The translations under genes were made by a program, and so were the position numbers. A DNA stretch of 63,440 nt, the filler included, from Diploschistes diacapsis (Eukaryota): assembly GCA_023645945.1 (NCBI GenBank). It is 8 parts of 8 records of this genome, joined end to end, with 100 filler letters (N's around TTAATTAATTAA, not from the genome) between each part and the next. Parts side by side here need not be neighbours in the genome. Positions count along the whole stretch, not along the records: positions 1 to 27,511 come from JALAIB010000161.1; 7 more parts are not named here. The stretch is one strand, 5' to 3'. Below are positions 1 to 63,440 of this stretch, in pieces; position 1 is the stretch's first letter; each line of letters opens with the position of its first letter. Below the pieces are notes generated by a model. The model worked only from the letters and a program-made list of their open reading frames with translations. It was not told the DNA's origin and made no database searches.

Positions 1-2
1 AT

Positions 3-830
3 GTGGGGGAGAGATGGATGGATTTCTTTGCGGGGGAACCCGAGCGTGCGGGTGAGGAGGGATGGGATGGAGAGGAGTATCTGCCGCAAGGGACGGTCGG
101 ATGTGTGGCGCTAGATGACAAGGGCGTCATATGCGTGGCGACGAGTACGGGAGGGCTGACGAATAAGCTACAAGGCCGTATTGGCGACACCCCGACGTTC
201 GGCGCGGGGTTTTGGGCAGAGGAGATTCCACTGCAGATGGGGCCGTCATCGAGTACTCTGGCCAGCCAGCTGCTGCCTCGGCTTCCAGCGCTGCAGTCTC
301 TTGCTGGTCTTCTTCCTCGGAGTGTAACGTCGGCCTTGAATTCTTGCCTTCCATCCCTCGACGGCTACTCTTCCCTGGCCCAGCGCAACCCAGCTTTGCA
401 GCTGTCGAAAAGCAACAAGGACCCCTCGGTTTCTTTCACCCATGCCCTCGCCCTCTCGGGGACTGGGAACGGCGATTCCTTCCTCCGGCTAGCCGCCTGC
501 CGTACCGCCGCCTCCATCGCCCTGCCACCTCTGAGCTATTTCCCCGCCGCCTCCATTCAGCCTCATACCTCGTTGTCCACAGCGATCAACCTGGTTGCCG
601 GCCCTGGCGGCTTGCTTCAGCGGAGCGCGGGAAATAGATGGAAGCGAGGGACTTTTGAGGGAGAGGGCGGGATGATTGGCATTGAATATGTAAGGAATGG
701 GAGCAAGTATGAGGAAGGGGAAAGGAGGGTGGCGTTCGGGTTTAATTGTGGGGGGATGTTTAGGGCGTGGGTTGATGATGGAGGGAGGATCATGGTGGGA
801 ATATTTAGATGTGATGATGAGGAGGTCTGA
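3..830 (+). CDS. Type-2 (Ntn-hydrolase) L-asparaginase / isoaspartyl peptidase, 5'-truncated by window edge
   Basis: GTVGCVALD (catalytic Thr), [35 protein letters not shown] and FNCGGMFRA motifs in ORF 3..830. Confidence 0.9.
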
Positions 831-1011
831 GGTCAACTTGGCCGTTCGGTCTTGCTCTCTGAGTGTATAAAGACACATCTCGGGCCACGGTAAACACATA
901 GGGTAAACAGTGTAAGACCATTATCTCTTAAAGTAGTATTGGTGTGGAGAGTCTAGATGACTTGTTCTCGTGATATTTACATTTATATACATCTCGTGTT
1001 CTTTGCCAGGG

Positions 1012-2509
1012 TCAAACAGCCCTCGGTCTTGTTAGCCGTTGTGCCACCAACTTCGAAGCTCGCGCTGGCACCCACGTCCGCCCCCCCAGCACAAACACCC
1101 AAGATAGAAGAGCCAGACTGCCTGCCTGATGCGCCGAAGCAATCGGCAATGGCACCAGGTACAGCAATGTAGTGATTCCAAGCGCGACCTGCAGGCAGGC
1201 GAAGCCGACGACCCCATGCATCCCCTTCCGGCAGCCAACCGGTAGAACCCGCTTCATGGTCGGTGACAACCTCGTGTAGGCCATCAGAGCGATAATAGAT
1301 GTGAAAGTTGTGGTAGCAAGAATGCGATGATCAAGCTGAACAAGCGACGGATTCTCGAGCATGTTCCGCCACAAAATATCACTCCTATCTTCCTTATGTG
1401 AGTAGAAGTCGGAGAAGAGCTCGGCTTTGGGCGGTGTAAGGCCATTGCCCATGTACGGAAACTCGTTGTAGATCATACCGGCATCGAGACCTGCAACGAG
1501 GCCGCCAGACATTGCGGTGCAGAAGACCAGCAACGCGAGTCCAGCGACAGATCGCCTGAAGAACTTCATCTCGGGGCTCCGCAGTACGGCAAAGACTTTT
1601 TGGGCAGCTGCGGGGTCTGCAAGGATTTTGCGTTCTCGGAGAACTGAAAGGCCATTCCAAAGCATTGCTGTGTAGCAGAGGAAAGCAGCGCCTAGATGTG
1701 CAGTCAATCGGTATTGGCTCACTCGTGGATGGCTTCCAGGCGCGAAAAGGTCGTCCTTGAGTCCTGACTTGACCATCCACCAGCCAAGAAAGCCTTGGAA
1801 GCCAATAAGCCCAGCAATCCCCCCGATTTTGAGAGCCATCGGAGCTGACACTTTCCGTCGCGCGACGAAGTATATGGCGGGCAGCACAAACGAGAGTCCA
1901 ACTACCCTACCCCAAAGCCTGTGTGTCCACTCCATGTAGTATATGTATTTAAATTCATCCAAGCTCATATTTGGATTGAGCAACTTGAATTCGGGAGAGG
2001 ATCTGTATCTTGTAAATTCTGAGTTCCAATCCGCATTATTCATGGGAGGTAATGAGCCGGTGACAGGCCGCCATTCTGTTATGCTCAAGCTGGGCTGGAT
2101 CAGCAGGTGCCTAAGCGGATTGTGGTGGTATGTGGTGGACGTACCCCGACTCCGTTAATCGAGTAAGACCACCGAAGACGACAATTCCAAAGACGCTTGC
2201 GGCGCTCCCAAGTAGCCAGTATGCGACAACCTTGTCAGTGGTCTCCGGAAAGTATGACGACTTATTGGCCTTCTCCGAGAACCTCTTCCCTAGAAACGCC
2301 AATGGTGAGGCGCTTTGAGCGCCGCTAATGGACGTTGTTATATGACGGACATGCGACCGGACAGTGCTCCATTGAACCTTAGAACCAAAAGAGCGATAGG
2401 GGATCGAAGTTTGGATGCCCTGTCGAGAAGTATGGCAAGTGAAGAATTGCTTGGAAAGTCGCGGCGCAGCTTGGCGTAACAGTGGCAGGCTCTGGAAGAT
2501 GGATGGCAT
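1012..2509 (-). CDS. COX15: Heme A synthase (cytochrome c oxidase assembly protein)
   Basis: Mito-presequence-like N-terminus from ATG 2509; GGLTRLTESG|LSITEW joined across a GTACGT..CAG intron (~2090-2144); EWTHRLWGR, VSQYRLTAHL, QLDHR and HQAGSL heme-ligand motifs. Confidence 0.96.
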
Positions 2510-5500
2510 AATAGTGTATAAGAAGACGCTCGCTCGTCTTTGAGGTAGAGTTAGCTGCACACAGACGAACTCAGCTTCAAAGCTGCTCCATATCTTTAAA
2601 AGAACCTATTGTAGGTCTATATCTGTGGCGTCATGACCCTTGCTGGTCAAGCCACACACACGCCACATATCACATTACTAGACCTACTTTGTACTAGCTA
2701 TCATTGCGGAACCTCTGTCGCTATCCCATGATATATACACCTCTTTCTATCCTCATTGACTAAGGCCTACCTACAATGGCCGGAGCACTTCATCGTTTCC
2801 TTACCATTCTAAATATTGGCCATATGATATATTATCAATCGATCCCAATTCTAGAGAGGCTACTGGAACGTCATGCCAAAGCGCTTCCGGCGTAACATAG
2901 CGCTACAAAATGTAGGGTCCTGAGCCTCTAAGATAGAGAAAGGTTTGGAGCTATCCCGGAGAGGAGCAGCAAGGTTACATACAGCAACTGGTCAATTAGC
3001 ATCAGCCTTAATAAGCCTCGCCACTGGCTCTGTGCGACTGGCTTTTTTAAAATGACTGAATCGTCCACTAGGAATCTGAGAGAACCATCTCAACTCAAGA
3101 CAAGGTTTTTTTCTCCTGAGTGAGTTTCACATCAGTAAGTGAGTCTTCGGAGATCAGTCTAACGGCATTTAAAACCTGGGCTTTAACAACTATGAATTAT
3201 GCTTATCTTTTCGTTCTTGTGTATTTAAGGAGACACATGCTCCTTCTCCCAAGCTCCAGCACCTCAAGTACAGCGTGAAGCACTTCTTTGCAACTAATAC
3301 ATTTCACAGGTAGCTTGGAAGACTCATCCTCTCAACATAACGGGACAAGATACCTATTCCCAACAGGTCTCCAAGGAGGTGGTCGTCCGTGTTGACCTTG
3401 CGAGACTTGCCCAGTATGAGTAGTGGCCTTGCTATAAAGACACGGACGGGAAGATGGAGTTGGTTCTTCCTGACCTTCCTTTGGATGTTCTTGGAGGCAT
3501 TCTTGATAGAGTTTGTCGTTTTCATTGGTTGAAGGACAGGGATTCTTACGCTCTTTTAGGTTACAGGGGTTTACTAAGGTTATGCTTCGTACATCAAGAA
3601 CTTCTCATTCATTGAGGATCTGCCTGAGGATCTTAAAGGTTTATGGGTTTACCTTGTTATGGATGAAATAAGTAGCCACAAGTGGGAGATTGCACTGTGC
3701 TAAATTTTGAACATTATGGTCAATGTTAAGTTCTTTATTTGGGATTTACAAGTAGGCATGACAAGCGACATTTGAAAGGCACTGTCCGGGAATTTTGAGC
3801 ATCCATCCAGTCAAACAAGTATCACGAAGATATAGCTGCCTGCACCAGATCGGAGGTGAGGAAGACGGACAGCATGATTGGTCCACATCGGGAAGCGAGA
3901 GCGCCTTATGTGGCGATCGCAAGGATAGAAACGGTGCTCTAGCTGAGTTCTATTCTAGGATACCTATACAACGTCTCAACTTCGTCTCCCTTGGAGGATA
4001 TCACGAGATTAGTGAGCTTACATATTTGAGACAGCTCTCCTCCTCGTCAGGTGCTCTGCCTATACTTTGCGCAAGTTGAAGATTGGTAATGCCTTAATAT
4101 AGCCTCCGAAGCATCGTTTCTGATACACCCGAGTCATCAGTTCTTGAGTACATGGGAGCCGCCGGCGTTTTGGGTGTCTTGTTTGATGCTCTTTTTCACT
4201 AGCCATAAGGTCCGCTACACAGAGCAACACTGTGACTCCAAATACCAAGTGGCAAGATTGTGTAAGAAAAGCAGATGACCAGAGTCTTTCTGGTTATTGT
4301 GGGTATCCTAGGCACATATCGTTGAGCATCAAAGCTCCTTCAAGAAGCCATTGATGGGACCCAGTTGACGAGCCTGACATTGCTCACCTGCGAAAATGCT
4401 ACAGAACTGTGGGAAGGGCTTGATGAACGCTTCGCTCCACATCAGCGTATAGCGCATAAAGGGCCTTCGCGACCGCCACCATCTTACCTCGCTTTTCGTC
4501 TTCGCTTAAATATATTCGAATAGACAGCGTGCCAACCGTTCTGGTTACGTTCCTAACAAGAGCCTTCGCGCCTGATAGTCTCAAATCACTGCTCTTTGTC
4601 GAGTCGATACTTGATGGTCCAGTATCTCGGCACCACAATAACCTTAAAGAGGTTGACCCGTTGGGGTGCTTGGCATGGACTCAAAATGCAGTCCCTGTAA
4701 GAGCCCATTTGGTTGTGCCCAGAAAGCTGTCTATTGCGATTCGTCTGAGTTGTCTTTCTGCTTGGCAGTCGCTGATGAGGATTCCGTAAGCACAAATACA
4801 CCTCGATGCTAGACTAATCATGAACTCTTGCAGAATCCCGTTCCCAGGATGTCTATCACAGCTTCCCCAACTGCGAACTTTGTACACTACCCACAAACTA
4901 TGAGGATCCGATTAGGTAATGCTATCATTGCCTGACCTGCTCATCCGCTCCGTTACCTCTCTCTGGGACCTTCAGGCCCCTTCGAGCTCGTGAAGATACC
5001 GGCTAGGACAAAATCTCGTCTTCCCGAAACCAGTGATAGTGCGATACCTGCTGGTAAAAGTGCGGCACATTCAACGGAAACGGTAACAACGAGGATCCTG
5101 ATAGCAGTTTGAAGAGTGAAGAGCATCGTCTAGACGCTCTCAACAGCGATGGCGTCTTCAACACCGCCCAACCCGACTCGCCAAGATCGAATGTACCTGC
5201 GTTTTGGACTACAGCCGATCTCGTTCAACGAGGTGGACGTCGGGGCCTATAGTGCCGGGACATTGCAGCATCCAACTGCCGCGCACGAGAAAAATGGCTA
5301 CTACCACCAACGGTTATGGGCCCCGTATGATTAGGGGATGCAACGGCTTGGGTACTCCATCGAACCAACTCCCTGAAGTCTCCAAAGAGCCTTTGTCCGC
5401 GAAACCGTTGCACTTACCTAAAGCTTCAGACCTCATCGTGCCCCAGCCTCAACACCTCCCAAGACTCGAAGATCTTAAAAACACAAGTACGTGATCCGCC

Positions 5501-6128
5501 AAGCCCGGTTTCTATAAGTTTGGGTACCTGCGTGTATAATTAGTGTAATACGTAGTGGAGAAAGACCTTTGCATATATGGAAGGATGGGTGGAAGCGAAT
5601 CGGAAGCGACCTGTATTTGTAATCTGAAAAAGGAGTCATAGTGGCAATGGGTACATGAGGTGGTGCTTGGTGCTGGGCGTTGTTGAAAACAAGAGTATCG
5701 GGGAGCACTCCCATCCTTCTAGATAGAGACTTGGAGCATGTGCACTGTAGAACTTTAAGGATGTAGACTGGTGGGCAAAGGTGTCGCTTCCGAGCCTGGG
5801 GTTTTGCAGTAGGTTTTTAGTATCAATCTTTATAGATCTCGCGGTCAGGTCTTCGAAAACGTTTGGTGAGCATCTGGCGTCCACTGCTATTCGAAGGCAA
5901 GGAACAGAGGCACAGTACCTTCTACTTTCATAGCCAAGGTGTTTTGAGCTCAATTAGCACTCCCACCAGGCTGAAGTTTGTGCTACAAATACAGAGTATG
6001 AGTGAGCGTATGCCTGAGCAGTATTAAAAACCCGCAACCAGAACTCCTCCGCTTGCCATGCGAGTGAAATACAAACGTGGTGTATGGGACTTCATACAAG
6101 TATAATCTAGCGCCTGGGTTGCAAATCT

Positions 6129-9040
6129 TCAAACATTACCTGCGGGTGGAAATGGTTAGCAAAGTGGCTCACTAGGTTGAGGCAAGGTGAGACGTACCGA
6201 TGACAACCATGAACCTCAAACGCGGCTCCCTCACCCTCTCCCCCTCTTCCGCCGGCATTGCGCCGTCATCGATAACGAGGTTGCTGCTCTTCCAGCCCCA
6301 GCTCTGGCTAAAGTTGAATTTATCCGGCGCACTCTCATAGACGCTTAGCATCCTGCCACCCTTGCTTGGCGTGTAGATCTTGAAGTAGGTCTTGATCGTC
6401 GATCTGGCATCCAAATATCTTGATAGTGTCGGAACCTTGTATGGTTTGATGTGGGGCTCAACGTCGTTGGTGTCGTCGCCATCGAAAGCGTCCGCTGTAT
6501 TGAAGCGTCGATCGCCCGTTGCACTTAGGGCCAGGCTGGCTTCGGACGCCTTCGTAATCGAGTCGACCGGACGCGATAGGCCGCTCATGGTATCAAGGTC
6601 TCTCGTAAGTCGGGGAACGAGCGTTGCGTCGTTTGATGATGTCGTGTCGTCTGCACCGTAGTTGCGTGACTCTATGACATGTCTTCTCGTCCCTTGCCGT
6701 CTCAAAAATTCTCGCTCGAGATTGTTGATGCGCTCATCAACGGTGCTGTTATTATGACCGTTTCCTGACAGAGTGTCGTCTGATCGATCGACTTGGCGCT
6801 CACGATGTAGGTAGATGCCAAGCTGTGTGCTTTTTGGCGACTCCTTCTTTTGTACATAAACGTTCCACAGGCTCCCGGCGTACCATACTGTGTTTGAGTA
6901 GACCCTCTTGTCGGCTTTGAGAAATTTGGCCGCAGGAAATTCTGCCGAAAACCTGAAGGGAGGGAAATAGGTGTAGTGTACCTCTGGGCTTGGTGCGTTG
7001 GCGACCGTTGGTGTAGGTGGAGTGTTGGGTCGATCCTGCACGGAGGAAGCGAAGTCTGCAGCCCACTGTATATCCTGTGGCTCTAGTGACGCGGATATTC
7101 GTGACGTATGGCGCCCTCTTGAGGTTGGTCGACTACTGGATGTCGTGGGTTCAAGCGTACCTCCCATGGGATATGTTGCGTCTGATAACGGTATCCAGAA
7201 TTTGCGTGGTTTTGCATTACCATCCCAGCTTCCCGATTCGATCTCGTCGTCATCGCTTTGATCGTCTTCCTCGACTAGTGGTTTCTTTCCGGCTGCCTTT
7301 TCGGAAAGCTGTGGCGATATGTGGTCGTCGATTGTGGCTTCCGAGGCCTCGTGACCGCCCTCTGGATATTCATCTCCGAAATCGATCTCCTGGCTGAGTC
7401 CAATCTTCAAATCTGATTCATCGGCATTGAGGATGCGTTGCCGTAATTCCATCGACATCCATAGTGCGTTCGATATTACTTTTTCAGGCATTAAGGGCAC
7501 ACCCAGAATGTCACGCTGCTCGCGTATCCTCTGAAGCTGCTCAAAGCTCATGTGGACGTAATGTATACCTTCGTCCAATAGGACAAGTAACGGGGCAATG
7601 TCAGGATGGGTGTAGAGTCCGAGCCATTCATCAACATCTGCCGCTGCACCAACTGGGTTAACTGCCGAGGTATTCCGATAGACAGCATCGAACCGTAAAG
7701 CCATGAAGCCCATAGACAAAGGGCGTGGCTTGATAAGCTTGCCGTCCAAATTCATGATACCGACACCAATAGCCTTTTGCTTCAGTCGCCTGTTCAGAAT
7801 CCGCTTCGCAAGCAGCCAACGCTCCCATTCCCCAGGAGCGTAGAAGCCATCATTGCCGAGGATCTCTCGAACTATATCACCAGAGATGCCGTCAAAGTAT
7901 CTCAGGAGCATCTCATACCCTTCGCGGCAAAGCATAGCTTTCGCAGCCGTCAAGATGCGATCACCGTGCCTTCCATAGTAGTTGCTGGTGACAAACTTTA
8001 TGTACGTTGCAAGCTTCACTGGGGTCATCTGACGAAGTATTGCATTGATACTGGCCTCAATTAGGTCCGCCATCTCAAGCCAACAGCCTGTTGCTAGAAG
8101 CGCGATAGGCTCCTTGTCTTCTTCCTCCGACGAGTGACACCCGTAGATGCGCTTCAAAGCCAGTTCGAAGGCGGTCTGTGTGATGTTGGTATCCACGTCT
8201 TCAGGATGCAGGGTGATTTCCTTAGCCGAGCTTTCAAACCAAGGCTCGGAGAGGGCCGAACAAAAGAAAGGGGCTCGGTCAAGAAGTAGACGATGAAGTG
8301 CGTATTTGGTGCCGAATGCGTGCACAGCAATATCCGAATGGCGGCCGCTCAGCAACCCTTTATTGTAAAGGTGGTTCGGCAAAGCTGCTGTGATTTCCGG
8401 CCCTTGGGCTGGTATTCGTCATTAGGAGAACCGATGATAGAGAATCCAGGAACTCACATCTCACATACGGCGAGCTTTGATGAAGATACGATGTTTGTCT
8501 TGATGGTCCCAATTCTGGCGCCGTGAACAAGCTTGAGACGGCGCTAGAAGTGGTAAGCTCTGCTCGCCTAGATGCGGAGTCTTCCATGGAGCCAGAAGGA
8601 TCATCGACATCCTTCTCCACCTTGGAGAAGCGCGCTCTGCGACTTGGTGTAGGGATGCTAGAGGGCTGATGCATTCGCCTCGGATTCAGGCTAGGAGTAA
8701 GGGCAGACAGCGGATGGGGCGAGCTTGGAGGCTGTGGGCTACTCATGGACGCATGGGCTGTATTGACTGATAGAGATGAGGTGGGGGGTCCCGATGAAAA
8801 TATGGAGCGGTTGGGATTGGAAAACAGAAGAGGTGTGGCGGATGTTGTAACCGAAGGTGAAAGCTCCGTCTCCTGCTCCCTTGATGAGGTCCTACGAGAT
8901 AGCATAAGGGATGGTCTTGTGCTTAGACGAGCAGGTGGAGACACTGTAGATGCACTGTTACCAGTGGTAAGGTTGAGGTCCGCGATTATGTTTCTCAGGC
9001 TGGGAGATGCCTCCTGTTCATCTGATTCGTCACCAGCCAT
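6129..9040 (-). CDS. BTB/POZ protein with C-terminal MATH-like domain (germ cell-less-like, putative Cul3 adaptor)
   Basis: Ser/Pro-rich exon 1; BTB signature SDIAVHAF..YALHRLLLDRAPFF; PPFRFSAEF..RVYSNTVWYAGSLWNVYVQK..SQSWGWKS; introns near 8402-8457 and 6140-6197, terminal VIG|NV* with stop at 6129-6131. Confidence 0.85.
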
Positions 9041-10014
9041 GGTGCATTATAATCTCTGTTAGAAGTAAGCGAAACACAGAACAATGATAGAGTACGGGGA
9101 ATGCAAGGATCATTCACACGAAAACATTGATGCAGAGAAACTCGTTCAGCAAACTGGCTTGTATAAGAGGTCCTATGATGCTGAGCCGTACTGATCGTCG
9201 CCACTATAATGCAGCGTCGTTGCGTGACCTGAGGCTGGGATCTATGTGCACGGGCTGTGACTTAATCTACTGTGTGTATCAGCATTTTCCTTTCCCAACA
9301 GACAGATTGCAGGGCGGAGGTCTGTAGTTCGGCAAAGACTTTGAAAATGCCAAAAGTGAAAAATATAGAGGCTGGGTATGATGATATCAAAGGTTCAATC
9401 TCCTGTGGATGGTAGCCCGGTAAAGGGTCCCAAGACTGATCAACAGGGCGAAACCAAAAATTATGCTGCATAACCCCCCCACCACTAAGTTACACCTACA
9501 ACTGTCCAACACTTTATCTCAAATAAGAGCTTCAGATTTGAGGAGCTCGAACGATGATTCAGGTCAATCATAAAACAAAACTGAGAGATCCCGTGAGAGC
9601 TTCAGGTTGTCTAATTGTCTGGGTGTACTTGGTCCCTTGAAATCGCCAAGCCTCAAATGACCACTGGACCTGACCCCTGTGTCGATCTGGTTCCTGATGG
9701 TTGTTACCCTTGTGGATATCTTACACCTGAATAGATATATATTCATTAGCATCTGCATCTCTCTTTGTGATCCTTGCGTATGAAATTTGATTGCAGGCTC
9801 AGAAAGCTTATGGCGTGCGCAAAAGGGTCTGGCGTGATCCTGGCTCACTCTCTGGTCGCTTGAACCCCTCCCGATGACTACCCCCTTCATGATAGGGGAA
9901 CATTCCTATTGCACACGCAGAGGTAAGCCCGGCGATAGTCTTTCCGAATATATGAACACTATTGGTACACAGCAGCTAGCCACAAGAACAGTGATAGCAC
10001 AAGCGTCTCGACTG

Positions 10015-12307
10015 CTACTGGTGGTCGTCCAGCAAAGGCGCAGATTCACCTTGCTCCGCCCTCTTCCTCTTCTTGCGTCTCTTCTTCTTGCCAGCGGTGC
10101 TTTCCTGCGGCGCGGAACCCTCATCAGACTGCCTCGCCTCCTCGGCTTGCCCCTCTTCTGGACCGTTGCTTGTTGTTTCTAGAATAACCTTTTTGATGCC
10201 TCCCACCTCAATCACATTCTCCGTGATACTGCCAGATCTTGCGCTGCGAGTCCCATGAAGCTCTGCAGATGATCGGTTCTCTTGCTTTGGTAAGGAGGTA
10301 ATTGTGCTCGTTGTAGCCACCGAGATTTCGCTATCGGCACGTTGCGCTGTAGGCCTTTGGTATGGCTCGATTATGACTTGGGTGCCTCTGTTACTCGTAT
10401 CTGGCGTATCCGAAGATTTGGGGCGCTCGATAGTACCATAGCCTTCTTGGATTGCATGAACGCCGTCCGAAGCATTCTTGCCAGCTGCGCGCAGCAAGCC
10501 TTCTCCCACCCCTTCGTCGTGTGTATTCCCCTTCGACGCAACGTTCTGCGGCGCAGTCTTTACGTCATTGAGGGGACTGTCTGACACCTTGGTTCCTCCA
10601 GCCTTGATCTTTACTGTATTATAGCGCGTTGTGCGTGGTCGGCTAGCCAGGTTTGAAGGACCAAGGTGCTTCAGATGTTCTCTCATTTCAGGCATGTCGA
10701 CCCGCCTCGAAAAATGACCGTGGTCCACGTTGTTCGAACCGCCTGATGTTCTCCGCAAAAGGAATGCTGCCTTGGGGGAGCTTGATAAATCCACACTGTT
10801 GGATTTTTGCCTTTGAGGAGGACCTTGTGTTGCAACTCGCCGAAGTACGCCATTAGGAGGCACATTGTGATCTGCAGTTCCGTCCAGCTCCTCTTCGGCT
10901 TTTCCGGTATTATTGGAAGTGTCCGTGACGACTGCACCCTTCGGTACCCGCGTCCGAGGAGCAGGATGAATTCGCCGAATCGCTTTATGTACGTCAATGT
11001 AAACGTCAGATTCGTCGATAATTTCTCTATAGCCCAGTTAGCGACACCAGCGGTTTTACTCCCGAGGAAATCAGTCTTACTCTCCAATCAGTTCCTCAAT
11101 GACATCCTCTAATGTCACCACGCCGAGTGCACCAGAGTCCTCGGCCGGATTTTCAGAAACTAGAACCATATGGGACTTGCCTTCTTGAAAGAAATTCACA
11201 ATGTCCAGGCAACTTGTTTCTGGTCGAGTTTCGGGGAGAGTGGCAAGAGCGAAGTCCCGAACAGGCTTGCCGTCCTCCGGATCATAGGTGATCAACATCT
11301 TGACCAACAGCATGCCAACAAAGTTGAATTCATTGTCTGGTGCATGAATAGGGATTCTGGAGTATCCTGCTGAGAGGATCACGTTCATCGTTTCCTCATC
11401 AAGGATCGTGTCCGCAGACATGGTAAAGACATCCTTCATAGGAGTCATGATAGCGCCTACAGGCTTGGCTTTAAGATCGAGTACTGCGCTGATTATTGTG
11501 ACTTCATCCGAATTGAGCTGGTCACCTGCACTACCTAGTGTTTTGTGGAGTGTCACCAATGTCTTCAAACCTGCCCGTTTGTAAACAGTTCCATGATCCT
11601 CGCCAAGGACCCTGTCCAGTAGTTTTGCGGTGGGCCAAGCGACAGGACCAAGCAGGTACATGAGAGTAAGGACCGGCCAGTACATCCAGGCTCCAATAGG
11701 CAAGCCGTATCGTACGCAAATAGATTGAGGGATAATTTCGCCAAAGATAACTAGGAGAGTTAGGGAGCGTGCTGGCGTTGAATAGCTAGAGGGCTTTACC
11801 AATAAGAACAGTAGATCCTAGAACGGCCGGCCACCCTCCACCCAAAGAACGATCGAGCACAATAGGCAATGTCTCGTTGGTGATGACATTGCTAAGGAGC
11901 AGTGTGACCAGGACCCAGTGTTTGCCCTTATCCAACAGCCCCAGCACCCTTGCAGCATTCTTCTTTTCCGATTTATCGCCAGAGGACTTGAGTACTTGCA
12001 GATATATTTCATCCTGTCAAGTTCAGCAGCTATACTTGATTAAGAGGTCTGTGTCACTTACTTGGCCCATTAACGCAATCGTCAATCCTGCGAAAGCACC
12101 TCCTAATAGCACGAGACCAACGGCCACCCCAAGGTATATCCATAGAGTAGGATCGTCAGCTTCCACGCCTTCGCCGGCCTCTTCAAAGACAGAGATGGGC
12201 CCATTGCGAAGCGGAGCTGCTCGGAGAAAGGGTAATTGAGCGAGCGCGAAGACAAGAAGCTTGGTAAGGGACAGAATTGCTTGCTGGTGAGCCACAAGGC
12301 GATTCAT
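10015..12307 (-). CDS. MAM3: CNNM (DUF21)/CBS-domain membrane protein, Mam3-like
   Basis: [79 protein letters not shown] across GT-AG introns; start ATG uncertain. Confidence 0.9.
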
Positions 12308-13239
12308 TGCAGATGGGTCCTCTGTTCCGACGGTTGTCACGCACAGGCAAGAAACTCAAAGAATACGGAGCTCGATTTACAATTGGGCGAGAGACATGGT
12401 GTGTTGGAGCTTCAAGTGCATTGCTTTTCACTTGAAATCTGGGCAGCCTGCGGATGAGTAAATATGGTCAAGGAATCGACTCGGAAGTATATATGCTGTA
12501 AAAAGATTGTGGAGCACGTGGGAGCTGCAAGTAACAGCGAGCTCTGGCTCTGGACTGGACGGGAAACAGATGCGTGACAAGGAAGTCACTCCGGCTCCAG
12601 ACGTCTATGGTTGGTGTAGTCGTATAAATGTTTATCCTGTACAGACAAGGGTCTTGGCCCTATCCATGAAAGATATATTATCATACCGCGCCGAGCTCTC
12701 TCAATTTACAATTTACTTGCTATGTACAGTTCGGCCTTCCTACTAGGGTTGAGTTTGTCGACGCTTCAGTTGAATTACTAAGACCAAACAGTGCTTTCTC
12801 TAGCTCAATGGAGCGTCGTCTTTCGAATTTCCGTTCTATTCTATATCCGCTGTCTCGATTCTCGAAGTATTTTTCATGATACAACCTGAATATTAATAGC
12901 CTAATAGGTACTAGTACTAGTATATTACCCAATTCCCCAGGAGGTGCGGAAAGAAGCGGAATGACGCCATATCCCGTTCCGGTCTCTGTTCTGACTATCT
13001 GAAGTTTCTGATTTTTGACTCCTGAGATACATCAAACTTGCATTGGTGGATGGAATACTCCGCGACCTAACCCTGTTGGCCGAGGTTATGGCTAGGTCCA
13101 GACTCGAGAGCCGAGGGGTCAAATCGGTCAGACTCGACTCGAAGGTCGTCAGCTATAGGTAATTGTGTGCTTTGTCAGTCACAGTGGTCTTGAACGAGAG
13201 GTTTCTTTCACCGTTCTTTCAAATAATACGTCCCTTGAT

Positions 13240-13245
13240 TATAAA
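13240..13245 (+). promoter_or_regulatory. Putative TATA box of the OYE-family gene
   Basis: TATAAA ~155 bp upstream of ATG 13396; position only. Confidence 0.35.
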
Positions 13246-13395
13246 TTTAAAGGTGGTAGCACACGTCAGCGAAACTATATTAACTCAGGTCACCCCTTTC
13301 CTCTTGTTGAGCACACTGTGGTTTTACCTCGCCTGGTTGAGCCTGACGAAACCTTGAAGTGTCTGCTCCTTCGTAACTCTTTCTCTGCTAAAACG

Positions 13396-14851
13396 ATGGC
13401 ACACGCGGAGCAAGTGCACCACGAGGTACCAGCGGCTCCGCCAAAGAACTACAGGGACATTTCCAACCCGGCGGCGGAAGGAATCAGCTATTACACTCCC
13501 AAGCAACATCCTGTTGCAGGCACTGCCCTGAGTGCCAACCCTCCGAAGGTCTTCACTCCAATCAAAATTCGCGACTTGACTTTCCAGAACCGCATCTTTG
13601 TGCGTGCATTTCTCGTCAAGCAGACGGAGCTGAGCGCTAACATCATCATAGCTTTCTCCACTTTGCCAGTACTCTGCCGATGACGGGCATTTCACTCACT
13701 GGTATCCTTACCTCCTTCGATTTGGAAAGATCAACCCGCTTACCTGGATTTTCACAGGCATTACAGCCATTTGGGCGGTATTATTTTGCGTGGCCCCGGT
13801 CTGTCGTTCATTGAGGCCACCTCAGTAACCGCAGAAGGACGCATCACGCCACAGGACTCTGGGCTGTGGAAAGATTCTCAGACCGAAGCACTGAAGCCCA
13901 TTGTCGAATTCGCCCATTCACAAGGCCAGAAGGTGGGCATCCAGCTCGGCCACGCCGGCCGCAAAGCGAGCGCCGTGGCTCCATGGATCAGCGGCTCGGA
14001 TGCTTCCTCCAAAGCCGTTGGTGGCTGGCCCGATGCCGTCTACGCACCAAGTGCTATCGCGCATAGCGATCGCATGTGCGACCCTATTGCCATGAGCCTG
14101 GAGGATATCGAAAATTTCAAGGAAGCCTGGAAGGCTGGCGTGAAGCGTTCATTGGATGCAGGATTTGATGTCATCGAGATCCATAATGCCCATGGATACC
14201 TACTTCACGAGTTTGTGAGTCCCGTCACGAACAAGCGTACAGATCAATATGGCGGCAGTTTTGAAAATAGGATCCGACTTACGCTAGAGCTTGTAGACAT
14301 AACGCGGAGCCTAATTCCGAAGGGCATGCCACTCTTCATCCGGATCAGCGCTACCGATTGGCTGGAAGAGAAGAAGGATATTGAGAGTTGGACCATCGAG
14401 CAAAGTGTTGAATTAGCGAAGAAGTTGGTGGGCAAGGTGGATCTCATCGATGTCAGCTCTGGCGGCAACTCTTCGGAGCAGCATATCGTGCCCGTAGGAG
14501 ACGACAAGCTTTCTGTCGGTGGCAAGGCATATCAAGCAGTGAGTGCCTCGCCTTGTCCGCGTGGCTCAACTACTACATTTCTTGTTAACTAACCTTCCAT
14601 GTCTGCAGCCTTTTGCCCATAAAATCAAAGATGCGGTCGGTGACAAGATCCTCGTCTCAACGGTCGGCGGGATAAAGGAGGGATACATCGCAAAGCAGTG
14701 CATCGATAACGGCCTGGACGTCGTTTTCGTTGGTCGGATGTTCCAAAAGAATCCCGGTCTGCTCTTTCGATTTGGGGACGAGCTCGAGGTTGACGTACGC
14801 ATGCCAAACCAGATTTCTTGGGCTTTCAGGGGTAGAGGAGGTAGTAAATAG
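13396..14851 (+). CDS. NADH:flavin oxidoreductase / old yellow enzyme family (YqjM-like)
   Basis: FTPIKIRDLTFQNRIF|LSPLCQYSA, EATSV..GRI, GIQLGHAGRKAS, GFDVIEIHNAHGYLLHEF, RTDQYGGSFENRIR, VDLIDVSSGG; 3 GT-AG introns. Confidence 0.95.
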
Positions 14852-15704
14852 ATAACCACCGCTAAGTCAAGCACCACAAGTTAGAAAAAAGTAATATAGA
14901 AATCTATTGCTGTGGTTTTAGCTAACATAATCGGTCAGGCTTATGGGCGAGCAATTGCAAGGAACGGTACAAGATAAGAAGCGACACAGTCTTATGCCTT
15001 CTTACCATACTCGGAAATGAAGAACCAGCCTAGAAAAAAGCAGCATTAGCTAGGTAGAATCTGATAGCACATATCAGTCTATTCCTTTCCAAATTCGTAC
15101 ATGGCTGCCATCAATAGAATTTTCCTTATTGTTCACTTACGGTTTGGATGAGCGGCCTCTGTCAAGTAATGATCCACCAGCACTCCAGTGCGCTGGAGAT
15201 TCTGGGTAAGCTTTGGAAAGATGCCACTCTGGTTCCGTTCCCACCCCCTTTTTCCATCCTAGAGGTTAAGAAAATTAGGAGCACCGTATTCGGAAGACAC
15301 CCATGCTGGATGAACAGGTCCAGTATCCCTCACAGGCGGGATCAATGTTCCCAGCTGCGTCAAAAACGCTTCATGCATTCACCCAACGCTGCATAACACT
15401 CCGATGTCAAACGGTCACATACCAGCAAAGTCTGAACTCACAATGAACAAGAGCACCGCAAACACTCTTGTCCAGCCCCTACTCACCATGTCAATCTATT
15501 TCATTACTTCTTTTTCTCTTGTTTTCCCCTTTCACCTTCTTCCTCCCAACCATCATCGTGACATTCTCAACTCACACAAAGTTGATCACCTTCACGATAA
15601 CATTAGCCTTGCGGCACTCAAACTTATCAGTCCACTGAGACCATTGGTTACTTTCCCAATACCCCAATCATCTTCTAAGCCGACCCTCATCCGAGATCGC
15701 TAAA

Positions 15705-17606
15705 ATGGACGTGAACGAACGGATTATCTGTTCTTTGCTCGTTCTCATCTTCTACTTATTTTTCGTACGCCGTATTGCAGGTCCACTTCTCGGATACTGG
15801 CCGATCACGAAGGCCATGTGTGGATTCTGTCTGCTCTACATCCTGTTCGAGTCGTGGCTTGCACTCTTTTTGATGATCTGGATCGTCACATCGATACTCG
15901 CTCTGTGGATGTACTTCGTGCGCGGATTCGGCCGTCCAAACCGGGTCCAGGGTGAGCTGCAAGAGGAGCAGAAAGCTCGTGGGGTTGCTTGGAAGGCAAG
16001 GATTGAGCAGGGAGAAAAAGAAATGGAGGAAGCTTTCGCGGTATGATAGTTTAGCTTCCTGCCGATAATAAAACAGTCTAATGCTGACTGCTTTTAGAAC
16101 AAATTGAGAGCAGCTATCCACGATAACGATAGGCAGCAAGAGCAGCTTCTTGCCAAAGCAAAAGCCGGGTATCAGCAGCAATTCCAGCTCGAACGAGAAC
16201 AGATAGAGTTGGAGGCCTCGAAACAGATCGAAGCCTCGCGCAGAGAGACTGAACTCGTGAAGAGAGCGAGGTTCGTGAGCGGCGCGAATCTCTATCGCGA
16301 ACAGGTCCTCAATGAAATGAAAGATCTTGAGGCAGACAAGGAGGCCGCGGTGGAGAGGTGCAACGCCGAGGTCCTGAGGACGTACGCCGTGCAGAAGAAG
16401 TTTTTCGCCTTGGAGAAGAAGTACCTTGCTCTATTGAAGAGCGAGACTTCAGCAAAAGAAGACCTGGATACGTCACGTAAGACGCTGGCCATGGCATTCA
16501 AGCAACTTTCGGTGTCGAACCGGAAGAACGAAAAGCTAGAGGAGCTTCTGACCAAGAAGGATCCGTCACGTCCGGAAATCGACCGGCTCAAGGCCAAGAT
16601 GGCCGACATCGCTAAGCGACGCGACGATGCTCTGCAAAAGGCCGTCGACAAGTCCAAGCAAGCGGAAGGCGAAAAGTCAACGCTCTTAGCCAAGGTACTG
16701 GTAGCGGACAAGGCGCGCAGAGCTGCGGAGGAGCGAGCCAGGTCCACCGAGTCGAACGCCGAATTGACCGAGGTGATGCTGATCGCCGAGCTCAATGAAG
16801 TGAAGGAGAAGCTAGAAGATGCGCACCGAGAGATGCGGAGGCTGAGCGAAAGGAAAGACTGGGCCTACGCTGAGTACACGAAGCTGGTCAATCCATACGA
16901 CAAAGCTCGTGCGGACAACGCAGCAAAGGACAAGGAACTGGCGGAGGTCAGAGCGAATTGCGAACGGGTGGGGAAGGAGCTGCGCGCCGAAATGGAGAAG
17001 ACAAGGGAAGAGTCCTCGGAGCCGAAGAAAAAACTTGGAGCGCAAGGAACAAGCCCGGCGCCAGCGGTCTATGCCTTCGCCTCCTCGTTTACTTTCCGAT
17101 GTTCGCCGCCTGCACAGGAGTTCCTACCAACTCCCGCAAACGTCCCGGCCGCTGCGCCAGCTCCGCAGACTCCACAGCCAACTCCAGCATCATCGAGTGC
17201 TCCAGAGACAACTTTGCGACTTCTTCCCCAAGATCTCACTGCGCCAGCAGTGCAGCCGGAATTAGCGACAACCTCGGTCCTCGATCAGGGCGGTGATGCT
17301 CCCGCTCAGTCAGAAACTGGAACACAGTCTCTGACTGCGCTGGGTCCGAGTCCGTCTTTTCCCGAGCTGGCTCCGAACGCCTCTCAGGCTGATGCTGAGA
17401 CAATGTCTCCGCCCCTACTAGGCGAGACTCATCAGCTGGCTGCGGAAGACGCGGAGAACGCCGAAGGCGACACTGATGCTGATGGTGACGATATCAGTTC
17501 TATCGGCTCGGAATTGTCGGAACTGACGAGAGCCGCCTGGAAGCTAACGAACACCGATGCCAACATGAACTCGGATGCAAATGGCAACGACTCAAGCGCT
17601 GCTTAA
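15705..17606 (+). CDS. Orphan protein: N-terminal transmembrane segments, long coiled coil, Pro/Ala/Thr-rich then acidic disordered tail (~614 aa)
   Basis: ORF 15705-16046 (hydrophobic) joins ORF 16104-17606 in frame through phase-0 intron 16041-16097 (GTATGA..GCTGAC..TAG); E/K/A/L-rich heptad-like middle; no family recognised. Confidence 0.75.
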
Positions 17607-17644
17607 GCCAGGCCAACGTCAGCATCGAATCTGCAGTCAGTTTC

Positions 17645-18205
17645 TAATTCGAAGGGTGTTACGGTCGAGATTTCCACGCCGAGCCTTCGCAAGATACTAG
17701 CTTCCGCATCAATGACGTTCTTCTTCCAACGACGGTTCTCTAAGGGTGTTACGGTCACAGTATTTCCTCGCCGGCCCTTCACGAGAAACCAGCCTCCGCG
17801 CCATTAACGTTCTTCCCGAAACAACGGTTTTCTAGGGGTGTTACGGTCATACGACTTTCTCGCCGGCCCTTTACTAGATACCAGCTTCCGCCTCAAGCGA
17901 TGTTCCTGCTCAGACAAAATTCTTTAAGGGTGCTTACGGTCACAGGACTTCCTCGCCGGCCCTTCAAAAGATATTGGTTTCCGCAACGCCAACGTTCTTC
18001 CTGTAACGGCAGTTCTCCAGGGTGTTTACGGTCACAGATAGTTCTCGCCGGCCCTTTACATGATACCAGTTCCCAGATGAAAGACCTCTTTGCTTTCAAG
18101 AAAATTCTCTAGGGGTATTTACGCTCACAGGACTTCCTCACTGACCCTCAACAGAGATTCCCGGAGTGCTTACGAATCGGATTCCCGGCGCCGGCTCCGC
18201 GGATT
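17645..18205 (+). repeat. Non-coding tandem array of 7 conserved bulged stem-loop units (~90-93 bp period), candidate structured RNA element in a 3' UTR or ncRNA
   Basis: Core RGGGTG(Y)TTACGGTC..TTYCTCGCCGGCCCTT recurs at ~17653, 17743, 17835, 17927, 18019, 18112, plus a variant at ~18162; spacings 90/92/92/92/93/~50 do not keep a reading frame. Confidence 0.88.
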
Positions 18206-19143
18206 GGCAAGCTCGAGCACCTTCGATGACAACTTTACGGACTCGATTTCGTCGTTGATTTGGAAGGGATAGCTGCACAGCGAGCGTAGCGCCATCAAAT
18301 GATGGTTGCTCAACGAGAAGTGTTGATGGACGGATACACGCCAGCACTCGACATTATTATTCAATTCAGCAAGATGCGAAACAGCAACTCGGGCTTTGAT
18401 TCCTTGAAAAGATCCTTCTCGACATCCACTGCAACACAACGGGGGACGAGCTGATCGATATACTGTAGATCCATAGACCGATAGGATTCCAAAGGTCGCG
18501 CTCATGAAACGGGCGAGTAAAAGTGCCAAGACCCCCCGCCAGCGTTTCCAAATTTCCCCGTAGGGAACTTGACTTAACCTAACCGAGCCACTCACATCTC
18601 GGGCAGTCAGTTCCTCCTGCAGTCTAAGCATGCATCACGACAGCCTCTCATTGTCTTCACTCATGGCCAGTTTGACGCATTGAGCTCGTTGAGTCGATCA
18701 TTGCACTCCCTATCACACTCCTTATGCGCTTGAAAGCCGCTCTCTAAGCAGTATCAACAGACGCTCCGGATTAAAGTATTCGTTCGTCAGGCACGGCACC
18801 TCGAAGCTCTTGTTACGGCATCACCCTCCTTTGTCCGTTGCGACACTGTGCGAAAATAGCCTTTCCTTTGATAACAATCGCGCAACAAACCGGATAGCGA
18901 TTTTGAGGCTCGAGTCACTCACGTTCTTTGCACCTTCGAGACGAGCTCTACGATTACAGCGACTCTGGAATTCTCGATTATCTCCGCACCTTGTCTAAAC
19001 GATCGATCACATCACCTGGCTTGTGTAAAGAGATCAGATGGGGTACAAAAACATTTGAGGTTCAGATTCGCATCTGCAGTCCTCTGCAGTGGCTCCTTTT
19101 ACCTCTTTAAGAAGCACAGCAGTTTGCTATATTGCGGCCCACA

Positions 19144-21072
19144 ATGGGGATTTTCGGTTGGGACAGTGAAAAGAACGAAAGACTTACTGCCGAACACAAG
19201 TGGGATTACATCAATCTCTCAGACTTTAGATCCCACTCTTGCTGGACCCCCTTCACCTATGTCGTGCTCTACATATCTCTCCTGATATCCATCGCCTGCT
19301 ACGCCATCGATGTATTCACCTGCAGTCAGCTCCTCCTCTTTGACAGATGGAGTGGTCAAATCCAACCGGTTGTTCCGCTTTACATATCTCGATGGGTATT
19401 CGCTGGTTGTATCCTGCTCAGTCTTGTCCTATTGGTGTTTCGGTGGATTCGTGCTGTTCGCGCAATCAAATCCGGAGGAATCGCTAAAAGCTATCTTGAT
19501 CCCCTAGCGGTGCGTCTTCAAAGCATTCGAATGGGCCAGAACGGACGAGGATGGCGCAGGTTCCTCTTATTTACCGAACTTACAAAGAGCAAGAAAGGCG
19601 CAGAATATGTGGCGCTGTTCTCATACTTCTCCTTTGAGGCTTCGCTGCGCATAATCCTGGCCGAAGGCCCCAGACAAGCCATAAACGCCATTACCATAGC
19701 TTCCGTTCTGCAGTCTCAATTCATACCGAACGGGCAGCACGCCGCCGCTACTGGCAGCTCTCCAATTGCGCAGTTCTTCATCAACGTCAAGTTATACGCC
19801 CAAGGCAATCAGCTTCGAGCTGTCGTCTTATTTGGTATGCTTTTCACGCTGCTTATCTGGATTATCGCAGCTTTGAGCTTAGTAGTTGCTTGTACACTTT
19901 ATGTCGTTTTTCTTTGGCATCATATTCCTTCGGCTGATGGAGGACTGGCAGGATTCTGCAAGCGAAAGATTGACGGCAGATTGCAGAAGATTGTCGATGT
20001 CAAAGTTAAGAAGGCATTAGAAAAGGAAGAAGCGAAGTCCCTTGGAGGAGAATCAATGCCCCGCATCAAGAAGCAGCCAACATTGCCAGTTCTCGATGAT
20101 TTTGGGGATGATAAGCTGCCACAAATGCCAACCTTGAATCGCCAGAATACCCAGGCGACACAAGCGACAGTCAGCTCTCAGGCCTCTGCCGCCGTCGGTA
20201 AATCTAGGCCTGGATTTGAAAGGCAACCAACTGTACCAGATATTGGCAGAAACTTTGCAAGGCCCTTGCCCTCACGGACAGCAACGCAATCGTCTGCACG
20301 TAGCTATAGCTCGAATGCACCATTGGTCGGCTCCGCTGCCCCCATGGGTTATGATCAGTCTGGAAGATCATACTCTCCAACAGAATTGTCCCAAGTGGGC
20401 CCTTTTCTCGACTCCAAGCCATTCTTAGGTCGTACCCTTACTGGCCAAACTCAGGGTTCTCAAAGTTCTTATATTTCTAACCAAGACCACATGCCACTAT
20501 CGCGACAGAACACTGCCGGAACCCATTCCAGCTCCAACGGCCGTCCCTTTCCTGGGCCATATGCTTGTCCAGCTCGTCAGAATACAGGCATGGGCACCAC
20601 TCCATACTATCAACCAATTCAAAGTGCACCTCGACGACAAAACACGAATGAAAGTGCTCGAAGTGTTGGAGATTATTTTGACATGAGCGGTGGAACTCCC
20701 TCATCTCTTTCACGAAATCCCACCTTTCAATCAACTTGGCAGTCGCCACCGGGTTTTGAGCCACAGTCCCGCTATGCTCAGAATGGAGGTATTGCACAGA
20801 GCAGAGAAAATCCTTACATGGCTTACAATGTTGGTATACCTGTCCAAGTTCAAGGTGGCAACTCTGCGGGGCTGGTTCAACCTTCGAATTTCCAAAGCAG
20901 TCGATGGCACAACAATCTCAATGGGCCTCCAATCTTGTCAAGGTCTGGGACCGCTCCGCCAGCGGCATACCCTTACGACGACTCATTTTATGACTCTTAC
21001 CGAAGCGATACCTCTACTTTCTCACGGCCTGCAATGCCAGTCAGAGCAGCAACAGCCGGGCCAGGGGCTTAG
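19144..21072 (+). CDS. KCH1: Kch1/Prm6-family membrane protein (low-affinity K+ transporter-like) with long disordered C-tail
   Basis: WDYINLSDF, SYLDPLAVRLQSIR, FLLFTELTKSKKGAEYVALFSYFSF, ILAEGPRQAINA; several TM segments; intronless. Confidence 0.82.
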   Translation: MGIFGWDSEKNERLTAEHKWDYINLSDFRSHSCWTPFTYVVLYISLLISIACYAIDVFTCSQLLLFDRWSGQIQPVVPLYISRWVFAGCILLSLVLLVFRWIRAVRAIKSGGIAKSYLDPLAVRLQSIRMGQNGRGWRRFLLFTELTKSKKGAEYVALFSYFSFEASLRIILAEGPRQAINAITIASVLQSQFIPNGQHAAATGSSPIAQFFINVKLYAQGNQLRAVVLFGMLFTLLIWIIAALSLVVACTLYVVFLWHHIPSADGGLAGFCKRKIDGRLQKIVDVKVKKALEKEEAKSLGGESMPRIKKQPTLPVLDDFGDDKLPQMPTLNRQNTQATQATVSSQASAAVGKSRPGFERQPTVPDIGRNFARPLPSRTATQSSARSYSSNAPLVGSAAPMGYDQSGRSYSPTELSQVGPFLDSKPFLGRTLTGQTQGSQSSYISNQDHMPLSRQNTAGTHSSSNGRPFPGPYACPARQNTGMGTTPYYQPIQSAPRRQNTNESARSVGDYFDMSGGTPSSLSRNPTFQSTWQSPPGFEPQSRYAQNGGIAQSRENPYMAYNVGIPVQVQGGNSAGLVQPSNFQSSRWHNNLNGPPILSRSGTAPPAAYPYDDSFYDSYRSDTSTFSRPAMPVRAATAGPGA

Positions 21073-22087
21073 CAATGGTATTCATGATGCTTACCCTGGC
21101 TCATGTGATTACCACGACTGTTCTTTTATCTTTGTTTCTGTATGATACCCGTCTCGTTCTTCTAGGGCCAAAGCTCCGCTATTCTTCCAAGGAATTTCTA
21201 ACTTGCGTCGTCATGGCTGGTCATGAATGATTCTACATGTGAGGACATAGCATTTGGGTTAGTATAGCTTTGACCTGGTTCTCCTCTATCAAACACTGTA
21301 TTAGCAGAATCGTGGCATAATGTAGTACAGGATCTCGCGAAAGTTCGCTCGAGATTTGCTCGTGTGCGGTCTGCGTCGTCATGGCAGACTATACCACGGT
21401 TGGCGGATACTTTGCAGCTGTTCACTTCAGGTCTTTATGAAGTACGACCATCTTTGCAGCGTTGTCGTCTTGTGGTCATAGCAACCTGAGGTCAAGTGGG
21501 GAAAGCTACAGTGAAGGAGGGAAGTTCAAAATCAGATAAAGGCCGTGTGAATCTGGATTGTACTTTCCCAACGGGCTATCACCTGCGTCGTCGATAAAAT
21601 GGTCGAGCTGGGTGATTATTCACAGGGACTGAAGTTGCATGTGGATCCTTTATTGAAGAATAGGTTTTGGAACGGGTGTCGATAATCTGAAGTTTACTTT
21701 GCTGGGTCTATGAATCCTTCGAGGTAGATGTGCCGTTTTATATAGCCAATTCGTCTGCTTCACTGCCGTAGTAATTCTAAAGCACTTGCCCAAAGTTCCA
21801 TAAAGTCTATGTAGATCTTGCACATATACCTATCATTCTCAAAGACACGAGTAGTGTGTGATTCTTCCTGGGTCTATGAGTTAGAGTTCCTCTACTGACG
21901 GAGATACTTCCCCACCTGTAAGCGATCTGATGCGAAGTTTATAGGAAATGGGACCTTGGCGGAGGTACGGCCGACGGAAAGTTTGACTCATCCCACTTTC
22001 GCGGGAAGTTCCACTACCCCTTAGGAGAGACTGCGCAGTCTTTTGACGCCAATAGCTAAAAAGTGTACGAGTACGCATCGAGCCGAC

Positions 22088-24533
<2,446 letters not shown>

Positions 24534-25187
24534 ACATGTGGAGAGCCCGAGCCAAAAAAGCAGTCACGTTAGCTTTAGAATCAACCTCGATAGGTGAATG
24601 TTGATCTAAGAGACACTGTAACCCTAACATTCATCGGGACTTCAAGCGATAGTAGACATGACCAAGTTTTTGACTCCCAAATCGGAATTTAACTGCTAAT
24701 GGGTTTTGAGTGCCTTATGGTCCAGAAGCTTTCAGGAATCCTATAACAATTTGCACCCCAAATGTTTCTTCCGCCACTTTATGCCCACGCAAGAGCTCAA
24801 TGGTGCTCCCTATCAACTATAACAAAGTCCGGAAGTCCTCAGGAGAGCTTCAAGTATCTTAAACTTGTTATAATCATCTGAAGCACCTCTTCGAGCTTTA
24901 GGTAAGCATAAAGTGGTAGAAGACACATCAGGTATGTAAGTTTTTATTAATGTGACCTGTAAGTGTGTGTACTAGAAGTAATTATTAGCGGGTACTTCCA
25001 TCACGATTAGGGTTTAAAGCTCCAACTAGGGTACATGTATGCATGGGTATCCCCGCTATGCTCCCTGTCAGATATCTTGGCATTTCCTACGCCCAGTTTT
25101 CTAGATTTGTGGTTCAACAAGGTGAATCTCTCTACCGTACCGCCAACATCCGATTTGGAAGTTTCTTCTTTCTCCGCATATTATAGC

Positions 25188-26666
25188 ATGGCTTCGCTGA
25201 ATGTTCCCATGCATCAGCGTACCCGCAGCAGCACGCCTACTAAGGCAGTCATCCTGGTAAGTCCCTCCGGAAGCTTCAGTTCCTTCGCGGTAACTCAACG
25301 AATACTTATAGGTTGGAGGCCCCTCGCGAGGAACTCGCTTCAGACCGCTCTCCTTAAATGTGCCGAAGGTTGGTCACTCGCTAACAAACTCGTGTCTATC
25401 CCTTTCTTGCTAATGCTTGAAAGCCTCTCTTTGACATTGCCGGCCATCCTATCATTTGGCATTGTCTTCGAGCAATTGCCAAGGTCCCAGGCATACGCGA
25501 AGTCATTCTAGTGGGCTATTATGACGAGTCTGTGTTCAGAGACTTCATCAAGGACTCCTCGAAGGAGCTGCCGCAGATACGCATACAATACCTTCGAGAA
25601 TATCAGGCTCTAGGGACTGCAGGCGGTCTTTACCACTTCCGCGATGCCATTCTCCGAGGAAGCCCAGAGCGCTTCTTTGTGCTCAATGCAGACATATGCT
25701 GCTCGTTTCCTTTGAATGAGATGCTTAGGTTGTTTGAAGAGAAGGACGCCGAAGCGGTCATCTTGGGTACACGGGTTAGCAAAGATGTCGCTAGCAACTT
25801 TGGCTGCGTTGTTTCAGACGAACACACGAAGCGAGTGCTCCACTATGTCGAGAAGCCAGAGTCTCATATTTCAAATCTGATCAATTGCGGTATCTATCTT
25901 TTCTCTACAGAAGCCATCTTTCCAACCATCAAATCGGCAATCAAGAAGCGCACCGACAAACCGCGCCTAGTGTCCTATCCTTCATCCGAGAACCTCGAGG
26001 CACAACTTAATCAAGACATGGAGGATGGCGAGACCAGCGAGATTCTCCGCCTGGAACAGGACATTCTTTCAGACATGGCGGACACCAAGAAATTCTTCGT
26101 CTACGAGACCAAGGACTTCTGGCGCCAGATTAAGACGGCTGGTTCTGCTGTTCCGGCGAGTGCGCTGTACCTACAAAAGGCTTTCCAGTCCCAATCGGAG
26201 GAGCTTTCCAAGCCTTCCGCGAACATCCTTCCTCCGGTCTACATCCATCCATCCGCGACTGTCGATCCCACGGCGAAGCTGGGGCCGAATGTCTCGATCG
26301 GCCCTCGGGCTACCATCGGAGCTGGTGTGCGGGTGAAAGAATCTATTGTTCTTGAGGACGTTGAAATCAAGCACGATGCATGCGTTCTGTACTCGATCCT
26401 AGGCTGGGGAAGTCGTGTTGGTGCTTGGGCTAGAGTCGAGGGCGAGCCGACGCCGGTTGGCAGCCATGCCGAAAGCATTGTCAAGAACGGAGTCAAGGTC
26501 CAGAGCATTACGATTCTCGGCAAGGATTGTGGTGTTGGAGACGAGGTCCGTGTGCAAAATTGTGTTTGTTTGCCCAACAAGGAGCTCAAGAGGGTAAGTT
26601 GGTGTAACACACAAGCATAGCTGCGCTAACACATCCTAGGATGTCTCGAACGAGGTTATTATGTAG
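25188..26666 (+). CDS. Mannose-1-phosphate guanylyltransferase, alpha (GMPPA-type) subunit
   Basis: KAVIL|VGGPSRGTRFRPLSLNVPK|PLFDIAG (alpha-type signature), LGTAGGLYHF, LNADIC, YVEKP, hexapeptide-repeat C-terminus; final exon DVSNEVIM*. Confidence 0.93.
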
Positions 26667-26979
26667 GGTTTTTGAGTTCGAGGGCATGTATTGCGATACG
26701 CTTGGAGTTGATGACGATTGCTGGACAATTTATGATACTGGTCATGGAAAGATAAAAGTTTATTCTTACTCTTGAAGAAGCGGTAGAGCCGGAAGAGCTC
26801 TCAAGTCCAATCAACCCCTGAATGAAGCTGCTTGGGTAGATACTCGCTGCCTTTGTAACCGTGCAAAAGGCCTTAGGTGCTGGATCTAGGTATCGAACAA
26901 CCGAAACTCTCTGTCGTTAGCAATGGAAAATACCCGCTAGAACTCCCCCTCCATCTAGATAACTCACAAACGCCCTCCA

Positions 26980-27511
26980 TCATGCATACATATCATCATA
27001 CTCCTCTTCACCTCCCTCGCCATTTGCCGGCGGCGGCGTCGGTGGCCTCTTCCTCCCCAAATCCTTCCTATCCAACGGGCACGTAGAATTCAGCTTCAAC
27101 CATGGCTGTATGCACTCCAGATCAAAAACATGCTTATCATTACACGGTAACCTGACAACAAGGGGATACTGATCGTCCAAAAACTCCTCCCCGCAGATGG
27201 GACACTCGTCCCCCTTCTTGATCCGTTTCCTATCGACCCGCTCCAGCCCCTCGATGAACTCCGCCGGCATGCCTTGTGGTTTGGTCGGCGGCGTTTCGGC
27301 CTGCGAGAAGAGGAAGGAGACGAGTGAGTCCGCCAGGTCGCGGTCAGGGTTCTGCGACATCATGGCTTCCATGGCTTCGCCGAGGAGCCGGAAGGAGGCG
27401 GCGACGTCCCCGGGGATCGGGGTGAGGTGCGGGTTTGTGGATGCGGGGGGGAGGTCGACTTGTTGGAGGGAGGAGTAGAAGGTGGAGAGGTTGGGGCGCT
27501 GCCGATGGGAG
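26980..27511 (-). CDS. RING-H2 finger protein (putative E3 ligase), 5' end lost in gap
   Basis: CPIC..LPCNDKHVFDLECIQPWLKLNSTCPLDR; frame open to contig end. Confidence 0.9.
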
Positions 27512-27611
27512 NNNNNNNNNNNNNNNNNNNNNNNNNNNNNNNNNNNNNNNNNNNNTTAATTAATTAANNNNNNNNNNNNNNNNNNNNNNNNNNNNNNNNN
27601 NNNNNNNNNNN
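27512..27611. other. Artificial contig spacer
   Basis: 44 N + TTAATTAATTAA (stops in six frames) + 44 N. Confidence 0.99.
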
Positions 27612-30095
27612 GAGGGTGAAGGATGTTGGGGGCATGCTTGGACGGGTAGGGGGGGTCTGGGGAGAGGGAAAGCAGGTAGCGGAAGGAAACAGGTAAGAGG
27701 TAAAATGAGGACAGTAGAGCGGGGACAGATGTAGAGAAATGCGCTTGGGGCAGAGCAGAGCTATGGAGAGGAAGAGGGGGAAGAGGTAGACCTGAGTAGA
27801 TACTGTGATGAGGATGCTCTGCGCTGGATCTCTGTAAGGGTCCCTTGTCGTCCCTGTGATTGTGCTTCTACGTAGAGGCAGCACATGATGAGATGTACAG
27901 CCGAACCCACGAGACATTGAAGACCAGCTTCATGAAATGATCTGCCCCCCTTCTTATCTGCCTTTGTCGGTATTATTCTGGACTTACACTATGAAAATCA
28001 TCGGTTGTTATATCCGCCAGCGAAGCGAACAAGGTCTCTACTGCAGATATCATCCAGTAATGGATTCGCAGGCTGTGTAAGCCATGCTAGCTAAAGCCTG
28101 AGCAGCCTGCCGTCAGTAGAGCTACAGTCGAATATACCTCAAGCTGAGGAGCGTCAGGACCATGTTTTCAAGCTTTTCAACCATTTCGTTCAAGGCAACT
28201 TGTTTTTCAAATCGCTGCGTTGTGCCCCCTAAGCCCATCACGTTAGTCTTTTCCAACACTTTCATTACTGCTCGCCTGTCCTGTTATTATCACTGCAGTG
28301 CTGGTCTCTCAATGTCTTGGGTGCTTGAGTCCGATCGAAACTGTTGTGCATGTTACACCGCAAGATGTGTGCAATACCTTTTCCCAAGACTAATCAGTAT
28401 AATTCGTGCTCCCATACACTTGATGACGGATCCTGATGATGAAAGACCAGCCGCAGATTTCGTTTCAGCAGCTCTGTACCAGAGATCCTTGAACACAACC
28501 TCCTTCCCACCTATATCACTAGAATTTCCGTTTACCCTACGGAACGAGGTCGCTCCCCGGTGTCAAAACTTTCTTGAAGGGGAAGAAGGACCAGTGAACG
28601 ATTGGCGCTGCATTCGGCTCTTTTGCTCCGCTCCGTTCACGTTAACTAGAACGACCTTCGAGCCGATATCTGGTATACGCGGCACAGCTATCACCTTGAT
28701 GGCCAAGAGGATATTTGGTTGGTTTCTTCCAATATCATGACTACCATATCAGGACGAGTGTTGCAGTCACAGTTGCAAATCTACTCGAGATGGTATATAA
28801 CTTGGCTTTGTGAGCTAAGTATTATTGGGCCCTCTTATGATCTGTAGGAGCACTACGTGCAACTACCAGCGATAACTAATGCAATATTCCTAGGCAGCTT
28901 GCGTGGCTTGAAGTGCTCATGAGCTACACTTCAATATTATGTCTTCTCTTTGATGATTCTACTGTAAGACTAAAATTCCGATTCTGCCACTCTGACAAAT
29001 AGCAGACTTGTCTGTCAACCCAGCGAACCACAAAATGGGATACTACTGCAATATCCTTGTAGAAGCCGTCAACGGAAGTCCTCAACAGGACCAGCGAATA
29101 ACCATATCGAGCAATATCGACCATCTTTAGTTAAATGTTGTCCGCGTTTTCGTCCGAGCAACCAAAGCCAGTTCCAACACCTCAGGTCCCATAGCCGGAA
29201 CTGTTCGGTGGCCGCAGTCCTGGCGGAGGGGCCATTGTTGCCGCGCAAGGCATACCTGCAGCGTTTGGATCGCCGCACGCCATCATTGTCGACTTTGGTT
29301 CCATTGTCCCATCATAGCACAGGCCGGCGTAGAAGAGATTGTTAGATTAGCGGAGATGCGAGGGATATACGGACAGGTTGATATCTCTTCCTCAAAAGTG
29401 CTGAGCGCGAGACTGGCAAGCGGAGAAATGGTTAGAGAGGAAATGAGGATCGAGGCGGGAAAGCTAAGGACTGGATAGATTGTGAGATGGTTTCCTGGAC
29501 ATAGCTTGCGATACAACAGGATATCATAAGAAAATGAGAAGAGCCATATTCCGTATATTGTCCTGTCATAATCAGGTTGCTCGCCGGGCAAGCTCCGTTA
29601 AATAAAAGGTGCAGAAGCTAGACTGAAACGGGATGGGCACTCATAAGGGGCTACTGTCCGATAACTATCTGCGAAAGAATAATGCGAAAAGACATGGTAA
29701 ATATAGATACTGAGGAACATCAGGACATGCAATAAGTTCCCAATTCAGTACCTTTCCCAGAATTGCAAAACCCTAAACAGGTCACGTGAATGAACCGTAG
29801 AGAAACATGATTTCTCTCTAGAGATACTGAGAACACCAAGCGTATACACACCATAAAAGATTGCCATCATCCAAATAGTTTCGTTCTATAACTATACTCG
29901 TATAGAAGGGATTGGAAGTGCTTTTGTTTTTTTGGTCATGTGATGTCACTGCATCTCCATATATTCTGACGTCTCTTCGTAGCAAGTCGCTACTCATTCG
30001 AGGAATCTTTTACCCTTAGCTATCAACTACCTCTTAGTTCTTTTGAGCACGTTGGAAACATCTCTAATATAAAAGAGTCTACATACAATCGAACC

Positions 30096-31294
30096 ATGAC
30101 ACTTCCAGTGCTCGATCTCGAGCTTTCTAGTGATCCAGACGAGCGAGGGTTGCTACTTAACCAATTACGGAATGCTCTGTTCAACATCGGTTTCCTATAT
30201 ATCAAGAACCATGGAGTATCGGACAAAACAGTCGAAGAACTTACTCGCCGGATGCCGGCGCTTTTCAGTCTTCCAGATGCTAGCAAATTGAAGCTATCCA
30301 AACTCAACTCCCCCCACTTTCTTGGTTACAGCGGATTCGCGGAAGAAGAGACGCAGGGGAACCGTGATTTGAGAGAGCAGTTTGACTTTGCGACTGAACT
30401 ACCGGTCATATACAATACCCAAGAAGGGACGCGCCGTTCTGGAAGAGACTTCTCGAAGCTCTATTGGAGGCTGCGGGGTCCTAACCAATGGCCGGGCGAT
30501 GATGAGCTGCTAGGCTTCAGAAAAGCGTTGCTCGAGTGGGCTACACCGCTTTCCCTTCCAGCGAATTCTAATCGGTTGAAAGCTATCAAAGCGCGCTGTC
30601 CGAACTTTCATATAGATTTGTTCATCTCGTAGAGGAAGCTTTCGGCATTCCCGTAGGCACTTTCGATACTTTCTTCCAAAAGTCAGCATCTACATCTTCA
30701 GCAGCATTAACGTCGGCACTTCAGGCTTCCTCCTTACGCTGGGGAAGCGACTTTCTGCCTCCACAGCATCGTCTGAAGCTTGTGAAGTACCAGGCCAACG
30801 CCCATGGCGGAGGCCAAGGCGTAGGTCCGCACAAGGACTCGAGCGGGTGGCTTACTTTCCTCTACCAGGTCGGCAATGAGCTGGGCCTCGAAGTCCTCGA
30901 AAAGGACGGCACTTGGATATCGGCTCCTCCGATCCCCGGAACATTCGTCGTCAACTTCGGCAACGCCTTCGAGGCCGCAACCGAGGGCGCCGTCCGGGCA
31001 ACAATCCATCGTGTCACAGCACCCACCCAGAGGGACCGGTATTCTATACCCTTTTTCATGGGTTTGCCTTTGGACTTGAAGGTATCGGAGATCAGGTCTT
31101 TCATCCCTGAAGACGTGAGATCGATGAGACGCAAGGAAGACAACCAGAGTGATGTGGAAGCAGCTATTTCAAATTTTCTGGATCCGAGATGGGATAGCTT
31201 GGGAGAGTCTGTGCTGCGTAAGTGGATTCGGAGTCATCGACAGGCCGGACTCAAGTGGTACGGGCCAGAGATGTTCGAGTACTACACCCAGTAA
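30096..31294 (+). CDS. 2-oxoglutarate/Fe(II)-dependent dioxygenase (IPNS/DIOX_N type)
   Basis: LPVLDL, GFLYIKNHGV, GPNQWP, HKD..H..RYS facial-triad motifs; one intron ~30536-30582 joins the two ORFs. Confidence 0.93.
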
Positions 31295-32658
31295 GGCAAA
31301 GTGTTGCGATACATACAGCGTCATTCCTGCTATATGCAAGCAGGCAACAACCCCAGAAGCGTCCTTGCAAGCTTGATTCAGTAGGACCAAATTCCCTCCC
31401 TTATGCATAGGCTGACCAACCCTAACAAGGTTACGTGGCTTTGCTCGGGAAGTTGTTCACTTAAATACATGCGCTGATTTCATACTAGGCCATATATTGT
31501 GGCCGGTGCCCAACAGGAGCTTGATATGTTTAAGATGATCAACTCTCTCCACACTTTTCTAGTACATTGGTGTCATGCGTGCCAGATGAATGCCCGTACC
31601 AGCGCTGACCTCTACATACGCTGCTAAGAACGCTTAGAAGACAAGGCTAGCCCCCGATGAACCGCCATGATTTTTTATTCACCGCGCCTACATGAACGAC
31701 CAATAAATCTCATCGAATCCGAAGTTCGAGACCACCTACATCCCGAAAGGAATGGACCCCGTCTCCGCTGCTGCGGCACCAGAATCCACTCCTTGCTCTT
31801 CCTAGTTACGACTTGATAGCAGCTATGCATTCTATATCCTCCTCAATCCCACCTTCGCTACACATAGCCGTCATCAAATCAACTGTGCGCCTCTCCTCCT
31901 CCTAGCACCGCTATCTGCCGGCGCGCTCCCGATGCCGAGCTGCCCGACAGGGGCGGCATCTGTTATTCAATGGTGAACACAATGATCTGGATCCTGCGTG
32001 TCGCCAAGCATAGTGACGGCGCATACTGGCTCGATGCGTGACCTCCTTGGCGGAGGGCTGGCTCGTCGAGCCCGACTAGAGATTGCACCCGTGCAGAACC
32101 GCGTGGCGGACATATGAACGAGATTTTTGTGCGTGTACCAGGCTGGGACTGGCAATGATGAATTCAAAAGACTGCGTTGCGCAGCTGAATAGGGAGTTTG
32201 CAGTTGCGTCGGCGTAAGAGATGTAAAATCGGATGTATTGTCAGGGCCGAAATGGGGATGAGGCGGAATTCGAGGAAACAAAGGAAGGGAGGGGGGCATA
32301 TCGGGTTGAAGTTGGGGCGAGCCATTCAGCATATTCTTTCCTTGCAGGGTCATCCAGGCGAAAAGGGGGATCCGGTAGGGGAAGGTAGCTGTGTAGCAAC
32401 GCTGGTTTTTCTGTGATACGTTGTTCCTTTCCTACGCTCAAGATGCGCGATTGATCGCCATCCTCCACCAAGTCCCATGTATTCTACGCTCTATCAGTAT
32501 GTCCTAATAGATCCGGAGTCGAGACAAAGCCTTCGTTAAGAACCCAGGGCGACCGCTTAGCATTGCTACATCTTCACCCATCTCAAACCCTTTCCCCTCT
32601 CCAACCCTGTCGGCCGTCCCTCTCTTCACAACCCTCTCCCTCCTCCTCCTCCCCCTCC

Positions 32659-32758
32659 NNNNNNNNNNNNNNNNNNNNNNNNNNNNNNNNNNNNNNNNNN
32701 NNTTAATTAATTAANNNNNNNNNNNNNNNNNNNNNNNNNNNNNNNNNNNNNNNNNNNN
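32659..32758. other. Artificial contig spacer
   Basis: 44 N + TTAATTAATTAA + 44 N. Confidence 0.99.
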
Positions 32759-33380
32759 CTTTAGGGGTGGCCGAGCTGACCGTGAAACACGTTATATTAA
32801 ATTATTATTATATCGAATTACCGTTGTATAATCTCGTAACTTATCGTATTAAATTTATTCGATTCGATTTATCTCGTCCAAATATTAATGATTTTAAGAA
32901 ATCGTTTATGAAACGCGATATTTAATATTTACCGATAAATTAAAGATTCGCGATCGTAACTTCTAAATTCGAACCGAATCGAATACGTTCGCGTCGAATC
33001 TTTTCGGTTATATCCACCACCAACATAAACGATACAGGAAAGCTAGTTTATATAAAACGTGTAATCTATCGTACTAATATCTTTTCTTTTGAATTTAAAA
33101 GGATTTAAGTCGTTTCGTGGCTATTAAAGCATAATTAAGTTCCATTAAATCGATCCATACTGGTCGATCGAGATAGTTTAAATACGCGGACAGCTTCTCG
33201 AATGCTAATCTATTATTATAATTTTAGGGCCTATAAACAGTCGTTGATATTAGATTCTATTAAAATCGAATTATTGCGATGCGAGATAGTCATTATTGAG
33301 AAAAATCGAATGTAAGATAAAAATAATGATTTGAAGTGGCCGGATTCTGGGGGTGGCCGGACTGACCGTCAAACACATTA
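32759..33380 (-). mobile_element. RIP-degraded pogo/Fot1-type DNA transposon 5' end, interrupted by the end of a second related element
   Basis: TIR-like ends GGGGTGGCCGAGCTGACCGTGAAACACGT-TA (32764-32794) and GGGGTGGCCGGACTGACCGTCAAACACAT-TA (~33350-33380); minus-strand relic SIREAVRVFKLSRST..DRFNG (HTH_psq-like) and KEKILVR*ITR; AT-rich, CpA/TpG depleted. Confidence 0.8.
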
Positions 33381-33888
33381 CTTAACTACACGTAATCCTT
33401 CCCGATTAGGTTTCAGCCCCAGATAATGTAATATCCTCTCCCGTTCTGGCGTTTCAAATCTTATTTATTAAGAAGCATTTCACGTCGATGATATGTTATC
33501 TATATATGATATAGAAACCATAGAGATGTAAACTCATATGATTGTAGAATAAAACGAGATTTAGAAAACATGGCTTGCCTATTAGGAAGCTAACAGAGGG
33601 TGGAGTAACCTAGAAGGCGCTAGATGAATCTAGAAAATTCTTATAAAATCTTCATTTCCAAAAGGTTATAGGCCGGAAGTCATTTTACTTTTACAAGGCC
33701 CATTTGCTGCAGCATGCAAATGGACCCTTGATTGACTCATTGGGGACCACTATGTAAGTCCGGTGGTTAATAGGTCAGGACACCTAATTGTCTTTAGCAT
33801 CTCACTGAGTAGATAGATGAAGTTGACACCCCATCAAGAATATAAGTGGGGGTGCCATCCTGACTACCTCATGACACTACATCATTTA

Positions 33889-36529
33889 TTAGGCTGAGAT
33901 TGCCAATGATGATCCTGCCATGATATCTCTTTTGATCCCCAGCTCCTCCAAGCCACCATCATTTGTTAAGCGCAAACCCTTCTCGTTTGCTAAGTGTAAT
34001 AAACAAATGAAGCAATAAGATGTTGATATGTCGTCCATGGCCTGCTTGGGATAAACATGTTGCAACCCTCTCATAATAGCCGTGAATTTAAGAGGCCTTT
34101 CTGGTGTTTGTGATCTTTGTACATCAATGGTCTCCATTTCTTTGAGTGGTGACCCCTATCGGTGGAAGTTAGCATGTGGTGCTTCTATGTATGAAGCGGC
34201 ACATTACCCCAGAATCTCCAATACCTCTCCAAATTTCCTCCTTTAGGCGTCTGACGTCTACCTTTTTGGCTATCTTCGCGTACTGGACATACTCCGGTCG
34301 ACTGCGGTTGCTTTTGGTGACGAGCTGCGCACCAAAACCTTGCCCATCCCTAGTTCCAGGCGTGGGAAAGTCACCAACGCCTTCATGATGATTGGTTTCT
34401 AATTCTTCGCTCGGCGAGAACGCTTCTCTGGCGTCTGCAAACTCGTCATCATCCTCCGGCATTCCTAAAGGAAGCACTGGATCGTCTTGGAAAAAATTTG
34501 CATTGTAATCGACTTGAGGAGATCCGTCGCTTTGCGCGTCCTCCTTGCTTTTTGAATGATGAGCCCAGAAGGCCTGATCTGTATCCTGGACTGAGCCCAA
34601 CGCACACCGAATGTTAGGATGGCGGCGAATCGTTCGATTCAAGCGGCTTAGACGCGCTCGAGGCTTGAGAAATAGCCCAAGTAATTGTTTGGAGTTGAAG
34701 TGCTTGTCATCTGGTAAGAGGTTGCGGCTTTTCGATTTTTGCATCGCTTTAGGTATGGATATGCTAGAGTTTGTCGAAGCGTAGGTATATATGAGGTGAG
34801 CCATCGGATTGGCTACTGACTGTAGAAAATCAATCTGAAATACCTCCTTGTCTCTTCGTCTTGACGTGACCGTGTTTAAGCGCTCATAATCTTTCATTCG
34901 TCGTATTTTCCAGTGCTCCGGCCCGGCCCAATTTTTACCAACCGTGTTATCAAAGTAGCTCAGTATGTCCTCATTTTCGGCTGTTGTTCGTCGCATCGTA
35001 GTTCCATACCGATTCTGTTCTGTACCGGCGACCTTAGGGCTGCTTCCTAGATGATCACTCCCGTGGAGATCTACTTGATAGGGACCATCTTCCCGATCAT
35101 GGCGGTCGTAAGGTTCAAGGCTCACATCTCTGGCCCAGATCTCCCCTCCTTCTCCAAAGTCAGCATCTATTGCGATCTTATCACCTGTATTACTCTCATC
35201 TGAGATATGATCATTGAAGCTTCTGCTTGCACCGACCGGTGTCTCCTGGTCGCACTCGCCCTCGAGTTGGTCATGGCCTTCTGCTTCTTTAAGATATGGA
35301 ATATCTAGGGTAGATGTGGGGTCTCCTAAATCGAAACTTTTGAGGGACGGACAAACGTCTTGATCATCGAGTAGATTTAAGCTGGGGAAGAACCTGACTC
35401 TTAGAGACTCGACATCCACGACCTGAAATTGTTGAGAATATTCCGGATAGACTGGTTCAGCATTATTCGCACATTCGTCCGAAATGGCTGAGTAATCATT
35501 GGAATGGCGCTTAACGTCTGAAGAAGCATCGTCTGCCTGGAACTCGCTGTCGTCACTGCTGTCGAACTTGATGCGGCCACGTTCATCAATAGTCAGGTGG
35601 TTTAAGAGCAGCCCTTTCGCACCTCCCTCGTCGAAGTCTGCAGATGCCTTCTTGAAAAGCGGGTCAACCGAGAACTCCAGTTCGAATCTTCTAAGCTGCA
35701 GCGAACCGAATGAAGGGACCAGAGTAACTTCAGAAGATCTCTGGGTCTGCATGAATGAGCACCAGCTGTATAAAGACTAGCCTACATTACCTTCTTCTTT
35801 GTGTGCCCCTTGACTGCCACTCCCCCCTCAACATCAACATCCTCACCATCTTCACCAACATCAGCGTCTTCGTCATAGGTGCCTGGCTTCTTCCCTTTTT
35901 GAATGTCACTGTCGGCTAAGCCGCTAAGAAGTTTGCCGGTTTCGGTTGCGACGCTATCCACGCGGCTTGTATAGATCTTTACGCAACCGTCCAAAGTACA
36001 GCTAGCTTTTTGGAAGTTCACGCCATCACCCTCCCGCAGTAAGGACATATCATGGAAGTAGTCAATTAATGCAAAGTTCCATGAGTTAGTAGCGTTTATC
36101 TTGTTATCAGTCGCCATTTTCATCCACTCTTCGAAGTTCGCTAACAAAGGTACGCGCTTGAGTGGAGTCATCGTGTTGCCAGGAACAACAGGAATGAGAC
36201 CACCGCCGCTGGCGCCTTCATCATTATCCGCCCGGTGGTGATTTGGGGTTACTTGGCTGCTTGTTGCCGCGCCTGGCTCATGGTTGCCGAGGTTGCGTGC
36301 CGGCGATGCTGCAGCTTTGATTTGATTTAGATGGAAATCATGTAAAGCCTGGCGCGACTGGAAGCGGACGGCCTTTTCTTGTCGATCATCATTTAGTGGT
36401 ATTCTTTGAGAGTCAGAAATTGATCCTTCATGGGCTCTACAGGAGCGGTACTCACTTTATGGGTGACGCGATGTGGACGGCAGTCGCCTGACCTCGCGAT
36501 CCCGAGAGGGGCTGAGTGACTCTAGGCAT
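33889..36529 (-). CDS. BRN1: Condensin complex kleisin subunit (CAP-H/Cnd2)
   Basis: K|IPLNDD, NFEEWMKMATDNKINATNSWNFALIDYF, FQKASCTLDGCVKIYTSRVDSV, DPLFKK..FDEGGAKGLL, WAGPEHWKI, STSYCFICLLHLANE; 3 introns. Confidence 0.96.
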
Positions 36530-37020
36530 TACGACTTATACCCCTTGGACACGATCGCGAAAACGCTGTCGCCTTGTCCAGAAGTTGATGAAGTGGTATC
36601 GCAGCTTGCTGATTGAGCAGCACACTATCTTGGGCCTGTAAGACTTCAAGTATTACTTATTTACCAAGGCTTGTTGACCTCGCTTATCTTATCAGCAAGC
36701 GTGCTTGGCGTGGGCCGTCATGTTCAACTGTCAGCCTTGTTCAAATGTTAGAGCGCCTTATGTTCGGTTGCAGGAGCTAAGGGAGAGATGCAATAACACA
36801 TACCAATAGTTCGACCACGATGGATCACGTTCAGTTGCACAACTTGATCTTGTGTGATAATGTTGTGTTTTTCCGGCCATATCTCCGGAAAAAGGAGTTG
36901 ATGCAAGCTAAGATTTGAACACGGCTGGATGCATGCCGTTGGTACTCTAACTAATAGCCGTGTTTGTGTTTAGTGTTCGAGCGAGCAACTCAGCGCTAAA
37001 CGTTGTAATTCTAAAAAATG

Positions 37021-37804
37021 TAGAGTGTTGCCCCTAGTAACCGAGCGGACCCTAGTAACCGATCATCCATAAGCGCTTTTTATACCTAAAATGCCTTCCT
37101 CTTTTTTATCTATTGTAAGCTCCATATTTTTTTTTATTTTTTGTTAATTTAAACCTAGATATTATCGATGATGAAGAATGCTCTTATCGAAGCGAAAATT
37201 TAATCTTTTCTGCTGTCGTTTCGTGAAGTCGTTCGGCGTAACGGCGTTTTTTTTTCTTTTTTTTTCGATAAGTTTGGTGGCCGTTTTGAGAGGTTTACTG
37301 GCCATCAATCGCAATAGTTTTTAATTATTAAGCAAGAGAATATCCTCGCGAGGTATATAAAGCGTTTATAGGCCGAAAGATTTTTTATTTTTATCGTAAT
37401 GTTTAAAAACTTAGCGGCGGAGATCTAGAATGTTTCCGAGCCGAATAACTAGCGTTAGTTAGGTCGTTACTGGCCGTAGCGTTTTTTGGGAAGGTATTTA
37501 AAGCTAAGTATAATTTAGAATAGTTTTCTTTTAAGTAAGAGAACCGACGTCGCGGCGTCGGGAATTTTACGCCCGTTTTTGGAGCGTTTTTAGGAGTTCC
37601 GCGTCTAGTACGACGTTATTTTTAAAAATATTTGGAATATAGACGAGAAAGGGATCTAGCTCGGCGTTAAAGAACGTACGAAGGTCGTCGTACGTATCTT
37701 TTATCGTTAGGCCGATCGTTAGCGTTTAATCGCGAGTAATCGCGATCTGGCGACGATGGTCGAAACGGTTTCGATTAAAAAGGAATGATTTTCTTTTTTA
37801 ATTA
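37021..37804 (+). mobile_element. RIP-inactivated Fot1/pogo-like transposon, 5' part
   Basis: TA then TIR with internal direct repeat CCCTAGTAACCGA x2; DDE_1 relic IWNIDEKGI*LG at ~37630-37665 (ATG>ATA, CAG>TAG are RIP-type changes). Confidence 0.85.
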
Positions 37805-37904
37805 NNNNNNNNNNNNNNNNNNNNNNNNNNNNNNNNNNNNNNNNNNNNTTAATTAATTAANNNNNNNNNNNNNNNNNNNNNNNNNNNNNNNNNNNNNNNN
37901 NNNN
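37805..37904. other. Artificial contig spacer
   Basis: 44 N + TTAATTAATTAA + 44 N. Confidence 0.99.
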
Positions 37905-38313
37905 AAATATCGTGTCTTGAAGTACGATTATCGCGTTAAATAATAAGCGTCGTACGAGGAACCTTATATATCTAAAATACGCGTTTTATATTAAGATTTA
38001 AGTCTTACTTAATAATCTAAAGTATCATTATAATTCTATTTTTAATTAAAGATGATTCCATGATCGTACGCGTAGAAAATTGATATAAAAGTTGAAAGTT
38101 TGAAAAATTAAATAGGAGGTATCCGCTCGCTATGAGTGTCCGCTCGCTACGCATATACGTTATATAATGTTAAAGCGATTCGGCCTTCTTAAGTATTTAT
38201 AATAAAAGAATGTTATCGTACGAAAAATGAAAATATTAAGAAATATATTTTACAAAGATATAGGGATTGTGTTCCGCTTCGTGGGGTGTTCTGTTTCCTG
38301 GGAAAAGACGTTA
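37905..38313. mobile_element. Two stacked RIP-eroded pogo-type transposon ends
   Basis: TIR-like ends with internal repeats finishing in ACGT-TA at 38157-38162 (TCCGCTCGCTA x2) and at 38308-38313; AT-rich, TpA-rich body. Confidence 0.75.
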
Positions 38314-38714
38314 CTTGCCGACATATGATATTAATAATGCCCTAATTCTTGGCCTAATTAACTTTATTTCTTATCGGCACTCCTCTTCTATACAAGATTA
38401 AACTCTCTGATCATCTATACCCCGTGTATACCTTGTTGAGATAGAGATTATAACAGCTGGCAGGGCACATTTCCGTCCTCTTAGTAAAGGAAAGGCTCAT
38501 CAGCGTCAGGCGACGTTAGGTCTTTAAAGACATACAATATACAGGCGCCTTTTGTTGTAAGAAATGAGACTTAAACAGACCCTCCGCGACCCAAGCAACA
38601 AGAGAACGCCTAGATATGCCTTTTACAAGTAGTATGCAGAAGAGGTAGTTCAGACTTTATTATTACCTCGTATGATAGCACAAAAGTACTTTTACATCTT
38701 TACCAGGTTCAATA

Positions 38715-39749
38715 TTACCATCTTCTTCCGCCGCGCCCCCTATTGCCAGATCTCCCGTCATGACCTCCATACCCATAACCTCCCATCTGCTGCTGCTGCT
38801 GCTGCTGCTGATTCTGTCCCTGCTGACCAAATCCCTGGCCACCCATCGCTTGTGCGCCGGGGCCCATCATCTGCATGAACATGTTGAAATCCATCTGACT
38901 TGGATCCACCCCAGAAGCCATGAAACTCTGCATGGCTTGTTGCATCTCCGGTGGCATATCGCCCAACCCCGGCACGGCGGCGGCGCTTGCAGGAGCACCA
39001 GAGCCGCCGAACATGTTCTGTATCTCTTCAACCTGCTTCTTCTGGTCCTTTGCTTCCTTTCGCGCATTCTCCTGCTTCAGGCAGTAGCTTGCCCATGTGA
39101 ATTCGTCGAACCCGTAATTGAAATAGTCTGATTGGTCTGCGCCGGGGAGCCGCCAGGGCTTGTCTGCCTCGCCGAGGTCTAGCATCTGTCAGTAGAAACA
39201 CGCAACAGTGTGGGAGTGACATTACCGGCATCGATGTCGACTTCGGTTATTGGCTTCCCGCTTGGCTCGTGTATAGGCTTAGCATCGACATCAATATTCG
39301 ATGATCGTATTGCTGGGTAAGATGCGCCGGACCGTTGTGGGGGTGTTGGCGTGGCCTTGACAGGCGCGTCTATCCTTGGCAATTGGGACGGTGCGCCTCT
39401 GCTTGTAGGTTGTGGTGTTCCTGATGTACCCGCAGCACCTCTCTGAGGCTCGTTCCGCTGAACTCTCCTATGCCAAAGGTATAAGCGAGACATTCGCTGA
39501 GGCACAGCAAACCCACGGTAGAGGCTCATGCTTCTCGGGTTCCCTTTGTTCTGTGACAATCTCAATATCCTACTCACAGTCGGTCAGTCGCAGTATGTGC
39601 CTGAGGTATTGCGAAAAGCATACCGAGTCACTTTCCTCCTCTTCGTCTTCGTCCATGGCCTCACTGTCCACGGCATTCTCGGGCACATTCGCTTTTGGAA
39701 GCCCATTAGCCTCCGCCGGAGCATACATATCGTCGTCGTCTTCCTCCAT
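38715..39749 (-). CDS. FIP1: Pre-mRNA polyadenylation factor Fip1
   Basis: [24 protein letters not shown]ip1 motif; acidic N-terminus; multi-exon; CAG-encoded polyQ near 38786-38810. Confidence 0.95.
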
Positions 39750-40639
39750 CTTGTGGAGAGATTGTGGATTTGTGTACACTGCAAGCTTCGGTAAGGCCTC
39801 GGATGACCTGAAAGGGATGAGCTTTTGCTAGATTTACTCAGATAACCCCTGTCATCGGAGGACTCGGGCCGAACTTTCGGATGTCGGAAAGCTTGGCGAA
39901 CCTTACCGTTGTTGACTACAACTTCCATGATTGTTGTCAAGTTGGCTGTCTGCAGTGTATCTGCATTTGACGATGCCTACTGCAGGTAAAGCGATCTAGA
40001 TTCGCTTTCGGCGGTGTCTCCCGCCGACATCCTTAAGACTCGGCGATAGTGTAACATCTGAAAAGGGCTCTGTTAACACAGTCCCTCCGTTCTCCATGCC
40101 CTCAATTGAAGAATGGATCCCACTGCGGTGGAGATTTCCAGCCGTGCAGATTTTTGAGGTTTGAAAGCGCAAAATCATTCATCTCAGAGTCAAATCGGCA
40201 TGTGGAAGCTTGCAAGAGGGCAGAAGCTATTAGTTGACCGAGCTTGTGGATGCTGTCTATAAGGAACTCGGTCATAGCGAAATACTCTTTAGGTGCAATC
40301 GTTCATCGTCAATATGATTCATGAATGGGCAAACATAGCTGTTGGCTTGGTGCCTTCCCAGAAGCGTTTCCTGAATTCTGCCAACAGGCTAAAAACTACT
40401 TCCTGGACCAGCCATTCATACGAGGCTAAAGTATGACGATCGACTCATGGAAAGAAGCAGGTAGGAAGATTTCTGTCGCTTTACATTAGAGGTAAGGTGA
40501 GTCTAATCGGGAGATACACTGTTACATATGCATCCCTTTGGATAGGGATGCATATGGCTTCCTTTCGTCTTCTCTTTCCAGGCACGTATTTTTTAGTTTA
40601 TATCTCTTTGTAGTGCAGTAATAAGACTGGAGTTGCCAA

Positions 40640-42030
40640 TGTGGCTCTCGTCCTTCTTTTTCTCTTATTGGGAAAGCCCTTGCTAGTTTGTTGCCCTCCA
40701 TAATAGATGCTCAATGTCAGACAGCTTAATGGTACTTGGCGGTCTCAGTGGCACGGATAGGGTTGATGCATCCTTTGACTATGTTCTTATCAAAGGAGGC
40801 ACAGGTAGGCTGGCTATAGCTACGTACCCAGTAAGGAAACCCTGAGGGCCTTGCTATGATTGAAGCGGCATCACTTTATGAAGTTAGGAACCCAGTGCCG
40901 GCATCTACCACCCCTGAAGATGTTATCTTTTATGAATTGGACATCACTGACAACGATCCATTGGTAGATTGGAACTTCATTACTCAACCCCAGTCTGGAG
41001 TTTTGAACAAAATAGGACTCCACTTTGCAAGGGCCAGATGCCTCGGCGGAAGCTCTGCCCAAAACTTCATGATATCCCAGCGCCTAACGGCCCACAACCT
41101 TGAGGAGCGGGCCGACGCTGTAAACGACCCACCGTGGACACTTGACAACGTCTTCCCATACTGTAAATGGAGCTGTAAATTCACGCCGCCAACACCAACT
41201 AAATGAGGTCCGAATGCTAATGCCAGCTACGATGCAAGCGCATGCAGTCCTGGCGACGAACCTATTGATACCCTCCAGCGCCAACTATGCCGAAAATTTT
41301 AGCTCTTGGGTGGAAGAATCGATTGTTAAGATTAGTATCGATACAGGGGAGGACTTCAACAGCGACTCACTCATTGGCTGCCAATACTGCCCCAGCAGGA
41401 TTACGCTCAGCAAAATCGAGGGAGCCTCCTTACAAACTATCTTTTTAACTCCTTCGCCGACAATGAATACGTGGAAGTCTACTCCGCCACCCTCACCACC
41501 AATTTACTTTTTGGATCAACAACACCGCCACGGGGCGTCCAGCCATTCACACTCCATATCTCCTACGCCCTGTCGGTGACCTAATAAGTCACTAACCCAG
41601 CTGGCACCTTCCAATACCCACGACTCCTCATGTGCTTAAGCATTGGCCTGACGGATCAGCTTTCCGCACTAGGCATTTCCATCTTCGCGGACAGACCAGG
41701 CGTAGACCAAAACATGGCAGACCACATTCTTTGGCCGCGCCTACCGTGTCAAGTTATCGACCTCCACCATGCTCGCCAATAGTCTCCCCTGCACCGCCTC
41801 GGAGTTCGCAACAGAAGACATCCTCCTCCTATTGGACCCGCTCACAAACACCTGCGCCGAATTCCTAGGCTGGGAAAAGTCCCCTTTCTATTACCCCGAA
41901 AATCCACCGTCTCCACGTCCTCCGACCTCGCAAGCTTTCCTAGCAGACTAACCCGAGACTGCAGTCCATCTGCGCGGCTGGCCACGTCGGCAACTGTGGC
42001 GATCTATTCAGGAGCCAGCCAAACGATGGG
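40640..42030 (+). pseudogene. GMC (glucose-methanol-choline) oxidoreductase pseudogene
   Basis: Degenerate FDYVLIKGGTGRLAIA, IEAA, ARARCLGGSSAQNFMISQR, PGVDQNMADH motifs spread over several frames with stops; boundaries approximate. Confidence 0.85.
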
Positions 42031-42312
42031 TTACCAGTTACGCGCGACGATTCCAGCGGAAGCAGCAAACCGGACCGGCAGGCCCGCGCGTGGCCGAGAG
42101 TACAGGCGCGTGCGAGAAGGCGAAGGCGTTTTGCGAAGCGCGACCGTGCCAAAGGCGAGGAGTTAGGGGAGTGTTTTCTTTCCCGGCGCGGGAACTTGCG
42201 CCCGGAACGAGCAGGATTCTGCAAGATTTTATTTCGGGACACGCTAATGACGTTAGGCCCCTTTTCGCCTTTTTTTTTTTCTTCTTGCTCGAGGTGTGGG
42301 GCGCGTTTTCGC

Positions 42313-42333
42313 GCTGCTGCTGCTGCTGCTGCT
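42313..42333. repeat. (GCT)7 microsatellite
   Basis: Direct reading. Confidence 0.9.
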
Positions 42334-42947
42334 GCCGCCCGCTGGGACATGCGTAGAGCACGGTATACATTCCAGCTGAGCAGATTACGGATGTGGTTTT
42401 TTTTGAAGGGCAGTCAGTGAGTTTGCGGGTGTGAGCATGGAGAGAGCTTTGGGATACGTGAAAGTGGACCGTGGGGTGGGGAGGTGGAAGAGCAACGACG
42501 TACAACGATTAAAACAAGGTGTCTTTTTCACTGATGTAGAGTCTAAATCCAAAGATCTTTTGTCTTTACCACCAAAGCTTGTTCCGCGAACTTGAATTTC
42601 TTGCTGGTTACGTTTGCCCTTTGACATCTCCACTGCGTCTTCCGAAGCCTAGACATTGCCACAACTGGGACACCATCATACACCTCACGCTCTTCACATG
42701 GATGATGCACTTTGTGCCAGAGCTAATTTACATCTCCCCCTTTGACCTGCAGTCTCCCCACTTATATCCTTCCCACCGCCCGAAAACCAACCTCCGCCCC
42801 CCGCTTCTCCCTGCCCTTCACTTTTCCTTCTCCGTATTCCCTTCGTACCATCAAGAAATAACATCCGCCGCCTTCTGCGCCATTATGAAAATCGGCGCGA
42901 GTAGAAAAAAAATGCCCGGAAAATCCAGGAACACGATCGCGTTCCCC

Positions 42948-43047
42948 NNNNNNNNNNNNNNNNNNNNNNNNNNNNNNNNNNNNNNNNNNNNTTAATTAAT
43001 TAANNNNNNNNNNNNNNNNNNNNNNNNNNNNNNNNNNNNNNNNNNNN
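42948..43047. other. Artificial contig spacer
   Basis: 44 N + TTAATTAATTAA + 44 N. Confidence 0.99.
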
Positions 43048-43649
43048 GGATGAGGGAAGGGGAAGAGGCAGGAGGTTGAGGAGTGGAAAGGGGGTGGTTA
43101 CATGGTGTGGGAGTTGCGGGTGGAGGAGAGCATAGTGAGAGGAGGAGGGTAGAGAATAGGTGGAAAGTTTTCCGGAGTGAGCTTGAGGCGTACGTTGTTA
43201 GCGCGATGCAGAATAAGCGCCAGGGTCGAAACGGTGCGGTTAATTTTCCGGTTTCTTCTTGTTACCGAAAACATACCCGATTCTACACGAAAATCGTTAT
43301 AGTTCTTGCACACAAACTTCGAGAAGGAAGCGCAGCTCGATGTAAAAGCTCTGAATGTTTAGAGTTCAAGACCATTACAAAAAAGTCTCATCTGCAAGGC
43401 CAGCGGACAACTTCAGCACGTTCTTGCTGCAAAAGCATCCGTCTTACATTTCGGCAGGTGAGTATTTCTTTATTCAGTTAAGCAATGCACAAGAACACGC
43501 AAAGCAGTTTCAGGAAGTAAAGGAATAGGCATTTGTTCTATATATACATAAGAAAATACTGATTCGTGAGGGTATCTGGACAGCACTTGATTACAATAAC
43601 TACGTTGGGTATCACTCATTAGCTGCTTCACTTTGGCGAAGCGTTCCTC

Positions 43650-44570
43650 CCCACCGATCAGCCCACAGTATGGTCAGATAGAAGCCATTCCTCTTGACCG
43701 AGCCGTCCGCCGTGGCCTTGTACTGATAGCAGCCGGGAATGGTCGGGACCTGGATCGTAGCCTTGCCCACGGCGTCCGATATACTCTCGCCGCCGCCCGC
43801 AATAGTCGCACCCTCGCAAGGCGAGGGATTTCCTGAGCCATCGTTGCCAAAGACAGTACCACTACGTTCTGGATCCTGCTGGAGACGACCATGTGCTCCG
43901 GCGAGATGGCCAAAAAGGAGTCAGCGTTGAAGGCGTCGAAGGCCCGCCCCAAGATTGTTGACTAGTCTGCGCCGTCTGGCTGTGGAAGTGATGAAAAGGG
44001 TCCGAGAACTGTGTATCGTAAAGTGCCGTCGAAACCGAAACCATTTATCGCGGCGGCTTGCTGGATCTGCGTGGTACATGTCGCGCCAGGGCTCGGATTG
44101 CAACCGTCGTCTGTGCCGTCGCATTCGTGTGTATCGCCAGAAGGAGCCGTGGCTTCTTCCGGCCCAGAGGCAAGGCAGTTTTCAAAGACCGTGCCTTCGT
44201 TGCCTCCTTCGATGCGGAACCGTCCGTATGTCTGTCCGGTAGCGCAGCCGTAGTGCACGTAAACTGGCCGCTTTAGGAGACAACTGTCGGAGTCTGAATA
44301 CCGCAAGCTCACTTGTCGGGAATACATATAGTTTCTACTATATTGTGTGCAAGACGTGGCTGTGGCTGTAGCTTCAAAAGGTCGTTGTGGTGGTAACTGG
44401 CTGCAGACTTGGGGCGGTAACCGTAACGGTCGTTGTTTGAGTCGAAGTACTTGTTATAGCTCCTAGGAAGCAGCTGCACGTGCTGCTGACCTTCGCCAGG
44501 ATGGAGTCTCCGGAGCGGCCAGCAGACAGGTGCAACGGAATGGCTGGTGGAGCGTGCCACATGGCGAAGC
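43650..44570 (-). pseudogene. Frameshifted relic of a DUF4430-like (transcobalamin C-terminal-like) secreted protein
   Basis: RIEG..TVFE, SGDTHECDGT..NPSPGATCTT, GFGFDGT, YDTQFSD, TAQTSQQSWG, AFDAFNA and PGCYQYKA fragments in successive frames; Thr-rich stalk upstream; family recalled, not searched. Confidence 0.6.
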
Positions 44571-45221
44571 CATACTCAGCAGAGAGGCGTCGAGGATAGG
44601 ATGGTAACTGAGCCAGCATAAAAACGACAAATTGAGCGAACGAGAACTGAGCTAGACCGATGATGGGCTGTTCTAAGGGAAGCTGAGTTATGCCCCCTGA
44701 ATAACGTTCTTTTAACGTAGTCAATATATTAGCGCATCCTTCATCCTTCATTGGCTCTATCTACGACAAGCGCCCATCACAAATGCCCCAGCTGAGCTCA
44801 CAGAACCAACAAGCTTTCTACCTCCGTGCTACTCTGTGTTTGTCCAAAATTAAAGACTCATTTCTTAACGAAGCTCAGTAACCGCAATATCGAGCCTTGC
44901 AACGTAGATCCTGCCTTCCATACAGCGTCGAAACAAATCCCCAAAGTACTCGATCTCGTCCTCGGTCTGCAATGGAATACGAAAAACAATTATCCACTAC
45001 AGTGCACTGAAGCAAGTCGATCTGATTCTTCGCCTTTGATATGCAAGAGTCGTTCTCAACATGCAATGGGAAAAACTCGCGTGCTCGGTTTCGGGAGCTC
45101 GGAGTAAACACACTAAACCCTAATTCTTTTGCAACTGAAAGGTGCATTCTCTCGGTATCATTCAAGGTCTTGGGGATAACTCTCAGAACCCAGCGACTCA
45201 GAAAAGGCACTGTTCTGTCAC

Positions 45222-46618
45222 ATGGCGCGTCCAAGTTCTTCTGTGCAGCGTAACTTGACGCTGATGGAGGAGCTGGAGAAGCTGGAGCAATCTATTACAC
45301 TGACCTTGCAAGGTACGCGGCGACTACGCGCTTGTCCCTCCCACATTACTGAGCTTTCTACAGAAATTGACTCCAATTTCAGCCGCGCACATCGAATTGT
45401 AACTAGCAGTATCCTTCCGGTTGTAGACGACTATGCCAAACACTCGGAGAATGTCTGGGAGAGCTCAAAGGTCTGGGGCTTGTCCCAACCGATCCTTCCG
45501 CCGACTGACAACCTTCTAGTTCTGGAAGCAATTTTTCGAGGCCTCGGCAAACGTCTCGCTCAATAGCTATGAGGAGCCTGCTAACGAAGAAGAGACCGTG
45601 ACCGAGACCGATACTACCCAGACCGATCCAACAACCTCATCCTACTTGTCTACACCATCCCAGCAGCAAGCATCTGAGTTTGCAACGCCAAGTTCAGCAA
45701 GGACGTTTCCTGACTCCCACTTCGAAGAGTCACCAAATTTTGAGACTCCAGAACCCACGCCTCGAGGGGCCCGTAAGCCGCAGATGGAACCATATGCTTC
45801 CCCTTACGAGAAGCTCCGCCGTGAAGTCCAGGGCAATGGCGACCGTAGGGCGGAGTCGACACCGTCGTCTACCGTTCCCAGCACCCCTCGCAACCAGACC
45901 ATGTCGGAAGCCTCGGATGACTCGTCACCATTCATGCCTCCTTCGACAGCCCGTCATGTCAAGAAGCAGCCACAGGGACGCTCACCAGCAAACGATCCTC
46001 TTCTTCATCGTGTTCTGGACAAGAGCTACCGTATCCAAGCAACGCCTCATGCCCAGCCTCGGTTACCGCCTCATGGCACAGCCACACGCACTCCAGTAAC
46101 AGGCAGGCGTGCTCCTGTGAGAATAGGTGCGGATGATTTGGATTCCTCGCCCATGATGGAGGCACCGCAGCTCAACGCAGAGCTTTTCAACTCCCCAGCC
46201 AAGAATCGGCCTCCGAGAGTGCCTGGAGTGAGCGTTCTGACCCCAGCTAAAAAGAAGGCCACAGCCTATCCGGCAGAAGCAGACGTGGAACCGGAGTACA
46301 AAAATCATGGGAAAGCAAAGGCCAAGGCCTGGGACAGCGACAGCGAAGAAGATGACGACGACCTACTAGAAGGCATGAGTCCACCGAAGACGATGCAGTT
46401 CCATATCCCCCAGAGCAAATTGCTCAAGACACCTGGTGAATCCCATTCCTGCGAGGCTCCGATTGAGATCATTGGCTAATTTGAGTACAGCCAAGGAAGC
46501 AAGCAAGCGCATCGTGGATGACCTGCTCCTAACTGCTGGAGGCAGTATAACGGATGAATTCGATGACAGTCCGAGTGTTGTTGGGAAGGGTAGGTCGTTA
46601 GAGGATGACACATTTTGA
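45222..46618 (+). CDS. ASK1: DASH/Dam1 kinetochore complex subunit Ask1
   Basis: EELEKLEQSITLTLQ|EIDSNFSRAHRIVTSSILPVV..VWESSK|FWKQFFEASANVSL; 3 GT-AG introns; ends EDDTF*. Confidence 0.95.
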
Positions 46619-47035
46619 CGTTGTATAACACTACTCGTACGGACACTTTATGGGCCTGTGCTAGATAAGGATATTCCTGGATCCAACTCGCAACCAAGTT
46701 CTGGCTTGCAGACGTCGTGTATACTCCAAACACATGATGCAAAGTCGTTATTCAATGTATGTGCCTACTTTGCCTCCTCTACCCGCACGTGTTAACTCAC
46801 GCTATGGGCCAAGATGTCAGAGAGTACTGTCACCATGCCCCCTATATCAGACCCATTCATCCTCCATCTGTTTCTATTTATCTTCAAGCAAACGGGTTCT
46901 GTGAATCGTCCTAGCTCGTTTGTCTATCCGCATCCTTGAAGCTGGTTATCGGTGGCAATCTCCTCTGGACCTTTATATTCTAGCTCACGATTTGGGACAT
47001 CATAATCATCAACATCACGAAATCGAGACGTCACA

Positions 47036-48086
47036 ATGGCCAACAGGGGGTCAAGACACTGGCAATGGAAAGCACGAAACCCCTCTACTAAAGCACTGAC
47101 CGGGGCTGCCAAGACTGATCAAGGCAAAGATGGTGAGCAGGTGCCAGAAAACTGCCAGGTCAGGGCGAGTAGTAAAGGTCAAGACCTGATACCCAGCCCG
47201 CGTCCATCACCCCGCCGGATGACTTTCCTTGATCTTCCACCAGAGATACGCAATATAATCTATAGACTGGCTCTAGTCCGCACTGGCCATCTGAGCATCA
47301 TGTGCCGGGGCCTGTGCTGTACGCGGAGTTGCCGCTGCAGACTACACAGGCGCGTCATCCTGCAATCTCCCGTCACGGAGCCAATATACGCTCGAGTTCG
47401 CCGTGTCGTGGGCACAGAGGTACCCTTCACGATCGCGTATGAACCCTCGCACCGTGATGCAGATCCTTGCCTACCTGATTGGCAGATCATGGGCGTAAGT
47501 ACCAACCTTGCTTCTTCATCCCTACCATGCTTTTCAACTTCCGCAACGGTCGATAGCACTGACTCAAGATGAAGCTCGCTAATTCGTCAACAGGTATCGA
47601 CCCAAGTCCGGCGAGAATGCACACCAATCTTCTACGGCCTCAACACTCTCCGCCCCCTATGCCCTTGCATTCTTTTTCCCTTTCTCTCCGACCTCCCCGT
47701 CGCCAACCCCGGCTCCACCTCTTCTTCCGTGGCCTCCCTGCCGACAATAGCGTACCTGCGCCGTCTCCACCTCCAGATCTCCCTAACCCCTACCTTCGCC
47801 AACGACCCCGACCCGTACCCATACTCCGACAACAATCCGTTCCTTCACCAAGAGATCTCCTACAGCTCCCGCCTCTGGGCCGAGACCTTCTCGTATCTCG
47901 CCAAGCACGCCACCGGCCTCGAAGAAGTCGACATCGTTGTGCACGATTACAGACGGGAAGTGGATCCCCGGACAGAGACGTGGGACGAGTGGGACCCCAC
48001 TTTGTCTTGGGTGCAGGCTGCCGGCAGAATGAGGGGGCTTAAGGAACTGGGGTGGGTTTATGTCGTGCTGAAGAGGGGGGTAGGGG
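47036..48086 (+). CDS. Hypothetical protein with F-box-like motif, 3' end lost in gap
   Basis: TFLDLPPEIRNIIYRLAL; intron signals GTAAGT (~47495) to ..CAG (~47593); downstream frame open to gap. Confidence 0.6.
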
Positions 48087-48186
48087 NNNNNNNNNNNNNN
48101 NNNNNNNNNNNNNNNNNNNNNNNNNNNNNNTTAATTAATTAANNNNNNNNNNNNNNNNNNNNNNNNNNNNNNNNNNNNNNNNNNNN
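48087..48186. other. Artificial contig spacer
   Basis: 44 N + TTAATTAATTAA + 44 N. Confidence 0.99.
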
Positions 48187-48326
48187 GCGCTTCCATATTT
48201 GTACGAAGCTAAATCTGTTCTCAACTACACTACCCCGTTCTTCGGCCTTTAAGAAATACATTTTACGAAGGTGCAGGGATTGTGACCCGCTTCGTGGTGT
48301 GACCCGTTTCCTGGTGAAACACGTTA
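48187..48326. mobile_element. pogo-type transposon terminus (less RIP-mutated relative of the 38238-38313 end)
   Basis: GGGATTGTGACCCGCTTCGTGGTGTGACCCGTTTCCTGGTGAAACACGT-TA; aligns with 38238-38313. Confidence 0.75.
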
Positions 48327-48861
48327 GTATCTTCCCATGCTGACATCAACAGCCCTTCTTTGTCAACTTCACCCGTTAACTATGAATGTATCTTAGTTTT
48401 TAGCTGGTGAAAAAAGCATGATGATCCTTTGCTTCATACTCGAGCATCGACGCCTTGGGATGCTAAGCTGGTAGGCTAGCAAGCTGTATCCATGTGAGCT
48501 GGGAAAAGCTTCCCAATGGCGATTCGTTAGAGGTCAGACTTATTGGCTGTGCTTTCACTATGACATGTATTCGAATATCTGAAGATATTCCGATAAGATT
48601 CTTGTTTTCGCTTTTACATGAGTTGAGCTTACAGCTGCTTAAGCCATTTTGATCTTTCTTTCTACTGTTTCGAAATGCTATAGGACTGCCCCGTTCCATC
48701 GGCTTATCAATGAGTTTGGGTAGCCCAAAAGCCAAACAGGACTGGGACCAGACTTCTATGTGATACATATCAGAAAAGCTCTCCTGATTCTATTCCGACC
48801 ACAAATACTTCCAAGATATCGCACTTGTTCGAGTCTTTCGCTCCATCCATGCTCGATATAA

Positions 48862-50649
48862 ATGGTAGGTGTTCCAGGTAGATCCAAATGCTGCGTAAGT
48901 TCATAATCGTTGTGCATGTTCTTCCGAGCTGATTGCGTGTCAGCATACATGACGGCGCAGAAAGGTCAAAGTAAGCATGGGCCGCCAGCTCGCACGACTG
49001 GCGCTTCTTTCTAACGGCCCTAGTGCGATCTTGGAGTACCCAGCTGCCAAAGATGCATCAAGGCCCATCGAGAGTGCGAGGGCTATGCCAAGCATCCCAT
49101 CTTCCTGAACCGGACGGCGCGGGGTCTCATCAAAATGGTACCTTTAGAGGAGACCGTCACGAACGTGAATCGAGTCCCACCAAATGGAATGAACCGGGAC
49201 GACAACTTTTCGGTGGTTGCGGCCGCTTTATGGATGCCCCCAATCGTAAAAATTTCCGGCATGGAGATCACTGGTTTTGAAGGCCAATTTTGCCAATTGT
49301 ACGCACCCTCGCATTTCGTGCCAGGAGCAAACCGCCCGGGCGCTTATGTCATGATCGTCGTATCTACAATGACTTCAGCGCAGCGTGGAACCGCTCTTGA
49401 CTACGCGGTCCGAGCTCTCTGGATGTCAAGGTTGGGTAAAATCTACAATGATAAGAGGCTGACAGTGCAGGGAGAACTTGCTTACGGCGCTGGACTCCAC
49501 CATCTCCAGGAAGCTCTCTACGATAACCAATTAGCAGGAAAGGACAAGACTCTTGCAGCCGCATCGATTCTTAGCCTTTACAAGGTGAGGACATGTTGGG
49601 TCCGCCCCTGGATCAGCGATGCGGTCTGTTAAAGGTCACAACAGCCATATTCAAGGCCTCATTCGTTTGATTCAATGGCGCGGAAGGGCGGATGTAACCA
49701 TGAAGCTTCTGGGCCAACATATCATGGAGCTTTCCAGATGGAACGCTGTAGGCAATATCAACATGGAACATGAACGCGCTTAATTTGTACCTAGATAACC
49801 CACAGCATCCAATACCGCAAAAGATCTGTCCTTGGCGAGCCGCAATGGCGAGGTGATGCATGGATTACCATTACGGACATTGAGCAACGCGTCTACGATC
49901 GAGGTCTCGATACCGGTGCCCTTCTCGAGGACGTTGACTGGCTGGCCTACGTAGCCGAAACCCCGCGAGACTCCTCATCCGCCGCCACGTCTCCACCAAT
50001 GGATAGGGTCCAAGCAATCATCCGGCAAGTTGTAGAGCTTGATACTGGCCTCGAAACCTGGTACGAAAAGCTCGTCGCCTGGTCACCCTGCCCCATCTAC
50101 TGGGAAGAGGAGCCCCAGCTCTCCCAAGATAGCCCCGAGGAACCACGAAGGGTCATTTCCTTTCCCAACCTTCGCCTCTGCCATATGATGCTCGACTTCT
50201 GGAGCCTCCACACTATCGCTTCGACCGTCATGACCGCCCCCGCCCTGTGGGCCAAATTGTCTCCGTATTTCCAGGCTCTGCTGGCCCTAGTGCCCTTTGC
50301 TGAGAGGGTTGCAAGGCACAACCACAGCTTCATCCTCGAACTAGGGACTCTGACTATGGACGACGCACTCTACAGTCTTCGCCCCGGAATGGGGCTCTGT
50401 GGCCCGCACCATACCATCTTCGGCCTTCGAGTAGCTATGTTCTCTTTCCGGCTGTTGCCTGGCAAGTATGCGGCTATGCAGAATGCGAAGTGCGAGGCGC
50501 TGATGCACATGCTTGCAGATGAGAAAGGGTTGGATTTTGCAAGAGATCTCTCAAGTCCGGGAGGCGAGGGGAAGAACCAGGCGGAAACGATGGTCGAGAT
50601 GCGAAATTATATTTATTACCAAAATCCTGGGGAAGGGAAGAATATGTAA
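48862..50649 (+). pseudogene. Zn(II)2Cys6 transcription factor gene with in-frame TGA in the zinc cluster and a probable splice-acceptor deletion
   Basis: Spliced N-terminus MVGVPGRSKCC|HT*RRRKVK|CDLGVPSCQRCIKAHRECEGY, TGA at 48950-48952; HIQGLIRLIQWRG block unreachable in frame from donor at ~49585. Confidence 0.75.
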
Positions 50650-51193
50650 GGGGCAGCGGTATAAGAGATCGCTTTTAGGTATCAATCTGGATTGAATGCT
50701 TGATTGAAGGCTGGAGATGCATATACCCGCCGGAAGCTGCCAAGTCTGCATGGCGGCTTCTTCAAAGAATAGCCCATTGGAATGATACTTGTCAGCTGCT
50801 TCAAGGGAATGCCCCGGGCTTCAGGCACAAATCGAATCTTTATCGACCTTTGAAGTCCTCCCAAGTCATATCCAGTGTCAACATCACTCAAAGAATAAGA
50901 GCAGCACGTTCGTCTTATTCCTCTTCGGAACACAAGCATCTTTCGTTTATTAGTCGCCACAACCTTGGATTACCAAGGGAAGAGGGTGACACAAGAGTGC
51001 TCGATGCATGGTACTGCGTCATAGTTGAGATTCAGCTCTGTAATCAAAGCGGTTGGTATGATTTACGTCTAAGGACCCCGTGTTGATGTGGCACCTAGAG
51101 CTTCGGCGTTTGGGCTGGTGTTATCTGCGTCGCGTGTGGCTATGAGGTCCGCACGCACGCGACTAAGGAATATGCACAACCGACAGGAAATAC

Positions 51194-51315
51194 ATACGAT
51201 TGATGGAGGGACATGTACAACGGATGGGGAACTATATACGATTGATGGAGGAACAGATATGATCAACCGACGGAGGGACGTATGCGATGGAGAGAATATT
51301 CCACCGACGGAGGAA
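51194..51315 (+). repeat. Degenerate ~20-bp tandem repeat (core GAYGGAGGRAC, ~6 copies)
   Basis: Cores at ~51202, 51223, 51244, 51269, 51286, 51306; ATACGATTGATGGAGG occurs twice. Confidence 0.6.
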
Positions 51316-53212
51316 TGTGATGCCGCTAGTGTACTGCTCGCTCAGTGCAAGGAACAAGCATCTATGACGAGCCGCATGGGGTGATTGTGCCTTATGCTCT
51401 GCTTTGGTTTTTTTTTTCGTGGATCAGGGAGGGGTGGTTAGGCCACGCTGATGTGATGGTACCGTCTTACTGCGGAGGTATGCGTTTACGTCGCAAGGCT
51501 TCCACATATACTGAGTACTGTATGTAACTGGGCAAGCGAGGCTTACTATAACCTGAAACGAAGCCTTTGGTTGTATGGTACACGCCGTAACCGCGCAGCA
51601 CACAATTTCCCACCCTGAATGTCAGTTTCAGTTACAGTCATTGGCCCGAGAATCATTTCATAAGAATATATGCTCTCAGCATTATCCTGGTAACGTGTTC
51701 TCGTCCATCTTGATTTATTTGGCTATGTACTATGCTATCTACCGCCCAAGATTTCCCAAGGCGATGTACACCACACACATGGACACATGAAAAGCGAGCG
51801 TACGCAAGAAAAAACCCCCCCCCACCCAGCTGCTTGCGTTCCTTCCATCCTCCAAACAAAGCTGTCTCAATCCAGAAAGGAGCGACTGCGGTCAGTATCT
51901 CTTCCCTCATCTCCTCTCCTCTCCTCTCCTTCCTCCTTCTCTTTCCACCCCTCCCTCTCTATTCCTCAACCCCCACAGCACGGCGCACACCACGGACCCC
52001 CGGACTCCCCATCCCCACCCATTTGACGAATCTGTCTGTCGGGCTGATATGATACTCCGCCTCTTCTCTTCAATCACTTATTCCTTTTCACTACCTCTCT
52101 CGTTCTCAAAATCGTAGCCAGTGACCAGGAAAACCCGGCGGACGACCAACCAGAGCCCGGATTTCCATACCTCGAAAAAAAAAAAACAAAAACCCAGAAA
52201 ATAAAATAAAAAACAATAAGCATCCATTCCCCCACGGCGCGCACCCCGCCTCCCCAGCAGGAGGGCAAAACCGAGACACTTCCCCCCGCTCTCCACGCGG
52301 GACGCGTGGAGAGGGTGGTGTGTAACGTAACCCAACCAAAATTCTCCCCCTTTCCTTCCCTTCCCTTGCCTTGCCCCGCGTACCACCAAACGAAGGTGGG
52401 TTGAGTTTGACGGGAAAGTGGCGAAGGACGCAGAGGAAAATCACAAAGGGAAAAGGAAGAGGGGCGAGAAAACCTCCTCCCCCGCATCCGGGTCCCCCGA
52501 CGCCCCCTCTCCTCGACGAACACCGGGCCTCACGTCTGAGGGTGGTGGCGGAGGGAGTTGGACCCCATCTGTGTCTCTCTCTTATCTCGTTGGACGCAGA
52601 GATCGTAACGGTAACCGAGGTGGCGATCGAGATAAGAGGGTGGAGATGGATGGGGTCCGTTGAGCGTCGGAGCGGAGCGGGAATAGCGCTCGACCTCGAT
52701 CTCCGATTTCCGGATGGGAAAAGGAGAGAGGGAGGCTATGACGAAAGAAGGGGTCGGGCGTTCGCCGCGTACAAGCTGGGTGAAACCAAATTTTCAGATG
52801 ATATAGGAACTTGGTAGAGGGGGGGATAGCTGCAGACACCATCTGCACCCTGTGTGGACAGATGGGCAAGATGGTGCCGTCGTGGAAACCCGAGCGGTAT
52901 CCGGCATTTCGCATCCAGCACCAAGCATTTTTTTCGATGGCTGTAACGTAGCTTAGTGTAGTGTGGTGGACGTCGTCATGCTTGGACACCAAATTCCGAA
53001 TGCCAGAAACTGCTCAAGGTAAAACCGTCCCGCCGCTCAATCGCCCCCATCGATCTCCGTGCCAACAACCCACAGCAGAAAGCGCCGAAAGAGAAGCAAG
53101 TGAACACGCCGGAATCTGAATCAGTAACGTGACGCCGACTCGACGGCTTTGTTCAGTCGCTCCACTCTACCGGGCGCAGACGGTGAAGTGGCACGGAGAG
53201 AGGGGGGGAAGG

Positions 53213-53312
53213 NNNNNNNNNNNNNNNNNNNNNNNNNNNNNNNNNNNNNNNNNNNNTTAATTAATTAANNNNNNNNNNNNNNNNNNNNNNNNNNNNNNNN
53301 NNNNNNNNNNNN
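53213..53312. other. Artificial contig spacer
   Basis: 44 N + TTAATTAATTAA + 44 N. Confidence 0.99.
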
Positions 53313-54061
53313 CATAAATGTATCGGAGATGGCACGTTTGTAACGTAATATAACTGATATATATAATGTATATTAATTATTATAGGAACTAGATATGAGC
53401 TAAATAGCTTAATAGACACACTATATGTGACCGGGGTGGGGAGCAGGTGGTGCTCCCGAATCGGCCTGACATAAAACTTGTCAAGCATGTCGTTTTTGTA
53501 AGCAGCTACGCTCACGTTCATATCGAGACATTTGTTAAAGGATATAGCCACTACTGCTTTCGTGTGAAGGCCCGAGGGTGGCACCACTTGATAGCGATGG
53601 TCCAATTGTCTCTCTTCGTAATTCTGCCTAGAATCAAGCATGCATAAATCGGCGAAAATATAGCTCGCCGCCTTATATTGGGCTACTTCGAATGATATGC
53701 ACTGTGATAGTGGCGCAAGCCTTAGTGATGCAGTAAGGCTTATGCTATGCCACATTGAACATCTGGCCCTGTTACCTACAGTTGGAAACATGATTGCAGC
53801 GACGAGGCACACACGACAATGCACTATCCTGCTATGTAGCCACCATATATATTGTACTTCTAAATGTCGTCGCGGTCTTACAAACCAGGGGCTTGGTACG
53901 ACTGCCTTGGCTTAGGAAAGAGCAAACTCTAGACATATCATTCTTCAACTGTATTGGCAAGAGATATATTAATAGTAGGCTCTGATCATAACTGGCTGAG
54001 AGGGGAGCGAAGCCTTGCTCGCTAGCTATAGTCATTCAAAAGCTCATGTATTCAAGATTCC

Positions 54062-55056
54062 TCATGCATGATGTACCATCAAAATGATACCATCATCGAC
54101 AAGCAGAGCTGTGCCGTTGAAGTAGCCAGCTGCGGGCGAGCAGAGAAGGAGGATGGTACCTGCAACCTCATCTGGCTCTGCGGTTCTGCCCAACGGTACC
54201 ACAGCTTCGATCATCGCTTTCAGCTGGGGAGTTTTTTCCAGATCCCGGTCCATCATAGGAGTTCTAACCCAGGCCGGACAAACCGCATTGACCCTGATTA
54301 GGTTCTTAGCACGGTCCAATGCTACCAAATGTTCAGTGAGGTTCAATGAGATTCAATCATGGTTCCTTTTCCATCATACCTGCAGTCTTCGTGATAGCAA
54401 TTACCGCGTGCTTATTTGCAGTATATGTCACTTTTCCAGGCACGCCGATGAATGAGTTGCTGACCCAAGGTTGACAATACTGCCCCAGCCTAGACTTCGA
54501 TCTCCATATCGACCACGATGTATAGCAGGCTCCTGGTTTTTGTAACTTTGCTTATTTCTCGTACAAATAACAGGGTTCCCCGCGCGTTGATGGAGTTGAC
54601 TTTGTCATATTCATCCATTGAGGCTGCGGATACTGGGTTGTTGGTATCTGTTCCCACCTGCGAGAGTAGAATATCAACGAAAGAGTTCCAGTTGAAGGAC
54701 GCAGAACCTACACCGGCAGCATTGACAGCGTAATCAATGCGGCCATATTTATCTATGGCTTTCTCGATCATAGTCTTGACGCTCAGTTCGTCGGCGATAT
54801 CCATGATTATGATGCAAGTATCAAAACTGGAGTTTTTGGAGGCAGCTTTCGCTTTGTCCGCAGTCTCACTGGCGGTTTTGGCATCTTGGTCAGCGATAAT
54901 GACTGCTTTAACACCCGCTTCTGCGAACAAGACGGCTACTTCTTGGCCGATACCTCCTCCGGCCTTGTATCAATGTTAGCACGGTCCAACATTTTTGAAT
55001 TTTCTTTTACTTGCACCTGCGACCAACGCAACGCCTTGGAGTGCTGTTGATGCCAT
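54062..55056 (-). pseudogene. Short-chain dehydrogenase/reductase with two single-base frameshifts (pseudogene or homopolymer sequencing errors)
   Basis: VALVAG|AGGGIG, GRIDYAVNAAG, GSIVNLGS, YTANKHAV (YxxxK), IRVNAVCPAWVRTPM; frame breaks at ~54539 and ~54457. Confidence 0.8.
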
Positions 55057-55469
55057 GTTCTTAGGTAGTGATCCAGGTAGTGCCACCTGGAAGGAAAAGA
55101 GAAATCAGAAAGAGAAGGGGTCGGCGTTTGCTAGTTAGATTAATGATGCCACCTCCGATGCTTGCAAATGAGACGGACAAAGTACATTATGTGCGAGAAA
55201 CAACTTATTCAAGCTATGTTGCATGCCGAGATGCTCCCAACTACTACTAACTCTTGCCTCACATGCAACCACATTCTTTTGGGACTGAAGGCAAGATCGA
55301 CACATTCTACTACAGATCAAAAGTCTCGACAATGGCGGTCGAAGTGCCGGCCCACCTTTACAGAAATCTAAATTCTGCTTTCAGCTGGTTCTAGCGAAAG
55401 CAGACATGCATGTGAGAGGAGGGAGCCCTCAGAACTTTTAGATACTCAGCTCTTCTCTTTTCCAATGAT

Positions 55470-55990
55470 ATAAAGCTGAGCTGAACCCGAGCTCCGAACT
55501 TCTCAATAGGTGCTACTACCTCATATTTGAACTTGTTGCTGCAACATCTACGTTGTTTTGCTTAGATCTTCTGGATATGGTGGGACGATTGGCTTGCCGT
55601 TGCTGCTGTTGTACATCTCGATTTACTCGTGGCACTTCATCTCTGACAAAAGAAGCCATGGCTTGCGGGAGCCATGGTCGTTCTATGGTGGGCAAGCGCC
55701 GTTATCACCAGCCTCGTCCAGTGCATTCCTCTTGAAAAGGCCTGGCTTCCGGAAAGAGGAGGCGCGTGCTTTGATATCTGGGGACCTTGTGGTGGGATGT
55801 TCTACTACAATCAAAAACTGTCTGTGCATTTGCAACCTCTCGTCCTGATCACCGAAAGCGATTGCTGGGAAGGCTTTATAGAGCGCCAAAGCGTTATCCA
55901 CTCTCTTCTATTAGCTGTGGGACACACTGCGCCTCTTTGCCGATCTGACTTCAGTACAGGCCCAATTTCGTGTTGATGGTGTGCTGCAAA
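55470..55990 (+). pseudogene. PTH11-like (fungal rhodopsin-domain) integral membrane protein relic
   Basis: WWASAVITSLVQCIPLEKAWLPERGGACFD matches the QCxPxxxxW..GxC signature; flanking sequence frameshifted; boundaries approximate. Confidence 0.65.
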
Positions 55991-57855
55991 CAGGCTGCTA
56001 TAAAGCACAGTCTTGAGAGACAACCAGGCTACGACCAGGAATCCAGTGCATTGCACTGACACTCAGCTCTCACTCGCTCACCTCGTATTCAGGAAACTGG
56101 GCTGCAAAAAGAGACGTTGCTGCTTGAAGCAAAGCATTTGCGTGTAGATCCCCTACCTCTAGCCCTGCATGATCGAAAGCTGAATACCTTGGAGAACAGA
56201 TCAGGCTCAAGCTTCTCCTGCAGCTGGGAGATTCAACGTTACCATTCAATCTCCAGCTGTCCTATTCTCAGATCATCCTTGTCTTCAGTGCGTCCCTTTC
56301 CATCTACTAATCCCCAATCGCTGTGGACTGTATCATGTAACAAGGGATGCCAACGCATTTCTTGCTGGGTATCTAGCACTACATGGGCTAGTCTGGCTTA
56401 TCCTACTTTTGCAGAATTGGCAGCATCTTCAACCCCGAATACGCGTGCCATATATAGCAGTCATGCGATATTTTCTAAAGCTGCGTTGTTATCGTGTACT
56501 TCAAATTGATTCCAATCGACTTTACAAGCCTACCTATCTCTCAAATTATTCGGGCCCTCAACCCAGTCTCCCCTATCGATACCAATCTTGTCATGTCCTC
56601 TAGAGATGAAATGGAAAAACGTAGCGACAAAATCGATCAAAGAACTTCCCCAGATTTCGATACTGTGAAAAGTGAGGAATACGCGAACCTAACAAGCTTT
56701 CACGTGATGGAATCATAGGCGTGCTGCACATTGCGCTCCGTACACTTCCAACGATGAATCGTCGTAGATATCCTACGTGATTACCGGGCAGCTTAGCCAC
56801 GAAGCCTCCATGGTAAACATTCCCCATGTCACCGAGGTTGGACGTAAACAGGCGCCAACCCTTGAGTCTCCAATAATATACTTTAAACAGTAGAATGATA
56901 TATCTAATTGCTCTCTACCGGGGCCGCAAAACTAGCTGCTGCAGTGTACAGCAGAGCCCCGTCACAGAGCTCCCTTTACAGACCACGGTCTGCCCAATTT
57001 CCTCGGCGCCTGGGTGCATATAGATTCCCCCACTCTGGGCTTTGATGCCTCCCACCCCAGAATTCCCTACTCCTCACTCTGAATGTATTTCCCCCTTATA
57101 TCCTTCCATTGCCGCTGGAGGAATCAGCTGTTCGTGCTTGATTGTGCCATGGAAAGTACAAATACGTACGCCGCGGTTCAGCGAATCCCAAACGGTGTCG
57201 AAGCCTCGGTCAAACGCTCTGCGATAAAATCAGCCCTCGAGCCCCCGTGGAGTGGGGGAACAGGGAGTTCCATACATTTCGAACGCGAATGCGCTGACAA
57301 ATATCGTGGATAGGAAAATGGGGTTTCTGCGGACAACGGCGCTTTGGGACAATTAGCACTCAATGGCCGATGAGGGATGCCCCGTTGGACTTGCTTGTAG
57401 AGGCCATTGAGTACCTGGATTCAACGTCAGCGAGGGAGTTGTAAGGACACAGTGATTGGACATACACCAGCCATGGTAGTGGGATCCTGGATGACAAAAG
57501 AAAGAAATTTGGATGGGTAGAACTTTGTTGTACTTGTGAGGTTTGGAAGTTGCAGAGAAGAAGAGAGCTTGATGGGGCTCAAAGGCTTGGCGCAGGTATG
57601 CAGCACCCGCAGCTTTTTGGATTAAGCTCGAATATTCGGCCCCTCCGGCCTCGCTTCGTTCTCGAAAAGCCATAAAATACTTTCCTTTATCTCGCATATG
57701 TTTTTGTACAGGCAACCCGTTCCACCTAACTAAAGGCCTTCAGACGCCATTCCAGCTAATCTAACTGCACTACATTATCATCTCGCAGTCTTACCAACAA
57801 TTCCGTCCAGCGGCCATAGGAAATATCCCTACCACTACCGAGCACTCCTTTCCAC

Positions 57856-57926
57856 TACACACATACACATACACATACATATACACATAATACCCCCATT
57901 CGCGCTCCCATTCGCGCTCCCATTCG
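57856..57926. repeat. (CATACA)n-like microsatellite and 12-bp tandem repeat (CCCATTCGCGCT x2.7) upstream of PYM1
   Basis: Direct reading. Confidence 0.8.
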
Positions 57927-57957
57927 AAGCTACAAGCGACACTGACCCGCCACAAAA

Positions 57958-58334
57958 ATGCCTCCTCCAAAACCCCCCTCCACCACCTCCACGTCAAACC
58001 TCCCTCCCTCCTCTTCCTCATCCGGCATAATAACAACCCCAACCGGCACGCGGCACATCCCCTCCTCGCTGCGCGCCGACGGCAGCACGCGGCGCGAGAT
58101 CCGGATCCGGCCCGGCTACCGACCGCCCGAGGACGTCGAGCTGTACAAGAACCGGACGGCGGAGGCATGGAAGACGCGCGGTCAAAACAGCGGCAGCGGG
58201 GTGCCCGGCGCAGAAAAGGCGGAGGACGAAGAAAGCCAAGGAAGAGGAGAAGGGGTCAGAGGCGAAGGGGGAAAGAATGTGAAGAGGAGGGAGGCGAGGC
58301 GGAGGAAGGCGAAGGAGAATGCGGGGGAGGGGGA
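57958..58334 (+). CDS. PYM1: Partner of Y14 and Mago (WIBG/Mago-binding domain), 3' end lost in gap
   Basis: RHIPSSLRADGSTRREIRIRPGYRPPEDVELYKNR, then VPGA and KNVKRREARRRK. Confidence 0.9.
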
Positions 58335-58434
58335 NNNNNNNNNNNNNNNNNNNNNNNNNNNNNNNNNNNNNNNNNNNNTTAATTAATTAANNNNNNNNNN
58401 NNNNNNNNNNNNNNNNNNNNNNNNNNNNNNNNNN
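58335..58434. other. Artificial contig spacer
   Basis: 44 N + TTAATTAATTAA + 44 N. Confidence 0.99.
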
Positions 58435-58457
58435 GAACATCTGATCGACTTCACATC

Positions 58458-60470
58458 ATGGTGCGCGCGGCTTCTACCTCCCTTCACAGCATGAAAACCA
58501 TCGGTTCTTCTACATTTGTACTCGTTTGCATGTTCTCAATGTCTCCGTAGGTGCCTCGAGTCGAGGAACGAGCCAGCTCAGAGTCCTTGCGCCCGCCCTT
58601 CCGACGACTTCAAAGCGATCGATCCAAAGTCTCCTTCGTCTCGCCCACCCCATCGATCGATGCGGATGACGAAGGGTCTATGTCCTGGCCTTCAGTCATG
58701 GACCTGAACACAGATCCTCACCAGCAGAAACCTCGTTTTGCCGGTGAGGATACGCGTTCAACCAGCTCCAAGGAGCTATGGGGCTGGTACAGCTACGCCT
58801 GGGCTTCCGAAGTGTTTGCGGTATGCGGAGTGGGTACGTAAAGCAAAGGGGCGTTGATGTTATTCCTCTGCTAACCGCTCCTTTAAGGGTCGTTTATTCC
58901 CATCACTCTGGAGCAACTGGCGCGTGAACAGGCTGTCCTGCTTTCTGATCGCAAAACGCCTTGTCCAATAGAAGGGGGAAAATCGAAGTGTGTTGTGCGC
59001 TTCGCTGGCGGAGAGATAAACACTGCCAGCTTCGCCTTGTACACGTTCTCAGCTAGCGTTCTAGTGCAGGCTTTGGTCATCATCTCCATGTCTGGCGCTG
59101 CGGATCATGGACGGTATAGGAAGAGCTTGCTACTTTCCTTCGCATTCGCCGGCGCCGCCGCAACAATGCTGTTCCTCCCGATAAATCCGTCCCTTCTGAT
59201 CCTTGGCGCCTTGCTCGCGATCCTGGGGAATACATGCTTCGGCGCCGCGAATGTCTTGATGAACTCGTTTCTGCCCCTTCTCGTGCGGCATCATCCTGAG
59301 GTACAGAACGGCCATAAGCGCCGATCAGCGGATCAGGGTTCGCCTGGCGCGATGCGAGCAGACGCTATGGAAGAGGCAGATCCTTCAACTACGCTTCTAC
59401 CCGCTTCCTCCGATCCTAGCTCGACAAACATCACGCCCCCCGTCCCAAAGTCCAGCCCCGAACTCCAACTATCGACGAGAATATCGTCGATTGGCATTGG
59501 GATTGGGTATATAGCGGCAGTGATACTCCAGCTGGTCTCGGTACTAATTCTCCTGATTCTACATTCCGAGGGTTCCGTATTATTTGCGTTGCGAGTGGTG
59601 CTGTTCCTCATCGGTTTCTGGTGGGCTGCCTTCACGATTCCCGCGGCCTTGTATCTGCGGCCACGGCCAGGTCCTTCACTTCCGGCTAAGCATGCTGGCT
59701 CATGGTTCACGTACTTGTCGCATTCATGGGCACTTCTTATTCGTACGATACTTAAAGCGCGGCAGCTGCGAGACATCACAATCTTTCTCCTCGTTTGGTT
59801 CCTACTTTCTGACGCTCTAGCAACGGTCTCGGGAACCGCTATCCTCTTTGCTAAGAACGAGCTTGGCATGGCAACTCCAGCTCTGGGCCTCATCTCCGTT
59901 ATTTCAACCTTGTTCGGCGTTCTGGGGGCATTCACGTGGTCCGCCGTCTCGCGATATTTCAGACTTACTCCAATCCAAACCCTCAGCACTTGCATTGCGC
60001 TTTTCGAATTGATTCCTCTCTATGGTTTGCTTGGGTTCGTCCCAGCTATCCAGCAGCTCGGCGTATTTGGCCTTCAGCAGGATTGGGAAATGTACGTCGT
60101 CGGCGCATTGTACGGTCTGGTTCTTGGAGGTGTGGGTGCATACTGTCGAGCCCTCTACGCTGAGTTGATTCCTCCCGGAAGCGAAGCTGCCTTCTATGCG
60201 CTCTATGCCATCACCGACAAAGGCAGCAGTGTCATCGGCCCCGCGATAGTCGGGGCTATTACTGATCGCTTCGGAGGCATACGACCAGCCTTCGTCTTCC
60301 TTGTGGTTCTAGTGGGACTGCCGTTCCCGCTACTCCTGCTTGTGGATGTTGCACGTGGGAGAGAAGAAGGGAGGAAGTTGGTCAGACTGGAAGGTACGGT
60401 AGGCATCGATGGGCCGGAGTACAGTCCTATCGCTACCCACGATGACTATGAAGCAGAAACGCCTCGATAG
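58458..60470 (+). CDS. ATG22: Vacuolar amino-acid effluxer Atg22 (MFS)
   Basis: [69 protein letters not shown]-only first coding exon then intron 58461-58550. Confidence 0.95.
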
Positions 60471-61153
60471 CAGAATAGGCCAAGGCCATCGTTAAAGCGA
60501 TAGTCTTAGAATTTGCGATACCTGCACAATATGCAAAAGCATATATACAGGCGCAGGGGTTTCAGGAACACAATTATTGACTTGATCATGATTTCGGCGC
60601 ATTGGAGCATGCCGGATGGCACCCTGCAGACTTTCAGGGGGTACGATCAAGTTATCATCCACAACCTGGGGTATTTCGAGGTCATAGCCGTTGCATATCC
60701 GGTCAGCCCGTGATACTGTTCTCTGCATACCACTATGGCTCAAAAGCGACGATGTTGGTGGTTCGAGACATCTTTAACGATATCTGATCATAGCTCTGCT
60801 CTTTTCCGCTTTTGATGAGAACAAATACATTATAACTAATGTCTAACATTTATTTTTAAGTAGAGACAGATCGAGAACTGTTACCACAAATAGAACACTT
60901 TCGCTACCTGAAGCATGCTACCATTACTGATCCGTGGCGATATATGGATGCCGCCTCATAGATACCGACTTGTATACAATTTCATCCTAGCTCGGTGATT
61001 GTATCGGTATTAGTATTAATTGACAAGAGGTAATGCACTGACATAAACATGGAGACGGAGCCCGGCTAAGCCTCGGCTTTATATCGTAAAGACTACTTGC
61101 TATGTACATGTATTTTCGGGAAGGCCGGTGCTCTAATATCTGCATGTCCTGCC

Positions 61154-63440
61154 ATGTCAAATCCCTTAAGGTTATCCTGGACTTGTTCACGTTGCCTCGG
61201 AAAGCAGCAGAAAGTCTCTCGAAGATGCCTTGCAACGGCCGCGACTGCCACCGCTCCTCCTGCTCCAAATCCTGCCACTTATCGAACCGAAACCAAGCGT
61301 GATGACAACATACTGCGGCAGATTTTCGACTCGAGATCATTTTGGCAAGAATATTCAAAATCGAAGCAAGGCCTCTGGGGAAACGAGAATGTGGGCCTTT
61401 TCCAGAACCATCACCTTCGGCGCCCCGAAGGCTTCCAAAGATTTGCGGAGATCACCGCGCAAAGATGCCAAAGGTTGCTCGAGAGGGTCGTGGCGATATC
61501 TACGGTCGAAGAATACAAGAAGATCGTCCAGTATCTGGATTGTATAAGCGATCTGCTGTGTCGTGTAATCGACGTTGCTGACTTTGTGCGGTCCACGCAT
61601 CCCGATCCTGCCTTTCGCAATGCGGCGTTATCGGCGCATTACTCAATGTTTGGGTACATGAACACTTTGAACACCACAAAAGAGCTATATGATCAGTTGG
61701 ATACTGCCCTGAATAACCGGGAGGTGACTTCGTATTGGAATGAGGAGGAGCTCAGGGTCGCACGGATACTGAAGAAGGACTTTTCTCAGTCGGCGATCCA
61801 CCTGCCCAGGGACAAGCGAGAGCTCTTTGTAGAGTACTCGGATATCGCTAACAAGACGGGATCCAGATTCGTCGATAACATCCAGCCTCGAGCATTTGAT
61901 GTGCGTGTGAGAAGTAAGCTTCTTCAGGGGGTAGATCCTCGTATAGTACAGCAGTATACAGATCGGAACGGCTATGCCAGGCTTCCTACGATCGGTCCAG
62001 TGGCTTCGCACGTCCTGAAAGAGGCACAAGATGCATCTGTGCGTCGTGACATGTACATTGCAAGTCGTGTCGCCGCCAATGATCAGATTAAAATGCTGGA
62101 AGAGCTCATGGGAGTTCGCGCACAACTGGCCAAGTTATCGGGATTCGAAAGCTACGGAGAAATGGCACTCAAAGACAAAATGGCCGGGTCTCCCGAGGCA
62201 GTCTCGAAATTTCTCGATGCACTAGCAGGTGAAAACCGAAAGCACGTCAAGGCCGAGCTGGTGCAGCTGCGAGATTTCAGGAGGGAAAGCACAGGCTCCG
62301 GTGCCGGTGCCATTCATGCTTGGGACCGCGAATTCTATCGAGCCCGCATGCTCGAAGCGTCCACCAAACCCACGAGGACATCCGACCTCATTCCCTCATT
62401 TTTCTCGCTCGGCACGGTAATGCAAGGCCTGTCCCGCCTTTTCGACACCCTCTACGGCGTCCGCTTCAAACCCGTCGAGCCCCTACCAGGCGAGACGTGG
62501 TCCCCCGAAGTGCGGCGCTTGGACGTGGTCAACGATAAGGACGAGCGTATCGCCATCGTCTACTGCGATCTCTTCGCCCGCGAAGGCAAGAGCCCGAACC
62601 CAGCCCACTTCACTCTCCGCTGTTCCCGCCTCATCACCGCCTCCGAAATCGCCGAAATCGCCTCCTCCCCAGAACCCCCTCTCCTGCGCAACAACCTCCC
62701 AACCACAGACCCTGTTGCCCTCGCAAACGACGGCATGGCCACGCACATCCTCCCCACACCTCCCCACTCCGCCGTCGGGTCCTCCGGCGCGTACCAGCTC
62801 CCGACCATCGCACTGATCTGCGACTTCAAGCCCCCAACCGCGACGCAAAAGAAACCAACCTTGCTCTCCGCCCAGCACATGACCACCCTCTTCCACGAGA
62901 TGGGCCACGCCATCCATTCCATCCTCGGCCGCACCACGCTGCAGAACGTGTCCGGCACCCGCTGCGCCACCGACTTCGCCGAGCTGCCCTCCATCCTCAT
63001 GGAGCACTTCGCCACCGATCCCGCCGTGCTGGGCCTGTACGCGCGCCACTGGGAGTCGGACGCCCCGCTGCCGCCGCACCTCGCGCGCCAGATCCAGGCC
63101 CAGGCCCGCGCGGCCGAGGGTCCGAGAGAGGGGGCGGCGGACACGGAGTGGCAGATTGTACTGTCGGCCCTGGACCAAGCGTATCACTCGCCGCTCGCCC
63201 TGGCCGGACGGCCGGGGCAGGGCGAGGGTGGAGCCTTCGACAGCACGGCCATCGCGCACAGCGTGTATGCCAAATATAGCTCGGTGCCCGAGCCCGGGGA
63301 AACGCGCTGGCAGGGCTTTTTCGGACACCTGGTGGGCTACGGCGCGAGCTACTACGCGTACCTGTTCGACCGGGTGATTGCCGCAAGGGTCTGGGAGGAG
63401 GTGTTTGCAGGGGGAAGCGGGGGGGCGGCGGTGCAGAGGG
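61154..63440 (+). CDS. OCT1: Mitochondrial intermediate peptidase (M3A), runs off the window end; absent from the ORF track
   Basis: MSNPLRLSWTCSRC presequence, SDLLCRVIDVADFVRSTHPD, LFHEMGH (HExxH), GTRCATDFAELPSILMEHF, FGHLVGYGASYYAYLFDR. Confidence 0.96.
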   Translation, partial: MSNPLRLSWTCSRCLGKQQKVSRRCLATAATATAPPAPNPATYRTETKRDDNILRQIFDSRSFWQEYSKSKQGLWGNENVGLFQNHHLRRPEGFQRFAEITAQRCQRLLERVVAISTVEEYKKIVQYLDCISDLLCRVIDVADFVRSTHPDPAFRNAALSAHYSMFGYMNTLNTTKELYDQLDTALNNREVTSYWNEEELRVARILKKDFSQSAIHLPRDKRELFVEYSDIANKTGSRFVDNIQPRAFDVRVRSKLLQGVDPRIVQQYTDRNGYARLPTIGPVASHVLKEAQDASVRRDMYIASRVAANDQIKMLEELMGVRAQLAKLSGFESYGEMALKDKMAGSPEAVSKFLDALAGENRKHVKAELVQLRDFRRESTGSGAGAIHAWDREFYRARMLEASTKPTRTSDLIPSFFSLGTVMQGLSRLFDTLYGVRFKPVEPLPGETWSPEVRRLDVVNDKDERIAIVYCDLFAREGKSPNPAHFTLRCSRLITASEIAEIASSPEPPLLRNNLPTTDPVALANDGMATHILPTPPHSAVGSSGAYQLPTIALICDFKPPTATQKKPTLLSAQHMTTLFHEMGHAIHSILGRTTLQNVSGTRCATDFAELPSILMEHFATDPAVLGLYARHWESDAPLPPHLARQIQAQARAAEGPREGAADTEWQIVLSALDQAYHSPLALAGRPGQGEGGAFDSTAIAHSVYAKYSSVPEPGETRWQGFFGHLVGYGASYYAYLFDRVIAARVWEEVFAGGSGGAAVQR

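Follow-up and report, generated by a model that had tools for sequence, protein, structure and literature searches.

What is the array of related imperfect palindromes that stands directly behind a gene of Diploschistes diacapsis, and would it work as RNA, as DNA or not at all? The fungus occurs in lichen and rock samples, and the window, i.e. the whole stretch of its DNA that was analysed (63,440 nt, filler included), holds the tandem array at 17645..18208 on the + strand. Five full units of 92 or 93 nt (17645-18105) are followed by two units that consist of the hairpin only (18106-18208). The original prediction was that these are covarying RNA hairpins under selection for their structure.

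Gene context and layout of the array

The array begins 40 nt past the stop codon of the upstream gene, on the sense strand of that gene, which is read on the + strand from two exons. Exon 1 (15705..16040; 112 codons, rich in hydrophobic helices) was taken from the ORF list, and a 57-nt intron at 16041..16097 (GTATGA ... CTGAC ... TAG) joins it in frame to exon 2 (16098..17606), the frame being checked by hand against the ORFs. Exon 2 encodes a coiled-coil-like part and then a Pro/Ala/Ser-rich acidic tail, and its stop codon is the TAA at 17604-17606. Judged by its sequence, the product is probably a membrane-anchored coiled-coil protein of ~614 residues. It matches no Pfam family, a word-indexed search and phmmer against 1.84 billion representatives returned only the protein itself, and no homologue of exon 1 was found among longer proteins. 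The gene had been called an orphan, and no search that was run gave it a homologue. The strain differences listed for its ORF number 26, of which 11 are synonymous and 15 nonsynonymous, a mix that fits a real but fast-evolving gene.

Downstream lies a gene for a fungal potassium channel of the KCH family (19132..21072, +; Pfam PF16944, E 2.3e-93). The array is located ~930-1490 nt upstream of it, so that the near end is ~930 nt from the ATG. Between 17607 and 19140 the only poly(A)-type hexamer is ATTAAA at 18770, and a scan for bacterial-type promoters and terminators gave nothing relevant. The most conserved word of the array, TGTTACGG, has 4 matches in the window (0.99 expected), 3 of them within the array. 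The word also stands alone on the + strand at 18811-18818, ~320 nt before the ATG of the channel gene, and this solitary occurrence could be a chance match or a decayed single copy. On the far side of the orphan gene, at 13771-14851, an NADH:flavin oxidoreductase of the old-yellow-enzyme type (PF00724, E 2.5e-46) is present as two overlapping ORFs, probably split by an intron.

Sequence reading and alignment place the unit starts at 17645, 17737, 17829, 17921, 18013, 18106 and 18157. Tandem Repeats Finder reported 17652-18073 with a period of 92 nt (4.6 copies, 71 % matches) and a second period of 185 nt (75-78 % matches) that extends to 18139, and a repeat search returned a 48-nt core in five in-register copies with spacings of 92, 93, 92 and 93 nt. 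The core pattern has 4 matches in the window as compared to 0 in 100 shuffles, which exceeds chance expectation. By pattern, repeat and covariance-model searches the array is the sole copy in the 63-kb window. The covariance model built from the seven hairpins recovers just those seven in 63 kb, with scores of 36.2-68.2 bits; the next match (41073-41129, 13.9 bits, E 0.014) lies within an ORF and was taken as chance. A vestigial further copy had been proposed at 18230-18267. It is not borne out by the model, which has no match there at E <= 10, and TTTACGG at 18234-18240 (+) is the only trace visible on reading the sequence. A coding reading of the array was dropped, stops being present in all six frames.

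When the unit was sought by pattern in metagenomes, it was absent from all loci among the at least 119 matches listed. At L116:300-820, L027:3001-3100 and ~25 more loci the match was to an unrelated repeat of bacterial appearance, which has two short GC-rich hairpins (GACC-TTAC-GGTC and GGCCC-TTCG-GGCC). It occurs five times in L116, four of the copies being 69 nt apart, and by its looks it is a dispersed palindromic repeat or several of these in an array. The window itself holds two other tandem repeats, one at 57895-57926 (perfect 12-nt unit, 2.7 copies) and one at 51185-51254 (21-nt unit, 3.3 copies, 68 % matches).

Read from the base inward, the consensus unit opens with a basal stem of 4-5 bp, followed by a 3' bulge of 2 nt and the 6-bp outer stem. 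Above these come the invariant 5' bulge G(Y)UUA, the inner stem CGGU/GCCG of 4 bp and a loop of 12-14 nt, which is variable. RNAalifold on the seven hairpin segments gave the same 6-bp outer stem, 5' bulge and 4-bp inner stem (6 + 4 pairs, -7.17 kcal/mol, covariation term -0.35). This is the two-stem bulged fold that had been proposed, and the proposed outer-stem starts are correct to 1 nt.

The units differ in how well they hold this fold on the + strand (z is against dinucleotide shuffles, bits are those of the covariance model and pair probabilities are local). In unit 1 (17647..17697; -11.5 kcal/mol, z -0.29, 52.0 bits, pair probability 0.80) the outer stem is extended as CGAAGG/CCUUCG, with one G.G mismatch and a 12-nt loop. 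Unit 2 (17737..17787; -14.4 kcal/mol, z -1.49, 65.6 bits) has the pair probability 0.90, and unit 3 (17829..17879; -11.0 kcal/mol, z -0.18, 60.4 bits, 0.37) carries an A-U to G-U change in the outer stem. Unit 4 (17921..17972; -16.0 kcal/mol, z -1.94, 68.2 bits, 0.88) has a 6-nt bulge (GCUUA plus G) and a basal stem UCUUU/AAAGA. Unit 5 (18013..18064; -11.4 kcal/mol, z -0.74, 59.1 bits, 0.61) is the last with a linker. Unit 6 (18106..18160; -9.9 kcal/mol, z -0.13, 52.1 bits, 0.01) keeps a basal stem UCUCU/AGAGA, and its arms are decayed and its fold largely lost. The degenerate unit 7 (18157..18208; z +0.39, 36.2 bits, 0.56) retains GUGCUUACG and CGCCGGC, and its outer stem now reads CGGAGU/GCUCCG, which amounts to three double changes. 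All the variants quoted in the original prediction are present in the units, including the U-G to U-A changes in units 1 and 6 and the basal stem UCUAG/CUAGA. The length changes within the hairpin are all confined to predicted unpaired parts: the 5' bulge measures 5 or 6 nt, the loop 12, 13 or 14 nt, and the related strain X2 has a 1-nt deletion in the 3' bulge, at 18058.

The loop of unit 6 is identical to that of unit 4 (17921-17972) at 14/14 positions, and the arms differ at 4/15 and 4/10 positions, a pattern which is the reverse of that in units 1-5. As far as the sequence goes, this suggests that unit 6 is a recent copy with decaying arms, or the product of a loop-limited conversion.

Conservation and pairing of the two arms

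We defined the arms as unit positions 6-20 (5' arm, bulge and inner 5' strand) and 35-44 (3' arm). Among units 1-5, 5 of the 25 arm columns are variable as compared to 57 of 71 outside the arms (Fisher 1.3e-7); in the loop that separates the arms, 11 of 14 columns vary (6e-4). Pairwise identity is 0.90 in the 5' arm, 0.92 in the 3' arm, 0.60 in the loop and 0.57 in the linker, the loop being about as variable as the linker. Faster divergence of the linkers had been predicted and was found (57 % identity vs 90-92 % in the arms), with the addition that the loop (60 %) diverges equally fast. A column permutation test of uneven divergence across the unit gave p 0.0068. Even divergence over the unit, as a neutral minisatellite would have it, does not agree with the arm and non-arm counts, and that explanation in its simple form was rejected. 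Since the near-invariant blocks flank a freely varying 14-nt loop, selection on the two blocks is indicated, and a contiguous conversion tract is ruled out because one that homogenised both blocks would not skip the loop between them. This pattern of divergence indicates that the two arms are kept by something other than neutral drift, and we take two invariant complementary blocks around a free loop as evidence of function.

Whether the arms are kept as partners was approached by a cognate-arm test, in which RNAduplex was run on every 5' half against every 3' half and all permutations were compared; the test is alignment-free, and the copies compared are all paralogues from one locus. The cognate sum is -91.8 kcal/mol vs a permutation mean of -74.9 (sd 5.2). 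The cognate assignment ranks first of 5040 permutations for the seven units, and it also ranks first of 720 when unit 7 is left out, of 120 for units 2-6, of 120 for units 1-5 and of 24 for units 2-5. As controls, two linker segments were paired with the 5' half and gave 0.81 and 0.44. The outcome of the cognate test does not change as long as the flanks measure at least 5 nt (5' side) and at least 8 nt (3' side). With the flanks removed the test falls to 0.024, and with unit 7 removed as well it falls to 0.17, which is not significant. The signal therefore comes from two sources, the rewritten outer stem of unit 7 and the basal extensions. Each unit's arms fit one another better than they fit the arms of other units.

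The core stems say less. Three outer-stem pairs of unit 7 have been kept through changes on both sides, and all three double changes of the core belong to this unit. The ten core pairs are identical across units 2-5, with no covariation there, and being identical they are uninformative on structure. In the alignment-based tests 78.6 % of cells are paired vs 75.3 % in shuffles (reached by 16/500), double changes occur at six pairs (reached by 25/500) and the covariation score is reached by 40/500 shuffles, so that alignment-based covariation is weak. The duplex of the two conserved blocks on the + strand has -11.7 kcal/mol vs -7.3 ± 2.6 in shuffles (p 0.03-0.06). When RNAalifold is given the full units, the 5' arm pairs with a linker word instead (-6.2 kcal/mol), and the full-unit consensus of the - strand is similarly weak (-6.82). 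The claim of covarying hairpins is partly supported, by the basal extensions, by unit 7 and by the cognate-arm test; the core stems of units 1-5 are conserved as sequence.

The + strand folds better than the - strand. Local pair probabilities on the - strand are 0.60, 0.67, 0.01, 0.01, 0.06, 0.00 and 0.07 for units 1-7, to be set beside the + strand values given above, and the two-block duplex has -11.7 kcal/mol on the + strand vs -7.6 on the - strand. The 70 core cells comprise 51 Watson-Crick pairs, 13 G-U, 2 A-C and 4 other combinations. The G-U asymmetry that had been put forward for the + strand is thus seen (13 G-U vs 2 A-C), and it reflects few independent G-U events, because 10 of the 13 G-U cells derive from two inherited columns. 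Excess stability over dinucleotide shuffles is absent from the hairpins on the + strand, as the z values listed for units 1-7 tell. The 694-nt region is less stable than its shuffles (z +2.54 on one strand and +1.37 on the other), and at z +2.54 all of the shuffles (20/20) fold at least as well. Selection on RNA structure, the central claim of the original prediction, is hence favoured by the retention of the arms and by their fit to each other, and not by thermodynamic stability.

Two related strains, X2 and X3, are ~98 % identical to the window and were compared as DNA contigs, one of them from a rock metagenome; the window's own DNA is also found in a lichen metagenome, which may be its source. 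X2 differs at 23/1190 positions in the coding part (16176-17365), at 10/487 positions plus 2 gaps over array units 4-7 and the 3' flank (17926-18414) and at 8/637 positions in 18442-19078. X3 differs at 11/502 positions with no gaps in 17563-18064 and at 11/213 in 18081-18293. At this shallow divergence of ~2 % no slower change is visible in the array than in its flanks. Among the changes listed, three fall in the core or the bulge: a G-C pair becomes G-U through 17960 C>T, an inner-stem pair of unit 7 is restored through 18175 A>G, present in both relatives, and 18117 A>G brings the bulge of unit 6 back to the consensus. In addition, two contigs of X2 have the 11 nt that precede unit 1 placed directly before the position of unit 2 (17742). 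This loose end may come from a variant that is one unit shorter; no joint was reported.

Known elements and competing explanations

A search of 15000-21000 on both strands against Rfam 15 at E <= 10 gave 5 matches, all far below gathering. Of these only HOXB13-AS1_2 touches the array, with a - strand match to 18157-18236 (17.2 bits vs 40, E 1.5); this agrees with the earlier statement that the hairpins belong to no known RNA family. A snoRNA cluster and a self-cleaving satellite were rejected, as there is no Rfam match to either and no fixed box C, box D or ACA is seen by eye in the unit alignment. An origin from a tRNA or a SINE was set aside because the window has no tRNA-like gene. As regards transposon subterminal repeats or a MITE, which would have terminal inverted repeats and further genomic copies, the inverted repeats that flank the array are weak (14 nt at 79 % and 12 nt at 83 %), and other copies of the array are absent in the 63 kb. 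The forkhead motif TGTTTAC is found in unit 5 only, and this motif, like the Myb, bZIP half-site, stress-element, pheromone-element and Helitron-end motifs, is by eye not kept across the units, for which reason these readings were dropped.

The iron-responsive element (IRE) is a hairpin with a 6-nt apical loop CAGUGN, a 5-bp upper stem and a single unpaired C below. Five such elements stand in the 3' UTR of the transferrin-receptor mRNA, where their copy number allows graded control of mRNA stability, and the protein that reads them is sequence-specific and recognises bulge and loop. The array resembles this arrangement in that several copies of a small bulged stem-loop follow one gene. Unlike IREs, it has variable loops of 12-14 nt and bulges of 5-6 nt, and it is a head-to-tail repeat with a constant 92-nt period, in a fungus and behind an orphan gene. 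With these dimensions and no Rfam IRE match at E <= 10, the IRE was rejected as an identity for the units. Bacterial REP/BIME elements are likewise imperfect palindromes just after genes that act as 3' stem-loops in the mRNA. The likeness lies in bulged imperfect palindromes directly past a stop codon with arms kept complementary. REP/BIME elements, however, are scattered over a bacterial genome by the hundred and have a transposase dedicated to their mobilisation, whereas the array is unique in 63 kb and belongs to a eukaryote with spliced genes.

We prefer, with a probability of roughly 40 %, to read the array as a set of stem-loops for multivalent binding that would lie in the 3' UTR of the orphan gene, or just past it, and would act as RNA. 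Five features combined, i.e. the selected arms, the arm-to-arm co-variation, the restriction of length changes to unpaired parts, the bias to the + strand and the start 40 nt past the stop codon, point to a hairpin whose role depends on single-stranded nucleic acid, in the simplest case RNA. Against this, the arms are conserved as sequence and not for pairing alone, which would fit a DNA site too. If the array were instead cis-regulatory at the DNA level, candidate protein-binding sites would be the boxes RGGGTG(N)TTACGGTC and CGCCGGCCCTT, either for a zinc-cluster-type factor on the inverted CGG/CCG or for a Myb-type roadblock or insulator protein, and the repeated boxes would serve to activate the downstream K+-channel gene or to stop transcripts of the upstream gene from running into it. 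Triplets of this inverted kind, CGG ... CCG, serve fungal Zn2Cys6 factors as half-sites, repeated zinc-cluster sites (CGG-N-CCG) form upstream activating sequences, and repeated sites for terminator proteins stand behind rRNA genes. The array has inverted CGG ... CCG triplets in units 1-5, and in unit 7 of the related strains; like those systems, it offers conserved copies of boxes with inverted CGG triplets, placed between two genes on the same strand and upstream of both the KCH gene and the solitary TGTTACGG ~320 nt before it. The conservation of the boxes as sequence nearly everywhere, the lack of covariation in units 2-5 and the lack of excess thermodynamic stability point the same way. 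Yet the distance from CGG to CCG varies, being 14 nt in unit 1 and 16 nt in units 2-5 (we know of no 14-16 nt spacing rule for zinc-cluster factors), the blocks of 15 and 10 nt are longer than CGG half-sites, a 1-nt insertion stands in the middle of box A in units 4-7, and the boxes are absent elsewhere in 63 kb apart from short chance-level words. The position directly past a stop codon and ~930 nt from the downstream ATG also speaks against such an array. A base-reading protein would need neither the AAGGG/CCCTT arms of unit 7, rewritten yet complementary, nor basal flanks that co-vary so as to preserve pairing. On this evidence we regard a DNA-level array as rather unlikely.

A hairpin-prone minisatellite with no RNA function is also unlikely. 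In this reading unequal exchange would have amplified the quasi-palindromic unit, and intra-strand template switching at replication would recopy one arm from the other and so produce apparent compensatory changes without selection on RNA. Decay of the edge units (units 1, 6 and 7 and the supposed vestige) next to central units that are alike is what unequal exchange expects, the loose end at 17742 in X2 hints at a difference in unit number, and between strains the array changes at the rate of its flanks. According to PMC8794818, compensatory changes in hairpins can arise through template switching, and by that mechanism the three double changes of unit 7 could be a single event. Quasi-palindromic minisatellites shaped in this way would share with the array an imperfect palindrome in the tandem unit and multi-base changes that keep complementarity. 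What neither exchange nor template switching explains is two near-invariant blocks beside 57-60 % identity in loop and linker. Moreover, copying of arms would turn U-G pairs into Watson-Crick pairs, whereas U-G persists in 5 of 7 units at two positions. Arms so much better conserved than loop and linker, and wobble pairs that are retained, would not follow from this mechanism by itself. The structural evidence that we ascribe to a 3' UTR would serve equally for an RNA independent of the upstream mRNA, such as a precursor of several small RNAs, a non-coding transcript of its own or a piece of an extended leader on the K+-channel mRNA, and the 92-nt unit is within the size range of snoRNAs. We consider this very unlikely. 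The array has no Rfam match at E <= 10 among snoRNA, miRNA, ribozyme or other families, conserved C/D or H/ACA boxes are not seen by eye, for Dicer-type processing the stems are short, at 14-15 pairs with interruptions, and the downstream ATG is ~930 nt away. For the small-RNA-precursor and self-cleaving variants that were suggested originally, nothing was found in their support.

A possible docking platform on an orphan mRNA

Returning to the preferred reading of a stem-loop array acting as RNA, the array would be five to seven copies of one cis-acting element, a ~50-nt imperfect stem-loop. These stem-loops would act as + strand RNA in the 3' UTR of the orphan membrane/coiled-coil gene, or a short way past it. 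The invariant bulge G(Y)UUA together with the closing U-G pairs would be the recognition point for a putative sequence-specific RNA-binding protein, and five to seven copies at a constant 92-nt spacing would allow multivalent docking of that protein. Docking in turn would control the stability, translation or localisation of the upstream mRNA. In this scheme we infer that the array is transcribed, that a binding protein exists and that the mRNA is affected by it.

The element is outside the described families, but it is of a known kind, as other systems too have repeated cis-acting stem-loops that follow a gene. A literature search found no comparable fungal array described, and we know of no 3' UTR element of filamentous or lichen-associated fungi that has been described as repeated and constrained in structure. 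A wider proposal is that an old, selection-maintained array of bulged stem-loops with a 92-nt period, in the 3' UTR of a lineage-specific gene, stands for an undescribed fungal class of multivalent RNA docking elements with a dedicated protein; we put this forward tentatively and hold it to be somewhat doubtful. If the array is an RNA docking platform, it would be a compact natural case of multivalent mRNA control on an orphan gene and a handle for finding its reader protein. If it works at the DNA level, it would be a clear instance of an insulator or enhancer that is repeated between genes in tandem. In both cases the two complementary invariant blocks around a free loop are evidence of a directly testable function.
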